DNA of 50,587 nt, taken from NCBI GenBank assembly GCA_024256285.1, contig JACGUG010000006.1:1-50587 (forward strand), written 5' to 3'. Positions 1 to 50,587 of this stretch are shown here, piece after piece. Within the stretch, counting starts at the first letter, position 1. Each line of letters opens with the position of its first letter. The DNA comes from an archaeon (GTDB taxonomy: Archaea; Thermoproteota; Nitrososphaeria; Nitrososphaerales; JACAEJ01). A program made the translations under genes and the position numbers. Under the pieces are notes generated by a model. It was not told the origin of the DNA. It was given only the letters and a program-made list of their open reading frames with translations, and did no database searches.

Positions 1-800
1 ACCGTAATGCTTCCAAAATCATCGGTCAATAGGCTCGGCTTTATCTTACTCACTTCTCTATCACCGTAATTGATCGTGGTGATCGTATCTGAGACTACGA
101 TATCCCCTAGAGGAGATATTGCCAGCTCTCTTTCAGCTTCAGTAAACTCAAGAAGGGCAAAATAGAGGCTTTCTTCAGCCATGATAGTTACATTCTCAGT
201 TATAGAAAAGCCTTGATTTAAATTGGAAAAATTTCCGATCAAGGCCCACCTATGATCGATCCTCTTAGCCGTGAAATTTTCATACTGAACTGAAGGAAAG
301 AATGTCGAAATTGGAATAATGAAAGATGAATCCAATTTTTCGATAGGTAAACTTAGGGCTGGAACGAGGGGCATCGAAGCAGTGTAATTTAACTCGTTAT
401 TAGAGGAGAGCACCCTCACGAAGTACATCTTGAGGGAAATTATAGCATTCTCATTCGGTGGAATCTTGTAGTCTTGGGGTGGAGTTAAAGTGAGTACAGT
501 ATAATTTTCAGTTAAAACTTTACTAAAATCGAAATTGGCAGGACTTACCGAATGTGTGGCTATGAGATCGTAAAATTCTAGAGGGTACGTTATATTGATA
601 GGAGGCAAGGTAGCATCTTCCTCAAAATCGTTCTTGACGACTATCCTATCGTCCACCAAGATGAAGCCATAATCGTTCAGGGTCGTCTGATGGTTGAAGT
701 ATGAGACCTTATCTATCGTTATCTGGGCATCGGCCTTACATGGGATGAAGGGAAGTAGTAAAAACAGCATTACGATCATAATTGTAGCGTATTTCTTCAT
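1..800 (-). CDS. Secreted/membrane-anchored protein, ribophorin-I-like (partial, runs off the left edge)
   Basis: Not in the ORF track. ATG at 800 gives MKKYATIMIVMLFLLLPFIPCKADAQ (signal peptide) and the frame stays open to position 1. It contains LLEFTEAERELAISPLGDIVVSDTITTINYG, similar to the ribophorin I [15 protein letters not shown] motif. Confidence 0.65.
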   Translation of the reverse strand, partial: MKKYATIMIVMLFLLLPFIPCKADAQITIDKVSYFNHQTTLNDYGFILVDDRIVVKNDFEEDATLPPINITYPLEFYDLIATHSVSPANFDFSKVLTENYTVLTLTPPQDYKIPPNENAIISLKMYFVRVLSSNNELNYTASMPLVPALSLPIEKLDSSFIIPISTFFPSVQYENFTAKRIDHRWALIGNFSNLNQGFSITENVTIMAEESLYFALLEFTEAERELAISPLGDIVVSDTITTINYGDREVSKIKPSLLTDDFGSIT

Positions 801-884
801 GAGACGACACCAAGCTAGAGTAATTTACATTTATTAAAGTGCTTGGTTGAAAATTTAAACTAACTTATCAGAGGTTAGCATAGA

Positions 885-1262
885 TCACTGACTGGACTTT
901 AGCTTGTCTCTGATAGAAATGAGCCTTCCATCCTCTTTTACCATTATCTTCGTCTCGACACTTATCTTCATTCCAAGACTCCTAAAGAGATAGAGGAGTT
1001 CTCCACCGGATATGGTACCCTTCAGACCCTTGGACTTGATCAGTTCAACGAGATGTTTTACAATGATGGCCGTCCTTTCTGGGTAATATCTTTCTGCTGT
1101 CAGAAGGACTTCTTCTCCTCTATCTACAAGCCGATTTATCAAGATGTCCCTAGGAGTCTCTTTCTTTGGCTCTTCCTTAGATTTCTGAGAAAGCCTCTTT
1201 TTCATCTCCAACATCTTTTTGGCCATAAGCAGATCCAATTCTTTATTCTCTCCCATGGACAT
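885..1262 (-). CDS. PDCD5/DUF122-like dsDNA-binding protein
   Basis: Small basic helical protein (ELDLLMAKKMLEMKKR...LVDRGEEVL...ISGGELLYLFRSLG). The start may be the ATG at 1256. Confidence 0.6.
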   Translation of the reverse strand: MSMGENKELDLLMAKKMLEMKKRLSQKSKEEPKKETPRDILINRLVDRGEEVLLTAERYYPERTAIIVKHLVELIKSKGLKGTISGGELLYLFRSLGMKISVETKIMVKEDGRLISIRDKLKSSQ

Positions 1263-1935
1263 TCTCCTCCTCTAATTTAGAGGAATCCCTTTCTATAAAA
1301 GGCGACTTCAGTATGAGCTCGATGAAGAATTCATGAAACCTTGTATCGGTTGTCAGCTCAGGATGGAAGGCTATCCCTATTCGATTGTCTTGCCGGACAG
1401 CCGCTATCTTGTCCTCATAAATCGCTAGAACTTCGACTTCATCACTCAGAACCGAGCTTACGGCCGGCGCTCTTATGAAGACTCCTGGGAAGCGACCTTT
1501 CCCTATCTTCGGCATCTCGAGATAGCTCTCGAAGGATTCACGTTGCCTACCAAAGGCATTTCTAACAACTTCTACATCCAATATCCCCAATATAGGTTGG
1601 TCGATCTTCCCAGTCCTTGCATCACGAACATGTTTGGCCATCAAGATCAAGCCTGCACATGTTCCGAATATGGGCATACCAGCTGAACTAGCGTCTCTGA
1701 TCTTGGAGAGCAGACCGTAGCGCTCTGCTATCCTTCCTATGGTTGTACTCTCTCCACCAGGAATTATCAGACCATGAACTTTATCTATCTGATCTTCTCT
1801 TTTTACTGTTACCACTTCTCCTTCTAGACCCATCTCTCTTATAGCCATATCTGTAATGTCTATATGCTCTGATACATCTCCTTGGAGAGCCAATACACCT
1901 ATTCTTAACAGCTTCAATTTTACCTTCTTACACAC
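1243..1935 (-). CDS. pdxT: Pyridoxal 5'-phosphate synthase glutaminase subunit
   Basis: [20 protein letters not shown] nucleophile, RNAFGRQ, FIRAP and FHPE motifs. Overlaps pdxS. Confidence 0.97.
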
Positions 1936-2857
1936 CCCTGATCTGCATCATCTGCTCTGGCTTGAGGGTCTTGATGTCTATGCCGACCATGGACTTCTCT
2001 TCGGCTATCATCTTACTTGCCTCAAGCACGATTTTTGGATCGTTCCAATAAGTTGTCGCGATCACCGTAGCTTCAGCTCTTACCCCTGGGTCCTTGGACT
2101 TGAATATCCCCGAGCCAACGAAGACTCCATCAGCACCCAGATGCATCATCAAGGCTGCATCTGCAGGCGTAGCTATCCCACCAGCAGCAAAGTTCACTAC
2201 AGGCAACCTACCAAGCTTGGCGGTCTCCTTGACCAGCTCGATGGACACTTTATACTCTTTCGATAAATCAAGGATTTGCTCCTCATTCATACTTCTCAAC
2301 TCTCTGATCTTGTTCATGACAAGTTTCATGTGCTTCACAGCCTCCGCAACATTCCCAGTTCCTGCCTCTCCCTTCGTTCTGATCATAGAAGCCCCCTCTG
2401 CGATCCTGCGTAAAGCCTCACCAAGGTCTCTACAGCCGTTCACGAAAGGGGTTGTGAACTTCCACTTGTCTATATGGTGGCTGTCATCTGCAGGGGTCAA
2501 GACCTCGCTCTCATCGATCATATCCACCCCTAATACTTCAAGAATCTTGGCTTCCATGTAGTGGCCTATGCGGCATTTCGCCATAACAGGTATCGTTACA
2601 TGGTCTATGACTTCTTGTATTCTTTTTGGGTCACACATCCTAGCCACTCCTCCCGCAACCCTGACATCTGCCGGTAATTTGTCAAGGACCATAACGGCTA
2701 TCGCTCCAGCATCTTCAGCGATCTGGGCTTGTTCAACATTCGTCACATCCATTATGACCCCTCCTTTCTGCATCTTGGCGAAGCCCCTCTTCACCCTAAC
2801 AGTGCCGAATAGAGGCTTCTTCGATCTGACCTCAACAGTAGTTACCGTCATATCCAT
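1928..2857 (-). CDS. pdxS: Pyridoxal 5'-phosphate synthase lyase subunit
   Basis: [34 protein letters not shown] and [13 protein letters not shown] motifs. Confidence 0.98.
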
Positions 2858-3084
2858 AACTCCTTGGCATGTACTCTCTTAAAGAGATTTTCCTTATTTA
2901 ATATATAGGTTGGGTCATGCCAAAATCCTTTGGAAGTAATTCGATGCTATAGTCAGTCTATCGATAAGAAGAAATATGAATTTGAACTTGGAGATGAGGT
3001 CAAGGACAGGATAAAGGAAGAGCTTAAAGATCGATGACATCTTCATAATTTCTTTTAATAAGGTCAATTGCAATTCTATACCCA

Positions 3085-3951
3085 ATGACCGACAAAGATT
3101 TTTGGGCAGGATTAGGTGCAATACTATCAACAATTATAGCAGGTCTCTCTTGGTTTTGGAATATAGGCGTTTTACAGATATTATTTTCAGTTTTAACAGG
3201 TGCTTTTATTACTTATCTTGTACAAAGTAAACTTCAGGATCGCATCGAAAAAAGGCGAACAGCAGTCGAAAACATCAAAAAAATATACGCCCCATTCTTT
3301 TTAGAAATTAAGAATACTAAAGAGAATTTACTATTAAATCTGGAAACAAAAGGGATAGGGAATTGGACTACAATAATTAACCAACCAGAAATATTTTGTG
3401 TAGAAACAGGATTCAAAAACCAAATGATCGAGTTCTGTAAAAGAGCAAACTCCTTTATCGAAAAAATTAATGGAATTAAAAGAATCGTAGCAGACATCTT
3501 TTGGGATGGTGTCAAAGAGATTTATTATCCTGCTTTTGCTGATGATATGTGGGTATCTCTTTCCCGAAGTGATCTTGCTGGTTTCCATCTAAGTCTCTTA
3601 AAACCAATTGGAAGAGATTTTGCAGAAATTGAGAAGTGTGCTATACTAAAAAACGATCCAATAAAAAGCCTCCAAGAAAAAACAACTTTCCTTGCAGCCC
3701 AATTAGAATTTGTCCTCGATTATGAATACAAAACAAAAACTGGTGGCGGGCATAGACAACATAGAGTCAACATTTCTGATTTAGATCCACCATTCAAGGA
3801 TTTTTGGAAAGATATGCTAGAAAAAGTTCATGAAAATATTGATGTCTCAAGATTCGATGCTGAAAGACAGGAATTGATTGAGATAGCAGACAATCTTTTG
3901 GAGAAACTTGGAAAATACATAGACAGGTATATCGAAATAGAGAAAATATGA
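3085..3951 (+). CDS. Hypothetical protein with N-terminal transmembrane segments, AT-rich
   Basis: 288-aa ORF with two hydrophobic N-terminal helices followed by a helical soluble region. A/T-ending codons, unlike its neighbours. Confidence 0.75.
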   Translation: MTDKDFWAGLGAILSTIIAGLSWFWNIGVLQILFSVLTGAFITYLVQSKLQDRIEKRRTAVENIKKIYAPFFLEIKNTKENLLLNLETKGIGNWTTIINQPEIFCVETGFKNQMIEFCKRANSFIEKINGIKRIVADIFWDGVKEIYYPAFADDMWVSLSRSDLAGFHLSLLKPIGRDFAEIEKCAILKNDPIKSLQEKTTFLAAQLEFVLDYEYKTKTGGGHRQHRVNISDLDPPFKDFWKDMLEKVHENIDVSRFDAERQELIEIADNLLEKLGKYIDRYIEIEKI

Positions 3952-4113
3952 CCCTAAATATAAAAATCGAATGTATACATTGGTTTTGTTTGAGAAAAAG
4001 AGGCGAAAAATGAAGCGGGTTTAGGAAAGGAACTAAATTTTCGGTTTTAAGGGGGGTTTAATTTCTTAATTTCTAGACGGTCATATTAGTGAATAAAAAC
4101 CCTTCATAAATCT

Positions 4114-4956
4114 CTATAAGTGGACGGCTAAATTTATCATGGCCAGAGATGCCAATAGCGCCTCTTCGGTCCTAACAGTGGCTGTGTTCTGATCAGGGAT
4201 CGTGTTCACTGTGAATCTGCTAAGTTGAAATGGGTTCATATCTTCGTCTGAAAGGATTTCGAATACGCCTCTTTTAGGAGAGCCAAAGGCAAGCATTATG
4301 CTCTTTGAATTCTTCACTTCGCCGACCAGATCGAGCCAGATTTCAGATATTGCCTTTCCTTTCCTTGAAGTGAAGATGGTGAGGTCTGCCTTGGCGCTCC
4401 TTACAAGTTTTCCTAAAGATGGGGCACGCTTGACCACATAGCCCCAATACTCTTTGATCTCTTCTCTTCTGGCAACTCTGCATCTTAGTTCTGGGAATCG
4501 TGATGTAAAGATCACTGTCACACGCCCACCTTCTCTCATGCTATTTTCCAAGGGCACCAAAGAAGATAGGCCGACATCTACCAGATTTTTTCCTCCAACC
4601 CTTACCACTACGCCCTCCCTCAAATCTCCAACACGAACCTTGGATAATGGAATTTCCAACTTGTGGTGGGGTGTCCTCAATGGCGGGAGAAGTCCTGCGT
4701 ATCTAAGTGCCTTCACCTGCCCAAAAATTCGCTTTCTGAGATACTGGGGCGTCTCCATATACTCAAGAGCCTTCTTTATAACTTCACAGTCATCTTCATA
4801 ATCCCCCGAGCTATCTTTGTAAAGATAGATCCTCGAAACCCCGAATACGGAGCAGGCTCTACCAACGGCACCTATCTTTAAGGTCTTCCCTCTCAGATGA
4901 GTAGAATCTGAAACCAAGGAGTCTGGGAGGGCTATCCATAACTGTTGGGGGATCAT
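4114..4956 (-). CDS. SPOUT-family RNA methyltransferase (DUF171/C9orf114-like)
   Basis: LEYMETPQYLRK, LRYAGLLPPLRTPHH, YWGY and NTIPDQNTATVRTEEA motifs. Divergent from rpl3. Confidence 0.92.
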   Translation of the reverse strand: MIPQQLWIALPDSLVSDSTHLRGKTLKIGAVGRACSVFGVSRIYLYKDSSGDYEDDCEVIKKALEYMETPQYLRKRIFGQVKALRYAGLLPPLRTPHHKLEIPLSKVRVGDLREGVVVRVGGKNLVDVGLSSLVPLENSMREGGRVTVIFTSRFPELRCRVARREEIKEYWGYVVKRAPSLGKLVRSAKADLTIFTSRKGKAISEIWLDLVGEVKNSKSIMLAFGSPKRGVFEILSDEDMNPFQLSRFTVNTIPDQNTATVRTEEALLASLAMINLAVHL

Positions 4957-5019
4957 CGATCAATAGAGTCTTCAATAAATATTTAAAAGACATCCTGTAA
5001 ATCTGCCTTAAGAGCTACA

Positions 5020-6018
5020 ATGGGTCATAGAAAGAAGAGCGCTCCTAGAAGGGGGTCCTTGGCGTATAGGCCTAGAGGAAGGGCGGCAAGTATAGTGCCT
5101 ACTGTGAGGGCTTGGCCTGAAATATCCGTTGATAAACCTTCATTGTTGGGCTTTGCTGGGTTCAAGGCGGGTCTAATACACGTAATAACTGTGGATGATA
5201 GGGAAAAAACACCCAACTTCGGTAAACCCGTCTTCAATGCTGCTACCGTCATCGGTACTCCCCCCACCTTCATCTATGGTATGAGAGTGTATGGAAGGGA
5301 TCACGATGGTCTTTTTGTGCTTGGGGATGTTTACATAGACAAACTGCCCAAGGATTTAAGCGAGAAGAAGGGTAAGAAATCGAAGGTTGTGGAGAAGGCT
5401 CTAAAAAAGATAGAAGGTATCTTGGATAAATTAGTTCGAATGTCTGCTATCGTGAGGGTCTACCCTAAAGATGCGGGCCTATCACAAAAGAAGCCTGTAA
5501 TCTTTGAGATAGGTATTGATGGAGGAGATATGAAATCTCGCTTTGAATACTTGAAGGGCATACTGGGTAAAGAGGTTAAGATTAATGAGATAATCAAGCC
5601 TGGGACTTATATCGATATAATAGGGATTACGAAGGGCAAAGGTATTGAAGGCCCAGTTACCAGATTCGGCATAAAGAGGAAGAGCCATAAGTCCAGAAAG
5701 AGTGTCCGAGCAGTAGCAACACTTGGGGCATGGCATCCTGCAAGCGTCATGTATACTGTGCCTAGAGCCGGTCAGAGGGGTTATCACCAAAGGGTGGAGT
5801 ATAACAAAAAGGTCTTGGTCGTATCGAATTCAAAAGAAGAGGAGATAACCCCCAAATCTGGTTTCCCTCACTTCGGCGTCGTTGATGGGGATTACGTGAT
5901 CGTCAAAGGTTCTGTGCCAGGGCCAGCAAAAAGGCTGATCAAACTCCGTCTACCACTAAGGCCTCCTAAAGTCAAGATCCAACCACCGAAGATACTTGAA
6001 ATAAGCGTAAGAAGGTGA
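5020..6018 (+). CDS. rpl3: 50S ribosomal protein uL3
   Basis: APRRGSLAYRPR, FAGFKAG, TKGKG, RAGQRGYHQR and KGSVPGPAKR motifs. Confidence 0.99.
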   Translation: MGHRKKSAPRRGSLAYRPRGRAASIVPTVRAWPEISVDKPSLLGFAGFKAGLIHVITVDDREKTPNFGKPVFNAATVIGTPPTFIYGMRVYGRDHDGLFVLGDVYIDKLPKDLSEKKGKKSKVVEKALKKIEGILDKLVRMSAIVRVYPKDAGLSQKKPVIFEIGIDGGDMKSRFEYLKGILGKEVKINEIIKPGTYIDIIGITKGKGIEGPVTRFGIKRKSHKSRKSVRAVATLGAWHPASVMYTVPRAGQRGYHQRVEYNKKVLVVSNSKEEEITPKSGFPHFGVVDGDYVIVKGSVPGPAKRLIKLRLPLRPPKVKIQPPKILEISVRR

Positions 6019-6028
6019 TCGATTAAAC

Positions 6029-6841
6029 GTGACAAAAGTTCCTATATACGATCTTAATGCCTCTAAGATAGGCAAGATCGATCTACCAGAGGTCTTCTCT
6101 ACACCTTTCAGGCCCGATATCATTCACAGGGCCCACATTGCATTATCATCAAATAAAATTCAGCCTCAAGGCAGAGACCCCATGGCGGGCAAGAAGACGA
6201 GCGCCTCGACCTATAACCCACCTACAGGCCGTGGTATTTCTAGAGTGCCTAGGGTCAAAGGCGAAAGAAATCCCAGATCTGGGCAAGCAGCAGGGATAGC
6301 AAGCGTAGTCAAGGGTAGGCAAGCCCATCCTCCAAGGTCTGAGAAGAGGATAAGAAAGGAGATCAACAAGAAAGAGCGATGGCTTGCTACAGCATCTTCC
6401 ATAGCATCTTCTGCCAATAGAGAGCTTGTCGCCTTGAGGGGGCATAAAATCAGTAAAGTTCCAACTATCCCCCTTGTTGTATCTGATGAGATTCAGAGCA
6501 TAGAGAAGGCCAAGGACTTAAGGTCCCTCTTTGAGAAGTTTGGTTTGGATGAGGATGTGGATCGGGCAGCAGGGAAGAGGAAGACCCGTTCTGGCAAACC
6601 TAGGATGCGTGGCAGGACGAAGAGAACGGCTAAAGGCCCATTGATAGTCGTAGCTGAAGATAGAGGGATAGGTAAAGCTGCAAGGAACTTTCAAGGGGTC
6701 GATCTTGCCTTGGCGAAGGATCTAAGTGTACTGCATCTAGCACCTGGCTCTCACCCTGGTAGGCTCGTTCTATGGTCAGAATCGGCCCTAAAATCCCTTA
6801 ACAGAACCTTGATGGAGGTTGCTAGAAGGTTTGCGAGTTGA
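6029..6841 (+). CDS. rpl4: 50S ribosomal protein uL4 (archaeal L4e type)
   Basis: FRPDII, QGRDPMAGKKTSA, GRQAHPP and LAPGSHPGRL motifs. Confidence 0.99.
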   Translation: MTKVPIYDLNASKIGKIDLPEVFSTPFRPDIIHRAHIALSSNKIQPQGRDPMAGKKTSASTYNPPTGRGISRVPRVKGERNPRSGQAAGIASVVKGRQAHPPRSEKRIRKEINKKERWLATASSIASSANRELVALRGHKISKVPTIPLVVSDEIQSIEKAKDLRSLFEKFGLDEDVDRAAGKRKTRSGKPRMRGRTKRTAKGPLIVVAEDRGIGKAARNFQGVDLALAKDLSVLHLAPGSHPGRLVLWSESALKSLNRTLMEVARRFAS

Positions 6842-7097
6842 AGATGCATCGAGGATTGTCAAGCGTCCTTACGTTACTGAGAAGACCTTCAATATGGTGG
6901 AGAGAGAGAACAAGCTCGTGTTCATAGTGGACGAGAAGGCCAACAAAAGGGCGATAAAGCAAGCGATAGAAATTTTATACGAGGTCAAGGTTGAGTCGGT
7001 GAATACTACGAAGACTATATATGGCAAAAAGGCATACGTCAAACTATCGAAGGAAAATCCAGCAACAGATCTGGCTGCAAAGCTAGGTATAGTGTGA
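6819..7097 (+). CDS. rpl23: 50S ribosomal protein uL23
   Basis: PYVTEK, ENKLVFIVD and KKAYVKL motifs. The start may be the TTG at 6831. Confidence 0.97.
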   Translation: MLEGLRVEDASRIVKRPYVTEKTFNMVERENKLVFIVDEKANKRAIKQAIEILYEVKVESVNTTKTIYGKKAYVKLSKENPATDLAAKLGIV

Positions 7098-7153
7098 TCA
7101 TTCGATGGATAAAGACTTAAGAGAGATGATACGATCGATCTTGGTGATCTCTT

Positions 7154-7903
7154 TTGGGTAAAAGAATTCTCTCTCAAAGAAGGGGTCGAGGGGGCATGCA
7201 ATACCGATCGCCTAAGAAGGGTAAGGTCGCCCCTGCGAAGTACCCTGCTTTACCTATCTCAGAGACTGGAAGGGGCAAGGTTACTAGGCTTATAGATGAG
7301 AGGGGGAGGAGTGCACCCTTGGCTCAGATAACATTCGATGATGGGAGGGTAGCGTATCTTCCAGCGGTCGATGGACTGTATGTAGGGTATGAGATAGAGA
7401 TAGGACACAAAGCCGAACCAAGGCTAGGAAATATCCTCTCCTTGGAGAAGATTCCTGAGGGGATGCGCATCTGTAACATAGAGAGCAAAGTTGGCGATGG
7501 TGGGAAGCTCATTAGAGCAGCAGGGGGTTCAGCGGTACTCTTCTCAAAGATGCCCATGGGAGTTTTAGTAAAGCTACCATCTGGCAAGATGGTAACTTTG
7601 AATGCTAAATGTAGGGCTATGATAGGAGAGATAGCTGGGGGTGGGAGACTCGAAAAACCCCTATTGAAGGCAGGGGCCAAGTATCACGCTATGAAGGCCA
7701 AAGGGAAGCTCTATCCTCGAGTTAGAGGTATGGCCATGGCAGCCGTCCATCACCCCTTCGGAGGAGGGCGCCATCAACACTCCATCCATAAGTCTAAGAG
7801 CACTTCTAAGACTGCACCGCCAGGCGCAAAAGTTGGAAGTATAGCGTCAAGAAAGACAGGTAGATCTCGTAAGAAACGTATAAAAAAGAGGATGTTCAAG
7901 TAG
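7154..7903 (+). CDS. rpl2: 50S ribosomal protein uL2
   Basis: [19 protein letters not shown] and [18 protein letters not shown] motifs. Confidence 0.99.
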
Positions 7904-7907
7904 AATC

Positions 7908-8200
7908 ATGGTTCGAGAGTTCAAGTATCGGGGCTATACTCTAGATCAGTTGCAAAATATGTCTTTAGAGTCCTTCCTATCTCTTCTCCCTTCGAGACAG
8001 AGGAGATCGCTGAATAGAGGGATATCTGACGAGAAAAGGAAGCTACTTGAGACAGTGGAAAGGAGTTCGTCCCTCTAGAGATCAAACCCCAGATGATAGG
8101 GCATTATCTTGGAGAGTATGTGATAACCAACAAGAAGGTGACTCATGGAACGCCGGGTATAGGAGCGTCTCGTTCGTCTCTGTACGTGCCTCTAAAGTAA
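7908..8200 (+). pseudogene. rps19: 30S ribosomal protein uS19 with an internal deletion of about 100 nt and a frameshift (possibly an assembly artefact)
   Basis: ATG at 7908 gives [48 protein letters not shown] to 8051. A different frame then gives [48 protein letters not shown] (TAA 8198-8200). The IKTH-RD-IILP-MVG segment is absent. Confidence 0.93.
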
Positions 8201-8274
8201 TATCAGTAAGATTATACAGCAAGTTAACAGAACTACGGTTTGAGTTTAAATTAAAAAAGAATTGGGAGCACTGA

Positions 8275-9873
8275 CTATAATTTCGACTCTCTTACCTCGT
8301 CCAATATCAACCTATAGGCATACCCATCTATAAGAGCCGTGGCACTAGCCTCGATTATATTCTCAGATAGAGCGGTAGTAGCCCATTGAAGATCATGATC
8401 CTTGAATTCTATGAACGTTCTAACAGTGGATGCAGTGCCACTACCACTGTCCACAACCGTGACTTTGTAGTTAAGGAGCGTGACATTTTTAAGTTGAGGG
8501 AAACGCTTTAGGAGGGCTTTTCTCAAAGCTTGATCCAAGGCATGGACAGGACCTACACCGACAGAGACTTCATGTAAAACTTCGTCGCCGACTTTAACCA
8601 TTATCTCCCCACTTGTAAAATTAACTCCATTCTTGATCGTAGAGACGCTCCAACGCTGGACTTTAAAGGGATAAAGTTCATAGCCCATGGCCCTTAAGAG
8701 AATCAAATGCACTGTAGCATCAGCATCTTCAACTCGATAGCCTTGGGCTTCCATGCTCTTTATCTCTTCAAGGACTTTATCCACTACATCGCTTCGCTTA
8801 TCCAACTTTAGCCCTAATCCTTGAGCCATATTTGCCACGCTAGCTCTTCCCGATAGCTCTGAGATAGAAAGCTCTCTACGATTGCCAACTAAAATTGGAT
8901 CGATATGCTCGTAAGCTTTTGGTTGCTTCAATATGGCATCTATATGCACGCCACCTTTATGGGCAAAGGCATTCTTTCCAACGTAAGGTTGGTAAGGATC
9001 TGGGGGCAGGTTTGTCAGATCATAGACATACTTTGATAGAGTTGATAGATTCTTTAATTGTTCGTCTATTGGTTTATCGTTATACAGAGCTCTTAGACCC
9101 ATCTTAAAATGGAGGATGGGCAAGATTTGGCAGAGATCGGTGTTGCCACATCTTTCTCCAAGACCGTTTATCGTACACTGTATATGCCTCACTCCAGCCG
9201 ATATGGCTATGACAGCATTGGCAGTTGCAAGCCCAGAATCGTTATGGCAGTGAATCCCAAGGGGAGCTTTCAATTCAGCCTTCACCTTCTCAACTATGTG
9301 CTGAACATCTGGAGTCAGGGTTCCTCCATTCGTGTCACAGAGCACTATCACCTCTGCCCCTGCTTCCTCCGCTGTTTTAACTACCCTTAAAGCGTACTCA
9401 TGGTTACCCTTGAAGCCATCGAAGAAGTGCTCTGCATCGAATATAACATTTAGGTCATGGTTCTTCAAATATTCTATAGAGTCCCTTACTATCTCCAAAT
9501 TTTCATCTAGCGTTGTCTGTAATACTTCAGCGACATGTAGATCCCAAGACTTGCCAAAGATCACCACAGTATTTACACCCGTATTAAGAAGGGAGGTCAG
9601 TTTTACATCCTCACTGGGCGAGAGGCCTTTCCTTCTCGTGCTACCAAATGCTACTACTTCTGAATTTTTTAGAGGAATCTTCTTGATGGTCCTAAAGAAC
9701 TCTACATCCTTTGGATTTGAGCCAGGCCACCCTCCCTCGATATACTTCACACCCAGTTCATCAAGGCGTTGAGCTATGCTAAGCTTATCTTGCAAAGAGA
9801 AGCCAACACCATACGTCTGAGCACCGTCCCTTAATGTGGTGTCCAGGATTTCTACGTCAGGATCGAACTCCAC
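8275..9873 (-). CDS. cimA: Citramalate synthase (DRE-TIM, LeuA family)
   Basis: DTTLRDGAQ, YIEGGWPGSNPKD, FDAEHFFDG, LCDTNGG, HCHND and AFAHKGGVH motifs, plus a C-terminal regulatory domain. Confidence 0.9.
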   Translation of the reverse strand: MEFDPDVEILDTTLRDGAQTYGVGFSLQDKLSIAQRLDELGVKYIEGGWPGSNPKDVEFFRTIKKIPLKNSEVVAFGSTRRKGLSPSEDVKLTSLLNTGVNTVVIFGKSWDLHVAEVLQTTLDENLEIVRDSIEYLKNHDLNVIFDAEHFFDGFKGNHEYALRVVKTAEEAGAEVIVLCDTNGGTLTPDVQHIVEKVKAELKAPLGIHCHNDSGLATANAVIAISAGVRHIQCTINGLGERCGNTDLCQILPILHFKMGLRALYNDKPIDEQLKNLSTLSKYVYDLTNLPPDPYQPYVGKNAFAHKGGVHIDAILKQPKAYEHIDPILVGNRRELSISELSGRASVANMAQGLGLKLDKRSDVVDKVLEEIKSMEAQGYRVEDADATVHLILLRAMGYELYPFKVQRWSVSTIKNGVNFTSGEIMVKVGDEVLHEVSVGVGPVHALDQALRKALLKRFPQLKNVTLLNYKVTVVDSGSGTASTVRTFIEFKDHDLQWATTALSENIIEASATALIDGYAYRLILDEVRESKL

Positions 9874-10309
9874 AACCTCCTATTACTGAAGAATATCCTT
9901 CACATGTAAATAAGGATAACTGAATCATCACTACTATGGTGGAGATCCCTATCAAAAAGCCGAATAGGAAAGATATCCATGAGCTAATCCAAAGCCTTTC
10001 CCTGAAAATAACCGAGTTCAACTTCAAGTCCTTTGGTTGGAATTAATCTAGGGGAAGGGTGACATTTTGACATATTATATTTGCCGAAATATCTACCCTC
10101 TTCCTGGATTATTATTTTGCTTGGAAAACTTGATTTCGAACTCTTACGTTCTTTCACCTTAAAAGCGCTCAAAGGGTGGATAAATCAGGGAAAAATCTAT
10201 GTAGGTAATATTATTATTGATACAGTAGATAAAATGGCCTTAGAAGCGGTTTGCCCACACCATGAGGTATCCGTTCGTTTATATATCTTAAGTAGAGGAA
10301 ATACTAAAG

Positions 10310-11101
10310 ATGACAAAAATATCCGTAAACGGCATCGATATCAATTACCAAGAAGAAGGGGCAGGTTTTCCCGTAATCTTAATCCATGGTCTGTCGGACG
10401 ATTCCACTTTATGGGCCCCCTTGATGCCGGAATTTTCCAGACATTACTGGGCCATCGCTCTGGATGTCCGGGGTCATGGGCACTCCGGAAAACCAGATAT
10501 GCCTTATTCAATCCAGCTATTCTCCGAAGACCTTTTAGGGTTCCTCAAAAAATTGGAGATCCCACAGGCTCACCTGCTAGGCCTTTCCATGGGAGGAGCC
10601 GTAGCCCAGCAGTTCGCACTTGACCATCCAGAAAAAATTCGTTCTCTCATTCTGCTTTCAACTTTCAGTTATAATGATTCTGATCTTCGGGATACCTTCA
10701 AAATGCTTCGAAAAAGCTTAGTCAGGGGTGGATTCTCTGCTTTCTTCGACGAAGCAGTTAAACTAGTGGTTACCCCTGAGTTCGCCTCCGCCAATGCCGA
10801 TGCCATTGCAGAAATGAAAGAGGAAAGTGTCAGGATCAATTCTCCTACAGCCATCCTTCACGCCATCGATGCCTGCATGGACTTCGATGTGAAAGATAGG
10901 ATGTCCCAGATCTCGCATCCCACACTGATCATCTCTGGAAGGAAGGATGTATTAACCTCGCCCCATCTAGGAGAACAGATCCATCGATCTATCAAGGGTT
11001 CGGAGTGGAAGATCATGGAAGGAGTAGGACATAACCTGCTTATTCCTGAAAAGACCTCAGAACTGGCACGGATCATCCTGGAATTTTTGGGATGTCATTG
11101 A
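10310..11101 (+). CDS. Alpha/beta hydrolase (PcaD/enol-lactonase-like)
   Basis: LIHGL, DVRGHGHS, GLSMGG nucleophile elbow, GRKD acid and GVGHN catalytic His. Confidence 0.93.
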   Translation: MTKISVNGIDINYQEEGAGFPVILIHGLSDDSTLWAPLMPEFSRHYWAIALDVRGHGHSGKPDMPYSIQLFSEDLLGFLKKLEIPQAHLLGLSMGGAVAQQFALDHPEKIRSLILLSTFSYNDSDLRDTFKMLRKSLVRGGFSAFFDEAVKLVVTPEFASANADAIAEMKEESVRINSPTAILHAIDACMDFDVKDRMSQISHPTLIISGRKDVLTSPHLGEQIHRSIKGSEWKIMEGVGHNLLIPEKTSELARIILEFLGCH

Positions 11102-11213
11102 ACCAAGGATATCATGTAGTGCTGCAATAATTCTCGAACTCAGATCTTCTACAACTTGGATTATTACTTTGCCATCGTTGAGTATTTTAACCTGATATGC
11201 CCATAGAAATAAC

Positions 11214-11414
11214 GTGAGCAAATTGCTAAGCAAAACTGAGAGAGAATTCTTGATAGGTAAAGCAGTGAGCTATGGGCATAAGAGAAAGCTAATCCATACC
11301 ATCAGAAAGAAGGTCAAGACTTTCTTCATGCTTGAATTACCTTTAATCCAGAACAGCCCTTATGACAAGATCGTTACTGAAATCAGTAACAATGTTACTA
11401 AAAACAGTAACTAA
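11214..11414 (+). CDS. Small basic protein next to the tRNA 3' end, probable mobile-element DNA-binding protein
   Basis: 66 aa and Lys/Arg-rich (LLSKTEREFL...GHKRKLIHTIRKKVK...ELPLI). The last 13 codons are formed by tandem DNA palindromes. Confidence 0.55.
   Translation: MSKLLSKTEREFLIGKAVSYGHKRKLIHTIRKKVKTFFMLELPLIQNSPYDKIVTEISNNVTKNSN
11373..11411. repeat. Two tandem 18-bp palindromes with a 21-bp period
   Basis: GTTACTGAAATCAGTAAC (11373-11390) and GTTACTAAAAACAGTAAC (11394-11411). Confidence 0.9.
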
Positions 11415-11471
11415 AAGGAGAGTTGATAAAAGAGGCTCCAATAACGGTAAGTCTCCTCATACATCAAAAGA

Positions 11472-11547
11472 TGGGGTCGGTGGGATTTGAACCCACGATC
11501 GCTACCGCCCCAGGGTAGAATCCTTGACCAAGCTAGACGACGACCCC
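11472..11547 (-). tRNA. tRNA-Pro(GGG)
   Basis: Reverse complement gives acceptor stem GGGGTCG/CGACCCC-A, anticodon arm CTACC-CT GGG GC-GGTAG and T arm GTGGG TTCAAAT CCCAC. No intron and no encoded CCA. Confidence 0.97.
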
Positions 11548-11583
11548 TATAAATCCGTCATAAGATTGATAATTTAATTAATT

Positions 11584-13011
11584 TTATGAATCTTTATCTA
11601 TCGTCAACAATCTATCTGAACTCAACAGTCTGACCAACTCTTTCGCCATCCATGGCATAGATAAAAACTCGACATTTTCATCCCCAAGATGAATTTCATA
11701 GGTATCCACCATATCGTCTAAAAGACCTGGTGCTATGCCCAAGCCTCTTTTTTTATGAAGCAAAAGATTGAAGAAATCATCTATGCCCTTGATCCTCCTC
11801 TCCGTCAAAGCATAAAGCCTGGCATCATCGCCCAGCCAGATCAATTTCGATCTTTTAAGATTCTTGGCGATGAACTTCCTTGAATCCTCGTATCTGAAGA
11901 CCTCTGGACCCTTTTTATCTTCTATCTCGGGTTGCTCAAGGCTCTCCATCAAGAAGATAAAGGCACTCTCCTCCTTCTCGTCTGTAGCGCAAGTAGCCCT
12001 AAGGACTTTGAAGTCATAAAGATCGAATTGCTTTAGAATATGGTTGAGACTCCTCTTCAACTGACCCCAAAGAACATCTACGCTTCTTTTACTATGCTTG
12101 AACTTTAAGGTTACAAGATTTCTCATCAGTTCACTCTTCTCGATTTTATCCAGACGACCTTTTTCGCCTATGAAGTATCTCAAGCTCGGCTTCTCCAAGA
12201 ATGCCCTCGATGCTAAAATAAACTCGGCGAGCTTCTTTGGCGAAATCGCGTTTCCAAGGTTCCTCCTAGAATCTACAGGATCGAGTATTATCACGCTAGC
12301 CTTTAGGAATCTTTTCTTAAGGTCTTCATCTATCTTTTCTAAACTTATCACTTCTCCCTCCATCCATCTTGATGTAGACTTGAGGGTGGAAAGGAAGGAC
12401 CCATACTTTAAACACAAGACCTCACAGACGTACCCGCTGAAGCCTTGTATGGCTATCTCTGCGCCATAGACCCCCACTCCCTTCATGAACTTTTTGAGCA
12501 ACCTCGCCTCTCTTCGAAGACTGTCGTTCAATTCTTCTGTCATGAATATGGTATGGTAAGGAGACCTATCTGCTGCACTCTTCCACTCACCCTTCTTCAC
12601 ATCGTAGCAGGGAACGACGTTGACTCCAACATCTTCGATGTAAGCCTCTACGTATGGATGCTCGGCGTATCTCAATATCGGTTCATAGTCTTTCATCGAC
12701 TCCAGAGCAACATCTAAACCGTACTTTTTTAGGTCTGCTTTGTCCAAGCTCTTTGGAAATCTAACGAAGATGTCTATGTCTGCCTCCCCCTTCAGCCAAG
12801 TGCCTTTTGCATAAGACCCTCCCAGCACCACATCTGGTTTAAATCTGCTCTTCGATGCCACTTTTGAAACTCTCTGAAGAGCAAGAGAAGCTATGGCTTT
12901 TACATGGTTGATCTCTCCTTCTGCTGGCTCTACGATCTTCAAGGCATCCGATATTACCTTACTCAATTCATTGGATATATCAGTCCACCCCGAACTGGAA
13001 GGTATGAACAT
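11584..13011 (-). CDS. cca: CCA-adding enzyme (archaeal class I)
   Basis: GSYAKGTWLKGEADIDIF, YAEHPY, SAADRSPYHT, GFSGY and DPVD..RNLG motifs. The true start is probably just downstream of the thpR stop (about 12966). Confidence 0.97.
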   Translation of the reverse strand: MFIPSSSGWTDISNELSKVISDALKIVEPAEGEINHVKAIASLALQRVSKVASKSRFKPDVVLGGSYAKGTWLKGEADIDIFVRFPKSLDKADLKKYGLDVALESMKDYEPILRYAEHPYVEAYIEDVGVNVVPCYDVKKGEWKSAADRSPYHTIFMTEELNDSLRREARLLKKFMKGVGVYGAEIAIQGFSGYVCEVLCLKYGSFLSTLKSTSRWMEGEVISLEKIDEDLKKRFLKASVIILDPVDSRRNLGNAISPKKLAEFILASRAFLEKPSLRYFIGEKGRLDKIEKSELMRNLVTLKFKHSKRSVDVLWGQLKRSLNHILKQFDLYDFKVLRATCATDEKEESAFIFLMESLEQPEIEDKKGPEVFRYEDSRKFIAKNLKRSKLIWLGDDARLYALTERRIKGIDDFFNLLLHKKRGLGIAPGLLDDMVDTYEIHLGDENVEFLSMPWMAKELVRLLSSDRLLTIDKDS

Positions 13012-13546
13012 CGCTGTATATGGGACCTTTCGGAGTCAGATCGCTCTTCTTGAGCTTCAGAGACATTATTGTTTCTTCGCCGAAGGCTTGACTCTCGTAC
13101 TCCTTTATCACATCTAGCAATCTATCCCTGTTCTTCCCACTCTTCACTCTAGAGATGGTGACATGTGGTTGAAAGCCTCTTCTATCACTGCGCACAAGGC
13201 CTTTCAACCTCTCTTCCACTGTATTCGCTACATTGAACAGATCGTCTCTACAGCTCTTCTCTACGCCTACCCAGATCACGGAGACTCTACGAGGACTTGG
13301 AAAGACCCCCATCCCTTTATAAGCTATATGCAAGGGTCTGAATCTGACACTCTTTAATGAGTTTATAATTTTTGTTGTCAAAGCTTCGTTTATCTCTCCG
13401 AAGAACTTGACGGTGAAGTGTAGATTGTTGGGCTCTACGAGCTTTATGTCGGCTTCTGTCTTTCTAAGCTTGTCTTGAACTTCTTCGATCAACCTGACAG
13501 TCCTTTCATCTCCTACATCTAGAGCAAGGAAAGACCTCATCGACAT
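12980..13546 (-). CDS. thpR: RNA 2',3'-cyclic phosphodiesterase (2H family)
   Basis: Two HxT motifs (LHFTVKF, PHVTISRVK) and a C-terminal LTPKGPIY. Adjacent to cca. Confidence 0.95.
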   Translation of the reverse strand: MSMRSFLALDVGDERTVRLIEEVQDKLRKTEADIKLVEPNNLHFTVKFFGEINEALTTKIINSLKSVRFRPLHIAYKGMGVFPSPRRVSVIWVGVEKSCRDDLFNVANTVEERLKGLVRSDRRGFQPHVTISRVKSGKNRDRLLDVIKEYESQAFGEETIMSLKLKKSDLTPKGPIYSDVHTFQFGVD

Positions 13547-13667
13547 CCCCAGTTACTACTATACTGGCCCTTTTTTTATTTTTGCAAACTTTAAAAAGAG
13601 GCATCGATCGTTTGTAAGGTTGTCAAGAGATTTTGTGGAGGATTTCTATAGGTAAAAGGGGTTTAAC

Positions 13668-14072
13668 TTGAAAATCCTACCTTTTTTAAAAGAATTAAAG
13701 GTAACTGTAGAAGCTTATGTCAACCCATCTGAAGATGTCGATAAAGTGAAAACTTCTATCCGAAACCTGATCAAGCACATAGAGCCAGATTTCTCACAAG
13801 ATAAAATCGTAACTACTTCGACAAAAGATGAGAAGAGCTTATATTTTATCTATGAGCGGATAAGGGCGAAGCAGACATTGGCTGTAGTGCGCAGGTTGCT
13901 TTTGAGGCATATGAATCAGGATACTACATGGCTTATCTTCAATAAACAGGCTGCATTCGTAGGGTCTGTCAACGTCTGTGAAGAAGAGAGCGAGCCGCCT
14001 CTAGGCCCCATAAAGCTCGTCATACAAAGCCCTTATCTCGGTGAATTTATAGATTGGTTAGCTCCAGAGTGA
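13668..14072 (+). CDS. DUF54/UPF0201 putative RNA-binding protein
   Basis: VNPSEDVDKV, FNKQAAFVG, PLGPI and FIDWL motifs. Confidence 0.88.
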   Translation: MKILPFLKELKVTVEAYVNPSEDVDKVKTSIRNLIKHIEPDFSQDKIVTTSTKDEKSLYFIYERIRAKQTLAVVRRLLLRHMNQDTTWLIFNKQAAFVGSVNVCEEESEPPLGPIKLVIQSPYLGEFIDWLAPE

Positions 14073-14076
14073 TTTC

Positions 14077-14871
14077 ATGGCTTTAGTCGGTCTATCTTCC
14101 CTCTACATCTTCTTAAAAGGGGAGCCTTTTGAAGATGTAATAAAAGAGGTACAGTCTGAGAGAGAAGGTTCCCAGAAACCAGATATCTGGGAGATAGTCG
14201 ATGAAGGCCATCACTCTCTTACTCGTAAAAGGGTCAGAATGATTCAGGATCTGAGTTCACAGGGATATACCTTCACCATCCATTCTCCCTACAGTAGTAC
14301 AAATATAGCAGATCTGGATAGTGGCAGACGCCGTGAGTCATTAGTCAAGCTTAAGAAGTCCATAGAGTCGGCAGCTGAAGCTGAGGCTAAAGCCCTTGTT
14401 CTGCACCCTGGTCTGAAAGCAAGGGATAAAGATCAGACCATGGCTGAGAGGTTGAATGAAGAGTCGATCTTAACTCTTTACGACTATGCCGAGTCTTCAG
14501 GTATAGTTCTTGCCTTGGAGAATATGAACCCTGCTACCCAGCATTTCATGACCAAGCCAAGAGATTTTGAAGAGTTCTTTGAGAGAAATAAAGTTCGTCT
14601 AAAGATGGTCTTCGATGTAGGGCATGCATACATAGGATCACTTGTAGACGAATTCATATCAAAGCTTTCAGATAGGTTCATCACAGTTCACTTTCACGAT
14701 AATAAAGGTGATAGGGATGAGCACTTAGGGATAGGGGATGGCTCCATCGATTGGAGAGGGGTTACATCTCAACTCATAAGGCTGGACTTTAGGGGCATGT
14801 ATATAGTAGAGTCTGTTGTAAAACCTTACGAGTCTGTAGCAAAATTAAAGGAGATGCTGGAACCATTTTAA
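14077..14871 (+). CDS. Sugar phosphate isomerase/epimerase (AP-endonuclease-2 TIM barrel)
   Basis: TIHSP, LHPG, ALENM, FDVGHA, HFHDN..DEHL.IGDG and IVE metal ligands. Confidence 0.88.
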   Translation: MALVGLSSLYIFLKGEPFEDVIKEVQSEREGSQKPDIWEIVDEGHHSLTRKRVRMIQDLSSQGYTFTIHSPYSSTNIADLDSGRRRESLVKLKKSIESAAEAEAKALVLHPGLKARDKDQTMAERLNEESILTLYDYAESSGIVLALENMNPATQHFMTKPRDFEEFFERNKVRLKMVFDVGHAYIGSLVDEFISKLSDRFITVHFHDNKGDRDEHLGIGDGSIDWRGVTSQLIRLDFRGMYIVESVVKPYESVAKLKEMLEPF

Positions 14872-14983
14872 CCATCTAACGATTCGTTGGCATAATGATT
14901 TGATTAAAGATTGTCAGTAAAAAACCTAAAAGTTACGTTGCCCTCAAGCTTTTAATATCTCCATTCTGTTATAGTCACTGGCG

Positions 14984-15292
14984 ATGGTCTTGTCTGAAGA
15001 AGCAAAACTCGAAGAACTTCGTAAAGAGATTATCGATCTCTGTCAGAGGGTTAATAAAAGGATTAGAGAGTTGGGCGATGTCGATATCATGACCTACCGC
15101 TCAGACCCTGTTATCAAAGGTTTGCAGGACGATATCTGCAAAATCTACCGCAGTGCTGTAAGGTCATGTAAGACTTATGGCGAAGCCTCAGGGATCTGCA
15201 AACTCTTCATGAGTGAACCTGGCTGTCTTACTCAATTGATGCTATCAGAGGAAGTCGCATGCTTTGTAGAAGCTGAGGAAGAGGAGGAATAA
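14984..15292 (+). CDS. Hypothetical Cys-rich helical protein with an acidic tail
   Basis: 102-aa ORF filling the intergenic space, with a TATA-like TTTAATAT upstream. Six Cys and an EAEEEEE C-terminus. Confidence 0.7.
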   Translation: MVLSEEAKLEELRKEIIDLCQRVNKRIRELGDVDIMTYRSDPVIKGLQDDICKIYRSAVRSCKTYGEASGICKLFMSEPGCLTQLMLSEEVACFVEAEEEEE

Positions 15293-15357
15293 CCTCTGAA
15301 TATTTTTATTTTATGAAAAATATTTTAGGCAAGAATAGTCCAAAACTCTAATCATCT

Positions 15358-16287
15358 TTAAACTCGCTCATCTGGGTAGGGGACTTCTATTACGTCTAGA
15401 TCAGACGCAGCTATAACATTTGGATGTATCTTTAAGGCTTGAGACACCAACTTACTCACATTGCTGTACCTTGCACTGAAATGAGTAAGAACGAGTAACT
15501 TTGCTCCAGCATCTTTTGCTAATTGGGCTGCTTCTACGCATGTTGAGTGCATGTTCTCCTTCGCTTTGTCCTGATACTCTTCCCCATAAGTTGAGTCGAA
15601 TACGATCACATCGGCGTTAGAGAAAAGTTTGGATAGAAGAGGACTCGGTCTAGTGTCCCCAGATATGCCTATCTTTCTCCCTGGGCGTTTCGGTCCTAAG
15701 ACCTGATCTGGGGTGACTATCTTGTCTCCAATGGTTACGCTCTCACCACGTTGTAAGGTCGACCACAGTCTCCCCTTTGGTACGCCAAGTTTTGATGCCT
15801 TCTCAGGATAAAATACTCCTTGTCTATCGAACTCTTTCAATAGATATGAGTAAGACCTTACAGAATGCTCAGATCGGCAAGCTTCAATTACATAATCCTT
15901 CTCTCTCACAACTACCCCTCTTTTGACCTCATGGACAACGATCTGGAATGTAAGACCGAATTTTAGGTATCTTATGTTATGCCTCAAAAATCCTATGGTC
16001 CCTCTCGGCCCGTAGATATCTAAGGGTCTATCCCTATTGAGTAGAGACATAGTTTGTAAAAGACCGAGGAGACCGAGTATATGATCGCCATGAAAATGGG
16101 TGATGAATATCTTCGTTATCCTACTGAATCCGATGCCTGCCTTGATCATCTGCCTTTGCGTTCCTTCACCCACATCGAACAGCAGTATCTCTTTGCCTCT
16201 CATCAATGCTACAGAAGTCAAACCTCTTTCAGGTGTGGGGATCGAGGAGGAAGTCCCAAGAAATATGAGTCTCAATTGACAGATCAT
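15358..16287 (-). CDS. rnz: Ribonuclease Z
   Basis: FLGTSS, DVGEGTQRQ, THFHGDH, GVPKG exosite, SGDTRP, HST and THFSARY motifs. Confidence 0.97.
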   Translation of the reverse strand: MICQLRLIFLGTSSSIPTPERGLTSVALMRGKEILLFDVGEGTQRQMIKAGIGFSRITKIFITHFHGDHILGLLGLLQTMSLLNRDRPLDIYGPRGTIGFLRHNIRYLKFGLTFQIVVHEVKRGVVVREKDYVIEACRSEHSVRSYSYLLKEFDRQGVFYPEKASKLGVPKGRLWSTLQRGESVTIGDKIVTPDQVLGPKRPGRKIGISGDTRPSPLLSKLFSNADVIVFDSTYGEEYQDKAKENMHSTCVEAAQLAKDAGAKLLVLTHFSARYSNVSKLVSQALKIHPNVIAASDLDVIEVPYPDERV

Positions 16288-16431
16288 CTGCCTCCTTTAA
16301 ATCTGACCATATATGTATGATTTACATTAATAAATTGTTGATGTGTGGCGTCTTTTATTATCGTTTTTATTATCAAAGGTAACAATGGAAAAACTAAAAA
16401 GCCCGTAAGACGATTTTATTCTAGATATCTT

Positions 16432-17181
16432 ATGCTTAAAAAAATTGAGATCGTTGAGAGAGAAGGCATTAAGATAGATGAGCCAACGGTTATAGAAGGT
16501 TTTCCAGATGTAGGCTTGGTGGGGGTCATAGCATCGTCTTACTTGGTGGATAAGTTAGAATTGGTTGAGGTAGCCCATATAGAATCTGCGCTCTTCCCTC
16601 CTGTCATGGTGCTTCATAAAGGGATTCTCACAGAGCCTGTTAGGATGTTTAGCAATGGAAAGATAATCGTCGTTACATCTGAAATCGCCATACCCCCAAA
16701 AGCGATATACGATCTTGCTGATGTGCTTTCAGACTGGTTCAAAGAGAAGAAGGCCAAACTCGTCGTCTCTTTAAGTGGCATCCCCGTTCAAAATAGAATG
16801 GAGATCGATACCCCTTCAGTCTATGGTGTTGGAAATAGTGAGAAGTGGATGAATATATTTAAGAAAAATGATATAGAAGTTATGGAAGAGGGATTTATGG
16901 CGGGTATCTATGCTTTACTCTTAAAAGGGTGCTTGAAAAGAGGTATACCAGCCATCGCCTTCCTCTCCCAATCTTTTCTAAATTACCCCGATCCCGGGGC
17001 TGCTGCATCGGCAATACTGTCCCTTAACAAGATTCTAAAGTTGGATGTAGATGTAAAACCTTTGCTTGAAAAGGCTGATGAAATCAGGGTGAAGGCGAGA
17101 GATCTGATGAAACAGGCTCAGGGCACTATGGGGGCTGTGAGAAAACCTTTAGAGAGGGAGATTCCGATAATGTACCATTAA
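16432..17181 (+). CDS. PAC2-family proteasome assembly chaperone
   Basis: EGFPDVGLVG.IA, YPDPGAA and a C-terminal HbYX-like IMYH. The ATG at 16432 is preferred to the ORF-track GTG at 16345. Confidence 0.9.
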   Translation: MLKKIEIVEREGIKIDEPTVIEGFPDVGLVGVIASSYLVDKLELVEVAHIESALFPPVMVLHKGILTEPVRMFSNGKIIVVTSEIAIPPKAIYDLADVLSDWFKEKKAKLVVSLSGIPVQNRMEIDTPSVYGVGNSEKWMNIFKKNDIEVMEEGFMAGIYALLLKGCLKRGIPAIAFLSQSFLNYPDPGAAASAILSLNKILKLDVDVKPLLEKADEIRVKARDLMKQAQGTMGAVRKPLEREIPIMYH

Positions 17182-17195
17182 TAAATAGGATACTT

Positions 17196-17612
17196 ATGTG
17201 GAGGGGAAGAAGGTTGTCAGAATGGATTGATGAATTCTTAGAGCAGGCTTACAGTGAACTAATGCGCCCTTCTTGGGATGCTATTGAAAAATGCTTAGAG
17301 CCACTCGTCAACATCGAAGATAGAGAGGATGAGATAGTTGTTACTGTTGATCTGCCTTATGTTGAGGATAAGAACGATATAAGCATAGACATAGCTGAAG
17401 ACTCGCTCGAGATACGTGCGGAGATCAAGAAGGCCATTAGATGGGAGAGGTGGGGAACTGTCCAGAAGCGTATCTGGTTTAAATCTTTTAGGAAGTTCAT
17501 AAAGCTTCCAAGTAAAGTCGATCCTGAAAAATCTAGGGCAACATTTAGAAGAGGCATATTAGAGATATCTCTTCCTAAGGTTAGAAGAAGGTTTACAATA
17601 AAGATACAGTGA
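17196..17612 (+). CDS. Small heat-shock protein (Hsp20/alpha-crystallin)
   Basis: EPLVNIED, VDLP, IKLPSKVDP and ATFRRGILEISLPK motifs. Confidence 0.93.
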   Translation: MWRGRRLSEWIDEFLEQAYSELMRPSWDAIEKCLEPLVNIEDREDEIVVTVDLPYVEDKNDISIDIAEDSLEIRAEIKKAIRWERWGTVQKRIWFKSFRKFIKLPSKVDPEKSRATFRRGILEISLPKVRRRFTIKIQ

Positions 17613-17629
17613 GTCTTAAGATTCCAGTA

Positions 17630-17647
17630 ACAAAATATTTATATATA
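17630..17647 (+). promoter_or_regulatory. Probable rRNA operon promoter (BRE/TATA)
   Basis: A-rich stretch followed by TTTATATA at 17638-17645, about 180 nt upstream of the 16S gene. Confidence 0.55.
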
Positions 17648-17823
17648 ACATTTGATATATTATTGAATTTGCGTATTATATGGCGGCGTTAGGGTCAAGC
17701 TTATGGGCCGAGCCCTGCGCGATGCAACTCCTAACCTCCAAATGCGCGAACATCGATGGAGATTCAACATAAGTTGGATCCAACATGGGTCGTGTGCCCT
17801 CGCAAAAGTCAACCGTACCTTCG

Positions 17824-19324
<1,501 letters not shown>

Positions 19325-19427
19325 TAGAAAGAATACGGTTGGCTGCGAAGAGGCACACGAACCATCTAGATGCAACTCAACAGTATGTTGTTGGGTGAAG
19401 GGCGTAGTGAGTTCTACTCACGATTAC

Positions 19428-19466
19428 CGCCATGCATAGTTGCGTAAGCATTTATGGAAGATTCAT
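19428..19466 (+). other. 5' strand of the 23S processing stem with a bulge-helix-bulge
   Basis: CGCCATGCATAGTT (19428-19441) is a perfect 14-bp complement of AACTATGCATGGCG (22543-22556). It is followed by a 4-bp GCGT/GCGC helix with 3-nt bulges. Confidence 0.8.
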
Positions 19467-22516
<3,050 letters not shown>

Positions 22517-22605
22517 GAAAGAATCTCCCATAAGGGCGCAAAAACTATGCATGGCGACCCGATATGCCCCAAAACTCTACCGAACTTTCTCCTTAAAGTA
22601 CTGTT

Positions 22606-23652
22606 TTAGAGGTCTTCGAATAGAACAGTTCTGTTCAACTCTCCAACTATAGGTATCTTATATCCACAATAGATGCATCCTTTATGCTCATCCAAGTACC
22701 AACCAGTGATATCCCAACCAATCCTCCTCACAACTATCTTACCACATCCAGGACAGTACGTATGCTCCAATCTATGACCAGGGACGTTTCCTACATAGAC
22801 ATACCTTAATCCAACCTTTTTGGCTACATTATGGTGTCTCTCTAAAGTTTCAAGGGGTGTAGGATGAAGGTGCATAAGTTTGTAATTGGGTTGAAACCTC
22901 AAGAAGTGGAGGGGCACATCAGGACCAAGATTTTCGTAGATCCATCTAGATAGCTTTCTTGCCTCTTCAAGATCGTCGCCTATCTTCGGAACTACTAGGT
23001 CGGTTATCTCTACATGAATCCTTGTCTTATCCCTGATATCCAATAATGTCTGGAAGATGGGGTCGGCGTTTGAAACTCCAGCATACCTCTTAAGAAAGCC
23101 GGTCTCACCATTTCCCTTGAAGTCTACTGTTATGCAGTCAAGAAATTCTTTCATCATCCTTACAGCATCTGGTGTGCAGTAGCCATTCGATACAAATATA
23201 TTGACCAACCCTTTATCTCTGGCGATTACTCCAACATCATGGGCAAATTCGATGAATATCGTGGGCTCGTTGTATGTATAGGCAACACCTTGGCATCCGT
23301 AATCTTCTGCTAACTTCACTACCTCCTCTGGGGTTACATCCGTGCCTTCGACCTTCCTACGCTGGCTCATATCATAATTCTGGCAATAATGGCAGAGCCA
23401 GTTACAGCCTGTAGTACCGATCGAGAAGACCTTAGAGCCTGGCATATAATGAATTATAGGCTTCTTCTCTATGGGGTCTACATGAGCTGCCATGACCTTG
23501 CCGTAAACCGATAGGTGCAACTTGCCACCTATATTCTGTCTCACGCCACAGAACCCTATCTTGCCTTCAGGGATACTGCAGTAGCGGGCACAGGCAGTGC
23601 ACTTCACCCTATCATCAGGCAATCGCTCATATAGTACAGCCTCTTTGATCAA
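22606..23652 (-). CDS. amrS: AmmeMemoRadiSam system radical SAM enzyme
   Basis: N-terminal [31 protein letters not shown] (CxxxCxxC), AYTYNEP and a C-terminal TYCPGC. Confidence 0.93.
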
Positions 23653-23769
23653 TCTACCATTATCACAAGATAATCAATTAATGACATTGGTTATATTGAG
23701 TTTTTGGATGTCTTCGGCATATATAAATAAACTACAAGAAATTTAATATAATAGTGGCCTCTTAAGTGG

Positions 23770-24261
23770 GTGAATTTACAAATGCATGTCTGGATAATGA
23801 TCTCTGCAAAAAGGGCTAGCCTTGACGTTGGGAAGTTGATTCGGGACAGTCTTAACCTTGATGCTATCGAGGTCTTAGGTCTATACGATGTAGTCGTTAG
23901 GGCAGATGTCGAAAGTCTCAACGATCTTTGGGAAAATCATATCTCATTGATCAACTCTCTTCCTCTGGTCGGCGGTTGCACAACTTACCTCTCTCTCTAC
24001 GAGAGGACAAGGAAGATATATCGAAGGCCGTCGGCATTTATTCTTATCAAAGCTGCACAGTCTGAACATATAGAAATCCAAGATAAAATCTTCAATATAG
24101 AGGAAGTCCAAAAAGTTGACATCGTTCTTGGCGCTTATGATATGATCGCTGAAGTCACCACAAATTCGATATCTAGTCTTTTCAAAGTCGTTCGCAAAGT
24201 GATGAACGTATCAAGTAACATCCTCAAAACAGTGACTATGGTCACCTTTCCAGAGGAGTAA
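23770..24261 (+). CDS. Lrp/AsnC ligand-binding (RAM) domain protein, tandem domains, no HTH
   Basis: Two copies of the V-G-YD motif (EVLGLYDVV, IVLGAYDMI). Confidence 0.8.
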   Translation: MNLQMHVWIMISAKRASLDVGKLIRDSLNLDAIEVLGLYDVVVRADVESLNDLWENHISLINSLPLVGGCTTYLSLYERTRKIYRRPSAFILIKAAQSEHIEIQDKIFNIEEVQKVDIVLGAYDMIAEVTTNSISSLFKVVRKVMNVSSNILKTVTMVTFPEE

Positions 24262-24275
24262 TTACAATTACTATC

Positions 24276-24565
24276 GGATGCGTGTCGGCAGTAGCCCTCT
24301 TTCTGTTTTATGCGGGATTCGACTTAGCGACCTACCCAAGTCTCGTGCAGAACTCATCGACTTCTTTTGGTCTTGCTCCACGTGGGTCAACCGTTTCACT
24401 CCTACCCAGAAACCTCAATAATTTATCATCGTGCACTCTGGTTCGGATCTCGTTTCTGTTTTGTTGCCAACCATCTCTGGTTACGCCTCACGGCGCCACG
24501 TTTCTGCATGGAGAGAGGAGCTTCCTCAGGGCATAGCCCCGTAACCCGCTCACCGACTCGCATCC
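24276..24565 (-). ncRNA. rnpB: RNase P RNA
   Basis: The reverse complement has a P1 stem GGATGCG...CGCATCC, GAGGAAGCTCC (CR I), ACAGAAAC, TGAAAC, GGAGCAAG and AACAGAAAGAGGGCTA (CR V). Confidence 0.96.
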
Positions 24566-24725
24566 ATGTTAACAATACCAATTTTGACCTATTAGTCTTT
24601 CGATTTTTAGTGACGACCTTGTTCATGGATGTTTTAGGTTGAGAAGTTCATTAACAAAATAAACTTGTTACAGAGAGGTAATAGAAAAGTCAAGTTGAGA
24701 GAGAAGATAAATTAATATCGAGTTT

Positions 24726-25244
24726 TTAAATAGATCCAAAATAATCCCTCTCGATCTTGATTATGTCTTCAGGGCCTTTTGCAAGCCTATAATCTTCAAG
24801 GGGATTCTTGTTCAACTCTAAGAAATTTGGCCCCCACTTAAAGATCGACATCAGCTTCTTGCTCTCTTCGATACAGTTCGCTATGTAAAGCGCAGAAGCA
24901 AGTGCTTCAACCGAGCTCAGCATAGAGATTTTACCATAGTTTATGGGGTTGGATGCCATCAAGAGGGGGAGCCTCCTGTTCAAGCCTCTAAATCTTTTTG
25001 CGAAGACTTCATCTATCCTCTTCCATGAGCAATCTATGGCCACAAGACCATGGCTCAGATGAAGCTTATCTTCAGGTGAGAATACATCCGTTGCCTTTGG
25101 ATTTAGAGTTATGCCCTTCTTGGGGATACGGTATCTATGGAGGATCGGTCGGACCAAGCCTAAACGGCAGAGCTTTGCTGAAGTGCACTTTCTCTGGTCG
25201 TCTTGTCTCATCTGGTAGACGTAGAGTTTTGCTCCATGGGTCAT
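24726..25244 (-). CDS. tsr3: 16S rRNA aminocarboxypropyltransferase (DUF367)
   Basis: QDDQRKCT, IDCSW, RRLPLLMASNPINYG, LSSVEALA and FKWGPNFLELN motifs. Confidence 0.95.
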   Translation of the reverse strand: MTHGAKLYVYQMRQDDQRKCTSAKLCRLGLVRPILHRYRIPKKGITLNPKATDVFSPEDKLHLSHGLVAIDCSWKRIDEVFAKRFRGLNRRLPLLMASNPINYGKISMLSSVEALASALYIANCIEESKKLMSIFKWGPNFLELNKNPLEDYRLAKGPEDIIKIERDYFGSI

Positions 25245-25365
25245 GGTGGCTCTCCTTAAGCTATTATAATAAACTCTGGTTAAAAATGATTGTTAAAGAT
25301 GAAGGTCATCTCCTATCGAAAATATTTAATATCGAATCTTTTCAAAGAAGGAGGCAGATAAAGGG

Positions 25366-28044
25366 ATGTGGGTCTACCTATTTGAAGAAGGAAGTGCTAA
25401 GTTAAGGTCACTTTTGGGAGGAAAGGGAGCAAATCTAGCTGAAATGACAAGGATAGGCTTACCCGTCCCCCCAGGGATCACCATAACCACCGAGGCTTGT
25501 AGGAAATACAATGCCATGAATCAACGCTTTCCAGATGGCTTAGAAAAGGAAGTTCTTGAGAAGATCGAGCATATAGAAAAGAAAGTAGGGAAGAAGTTTG
25601 GGGATTCCTCCGACCCTTTACTGGTTTCTGTCCGATCTGGAGCACCAGTCTCCATGCCAGGTATGATGGATACCGTCCTCAACCTTGGTCTGAACGACGA
25701 GACTGTCAAGGGCTTAGCAAAGGCAACCAATGATGAGAGAGTTGCTTATGATTGTTACAGACGGCTCATGGAGATGTTCGGCAACGTTGTCTTAGATTTA
25801 AAGCGTGAAAAATTTGGGAGAATAATAGAGGAGTATAAACACAAGTTAGGTGCGAAGTCGGATTTAGATTTAGATGCTGAGGCTCTAAAGGAGATAGCAG
25901 AGGAGTTTAAAAAGCTGATCAAGGAAGAGACTGGCAAAGATTTTCCCCAAGACCCTAATCAACAGCTACTCATGGCTATTAGGGCAGTCTTCGATTCATG
26001 GAATAATCCAAGGGCGATCGTGTATCGTAGAGAGTATAAAATTTCAAACGATCTGGGTACAGCTGTCAACATACAAGCGATGGTATTCGGGAATAGAGGC
26101 CCAGATTCGGGTACGGGCGTAGCCTTCACTCGCAACCCTGCAACTGGAGAGAAGGAGCTCTATGGAGAGTACCTTATGAATGCTCAAGGTGAGGATGTAG
26201 TAGCGGGCATACGCACACCGAAGTCCATCGATCAGATGAAGGAGGAGGCACCTCATATTTATGAAGAATTAGAACGTACTTGTGATCTGCTGGAGAGGCA
26301 TTATAAAGATGTACAAGATATAGAGTTCACAATAGAGAATGGCAGATTTTACATGTTGCAGACAAGGTCTGGAAAACGCACAGCACAGGCAGCGGTCAAG
26401 ATAGCGGTAGATATGGCGAAGGAAGGCCTCATCAGTAAAGAAGAGGCAATAATGAGGATAGAGCCGAAGCAGATCGAACGACTACTACACAGGCGAATAG
26501 ACCCAAATGCAGAGATAGAGCTTATTGCTAAAGGACTTCCAGCATCTCCTGGTGCGGCTTCAGGGATCGTTATCTTCGATGTCGATGAGGCTGACAAGCG
26601 TGGGAGTGCTGGGGAGAAGGTCATCCTAGTTAGGATGGAGACGACACCAGAGGATATTCATGGTATGGTGGCAGCTCAAGGCATCTTGACCAGCAGGGGA
26701 GGAATGACTAGCCATGCTGCTGTGGTAGCAAGGGGGATGGGCAAACCTTGTGTCTCAGGGGCAGGGGAGGTGAAGATAGACCGTGAGGCAGAGAAGTTCA
26801 AGGTTGGGGATATAACGATCGAAAAAGGAGATATCATCACCATCGATGGCACCAGAGGATACGTGATAAAGGGGGAGGTGCCCACTATAGAACCAGAGTT
26901 GAGTCCAGAGATTCGAGAGTTGCTGGGTTGGGCGGATGAGACCCGAACTTTAGGCGTACGCACCAATGCGGATACACCGGAAGGTGCCGAGAGGGCAAGG
27001 ATGTTCAGAGCAGAAGGGATAGGCCTCTGCCGTACTGAGCGTATGTTCAATGCTCAAGATCGCTTGCCGATTGTGCAAGAGATGATAATGGCTAATACTG
27101 AAGAAGAAAGGAAGATTGCCCTGAATAAGCTCTTACCTATGCAGAGGGGTGACTTTAAAGAGATCTTCAAGATTATGGACGGTCTGCCTGTGACGATCAG
27201 GCTCCTCGATCTTCCACTACATGAATTTCTACCGAGGTTGGAGGATCTGCTTGTTGAGACTACTGAGCTAAGACTTTCAGGAAAGGGTGAGAAAGCCCTC
27301 CTTGAAAAGACGAAGGTGCTCAAGAAGGTTCAGACGCTCAATGAACATAACCCCATGCTCGGCCATCGTGGTTGCAGGCTGGGCATACGCTACCCTGAGA
27401 TTTACGAGATGCAGACGAGGGCGATCTTTGAGGCTGCTACGGAGCTGGCTGAAGGGGGCATATCTGTAAAATTGGAGATAATGCTACCTTTGGTGGGTAA
27501 GGCAAGCGAGATAAGTTTCCTGAGGCAAAGGATAGAAGATGTAGCCAAGAGGGTGATGGAGGAGGCGGGAGTAAAGTTGGAGTATATGATAGGGACCATG
27601 ATAGAAGTGCCAAGAGCAGCCTTGACAGCCGATGAGATAGCCAGATATGCAGAGTTCTTCTCATTTGGTACAAACGATCTGACTCAGACCGTATTTGGCT
27701 ACAGTAGGGATGATGCCGAAGCCAAGTTCTTGTACAATTACCTCAACGAGAATATCTTAGAGGCGAATCCCTTCGAGACTTTAGACCGTGAAGGTGTGGG
27801 CAAGATCATGAGGATATGTGTGGACCTCGGAAAAAAGATAAGGCATGACATCGAGATAGGAATCTGTGGCGAACATGGTGGAGACCCAGCATCTGTAGAG
27901 TTCTGCCATGAGATAGGTCTGGATTACGTGAGTTGCTCACCCTTTAGAGTGCCCGTTGCAAGATTCGCTGCAGCTCAAGCCAAGATCAAGATGGATAGAT
28001 CATCAGCCGATGAGTCTGAAGTAAGATTCGAACAGATAGATTAA
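25366..28044 (+). CDS. ppdK: Pyruvate, phosphate dikinase
   Basis: LGGKGANLAEM, SVRSGAPVSMPGMMDT, GGMTSHAAVVARG (phospho-His), FSFGTNDL and GICGEHGG motifs. Confidence 0.99.
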   Translation: MWVYLFEEGSAKLRSLLGGKGANLAEMTRIGLPVPPGITITTEACRKYNAMNQRFPDGLEKEVLEKIEHIEKKVGKKFGDSSDPLLVSVRSGAPVSMPGMMDTVLNLGLNDETVKGLAKATNDERVAYDCYRRLMEMFGNVVLDLKREKFGRIIEEYKHKLGAKSDLDLDAEALKEIAEEFKKLIKEETGKDFPQDPNQQLLMAIRAVFDSWNNPRAIVYRREYKISNDLGTAVNIQAMVFGNRGPDSGTGVAFTRNPATGEKELYGEYLMNAQGEDVVAGIRTPKSIDQMKEEAPHIYEELERTCDLLERHYKDVQDIEFTIENGRFYMLQTRSGKRTAQAAVKIAVDMAKEGLISKEEAIMRIEPKQIERLLHRRIDPNAEIELIAKGLPASPGAASGIVIFDVDEADKRGSAGEKVILVRMETTPEDIHGMVAAQGILTSRGGMTSHAAVVARGMGKPCVSGAGEVKIDREAEKFKVGDITIEKGDIITIDGTRGYVIKGEVPTIEPELSPEIRELLGWADETRTLGVRTNADTPEGAERARMFRAEGIGLCRTERMFNAQDRLPIVQEMIMANTEEERKIALNKLLPMQRGDFKEIFKIMDGLPVTIRLLDLPLHEFLPRLEDLLVETTELRLSGKGEKALLEKTKVLKKVQTLNEHNPMLGHRGCRLGIRYPEIYEMQTRAIFEAATELAEGGISVKLEIMLPLVGKASEISFLRQRIEDVAKRVMEEAGVKLEYMIGTMIEVPRAALTADEIARYAEFFSFGTNDLTQTVFGYSRDDAEAKFLYNYLNENILEANPFETLDREGVGKIMRICVDLGKKIRHDIEIGICGEHGGDPASVEFCHEIGLDYVSCSPFRVPVARFAAAQAKIKMDRSSADESEVRFEQID

Positions 28045-29234
28045 TAGTCCTTAAATTCGCTCAGACAGTAGATTAGTCCCCCTAAATTGTCCTTCTTTAT
28101 CACACCGTCTGCAACTTTTCTTAAGATTTCCTTTGCATCGAAGGCAATCCCCAAGCCAGCCTCCATGAGCATGAATCTATCGTTAGCACCATCGCCTATG
28201 GCAATAACCTCTTCCCTTTTGATCCCTTCCTTCTCTATAAGCTCTTGAATCGATCTTCTCTTCATCTCAGCATCGATTATAGGCTCCTTGACTTCTCCAG
28301 TGAGTTTGCCATCTTCTATTATCAGTTCGTTGGCAAAGACGAAATCTATATCGAATTTTTCTTTGATCTTATCTGTGAAATAAGAGAAACTCCCAGTGAT
28401 GATCGCTATTTTACAGCCAAGCTCTTTCAAGACCAGTAGTAGATCCTCAACCCCGCTACTGAATGTTATGTTCTTTAGAATTTCGTCCAAGACCGATACT
28501 GGTAGACCTTTTAAGAGCCTGACCCTCTCCTTCAGAGCCTTGGTGTAATCCATCTCTCCTTCCATGGCCCTTCTTGTTATCGATTCGACCTTTTCACCAA
28601 CCCCTGCTACGGCACTGAGTTCATCTATTATCTCCTGCTGGATGATCGTTGAATCCAGATCACAGACGACAAGCTTCTTCGCTTTCCGATAGACATCCTG
28701 TCTCTGAATTATGGCACTCAAGCCCAGCCCTAGACTTGCTCCATGAAGAGAGTCTTTAAAATCATTGAAATCCACGGAAAGGTTCTCTGTATTTAGAAGT
28801 AGTTCCATGGCTATCGTATCCCCCCTCGCCATCATCTTCGCCCTTTCTATGTTTACACCGTTTTCTGCACATATACTGGAGAATCTTGCAACTATACCAG
28901 GTCTATCTTTGCCGATTATCGTCAATAGGATCAGTTTCCTCTCTTCTTTTCTCCTTAAACCCTCATCCAGTGTGTAAGGCTCGATAGAAACCTTCATATC
29001 GAGCTCTCTGGCTTTTTTAATGAGCCCTTCTCTTACTTTTTTAAAAGTTTGAGTGGAACTGGTGAAGTCCGCTATTATGAACATGGCAAAGAGTTTTCTT
29101 ATAACCGTCTGATCTATGTCCACGATGTTGACATTAGCATCTGCCAAGATTTCTGAAATTCCTGCTACAAGCCCAGGTCTGTCTAGGCCTTGTACCGTTA
29201 TCACGTATAGTTGATTACCCATGGCACACCACAT
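28041..29234 (-). CDS. serB: Phosphoserine phosphatase with two N-terminal ACT domains
   Basis: ACT motifs GLDRPG and GKDRPG. HAD motifs DLDSTII, ITGSF and GDGAND. The start is probably the ATG at 29222. Confidence 0.95.
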   Translation of the reverse strand: MWCAMGNQLYVITVQGLDRPGLVAGISEILADANVNIVDIDQTVIRKLFAMFIIADFTSSTQTFKKVREGLIKKARELDMKVSIEPYTLDEGLRRKEERKLILLTIIGKDRPGIVARFSSICAENGVNIERAKMMARGDTIAMELLLNTENLSVDFNDFKDSLHGASLGLGLSAIIQRQDVYRKAKKLVVCDLDSTIIQQEIIDELSAVAGVGEKVESITRRAMEGEMDYTKALKERVRLLKGLPVSVLDEILKNITFSSGVEDLLLVLKELGCKIAIITGSFSYFTDKIKEKFDIDFVFANELIIEDGKLTGEVKEPIIDAEMKRRSIQELIEKEGIKREEVIAIGDGANDRFMLMEAGLGIAFDAKEILRKVADGVIKKDNLGGLIYCLSEFKDY

Positions 29235-29456
29235 GTAAATTAATTTTCGAATTTAAGCCCTTATACTTACTTCTACCTTGTTCATTAATATTGTTAACGA
29301 TTTAAGCTCTTTGATTAGCCAGGGTTAAAGTACTTTCGATGCTCAACTTATCCGAAGTTTTAGGTGACTACATTTAGCAAGAAGAGCAGTTAAAAATGTG
29401 AGAAGAAATGAAGGAACGGGTTAAAATCAACGTAAGAGTTTGAATAGATCGGTATT

Positions 29457-30719
29457 TTAAGGTAACTCTTCATTACTGGGCACTTCATAATTCAATTTAA
29501 ACTCAGTAACGTACTTTTGGGCTATGTAATAAAATGCATCTCTGACTTTCTTCACTTCTTCCCACTTCAATCCATACAAAGAGATTTTAAAATGCTTGCT
29601 CAACCCACGATGAAGTCCAACTATGCCCATTTTTATCATATCATCAGCAAGGAAGAAACCTCTCCTCTTATGATGTTTTGATATTTCCCAGAATATCGGA
29701 GTTTCAAAATGCATTAGATGGTGGTTATGAGGTCTATCTCCTATCAGAAAGATATCGCCAAGCTTCTCCATCTCTGATATAAACCACCTTGCCTTCTTCA
29801 GTTCTTCATCCCATCTTTTTACCCTCTCTATAACGTAAGGGAAAGAGTAAATGGCTGAGATCAAAGGCAAGCCTCCAACGCTACAACCGAAGACATTGAC
29901 CATCTTCTTACCCAAAATCCTCTCAGGTTGATCGATCTTCATCAAAGACTCTTTGAAGACTTTCTTCGCCCATTCATCATTCGTAATTAGGAAGCCGAGT
30001 GGACCGATAGAAGCCATAGACTTGTGAGCAGATACAGTTAGGAAATCTGCCTGAATATCTTTCATATCGACAGGGAATATCCCTGCTGTGTAAGCAGCAT
30101 TTACCATGTATGGAATATCATACTCTCGTGCTATCTTGCCTATCTCTTTTACGGGGTTCAAGTTTCCATAATGAGGCTCGACATGAGTTACTGCTATTAA
30201 TGCAGGCAGCTTACCGGTCTCCTTCTTGATGCTCTCGACCCTCTCTATATAGCTATCCGGCTCTACTTTATAATCTGGGTAACCAGAATGGGGCACTCCT
30301 ATTAGTTTAAGACCAGCCATCTCTGCTGCGACGGCTGTAGTGTAATGGCATAAGGGATCAGTGAGCACTATATCTGTGAAGTTCTTAGAGTCCTCTGAAA
30401 TTTCATCTGCTATCGTCTTCATAACGGCGAACTGGGCAGCCCTTGATGCAAAGGTATGCTCAGCAAAATCTCCGCCGAAGAAGTCTGCTAAATTGGTAAG
30501 GAAGTCGTCAACAGGAGGTTTCGATATCCTATCTGATCTTCCTTCAAGGCAGTTGTAGCAAATAGCGTATCCGACACGCATCCATCCCTCTTCGAACAAC
30601 TTCTTTTGCACTTCTTCTGGTACTATCCCTCCCCTCATTATAGGCTGGATTATTATCTGAGTCTTTCTACACGGGTTCATAAAATTTGAAAATTTTGTAA
30701 CATCGATCTTCTTTACCAT
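29457..30719 (-). CDS. pscS: O-phosphoseryl-tRNA:Cys-tRNA synthase (SepCysS)
   Basis: QPIMRGG, GYAICYNC (CxxC), EGR...KPP, SRAAQF, HYT, NAAY, the PLP lysine in SAHKS and the third Cys in FGCS all match the SepCysS signature. Confidence 0.9.
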   Translation of the reverse strand: MVKKIDVTKFSNFMNPCRKTQIIIQPIMRGGIVPEEVQKKLFEEGWMRVGYAICYNCLEGRSDRISKPPVDDFLTNLADFFGGDFAEHTFASRAAQFAVMKTIADEISEDSKNFTDIVLTDPLCHYTTAVAAEMAGLKLIGVPHSGYPDYKVEPDSYIERVESIKKETGKLPALIAVTHVEPHYGNLNPVKEIGKIAREYDIPYMVNAAYTAGIFPVDMKDIQADFLTVSAHKSMASIGPLGFLITNDEWAKKVFKESLMKIDQPERILGKKMVNVFGCSVGGLPLISAIYSFPYVIERVKRWDEELKKARWFISEMEKLGDIFLIGDRPHNHHLMHFETPIFWEISKHHKRRGFFLADDMIKMGIVGLHRGLSKHFKISLYGLKWEEVKKVRDAFYYIAQKYVTEFKLNYEVPSNEELP

Positions 30720-30999
30720 TGTTACTTACGTATGGGAAGAGTCATAGTTTAAACATTTTCAAAAGCTTTCTATAGTTCGATTACTTTCAACTTTTATCTC
30801 TTGAAGAAACGATTCATCACAAAAATATATACACTCTATCAGCATGGCTTTCGTGCTATCGATGGTTATCGTCGCTGAAGTATATAATTCCTCCTCCGCA
30901 AGAGACTCTCTAACTGAACTTCATTCCGAAAAGCATAATCTTTTTACTTTAAGAGCTACACATAATAGTGGGGCACAATTTTAAGGTAAGTCGGTCAGG

Positions 31000-31407
31000 A
31001 TGAAGGTAGTGGTCTGTGGTTCTATAGGGGACAGGGGAGTTTTAGAGATAAGAGAGATACAGTCTCTTCTCAAAAAAGAGGGGTTCGATGTCTTAGATCA
31101 GATTTCTTATGAAGATTACAGTCAAATTAAAGATTTTAGAGATAAAAAAGATCTGGCTGAAGATATAACGAGGCACGATCTAGACTTCATTATAGAGAGC
31201 GATGTAGTTGTAGCATTGTTCGATGGGCCCAGTTATGGAGTTGCGGTAGAGATATACGTTGCTAAACAGATGGGGAAGAAGGTGGTCTTCATGAGCAAGA
31301 GAAGAGTACCCTCCCCATGGCCTATCGCCCTTTCAGATCGAATAGTATATGATGAAAAGCAACTCGTATCAACTCTAAAAGAACTAAGAAATTATCTGGA
31401 ATCTTAG
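31000..31407 (+). CDS. Nucleoside 2-deoxyribosyltransferase-like protein
   Basis: VCGSI, HDLDFI..SDVVVA and PSYGVAVEI motifs. Confidence 0.75.
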   Translation: MKVVVCGSIGDRGVLEIREIQSLLKKEGFDVLDQISYEDYSQIKDFRDKKDLAEDITRHDLDFIIESDVVVALFDGPSYGVAVEIYVAKQMGKKVVFMSKRRVPSPWPIALSDRIVYDEKQLVSTLKELRNYLES

Positions 31408-31487
31408 CTTCAGTTACTTGGTTGCCACTTGGTTTCTCAAGAAACCTGAAGGAAACAATGTCATTCTTCATATTCTTAAAAATAAGA

Positions 31488-31576
31488 TAGCCCGGGCCAG
31501 ATTCGAACTGGCGTCAGCGGGTAACTTCGGAAGACCCTCCAAAGCCCGCTATGCTTGACCTCTACACCACCGGGCT
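31488..31576 (-). tRNA. tRNA-Gln(TTG) with a 16-nt intron at 37/38 (intron 31523-31538)
   Basis: Reverse complement AGCCCGG...GCGGG CT TTG G[AGGGTCTTCCGAAGTT]A CCCGC...GCCAG TTCGAAT CTGGC CCGGGCT A. The intron forms a BHB (CTTT/GAAG helix). Confidence 0.96.
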
Positions 31577-31671
31577 GAATTATGCAACAATAGATTAGCT
31601 ATAATCTTCTTTTAAATTTTGACATCGACTATAGAAAGTTATCTTTGTTATAGTTCTACATAAAGTTTAGA

Positions 31672-31890
31672 ATCCTCTCAGCTCGATGTACCGACAGAAG
31701 GGTAAACACTTTTACGAAGACCCTCTTCAAAAAGTACAGAAAGGCAGAAGACTACGCCAATGCTGATCTAGAGGAGCTCGAAGAAGACATAAGACCCACT
31801 GGCTTCTACAGGAAAGGCCAGAAACATCAAGAAATGCTCCAAATCTTAGTTGAAAAGTTCAACTCGAAAGTTCCAAAAGGTGCAACTTGA
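31672..31890 (+). pseudogene. nth: Endonuclease III fragment
   Basis: ILSARCTDRRVN..TKTLFKKY..AEDYANADLEELEEDIRPTGFYR..ILVEKFNSKVP. No start codon, small indels in the NKARNI segment, and it stops before the HhH motif. Confidence 0.85.
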
Positions 31891-31940
31891 TACCCTAAGT
31901 CATAAAGGTGATCGATTTCATAGTTATTAGGGGCGAGAAA

Positions 31941-32378
31941 ATGGGACTTAAAGAATATTGGAAGAAGAGAGATTTTGAAGAAACAAAGGAGCCTAAAGGT
32001 CAAGAGAAAAAAAGTGATGGAAACATTTACGTCATCCAAAAACACCAAGCTACACACCTTCACTATGACTTAAGGCTAGAAATGGACGGAGTTCTCAAAA
32101 GTTGGGCAGTCCCGAAAACACCTCCCATAGAAAAGGGCGTAAAAAGGCTGGCAGTTCAAGTGGAAGACCATCCCATCGAATACGCAGATTTTGAAGGAAA
32201 GATTCCAGAGGGCCAATACGGCGCAGGTACTGTGGAAATTTGGGACAAGGGGCAGTATGTCTTAAAAGAAAGGGATGAAAAAAAGTTGGTCTTCGAAATC
32301 AAAGGCATCAAGCTTAGGGGCGATTACTGTCTGGTGAGGCTCAAAGGAAGGAAGAACTGGTTGTTTTTCAAGAAATGA
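31941..32378 (+). CDS. Stand-alone LigD 3'-phosphoesterase (PE) domain protein
   Basis: YWKKRDFEETKEP, VIQKHQATHLHYDLRLE, LKSWAVPK, LAVQVEDHP and YGAGTVEIWDKG motifs. Confidence 0.95.
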   Translation: MGLKEYWKKRDFEETKEPKGQEKKSDGNIYVIQKHQATHLHYDLRLEMDGVLKSWAVPKTPPIEKGVKRLAVQVEDHPIEYADFEGKIPEGQYGAGTVEIWDKGQYVLKERDEKKLVFEIKGIKLRGDYCLVRLKGRKNWLFFKK

Positions 32379-32414
32379 TCTACATTCACCTCTCCTAATT
32401 AACTGTATCTCGTT

Positions 32415-32893
32415 CTATGATTTACCTGCCTGCTTTGCCATCTGCAGGTCTAGGAGGCAGGCTTGTGCATGTCCTTTTACTCTTACCTTCCGATATACCT
32501 TCTTCACCATCCCCCTTTCATCAATGAGGAAGGTAGTTCGCTCCGTACCCATGAACGCCCTACCGTAGAGGCTTCTCTTCTTCCAGACACCGTATAGGTC
32601 CAAGACTTTTCCTTCGGGGTCGCTGAGCAAAGTAAAGGGCAACTTATGTTTTCTCTTGAACTTCTGGTGGGATTGAACGCTGTCCTTGCTTACGCTGAGT
32701 ACGACTATGCCTTCCTTCTCAAAATCTTCGATCATATCCCTGAACTCGATAGCCTCTCTGGTACAACGTGGGGTCCCGTCCTTTGGGTAGAAATAGAGAG
32801 CTACCTTTTACCTCGGTAATAGCTCAAGGACACATCTCTTCCATCGTCTGCTCGCAAAGTGAAGTCTGGAGCTCCGTCTCCTTCGCTGACCAA
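32415..32893 (-). pseudogene. bcp: Peroxiredoxin BCP, frameshifted
   Basis: TTG at 32893 gives LVSEGDGAPDFTL..VSLSYYRGK. One A is missing at about 32805-32809, then VALYFYPKDGTPRCTREA...ERTTFLIDERG. The ORF track shows only the C-terminal half. Confidence 0.85.
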
Positions 32894-33138
32894 TTCAGAC
32901 CATAGATAGCGTGCTTCCTCATCAATTTAAGATGCTCTTTAGTCTTTAGGTATTCAATCTCGGTATCTCAGTTGGAAAATCCCTACTGGAAACCACTCAT
33001 CCATCTATCTCTGGCTTTAAGTCACCATGCCTCTAAAACTCCTTAGTGAGACAAAGTAAACATTCCCGAGAATAAGAGATACTGAGGGGCTGTACCGATA
33101 TCTGAAGGTACTTCTACGCCTGGATCAGTCACCTTAGC

Positions 33139-33765
33139 TCAAAGGCTTCTCTTCAACCTTTCCAGACGATCTAGAAAACTCTCTATACGAGGCTTTATAT
33201 TATCCATGCAGAGAGTTATGATCAATGAGAAGAAGGCTCCTGCTATAACGTCTCCTGGAAAGTGAAAGCCTGTATACACAACTGAAAAGCCCATCAAGAA
33301 AGAGAGGGTGACAAGGGAGGCTCCCAATCTAGGCCTATCAAATAGTATCGGGAAGGCTAGACTGAATACAAGCATGGTCGTTGTCGAAGGAAAGGAGAAG
33401 CTCGTAGTATGTATCAGACCGATGACTCTGGCAGGAAGAACCTCAAAGGGCCTTGGCCTTCCGAATAGAACCTTGAGTAGAGAGCCGATGCCATAGGCTA
33501 GGAAACCCGATATAATCGAGAGCAGGCCACTCACCTTAGAGCTACTCTTATGTGAAGTAAATACGATAATTAAGGAGAGGATGAAAGATGCGGAGAAAAG
33601 GAGGATGAACAGATACACACATGAAAAGTCTAGTATCTGGTTTGTTATCCCTTGGTTTATAATTATAAAGAACTCGTAATCTCCTAGAATTATATCGACT
33701 AAGAGCAGAGCAATTAAGGCTATGAGGGCAGGTGAAGCCAGAGAAAGGTTATGTCGTATTCTCAA
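33139..33765 (-). CDS. PAP2-family membrane phosphatase
   Basis: KVLFGRPRP, SFPSTT (usual SGH altered) and SVVYTGFHFPGDV (usual SR altered) motifs. Confidence 0.85.
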   Translation of the reverse strand: MRIRHNLSLASPALIALIALLLVDIILGDYEFFIIINQGITNQILDFSCVYLFILLFSASFILSLIIVFTSHKSSSKVSGLLSIISGFLAYGIGSLLKVLFGRPRPFEVLPARVIGLIHTTSFSFPSTTTMLVFSLAFPILFDRPRLGASLVTLSFLMGFSVVYTGFHFPGDVIAGAFFSLIITLCMDNIKPRIESFLDRLERLKRSL

Positions 33766-33976
33766 GTCTTGATCATCCTCTTTCTAGGCTGTTTCTTACG
33801 TATAGCTTGGGCACCATATCTTCTTGAGGGGTCATAATTTTAATTAATTAAGAAAGATATCCTATCTCCATTTAAAGCTACTCCATCTATTCTTCGTTTT
33901 ATCGTGACATCTTGGGATTCGGGGAGAATATGTCCTATAAGGAACAGATCTAGGAACAGATCTTTGATCTTTTATT

Positions 33977-34762
33977 TTATACAGCGACAGATTCTAAGGT
34001 GCTCAAAAGCTCATCTTCTATCTTTATGTGATATCCGAAGTGTTCATTGGGGTCTTTCAATAAGACGTAGAGCCAGTAGATTCCGAATATGCCCAAAGTT
34101 ATTATTGTGAGAATTAGATAGAGAACAAAGCTTCTGTCAGGCAAAGTCACCATCCTTCTGGGCATAGAAAACTTTACGCCACACTTGTCCAGTGCTTTGT
34201 TCATGTCTTCCCAAAATCCGTCTTCTTTTCTCTCATGCTTGTAGAAGTCTTTCATCAGAAAGTAGCGGACATACCAGTCTGCAAGGAATATGAAGGCTGA
34301 TAGAATAGCCCAAAGCACAGCGCTCTTCTCCGTTTCTTCAGCCTTGGCTTCCCTCACTGTTCTCTCACAAGACGCCAACTCTATCTCTGCATTGACTCCC
34401 TTTTTTGCCGCTATCACTCTAACTGCCTTAAGGATATCATCGAAAAGAAAGATTTGTCTTTTGAAATGAGTGTTACGCCTCTTAACAAGCATGTATATCA
34501 GTATTATGGAAACTATGAAACCGATTATCAATAGTAAAGGTAACAACACCGCCCATATTAGAAGGGGTATAACTGAAGGACCTGGAGGAGGAGTTGGACC
34601 TGGAGGAAATATCGTTACCCCTGCTATAAAGAAGCTCAATGGAAATAGAATCCATGCCAAGATGGGTATAACGTACACAAGTATCCATGCGATCGACATA
34701 ATTGAGTCGGTCTCGACACGCATCCGAACATCTTTCCTTATGTTTTCAATTTCAACACTCAA
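33977..34762 (-). CDS. DUF4234-type membrane protein
   Basis: Several TM helices, RRNTHFKRQ and RSFVLYLILTIITLGIFGIYWLY motifs. Confidence 0.75.
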   Translation of the reverse strand: MSVEIENIRKDVRMRVETDSIMSIAWILVYVIPILAWILFPLSFFIAGVTIFPPGPTPPPGPSVIPLLIWAVLLPLLLIIGFIVSIILIYMLVKRRNTHFKRQIFLFDDILKAVRVIAAKKGVNAEIELASCERTVREAKAEETEKSAVLWAILSAFIFLADWYVRYFLMKDFYKHERKEDGFWEDMNKALDKCGVKFSMPRRMVTLPDRSFVLYLILTIITLGIFGIYWLYVLLKDPNEHFGYHIKIEDELLSTLESVAV

Positions 34763-34844
34763 TTTCCATTCTCCTTCATATTTAACATTTTGATTTCATT
34801 CATCAAACTTCATAGGTATCTTCAGCCTAAAGTTAAACTTTTCG

Positions 34845-35425
34845 TCGACTCTCTCGCTTGATGGGGGTCGATTCCCTCTCTTCCTCATAAGCGCCTACCT
34901 TATCTATGTCTTCTATCTCGTCAAGAGTGAGTTAAAAATCACTGTTGATAGGGAGCCTGCTAAAACGGGTATATGCTGCGGTGGAGACATAGCACTTACA
35001 TCGACCTTATGCTACTCAGAGCCGGTATTGGCTCGATCATCTTGGCATCCTGATCGTTGTGGATAGTGCTGTAGCCTTGTTGGAGTTTTTGCACATACCT
35101 CAATCGACGATAGGTTTCGTGATGATAGGATTAGGAATGGGTTGCCCGAACTTGTAGTATCTTGAATGTAGTAAGAAAGGGAAGCAGAGAGCTCTCGGTG
35201 GGAAACCTCATTGGCAGCAACGTTACAGATATACTCTTTTCGACGGGCATTGGCTCCATCATCTCTGGATTTATTTTAGATAGACAAAAACACTCTACTT
35301 TTCGATATCCCATCAGCTATCTTTGCTACTCTAACCTTTTTGCTCCTACTGAGGATAAGACGTAGACTCGACAGAAAATCCGGGCGTCTCTTCTTTTATA
35401 TACTTGGTATATTCAGGTCTGAAAT
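34845..35425 (+). pseudogene. Na+/Ca2+ exchanger (YrbG-like) relic
   Basis: Broken frames give IVVDSAVALLEFLHIPQSTIGFVMIGLG / LPELVVS / RKGSRELSVGNLIGSNVTDIL, the alpha-repeat of CaCA exchangers. Multiple frameshifts and stops. Confidence 0.8.
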
Positions 35426-35493
35426 CTCTTTCCAATAATTTCTCGTCTCATTCGGACGGTTGGTATATAAACTCTGTTCTCAATGTAGGTTGT

Positions 35494-36762
35494 GTGATTT
35501 CTTTGAGAAGGGAGATCGGCCTCTTCGAGGTAACCATGTGGGGTGTGGGAATAATTCTGGGAGCTGGGATCTACGTATTGGTAGGGGAAGCAGCCGGTAT
35601 AGCGGGAAACTCTGTCTGGCTTTCATTCATATTGGGTGCCGCGATTGCCTCTCTAACAGGCCTGAGCTATGCCGAGCTTTCATCGATGTTTCCGAGGGAG
35701 GCTGCAGAGTACATCTATGTCAAGACTGCTTGTAAGTGTGAAATCTTGGCCTTCACCACCGGCTGGCTGATAATCTTGACTGGCATGATATCTGTTTCTG
35801 CTGTGGCTCTGGGCTTTGCCGGCTATTTCCAAGGCCTCTTTAGCTTCCCTATAATTCCAATCGCCGTGGTTCTAATAGCTTTGCTATCGTATATCAACTT
35901 CTCCGGGATAAAAGAGTCGACGAGAATGAATATACTCTTCACTTTTGTGGAGATGTTTGGGTTGATCCTCATAATCTTGATAGGTGCAAGAAGCCTAGGT
36001 AAAGTCGATCTTCTAGAGGCGCCCAACGGTCTACCCGGCATCTTATCGGCCTCGGCTCTGATATTCTTCGCCTATCTGGGCTTCGAGGACATCGTCAACA
36101 TAGCCGAAGAGACCAGAAATCCAGAAAAGATAATTCCAAAAGCGTTGATTTTCTCAATCCTAATAACAACATGCCTCTACGTCCTAGTGGTCTCAGCCAC
36201 TGTTAGCTTGGCTGACTGGAGGGATCTCGGTGGAACTGGTTCGCCTCTTGCCTTCGCAGCTTCTAAGGCTCTGGGTGAAAATGCGTTCACTATCATATCT
36301 CTGATAGCCCTATTTGCCACTAGCAATACAGTTTTGATCATGTTGGTTGTGGGCTCTAGGATGATCTACGGCATGGCGAGGGAAGGTGCTTTGCCAGGGA
36401 TCCTCTCAAGAATCGACCTCAAAAGGGGCACCCCATCGCTGGCAGTTCTCGCCATGATGCTCTCTTCCATCATCTTTGTCTTCTTGGGTGACCTAGAGTT
36501 CGTGGCCAACTTAACGAGTTTTGGGGCCTTCATCACCTTCGCCTTCGTTAACATTTCTTTGATACATCTAAGATATAGGGCACCAGAGTTGAAGAGACCT
36601 TTTAAGGTTCCATTGAACATAGGGAGATTTTCGGTAACCGCTTTCCTAGGTCTTCTATCCTGCCTTTTCATGATTCTACAGTTCGATATCACTGTGATCC
36701 TATTGGGATCTCTCTTAATAGTTGGGGGTGTCATTCTACACAGACTTCTAAAGACGAGATAG
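35494..36762 (+). CDS. APC-family amino acid permease
   Basis: LRREIG, GIILGAGIY, SYAELSSMFP, FFAYLGFEDIVNIAEE and RPFKVP motifs, with about 12 TM helices. The GTG at 35494 is the preferred start. Confidence 0.93.
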   Translation: MISLRREIGLFEVTMWGVGIILGAGIYVLVGEAAGIAGNSVWLSFILGAAIASLTGLSYAELSSMFPREAAEYIYVKTACKCEILAFTTGWLIILTGMISVSAVALGFAGYFQGLFSFPIIPIAVVLIALLSYINFSGIKESTRMNILFTFVEMFGLILIILIGARSLGKVDLLEAPNGLPGILSASALIFFAYLGFEDIVNIAEETRNPEKIIPKALIFSILITTCLYVLVVSATVSLADWRDLGGTGSPLAFAASKALGENAFTIISLIALFATSNTVLIMLVVGSRMIYGMAREGALPGILSRIDLKRGTPSLAVLAMMLSSIIFVFLGDLEFVANLTSFGAFITFAFVNISLIHLRYRAPELKRPFKVPLNIGRFSVTAFLGLLSCLFMILQFDITVILLGSLLIVGGVILHRLLKTR

Positions 36763-36779
36763 TATAGTTCCCAAGTTCG

Positions 36780-37225
36780 AGGTTAACTCATTCTTGCCGT
36801 GTTGTGAAGAAGAAAGGCCGTGGTTCTACAAGAAGTTAGGTATGGTATGGTTCCAATAGTAAACAAGTACGCTCCACTTAACCCCTATCCAAGGCAAGGG
36901 CGAGTCTGAGGCAATAACCATCGCCAGAACGGTAGATACTCTGGCTATATCGTCTTGTTAGATTTAAGGGGGATTACAAACTGCTCAATAAAGGTATAAA
37001 CCTTCCTATTCTATCCAACTTCTATAATATACCTAGTAGCATCGAAGCCATCCTACTGACCAAGAAGGTTGCTCCGTCTGACCCTAGCCCTATGAGTATC
37101 ATCTCTAACATCTTCCTCTTTACAGGAAGATTCGCTGAAATAGATATCTATCCCTAGATGTCTATTGAGTTGGGAGAATGGTATAAATTCCCCCAGAGCA
37201 TTACGTCTATCCAGACTTTCAAGAC
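36780..37225 (-). pseudogene. Heavily degraded gene relic, possibly of the amidohydrolase family
   Basis: Fragments in several frames (LKVWID.., MLEMIL/RARV/DGATFLV, GFDATRYIIE, DRIGRFIPL) echo the amidohydrolase N-terminal pattern. Confidence 0.3.
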
Positions 37226-37272
37226 TTACCTCTAAGCGCTTTCATACAAATTAACTCTTTTAATTTAACGTG

Positions 37273-38163
37273 TTATAATATTGGAGGAACCAATCCCTGT
37301 AATTGGTAAATTCCTCTTACGATCAGCCTAAATCCTATTAAAAAGTAGACTATTGCGAGCAATACCTCGAATTTTTTAGGGGAAGTTCGATATGCGAGCC
37401 TTGGACCTACTTGAGCCAATAACACACTGGCAACACCGATTCCAAGGAAGGCTGTTAAATTGAGCCATCCAAAGGTTAATGGAGGGTAGTCGATTGCATG
37501 TTGCATCTGATCTATACGCCCAAGTAAACCGAATGATAAGGTACCAACTGAAGAGCCTATCACCATCGCGGCGAGGGATATTCCAACTGCTAAGAGAGCT
37601 GGCACACCCAAAAGAGTGTTCAAGACTGGTACGTACACTATTCCTCCACCACTTCCAATGAAATGGGCAAAAATTCCAGAGAATAGACCGCTTGCTGCAT
37701 ATTTCGGCACCGACGGGGCGGTTAGTTCTTTTACAATCATCGGCTTAGCCTTCATGAGCCTATATGCACCGAAGAAACAGAACGTTCCAAAGATGATCTC
37801 CAGAACTATTCCTGCCTCAACCCGAAAGGATGTGAAAAACATGAAAACCAATAGAGCACCGATGAAACTTCCAACGCCGACAGGGATTCCAAAGCTCAGA
37901 TAGTGCCTAACTGGAAACTTCATGTTCTTTATCTTTAACTCCTTTCTGTGCCTAAGTGCTCCGCTAAAGCTTGTTAGAACCACTATCGTCATATTCGTCC
38001 CAAAGGCTATCAATGTGGCAAGGCTTGGAGACACCCCCATGAAGGTCTCGAAGATGTAGATCGTAACGGGAACAGTTATGAAGCTTCCACCCACACCAAA
38101 GAAGGAGCTCACCAACCCGACTACTGCACCAGTTATGAGCATGATTATGAGCATTTCGATCAT
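37273..38163 (-). CDS. TauE/SafE-family sulfite exporter
   Basis: Duplicated motif GVGGSFITVP / GSGGGIVYVP. Highly hydrophobic. Confidence 0.9.
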   Translation of the reverse strand: MIEMLIIMLITGAVVGLVSSFFGVGGSFITVPVTIYIFETFMGVSPSLATLIAFGTNMTIVVLTSFSGALRHRKELKIKNMKFPVRHYLSFGIPVGVGSFIGALLVFMFFTSFRVEAGIVLEIIFGTFCFFGAYRLMKAKPMIVKELTAPSVPKYAASGLFSGIFAHFIGSGGGIVYVPVLNTLLGVPALLAVGISLAAMVIGSSVGTLSFGLLGRIDQMQHAIDYPPLTFGWLNLTAFLGIGVASVLLAQVGPRLAYRTSPKKFEVLLAIVYFLIGFRLIVRGIYQLQGLVPPIL

Positions 38164-38263
38164 GATGGTATCACCTACTTAGAATATGGAGCTCTGATAG
38201 AATTTTCTCCAAATAATCAACCAAGTTTCAGTTAGGCTTATCACTTTTGAAGTCATTTTATAT

Positions 38264-39013
38264 CTAGAATTCTATGGTCTTACCTACTCCAACCTTGATG
38301 AGGTCTTCTGCGAACGCTTGCTTGAACATCGTTTTCACAAGGTCTCCGCTACAGTGACATGGAGCAACCTTCTCAACGCCTAAGTCTTGAAACTGATGGA
38401 TGACAGATGTAATGCTGTCCCGAGAAGTAGTTTCGATATGGTAGCCTCCAATTACAAGGTGTATTACCATCTTGGTCAACTCTTTGGCCTTTTTGATGAT
38501 CCTTATAATACCAGGATGAGAGCAACCCGTAATAACTACAAGACCCATCAGTGTGTTTACTAGAAGAGACTGCTCCTTTATAGCTACTCCAAGCTCTCCA
38601 GTTGAAGCTACACCATCGAATATCTTGATAGCATCTCTAACTTCGATAACTTCACATCCATAACTCTGTATCTCTCTTTTAAAACCACTCGGAAAACTGG
38701 AAGGTACATAAACCTTAAAATGATCATCTGAACGTATGACCCCCATCAATCCTCCGGCATGATCTCCATGTAGATGGGAGAGAACTATCACTTCGATCTT
38801 CTTCACGTCTATGTTAAGCTTAGCCATATTATAAAGCAAGGTTTTAGCATCTTCACCTGTGTCAAAAAGGATGTTGAATCCGTTTACGTTGACAAGGCAG
38901 CCAAATCCCCATGCAACCTTCAAACGATCATCGAACCTGTTGTTGTCGTAAACTATCAGAAACTTAGCTTTACTCACTGTTTCCATTTGTATCATTCTCC
39001 ATGGGGTAGGCAT
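38264..39013 (-). CDS. MBL-fold metallo-hydrolase (COG1237-like)
   Basis: LFDTG, SHLHGDHAGG, EQSL, TGCSHPG, GGYH and PCHCSG motifs. Confidence 0.9.
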   Translation of the reverse strand: MPTPWRMIQMETVSKAKFLIVYDNNRFDDRLKVAWGFGCLVNVNGFNILFDTGEDAKTLLYNMAKLNIDVKKIEVIVLSHLHGDHAGGLMGVIRSDDHFKVYVPSSFPSGFKREIQSYGCEVIEVRDAIKIFDGVASTGELGVAIKEQSLLVNTLMGLVVITGCSHPGIIRIIKKAKELTKMVIHLVIGGYHIETTSRDSITSVIHQFQDLGVEKVAPCHCSGDLVKTMFKQAFAEDLIKVGVGKTIEF

Positions 39014-39077
39014 TACCCTCTTATATACTGATAAATAATGTCAATAGGTTGCTCTAAACATTTGAATGTCTCCTGAA

Positions 39078-39923
39078 TTAGTCTAGAGTAAGATGTGTTT
39101 CTCCTTTCTTAAGAAAGTCTTCAATTTTATCTACTATCTCTACGAACGCTTTTGCGGCTGGGGAGTCTGAATGTTCGATAATGAAAGGAGAGCCTTGATC
39201 AGAACCTTCGCATATCCGTGGATCGAGGGGGATCCTCCCGAGAAAAGGGACGTCAAGGTCGTCTGATATCTTCTGACCTCCACCAACCTTGAAGATGTTC
39301 GTCTCAGCACCACACTTTGGGCAGACAAAACCGCTCATGTTTTCTATGATCCCTATTATCGGCGAATTTAGTTTACGGGTGAAAGTAACTGCCTTTTTGA
39401 CAACTATCTGAGAAACCTCAGAAGGGATGGTGATTATAATGACACCATCTATATCTGGTATGAGTTGCATTATGCTGAGGGCTTCATCACCTGTTCCAGG
39501 TGGAAGATCGATGAGGAGAAATTCAAGTTCACCCCAGACCACATCAGCCAGAAACTGCTTTATGGCTACAGATTTCAGTGGACCACGCCAGATTATAGGT
39601 GTCTCATCAGATTGGAGGAGAAAGTCCATCGATACGATCTTTATTCCTAGAGGCCCTGTTGCTGGGAAAATTCCCGGTGGACCGGCTCTTAACTGTTGCT
39701 TTCTCGCTCCAAGCATCTTTGGTATGCTAGGCCCTGTGATGTCTGCATCTAGGATGCCCACCAGATTTGGTCGACCCTTCCGTGCCAAAGCGACAGCCAA
39801 GTTAGCGGCTACAGTACTCTTGCCAACTCCACCTTTACCGCTGAGCACAACTATCTTATGCTTGATCTTGGCCATCCAAGCGTTTATACGATGCTCCTGT
39901 TCATCCTTACCTCTGTTTTGCAT
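39078..39923 (-). CDS. Mrp/NBP35 (ApbC) Fe-S cluster carrier ATPase
   Basis: SGKGGVGKST, DADITGPS, WRGP, DLPPGTGD and ENMSGFVCPKC motifs. Confidence 0.96.
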   Translation of the reverse strand: MQNRGKDEQEHRINAWMAKIKHKIVVLSGKGGVGKSTVAANLAVALARKGRPNLVGILDADITGPSIPKMLGARKQQLRAGPPGIFPATGPLGIKIVSMDFLLQSDETPIIWRGPLKSVAIKQFLADVVWGELEFLLIDLPPGTGDEALSIMQLIPDIDGVIIITIPSEVSQIVVKKAVTFTRKLNSPIIGIIENMSGFVCPKCGAETNIFKVGGGQKISDDLDVPFLGRIPLDPRICEGSDQGSPFIIEHSDSPAAKAFVEIVDKIEDFLKKGETHLTLD

Positions 39924-40160
39924 AGATCACTCACACCATCTTCTTTATTATTAGTTCTTCGGTTCTCCTTGTATTGATATCTTACAAATTTTAGGCTGAT
40001 CTGCGGGCTCAAGATGTCGGATACCACTGATATTTCCCTTCGCCACGCTACCCCTATAATATGTGCAAAAACACAAATATATATATTTTTCATATATATA
40101 AAATTTCCTGAAAAATCTATCCTTACATCAACTCATATAAGTCTCTGCTCTATTAATTAA

Positions 40161-40562
40161 GTGGAGTGGTGGGAAAGTTTGGGATGTGGCTGGCGATGGA
40201 GACGAAGAGGAGGACGAGGACGACCTATGAAGCCCAGAATGATCGGAAGGATGCCTGACATAAGATGTTTCTTGCCAGTAACCTCTGACGGTGTTTTATT
40301 AATTTCAAAAAAGGATGTAATAACGATGACATTCGATGAATTAGAGGCTCTTCGCCTTGTCGATTATAAAGGATTGTTACAGGAAGAGGCTGCTAAAAAG
40401 ATGGGTGTCTCAAGGGGAACTCTGTGGAGGTGTTTGGATAGTGCCCGGAAAAAAGTGGCATCGATGCTCGCAGAAGGAAGAGAACTTGTTATAATCTCAG
40501 GCGAGGTTTATCCTTTAAATGAGAAGGATAATAAAGACCGATTGTTAGAAGTTAAAGAATGA
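40161..40562 (+). CDS. DUF134 (UPF0251) HTH DNA-binding protein
   Basis: RGRPMKPR and DELEALRLVDYKGLLQEEAAKKMGVSRGTLWRCLDSARKKVA motifs. Confidence 0.92.
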   Translation: MEWWESLGCGWRWRRRGGRGRPMKPRMIGRMPDIRCFLPVTSDGVLLISKKDVITMTFDELEALRLVDYKGLLQEEAAKKMGVSRGTLWRCLDSARKKVASMLAEGRELVIISGEVYPLNEKDNKDRLLEVKE

Positions 40563-40638
40563 GTTTTGATGTAGATATTTTTTAAATATGCATAATATAA
40601 TATTGTGCATATGTACATATTAATTGGGTGATGTAGAC

Positions 40639-40965
40639 ATGGGTTGGAGAGGATGGGGTCGGTTTGGTAGAGGTCGTGGAGGTTGGTCGAGACCATGGCC
40701 AAGAAGAGGACCGTTCAGCTATCTGCCGCCTTGGTACAGACCAGGATGGTTCGGTAGAGGTAGGGGACTTGGTCGTGGAATGGGCATGAAACGAGGCATG
40801 TAAGAATTTCCTCCAACACCTTTCTCCCAAAAACCCATGAGAGCACCGATGGCGCCAACTCTTTCAATGTTGAAGGAAAAGAGATTTTATTGTTAAAGAA
40901 TCAGATGGAAAGTTTGCAACAACAGCTGAAGCAGATAGAGAAGAGAATTGAAGGACTGGGAGAAT
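40639..40965 (+). pseudogene. DUF5320-like Gly/Arg/Trp-rich protein, interrupted
   Basis: ATG at 40639 gives MGWRGWGRFGRGRGGWSRPWPRRGPFSYLPPWYRPGW...GM* (TAA 40801). The coiled-coil tail KEILLLKNQMESLQQQLKQIEKRIEGL lies downstream in another frame. Confidence 0.7.
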
Positions 40966-41156
40966 CACCTCTGGCTAGTATAATTAAGTCGAATTATGAT
41001 CCTAGAACATTTGCCCTAAATCAGGATCAAGCTTTTTTCCATACCCCTCAGCGCTGAACTTAGCGCCTTCCAGTCCTAATTTGGGGCGATAAGATAGTAA
41101 TAAACACCCTTAAAGCAAATATATTAAAGGACGATTATATCCCTTGAGATTAAAGG

Positions 41157-42371
41157 TTGTCAAATAATATCCTTGCCCCCATTACAATATTTGGCTTAAG
41201 TACGGAAGGGTATAGGATTGCTTCTTCACTATCCTTTTTTGACATGCAGACCACTCTAGTAGATGAAAACCTGAACGTTGGCATGCAGTTGAAAAATAAA
41301 ATCCTCGCCAGATTTGATTCGGTCGCAGCACTTCTTGAAGATGAGCCCTTGCTAGGTCTCGAATCGATGGAAGATGCGATAGGCAAGGCAAAATGCATCT
41401 TCTTCGCCCCTAAGATAAGGACTCATGGTATAGAAGGCAAGTCTACGATCAGCTTAAGGCTGAAGAGCGTAGTGAAACATCTCTCAAAAGGGGTGGTCTT
41501 TGTAAACATGTTGCCGATGAGTTATGGAGGCAATAGAGAGAGCATATCGTTGATAGAAAAGCTGACTGGACTAGATTTAGGTGTGGACTTCGATTACATA
41601 TATGCTCCACTAACTCCAAGAACCAATAAACCTGTCTTAATAGGGTCGAGCAGAATGGATTTAGATGAAGCCGTTATCGGGACTCTCAGATCGGCTCTGA
41701 TCGATGTACCCGATATCCTCCCCCTTTACTTGGCTGAGTGGCTCTATTCCAAGCACATAATAAGAAAGTACAGTTCTATAGCGACAGAATTAGAGTTGTA
41801 TAAAAAGTTAAGCAGATTAGAGGATTTGGGACTTCTGAAGGGTTTTAAAGATAGTCACGAGGAGGTCTATCTGGAGACGGTAAGTGAGAACCTATTCGAT
41901 ATAAAAGTGATCACAGAAACCTTGAAGAGTGGTGAGCCGTTGTGGTATACGATGTCGGGCATACTGAAAAGTCTGGAAGGCTATATCAAATACGTTGTAA
42001 ACAGGGTTCGTACCATATTAAAAGAGAAGGGTCTTAAAGCGGGCAGGGCAAGGATTTTGGTGGCGTGGTCCATCGATCCTTTTGAGATGAGGGAGGATAA
42101 GATATCGACCTTTTCTACCCTCATAGAGAAACTTCATGATTGTGTCGGCAGTGTGGTCGCCCTTAACACTATACCTTATCTTCAAGCCCTTTATCCGAGA
42201 TTAGGCGTAAAACGGGGATTGCCTTCTTATGAAGGAAGGGATAACTTAATCTTAGCTTGTTCAAAGGAAGATTTTGAGATAGTATTTGAGAATAGTCAGA
42301 CCGAACCAAGAGTGAGTTCGATCATCGTAAAAGCCAACCTGCCTGTCGAGGTTATAGTGACTCCTGACTAG
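41157..42371 (+). CDS. Divergent nucleotide-sugar-dehydrogenase-like protein
   Basis: Rossmann-like start ITIFGLSTEG, IEKLTGLDLGVDFDYIYAP and RILVAW, with a UDP-glucose/ManNAc dehydrogenase layout but no intact catalytic motifs. Confidence 0.55.
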   Translation: MSNNILAPITIFGLSTEGYRIASSLSFFDMQTTLVDENLNVGMQLKNKILARFDSVAALLEDEPLLGLESMEDAIGKAKCIFFAPKIRTHGIEGKSTISLRLKSVVKHLSKGVVFVNMLPMSYGGNRESISLIEKLTGLDLGVDFDYIYAPLTPRTNKPVLIGSSRMDLDEAVIGTLRSALIDVPDILPLYLAEWLYSKHIIRKYSSIATELELYKKLSRLEDLGLLKGFKDSHEEVYLETVSENLFDIKVITETLKSGEPLWYTMSGILKSLEGYIKYVVNRVRTILKEKGLKAGRARILVAWSIDPFEMREDKISTFSTLIEKLHDCVGSVVALNTIPYLQALYPRLGVKRGLPSYEGRDNLILACSKEDFEIVFENSQTEPRVSSIIVKANLPVEVIVTPD

Positions 42372-42387
42372 CCTAGTCTAGCCTAAC

Positions 42388-43008
42388 CTAAAACTCGCCC
42401 TTCTCTAAGGCTTTGATTATCTCTTCTGAACTCATAACCCTGCCGAAGGCTAAGGAAATCGTCTTTAAGGTCGCCTTCTGGGAGTCCTCATCCATAGCAA
42501 AGGTCACATCGCTCCCAAAGACGATCTTGTAATCTCTGAGAAAGGCCGATCTAGCTGTCGATTCACAGCAAATATTCGTCACAACGCCTGAGATCATTAC
42601 TGTATCGACGACCCTTGGACCCTTTATGTTCCGAATAATTATATCAAGGTTCGTACCATAGAAGGCGTCGTAGCGGTGTTTGTAAACTACTATCTCTCCA
42701 GGCTTTGGCCCTATTTCAGAGCGGATTTCGGCGCCCCTGCTCCCTAACCTTAAGCCCCTCTCCTTTAACTCAGGAAACATCAAAACCTCCATTGGATTGA
42801 TCTGGAAGTTCGGGAGGTGCACATGGGCCGCGTATATGACAGGAACTTTGAGCTCCCTGCAAACGTCTATCAGCCTCTTGAGCCTGCTCAAACCTTCTCT
42901 GGCTGCTGGTACTTCAAGGCAACTACCCTCTTCTATGAAGTCATTCTGCATATCTATTATGAGCAATACCGACTTCTCCCTTTCTAGGATGAAGGGTTTA
43001 TGGGCCAT
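42388..43008 (-). CDS. Isochorismatase-family cysteine hydrolase
   Basis: LLIIDMQNDF, KHRYDAFYGT and GVVTNICCESTARSA give the D-K-C triad. Confidence 0.95.
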   Translation of the reverse strand: MAHKPFILEREKSVLLIIDMQNDFIEEGSCLEVPAAREGLSRLKRLIDVCRELKVPVIYAAHVHLPNFQINPMEVLMFPELKERGLRLGSRGAEIRSEIGPKPGEIVVYKHRYDAFYGTNLDIIIRNIKGPRVVDTVMISGVVTNICCESTARSAFLRDYKIVFGSDVTFAMDEDSQKATLKTISLAFGRVMSSEEIIKALEKGEF

Positions 43009-43175
43009 AGCCTAGCCCAATGGTGTAGACCTTAAAACTTTACTGGAGGAATCGATCGATGATAGACCATAGATAGGCTAGAGATGCAAGATATTTCAAG
43101 GAACACAACATCTTCCTCTACGGACTCCTTATTTTATTTAGAAAGATCGAATATGAGTGAATGTAAAATACAGCT

Positions 43176-43231
43176 CAATATGATGAAAGCGATCAGGGGC
43201 AAGAGCATGATGGGAGATTATGCTGATATTG
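43176..43231 (+). ncRNA. Candidate C/D box sRNA
   Basis: Box C ATGATGA (43180-43186), C'-like ATGATGG (43207-43213), box D CTGA (43223-43226) and terminal complementarity CAATA/TATTG. Confidence 0.45.
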
Positions 43232-43256
43232 CAATGAATCTCATTCATTGGTCATT

Positions 43257-44552
43257 TTACCAGACTCGAGGTGAAAGGCGAATCAAGGGCTTTGCCAAGT
43301 GCCTCCTAGCCCTAGGCGGAACTTCGTAGACCCCTAAGGTTATGCCCCTTGGCATCTCTTCAAATCTGACTGCTTCCTTCGAGAGCTTCAGCTTGCAGTT
43401 TTTACACACAAAGCCCTTCCCTTTCCCCGCTGACTTCATCCTCTTGCCACATGATGAACAGACTGGGTTTACCTTCTTCAAAACAGGGCTGAGCTTGACG
43501 ACTTCTATCTTCTCAAGGTTTATGGTCAATGGTAATGATGGCTTTAGCTTGACTCCACCATAGGCTTTGATCACATCACCAACAGTCAATTCCGTGACTG
43601 TCTTCCTGAATTTTCTTGTAGGCTCATAAGCGGCACAGTCTATCCCGCCACTCTCATCTCTTATTCTGAATATCACATGGCCCCCATGTATGATCCTTGG
43701 CTTCTTACAGACTTCTCCCTCGACCACAAAAGAACGGTCTGGTTGCACTTCAGATATCTTTGCATCTCTTATATGCTCATCCGTGGCTTGATTCGTCTTG
43801 TATATCACCCACCTTTCTATAGGCTCGAGGGCTTTTACAAAATTATGAGCTTTCTCTGCTGTCTGGGGACTTTCAGCCCTGATACCATACAAGATCGGGC
43901 AAGGTGTGTGGGGCGTTATCCTTATCTCACCCGTTGCAAGGTCGATATTATCGAAGGTCGCTGGATAAGTCAGTTCGTTCATCTTGAATACGGATTCTCT
44001 ATCGATCTTCCTCTTTGTGCCCCTGTTGTTCGGCACTCTATAAGTTATGAGTTCATAGGTTTTATCTTGCTTTAATTCTTCACCTATTGCTGCTAAAGCG
44101 CCTATGATTCCTCTCCCTATCTTGAACTTGAAAAACTCAGCACCTATCCTCTTCGCCAGATCTTCTGCTTCATCAATGGTCACTATATCCTTAATTACCT
44201 TATTTGAGAAGACCTTTAACTCTTCAGGTATATTGCCACCTTCTAAGAAGACCACGCCTGGATTCGTCGTCTCATGATCTAGCTCTGCCAGTTGCTCTAC
44301 AGTCTCCAAGACCATCTGCTTTATTTTAGGTATAAGCTCAGATCTTGTCTCAACTTCTATTGAGATGGCACAATTTCCCCTAGTCTTCAAGACCCAGTTC
44401 GGATTGAGCCTGATGAGACGTGGATAATCGATTATCTTCACGCCCATCTCCCTGAGTCTATCCACGACTACGGCGCCAACATAGGTGGTGCACATTCCAT
44501 CCTTGGAGTCTGTATCATCAAGGCCTATGTGAAGTACCCGAAGTTTGCTCAA
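43257..44552 (-). CDS. tiaS: tRNA(Ile2)-agmatinylcytidine synthase
   Basis: IGLDDTDS..GMCTTY, RLNPN...KTRGN, GRGIIGALAA, PILYGIRAE, TNQATDEH, OB-fold AAYEPT, a Zn ribbon and RRHLAKP. Confidence 0.97.
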   Translation of the reverse strand: MSKLRVLHIGLDDTDSKDGMCTTYVGAVVVDRLREMGVKIIDYPRLIRLNPNWVLKTRGNCAISIEVETRSELIPKIKQMVLETVEQLAELDHETTNPGVVFLEGGNIPEELKVFSNKVIKDIVTIDEAEDLAKRIGAEFFKFKIGRGIIGALAAIGEELKQDKTYELITYRVPNNRGTKRKIDRESVFKMNELTYPATFDNIDLATGEIRITPHTPCPILYGIRAESPQTAEKAHNFVKALEPIERWVIYKTNQATDEHIRDAKISEVQPDRSFVVEGEVCKKPRIIHGGHVIFRIRDESGGIDCAAYEPTRKFRKTVTELTVGDVIKAYGGVKLKPSLPLTINLEKIEVVKLSPVLKKVNPVCSSCGKRMKSAGKGKGFVCKNCKLKLSKEAVRFEEMPRGITLGVYEVPPRARRHLAKPLIRLSPRVW

Positions 44553-44617
44553 TTAACTATCTAAATAGATGAGGAACATGCTTAAAATTTTATTTGAGCC
44601 ACGTTTTTAGAGTTTAG

Positions 44618-44750
44618 ATCAAAAGACGAATAGGTCTCGAGGATGTCTTTATCCAACTTACAGGTAGGAAGATAAGGGAGGGGTTCTAGGAATCTCTAGC
44701 GGTTCATGGCTCTTGTTGTGAAGGACTCGAAAAAGATTATCGGGCTACTG
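44618..44750 (+). pseudogene. Relic of an ABC-2 exporter operon junction (ATPase C-terminus plus permease N-terminus)
   Basis: GLEDVFIQLTGRKIREGF* (stop 44687-44689) followed by NL*RFMALVVKDSKKIIG. Confidence 0.65.
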
Positions 44751-44769
44751 CCTTGTTTTGCTTTTCCGA

Positions 44770-45495
44770 CTACCAAACCCTTGGAAAAAGTCTATATTTT
44801 ACCCTTTTAGCATATTCTGAATACCCATTCAATTCGTTAAGGAGCGTTTTATCTTCCAACGAAGTACGGATTATCAACAAAAGAATAATAATTCCTGCCG
44901 GAATCAATCCGAAAAGGGAACCTATGATGAGTGGGATCGATATGGCCAACAGAATTCCTCCAGCATAACCAGGGTGTCTGATAATTTTATAGGGCCCGGT
45001 TGTTATAACTTGATGATCTCTATCTTTCTGGATTCGAACAGTTGTTTCAAAATGCGGGTTTGCTATCATTGCCCAAGTAAGAAGAATAGCGCTAATGATG
45101 TAAAACATGAAACCCAATACTGCAAAATTGATACCGAGACTTGACCCTTGAAATCTGCCGACATCCAGTCCGACTATGGCAAGCAATACATAGTGCATTA
45201 TACCATAGGCTGGCAACAAGACCTTGTCCCATGATTTTGTACCCTGTTTAAATCTCTTCCCACCCCTTATATTAAGGAGCTCGGGGTTAAGTTTGGACAG
45301 AATCATCATTCCTACCGCATAGTATACAAAAGTTATACCAAAGAAGATCCATGCTCGAGATATGTCGATACGACCTGCTGCAACAAATAGGATTATTATC
45401 TGTATAATAAGGCCCAGATAGCCCCGCAGAATAAGCAGAATTCCGGATCTTTTCAGTCCTTTATTGTTTTCTGTAATATTTTTACCTTCATCCAT
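44770..45495 (-). CDS. Isoprenylcysteine carboxylmethyltransferase-family membrane protein
   Basis: NPHFETTVRIQKDRDHQVITTGPYKIIRHPGY and RTSLEDKTL..EL.GY.EY..RVKYRL motifs. AT-rich. Confidence 0.92.
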   Translation of the reverse strand: MDEGKNITENNKGLKRSGILLILRGYLGLIIQIIILFVAAGRIDISRAWIFFGITFVYYAVGMMILSKLNPELLNIRGGKRFKQGTKSWDKVLLPAYGIMHYVLLAIVGLDVGRFQGSSLGINFAVLGFMFYIISAILLTWAMIANPHFETTVRIQKDRDHQVITTGPYKIIRHPGYAGGILLAISIPLIIGSLFGLIPAGIIILLLIIRTSLEDKTLLNELNGYSEYAKRVKYRLFPRVW

Positions 45496-45518
45496 TTGAA
45501 ATACACCTCATTAAATGT

Positions 45519-45556
45519 TATGTTAGACTAATCTAAATATGTTAGGTTAATCTAAA
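45519..45556. promoter_or_regulatory. Tandem 19-bp repeats, each with a TTAG-N6-CTAA dyad (putative operators)
   Basis: TATGTTAGACTAATCTAAA (45519-45537) and TATGTTAGGTTAATCTAAA (45538-45556), directly upstream of the ICMT-family start. Confidence 0.6.
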
Positions 45557-45676
45557 TTTAATTAATAAATTTTTCCTTTTATCGATATCGTCTGGCCCTT
45601 AGAATGGTCTTTAAGTAAAGTGAGGCAGTGATCTCTTAGCTTCCCATCTAATTTGATAGGAGTGCGATGTAGTAAA

Positions 45677-45913
45677 TTATGGCACTTCTACAACGATCAT
45701 CGTGAGAGTAGACCTTACTTTATCTAGGCGTCGGATCTTCCAAGTTACCGTCTCCTTTACATTCTCCATAGAGTCGGCTTCTATCTTGGCTATGATGTCA
45801 TAGACGCCATAGACTATATAAACCTCTTTTACATTCTCAATCTTCTTAAGCTCTCCCACTAATTCTTCCTCTGCTCCAAGGTCGGCATTTATCAACACGA
45901 ACGCCAAAGGCAT
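45677..45913 (-). CDS. Stand-alone Lrp/AsnC ligand-binding domain protein
   Basis: MPLAFVLINADLGAEEE...VYGVYDIIAK...IRRLDKVRSTLTMIV. ATG at 45913. Confidence 0.92.
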   Translation of the reverse strand: MPLAFVLINADLGAEEELVGELKKIENVKEVYIVYGVYDIIAKIEADSMENVKETVTWKIRRLDKVRSTLTMIVVEVP

Positions 45914-45985
45914 GGTGCATCTCATCACGTTCTAATTAATAAATTTATCATTAAATGGTTCAAGTTATCAGTACCAACAGAAGCA

Positions 45986-46064
45986 GGTTCTGTCAAGATA
46001 CAGGCTCATAATTCTTGGTGTAAAGTTTACAACATGACGGATGAGCCTACAACTTGACAGAACC
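45986..46064. mobile_element. 79-bp MITE with terminal inverted repeats and an 8-bp target-site duplication (IS6-like ends)
   Basis: TIR GGTTCTGTCAAG / CTTGACAGAACC is perfect over 12 bp and matches 21/24 when extended to AGGCTCAT/ATGAGCCT. Flanked by the direct repeat CAGAAGCA at 45978-45985 and 46065-46072. Confidence 0.88.
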
Positions 46065-46138
46065 CAGAAGCACAATATTTAAATAAGATAATTGACTATT
46101 TTAACAACCTTGCTTTAACCTCCCATTTAACTTAATTT

Positions 46139-46726
46139 GTGTGGAGGCTCAATGAAATGATAGGAGAACCTGTGGCAGAAGAGGAGCGAGCTAAAGAAAC
46201 CGAACCAACCGATGAATCGATCGATGCATGCAAAGCAGTGAGTAAGCTAGATGAACTGAGAAAGGCTTTGGAAGAAGAGAGGAGTAAGACTGAAGATTAT
46301 CTGAACCGTTTAAGGTATCTTCAGGCCGATTTTGACAATTATAAGAAGAGGGTGGATAGGGATATGCTCGAATTAGTTAAGTATGGAAACGAGCGATTGA
46401 TAGTTAAATTGTTAGATACCGTCGACGATCTTGAGAGGGCTGTTATATCTTGTAGGGAAGCAAAGGACAAAGAGGCATTGTTAAAGGGGGTTGAAATCGT
46501 CTTAAAGGAGCTGAAGGAGACTCTTAGAAAAGAAGGGTTAGAAGAGATAGATGCTGTTGGAGATACCTTCGACCCAAATTTACATGACGCTGTAGATAAG
46601 ATCGAGACCAATGACTACCCTACCAATACGATCGTAGAAGAGATCAGAAAAGGTTATCTTTTAAATGGAAAGTTAATAAGACCGAGTATGGTCAAAGTTG
46701 CTCTTAATCCACTTAATAAGGAGTGA
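46139..46726 (+). CDS. grpE: Nucleotide exchange factor GrpE
   Basis: [25 protein letters not shown] and [17 protein letters not shown] motifs. Confidence 0.97.
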
Positions 46727-48618
46727 TGGAAGTCGTGGGTAGCTCTGAAGGAAAATCTAGGGAGAAGATCTTGGGAATAGATTTAGGGACGACCAATTCA
46801 GCCGCAGCCATGATGGAAGTAGGGAGACCCGTAGTAATACCGAGTACTGAGGGGCCTACAGTAGCAGGCAAGATGTTCCCCTCTGTGGTCGCATTTACGA
46901 AGGATGGGCAGCTCTTGGTTGGAGAACCAGCTAAGAGGCAAGCCTTGACAAATCCTGAAGGAACGATCTTTGAAATCAAGAGAAAGATGGGGACGGATTA
47001 TAAAGTGCGTATAGCTGGCAAGGAATTTACTCCACAGCAGGTCTCAGCCTTCATCCTTCAGAAGATAAAGAGGGATGCAGAAACTTTCCTCGGAAGACCT
47101 GTTGAGAAGGCAGTCATCACTATTCCAGCTCACTTCAACGATAATCAGAGGCAAGCAACGAAGGATGCTGGCACTATAGCTGGTTTGGATGCTGTGAGGA
47201 TAATAAATGAACCTACTGCAGCCTGCTTAGCCTATGGATTGGATAAGCTAGAAAAAGAGATGAAGATAATGGTCTTCAGCTTTGGAGGAGGAACACACGA
47301 TGTTACAATAATGGACTTTGGAGGTGGTGTATTTCAAGTAATTGCAACAAGTGGAGATACACAGACTGGCGGGGCAGATATAGACTACGCCATAGTCGAC
47401 CACCTTATCGAGGAGTTCAAGAGGCAGACAGGCATAGACATCAGGGGCGACAAGACGGCCATGGCTAGGCTCAAGGAGGCTGCTGAGAAGGCGAAGATCG
47501 AGCTCTCGACGCTTCCTACAACAGATATAGACCTTCCTTTCATAGCTATGGACAAAGAAGGGCCCAAACATCTGCGTTATACTTTAACTAGGGCAAAGCT
47601 GGAGGAGCTGGCTCGACCTATCGTGCAAAGGACTGAAGATACGATAGAGAGGGTTCTGGATGATGCAAAACTGACACCGAAGGATATAGACAAAGTGATA
47701 CTGATAGGGGGTCAGACAAGGATGCCCCTCGTAAGAAGATACGTTGAAGAAGCTGTTGGCAAACCTCCTGAGGTGGGCGTCGACCCTATGGAGTGTGTAG
47801 CTATAGGAGCAGCTATTCAAGGCGCAATAATAGCTGGCGAAGTGAAGGATATCCTTCTGCTCGATGTTACACCACTGTCATTGGGCGTAGAAACCCTTGG
47901 CGGGGTATTCACAAAGATAATCGAGCGGAACACCACGATCCCCACAAGAAGAAGTCAGATCTTCACTACTGCTGCTGATTTTCAAACTACTGTGACCATC
48001 AATGTTTTGCAAGGAGAGAGAACCATGGCTGCCGACAATGTCTCATTGGGCATGTTCAACTTAACAGGGATCCCCCCAGCTCCAAGAGGGGCGCCCCAGG
48101 TAGAGGTGACCTTCGATATAGATGTAAATGGCATATTGCATGTTACGGCTAAGGATCTAGCTACGAACAAGGAGCAGAAGATAGACATTACAGCATCAAA
48201 GAAGCTATCTCAAGAAGAGATAGAAAGGATGGTCAAGGAGGCTGAGAGGTTTGCTGAACAGGACAAGAAGAGGAGAGAAGAGGCAGAGCTCATAAATGCT
48301 GCCGACTCTCTGATCTATACTGCTGAGAAGACAAAATCCGACCTTAAGGAGAAGCTGAGCAAAGATCAGGTCGATAGAATAGACAAAGCTACGGGTGAGT
48401 TGAGGAGTGCCCTTGGTGAGAAGGACATGGACAAGATAAAGGCAAAGAGCGAGGAACTATCCAAAGTTCTGCAGGAGATAGGGATGGCTGCATATCAACA
48501 GGCAGCTCAGCAGCAAGCCAAAGAAAAGGAAGGCCAGGGTACAGAGCAGCCGAAGGAGGGAGGAAAGGAGAAAGTAGTCGATGCTGAATACGAAGTAGTG
48601 GATGATGACAAGAAGTAA
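46723..48618 (+). CDS. dnaK: Chaperone DnaK (Hsp70)
   Basis: [41 protein letters not shown] linker and GIPPAPRG motifs. Confidence 0.99.
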
Positions 48619-48647
48619 CTTTAACTCAAGTTTACAGTTGACTCTTT

Positions 48648-49748
48648 ATGGCAAAGAAGGATTACTATGAGATTTTGGGTGTCTCAAGGGATGCTACATC
48701 ACAAGAAATAAAGAATGTTTATCGTAAATTAGCATTACAGTACCATCCAGATAGGAACAAATCGCCTGAAGCAGAGGAGAAGTTCAAGGAGATATCTGAA
48801 GCCTACGCTGTTCTATCTGACGAGGAGAAGCGCAGACAGTACGATATGTTCGGTCATGCAGGCATCGATAGTAGGTACACGAGGGAGGACATCTTCAGAG
48901 GTGTCGACTTCGATGAAATCTTCAGGGATCTTGGTTTTGGATTTGGTGGCTTCGATAAAATATTTGAAGAGTTCTTCGGTAGACGTGAGCCCTACGGTCC
49001 TGAAAGGGGTCTTGATTTAAGATACGATCTCGAGATTAATTTGGAGGATGCATTTCGGGGGTTAAAGACCGAGATAGAAGTCCCCCGCAGGGAAAAATGC
49101 AGGACTTGTAACGGGACAGGTGCAAGCCCAGGGACGGAACCGAAGACTTGCCCTAAATGTAATGGTACAGGACAGGTACAGTACACCCGTACACTTGGCT
49201 TTGCAAGGTTTGTGCAAGTATTGACTTGTGATAAGTGTAACGGTAGAAGGGTGGTGGTAGAGAGTCCCTGCAAAGAATGTCGTGGTACAGGTGTCGCGAG
49301 ATATTATAGAAAGATAAGAGTCGAAATTCCACAAGGGGTAGATACGGGCTATCTTTTAAGGCTGAGGGGAGAGGGTGAAGTAGGCGTAAGGGGAGGGCCC
49401 CCTGGCGATCTATACGTCTTAGTAACCGTCAAACCCCATAGAATCTTCAAGAGAGATGGGAACGACCTCTTATACGAAACTCAGATAAGCTTTCCTCAAG
49501 CAGCATTGGGCACAGAGATAGAGGCCCCAAATATAAATGGAAAGGCAAGGCTCAAGATACCTGCTGGCACTCAGAGTGGGACGATATTCAGGTTAAAGGG
49601 GAAGGGGATGCCAAAACTAAGAGGTTTTGGTAGAGGGGATGAACTGGTCAGGGTGATTGTAAAGACCCCAACAAGATTGACAGATAGGCAGAAAGAGCTC
49701 CTTCTAGATTTTGCCAAGGAGTCTGGGGAGGATTTAGGAAAACATTAG
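48648..49748 (+). CDS. dnaJ: Chaperone DnaJ
   Basis: J domain with HPD, a G/F region, four CxxCxGxG-type repeats and a C-terminal domain. Confidence 0.99.
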
Positions 49749-49790
49749 AAAGGGCCTTATCTTATAAGATTATATCGATCGATTCAATAG

Positions 49791-50366
49791 GTGGGAAAAT
49801 TTTACCAAAAGATAGGCATAACGGGCAACCCAGGCACAGGGAAGAAGACTGTTGGTAGATCGTTGGCTAAACTTCTAAATTATGATTTTTTAGATCTGAA
49901 TCAGCTCGCTATAGAAAAGGATGCTATAATCGGCGAAGATGAACACGGCTTTATCGCAGATTTAAGCCTGCTGAGGAAGTATGCAAAGGAAGTAGTCAAA
50001 GGGAAGAGCGTAGTTGTAGTAGGCCATCTTTTACCCTTCGTTCTATCTAAGAGAGAGGTCGATTTCGTTGCCGTTCTCAGATGCTCGCCCTTTGAGCTTG
50101 AGAAGAGGTATTCATCAAGAAATTACAGCGAAAAGAAGGTTAAGGAGAATATCGCTTCAGAAATACTTGGCATATGTGCTTATGAGGCTTTAAAAAAGTT
50201 CGGAAGGGACAGAATTGCTGAATTCGACACAACAGGAAGAGATGCCGATAGAGTTGCTGAAGAAATCATCAAAGTGATTAAAGGAGATGCTCCAAAAAGA
50301 GTGGGGTCCATCGATTGGTTACAACTCTTCACAGAAGGTGAACGATTAAGTCGATTTTTCGACTGA
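49791..50366 (+). CDS. Adenylate kinase, AK6/Fap7 family
   Basis: ITGNPGTGKKT, VVGH, VLRC and R.YS..KVKEN...E motifs. Confidence 0.9.
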   Translation: MGKFYQKIGITGNPGTGKKTVGRSLAKLLNYDFLDLNQLAIEKDAIIGEDEHGFIADLSLLRKYAKEVVKGKSVVVVGHLLPFVLSKREVDFVAVLRCSPFELEKRYSSRNYSEKKVKENIASEILGICAYEALKKFGRDRIAEFDTTGRDADRVAEEIIKVIKGDAPKRVGSIDWLQLFTEGERLSRFFD

Positions 50367-50587
50367 AATTTCTTAAATTTTGAACATTGCTGGTATAAAG
50401 AGTTGTAAAGAGAACAAAATGTAAAAAAATTCCATTGGGAATTGATTTAATGAAATTTAATCATGGTGTCTGAGCCGATCTTTATATCAATATTTAGGAT
50501 ATGAAGTTTTAGCCTTCAACTACACCGTCTTGTGAAATCAAATAGATTCTTTTAAGAAGGTCTCCATATAATTTTTATCTGTATGAT

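Follow-up and report, generated by a model that had tools for sequence, protein, structure and literature searches.

A 79-bp insertion upstream of archaeal grpE resembles two fused ends of an IS6-like transposon family found near TATA-like boxes

Between a gene for an AsnC-type domain and the divergent grpE-dnaK-dnaJ genes of a Nitrososphaerales archaeon lies a short inverted repeat flanked by direct repeats. What is this sequence, how did it arise, and why does it lie so close to a putative promoter? The window analysed here is a stretch of 50,587 nucleotides (contig JACGUG010000006.1, assembly GCA_024256285.1; genome G000). The original prediction, made from these letters alone, was a very short IS6-type MITE, recently inserted and placed so as to affect the neighbouring genes.

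Anatomy and insertion history of the 79-bp element

The 79-bp element was confirmed at 45986–46064, between two exact 8-bp copies of a target-site duplication (TSD), CAGAAGCA. The features of the locus are as follows.

45677–45928, minus strand: stand-alone Lrp/AsnC ligand-binding-domain gene, likely start ATG at 45913
45936–45943, minus strand: TATA-like box TTTATTAA, 43 bp away from the element and presumably serving the divergent AsnC-domain gene
45978–45985, plus strand: left TSD copy CAGAAGCA, a single copy in the empty alleles (identical in G002, 7/8 in G001)
45986–46028, plus strand: left transposon end, about 43 bp, with the GGTTC tip, the first site and the start of the second site
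46019–46031, no strand: central dyad TGTAAA-G-TTTACA, in which the inner (second) site of one end meets that of the other head to head
46022–46064, minus strand: right transposon end of 43 bp, on the side of the grpE TATA-like box
46065–46072, plus strand: right TSD copy CAGAAGCA, exact
46078–46085, plus strand: TATA-like box TTTAAATA of grpE-dnaK-dnaJ (putative promoter), at offset 14–21 outward from the element end
46139–46726, plus strand: grpE, likely start ATG at 46157, first gene of grpE-dnaK-dnaJ

Both ends begin with GGTTCTGTCAAG (GG start, G at position 7, A at position 10). The right end is identical at 39 of 43 positions to the transposon end at G000:C84:28803, and the left end, which fits the family end profile, at 34 of 43. 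As the match of the right end runs through position 43, and the second site of relatives lies at end position 34, the central dyad corresponds to two second sites joined; the two ends overlap by 7 nt, AAAGTTT, and the dyad is likely a deletion junction. The element had been described as having 24-bp imperfect terminal inverted repeats (TIRs) and a 31-bp interior with its own dyad. The first 24 bp indeed match at 21 positions and the dyad is present, but the inverted repeat really extends over 39 bp (31/39), and with 1 nt between its arms it leaves no separate interior. The supposed interior is probably the two ends themselves, fused by internal deletion. The predicted long hairpin was confirmed (−36.7 kcal/mol as RNA, z = −8.1, equalled in 0 of 200 shuffles), and it follows from the inverted ends.

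An empty site was found in both of the two same-genus genomes, G001 and G002, each with one copy of the TSD 8-mer. G001 is close to G000 (AsnC-domain gene, 227 of 237 bases matching; grpE, 505 of 545), and contigs of sequencing runs X7 and X8, of the sister type, carry the empty allele of G001 type. Together with the 8-bp duplication, these empty sites show that the 79-bp element is an insertion. Hence, the recent non-autonomous insertion that had been proposed, to be checked by an empty site in relatives, is upheld by the exact TSD and both empty alleles, and the contrary case, conservation at the locus with no empty site, does not apply. Contigs of X3, X4, and X5 (one study, two samples) and of X1 (possibly the source) span the element with no differences, and the element is not an assembly artefact. 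All four spanning runs carry the 79-bp form and none a longer allele; no same-species empty allele was seen in the eight runs examined of 20 listed, whose contigs drop rare variants.

A multi-copy MITE family was not borne out. BLAST and profile scans found one copy of the 79-bp element in G000, a count that allows for repeats collapsing in a 118-contig assembly. The element resembles a MITE in being short, in having TIRs, a TSD, and an empty-site allele, and in lacking an ORF, but dispersed copies with different TSDs were not found in G000. Judged by this single copy, mobility of the element itself does not appear to be supported.

The TATA-like box TTTAAATA, 5 bp past the right TSD, was present as predicted. 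It is identical in the empty alleles of G001 and G002 and thus pre-dates the insertion. The box TTTATTAA on the other side, with 7 of 8 columns invariant across the three congeners, presumably serves the AsnC-domain gene. This gene, formerly read as lrp, encodes an AsnC/Lrp ligand-binding domain (PF01037, residues 12–81 of 83) and matched no other Pfam family. dnaK and dnaJ were identified from their translations rather than by profile scan. Measured between conserved blocks and without the element, the three alleles have spacers of 24, 28, and 48 nt between the two promoters. Since the duplication restores the 13 bp before the TATA-like box, the core promoter is unchanged. An effect on heat-shock operon or lrp expression, as had been suggested, is therefore unsupported: neither the box nor the 13 bp preceding it is altered, and the spacer varies anyway. 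Such an effect is possible, and the element is probably a near-neutral passenger.

Three TTTAAC repeats lie between the TATA-like box and grpE (46098–46133 of the window). The repeats are kept in G001 and partly in G002, and they are a possible regulator site. In another genus of the same family (G007:C4, G008:C21, and G009:C2), lrp-like and grpE matches lie 4.3–4.8 kb apart, so that the close divergent arrangement is not conserved there, if the lrp-like match is not a paralogue. A sigma-70 promoter scan gave one match against 0.9 expected; that model is not applicable to archaea.

Relatives in the genome and in other archaea

The genome-wide search for further copies revealed a longer partner at G000:C84:27369–28803 (L001:5370–6804). 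This 1,435-bp element has its own exact 8-bp TSD TTTTATTT, ends matching those of the 79-bp element, and no transposase. Its cargo is an N6/N4 DNA methylase fused to a Mrr-like domain, with an in-frame stop TGA. Of its insertion site, only the right flank was found in G001 and G002. At locus L075, an intact 457-aa gene with this methylase-Mrr make-up lies inward of a family end. Older related ends without a TSD are present in G000 at C52:37922–38367, C22:3120–3616, C115:5493, C118:8470 and 8563, and C66:16229; the C22 element encloses a gene of about 100 aa.

The predicted partner transposase was not found in G000: PF13610 and a protein search gave no matches, and a profile search found only the IS256-like enzyme of C116, in an assembly that is 95% complete in 118 contigs and from which the gene could have been left unassembled. 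A possible C-terminal transposase relic of 33 residues (C66:16261–16359; weak, E = 0.15) lies inside a family end. The C116 enzyme (G000:C116:1266–2372, L005) is an open 369-aa zinc-finger DDE transposase with CxxH and its own distinct 23-bp ends; IS256 is its best family, below all full-length NCBIfam cut-offs, and the IS6 model also matches. An IS256/ISH6 partner was rejected, as this enzyme, the sole PF00872 match in G000, has different ends. PF06782 gave no matches in G000, and none in the controls.

Family ends are about 45 bp long and carry two tandem sites, one after the GGTTC tip and the second from position 34. This two-site pattern was found in 94 stretches of other public genomes, whose titles are mostly Bathyarchaeia, Methanoperedens, Nitrososphaerales, and Thermoplasmata, a few being bacterial; further matches came from metagenomes (one, with a narrower pattern) and viral contigs (one). 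The latter contig holds a complete 2,584-bp family element with a transposase and an exact 8-bp TSD (L195:463–3046), a possible route of spread between hosts. From 80 loci with long flanks (L070–L148 and L163), 26 distinct adjacent end pairs were tested. Thirteen had an exact 8-bp TSD, one a 9-bp TSD, one a 7/8 match, and 11 none; no TSD of 4–7, 10, or 11 bp was seen, and crossed flanks, used as the control, gave an 8-bp match in 1 of 650. Twelve of the 13 exact-TSD pairs, 402–1,637 bp long, enclosed no full transposase. Among the 36 frames enclosed by all 26 pairs, 11 matched Pfam, including SET, two TnpB-like proteins, HNH, Fic, a methylase, and a helicase. Transposase-bearing elements with a TSD (L126, L164, L166, L167, L175, and L195) are 2.2–3.2 kb long and carry extra DNA.

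TnpB/Cas12f-like genes (PF07282) are the main content of L090:3001–4338 and L097:969–2278, between inverted family ends with exact 8-bp TSDs. They score 79 and 120 bits on NF040570 (cut-off 100), and L132 looks similar. TnpB with DDE transposases and inverted ends has been reported, naming IS630; no IS6-type case was noticed in the portion of that text available to us (PMC10691335).

Other ends-only elements also occur. Three diverged elements of 71–72 bp lie at separate loci of G336 (C2, C4, and C5; L192–L194), one of them with an exact TSD, and one of 62 bp lies in G137:C47 (L189), with a 7/8 TSD; all carry GGTTCTGT tips. A short-element pattern run on 401 genomes gave seven loci in five genomes, including G000 (control, four genomes). 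The matches in G165 and G379 look like chance, having no TSD and dissimilar arms beyond the tips. An exact junction pattern matched four times in the 401 genomes (control, once); the spacer is 8 bp in two, and the other two, with 16 and 20 bp, are likely chance.

The cognate transposase, about 370–390 aa, consists of a SWIM-like CxC/CxH motif, a C4 zinc ribbon, and then an IS240-type DDE core. Within the order, 29 of 61 genomes gave a match to it, weak and partial matches counted. All four cognate proteins scanned exceeded the PF13610 cut-off (47–64 bits versus 27). The NCBIfam IS6 model NF033587 was the best family for all five enzymes, yet at 109–123 bits, below its cut-off of 125; IS256 and ISH6 models, where matched, gave 19–34 bits. 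The assignment of the ends to IS6 thus stands in part. GG tips, G7, the 8-bp TSD, and the IS240-type DDE of the relatives' enzyme agree with it; the lack of G10 and the sub-threshold IS6 score do not. The element shares the GGTTCTGT start with the bacterial IS6/IS26 consensus GGTTCTGTTGCAAA, but at position 10 of that 14-bp TIR consensus it has A instead of G. It is IS6-like, yet not a strict IS6/IS26 member in the sense of PMC6807381. In the sections of the IS6 literature available, IS6/IS26 ends measure 14–20 bp, transposases 213–254 aa, and elements 700–890 bp, and a review lists one passenger-carrying member (ISDsp3), whereas this family has ends of about 45 bp with two tandem sites, a longer enzyme with SWIM and C4 zinc motifs, and common cargo. 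As far as those texts extend, A10 occurs in clade III and G10 is lacking in the archaeal and long groups (PMC6807381), and archaeal and long IS6 members may be separate families (PMC7986276, PMC6807381).

Among the 15 plasmid matches listed, the nearest named group was ISCpe7 (26% identity over 70% of the query, E = 5e-23). The long zinc-finger 'IS6' elements of Clostridia (ISCpe7 group; clade h or VII) share the N-terminal CxxC zinc finger and a longer TIR without G10, but the present family differs in an extra SWIM-like domain in front, archaeal hosts, and complementary GG tips; tips in the Clostridia group are described as rarely complementary in the part of PMC6807381 consulted. The IS6-family MITEs MITEBth2 and MITEHarch3 (227 and 336 bp in the available sections of PMC7986276 and PMC6807381) likewise have both ends, no ORF, and a need for transposase in trans, whereas the present element, at 79 bp, is nothing but ends and occurs once in its assembly. 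According to the portion of PMC6563490 available, passenger-carrying composite transposons were undetected in archaea as of 2019.

Mobile insertion cassettes, of which MIC231 is one, and tIS are transposase-less units with IS ends and a cargo gene, as is the C84 partner. They belong to a different transposase family and a different domain of life.

Position of family ends relative to TATA-like boxes

From 126 distinct ends, six abutting another end were dropped and 120 kept. The pattern TTTAWAWA with one mismatch, fixed beforehand, started at offsets 14, 15, and 16 in seven, five, and five of the 120 ends, against 0–2 at every other offset; it also peaks in reverse orientation. A looser TATA core, chosen after viewing this first set, lay at offsets 14–17 in 33 of 120 ends, versus 3–8 in seven control windows and a maximum of 16 in 1000 shuffles. 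Its counts at offsets 14–18 were 6, 19, 11, 5, and 5, with 0–4 at each later offset. In 21 TSD-bearing elements (at most one TSD mismatch), the core was on one side in 17, on both in none, and on neither in four, the control windows giving 1–4. In a second set, which shares some ends with these 21 elements and includes one orthologous pair, the loose core was found in 10 of 26 versus 0–3, a value reached in 0 of 2000 shuffles. The TTTAAATA box upstream of grpE starts at offset 14 from the 79-bp element, within the preferred range of the family. Thus, the position of the element beside a promoter is accounted for by the insertion of family members at a fixed offset from TATA-like boxes. In G000, both C52 flanks, C22:3616, and C115 passed the test at offsets 14–17; neither side of the C84 element shows the loose core. 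Whether a gene follows on the TATA side was uninformative (10/17 versus 8/17), and the polarity of the ends showed a trend only (7/13 versus 7/32, p = 0.07).

Tail-to-head neighbours were exactly 8 bp apart in six of seven cases. In L167 and L175, the 8 bp between the elements match the TSD of the neighbour, as repeated insertion at one site would produce; a circle-junction reading of the spacers was set aside, since target reuse explains this identity. Abutment at 8 bp was seen at L118, L125, L137, L163, L167, L175/L186, and L184; in the five abutting cases with a transposase, the abutting end is the one downstream of the transposase gene.

Five of 46 scanned genes outside family ends, 22 of the 46 having been hand-picked from 53, encode two Cpn60, Cpn10, Hsp20, and an M48 protease (flanks of L138, L142, L143, L113, and L101). 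We take the M48 protease to be HtpX-like. A RadA-like protein, AhpC, and two ribosomal proteins are also encoded outside family ends. A family bias to strong or stress promoters is suggested.

Origin and placement of the element

We propose that the 79-bp element consists of the transposase-less fused ends of an archaeal IS6-like family, and that it lies 13 bp upstream of an older TATA-like box as the transposase likely homes to the upstream edge of the core promoter (probability about 0.7). Internal deletion through AAAGTTT, within the second binding sites, would have cut a longer element down to its ends, which we infer to be its simplest origin. A 370–390-aa SWIM/zinc-ribbon/HTH/DDE transposase, since lost or unassembled, would have acted in trans. 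Targeting may proceed through TBP/TFB bound at the promoter, a tethering that the one-sided TATA signal favours. The genome of this archaeal host has one TBP gene and several TFB genes. As the duplication would rebuild the 13 bp before the TATA box, the promoter would survive and the insertion would be near neutral, and the rebuilt site would stay open to repeated insertion, giving stacks of elements 8 bp apart. Homing to promoters would likely leave genes intact.

Whether the element ever moved as a 79-bp unit is a separate matter. A longer member could have inserted at this site and lost its interior later, a reading we rate as slightly less probable than its negation. The single copy in G000 agrees with it, as do the 7-nt overlap, which suits a one-step deletion, and the finding that the 79-bp sequence is overlapped in run X1 by no locus other than this one and the C84 element. 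It is weakened by the other ends-only elements of 62–72 bp (three in G336 and one in G137) and by the presence of the 79-bp form, with no longer allele, in all four spanning runs. Such an in-place remnant is compatible with TATA targeting and would change only the label of MITE family. The promoter association, in turn, might come from the transposase reading DNA itself: a bendable A+T tract located a set distance from the cut would be recognised without a host factor, and promoters would be hit because they contain tracts of this kind. We regard this as unlikely. The signal is indeed a sequence motif that peaks in both orientations, but target preference is usually symmetric where the transposase acts as a symmetric dimer, so that a tract on one side in 17 elements and on both in none counts against it.

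Still less probable is random insertion filtered by selection, by which the survivors spare genes and core promoters. Every site examined is a survivor in a natural genome, and the position is harmless to the core promoter; yet such a filter predicts a cut-off with a broad tail, whereas the counts peak at offsets 14–18 and neighbouring elements are stacked at exactly 8 bp. We likewise consider it very improbable, marginally more so than the filter, that the element is a domesticated regulatory hairpin, a small RNA or operator tuning grpE-dnaK-dnaJ or the AsnC-domain gene. The fold is very stable, it sits between two divergent TATA-like boxes, and it is unchanged in the samples of two studies. 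Nevertheless, it is missing from both congeners, the fold follows from the inverted ends, and the spacer length varies anyway. An Rfam search of the element returned five matches, all far below the gathering threshold (best E 0.15).

To return to promoter homing, a bolder form of the proposal, which we hold tentatively and at somewhat less than even odds, is that an undescribed archaeal DDE family, docking on TBP-TFB through its SWIM/zinc N-terminus, inserts 13 bp upstream of TATA boxes and prefers strong stress promoters. This would be a prokaryotic equivalent of the safe-haven targeting of Ty3, stacking cargo (methylases, nucleases, and TnpB), and the 79-bp element would be a near-minimal mobile unit. 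Yeast Ty3 targets through TFIIIB/TBP, according to the part of the source available (10.1101/2021.07.27.453949). By analogy, the insertion window of the family is narrow, set at a fixed offset from a core promoter motif, and harmless to the gene. Ty3 differs: it is an LTR retrotransposon found at Pol III genes, and its TBP contact has been solved, whereas the present family is a DNA transposon at protein-coding genes whose TBP contact is hypothetical. The IS6 descriptions in the available sections of PMC7986276 and PMC6807381 mention no TATA-box targeting, and the literature searched, mostly open-access texts without supplements and without ISfinder, contained no description of the family or of TATA-directed transposition in archaea.

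What makes the 79-bp element a clean case is that its empty alleles show the TATA-like box to have come first, and that the insertion occurred at the family's preferred offset. If the proposal is true, the element would define the cis requirements as a tip, a first site, and half of a second site, and an ends-only unit of 79 bp would be a ready minimal donor for assays and archaeal gene delivery. If basal factors guide the transposase, this would be promoter-directed transposition in archaea, and would account for cargo genes accumulating at archaeal promoters that stay intact.
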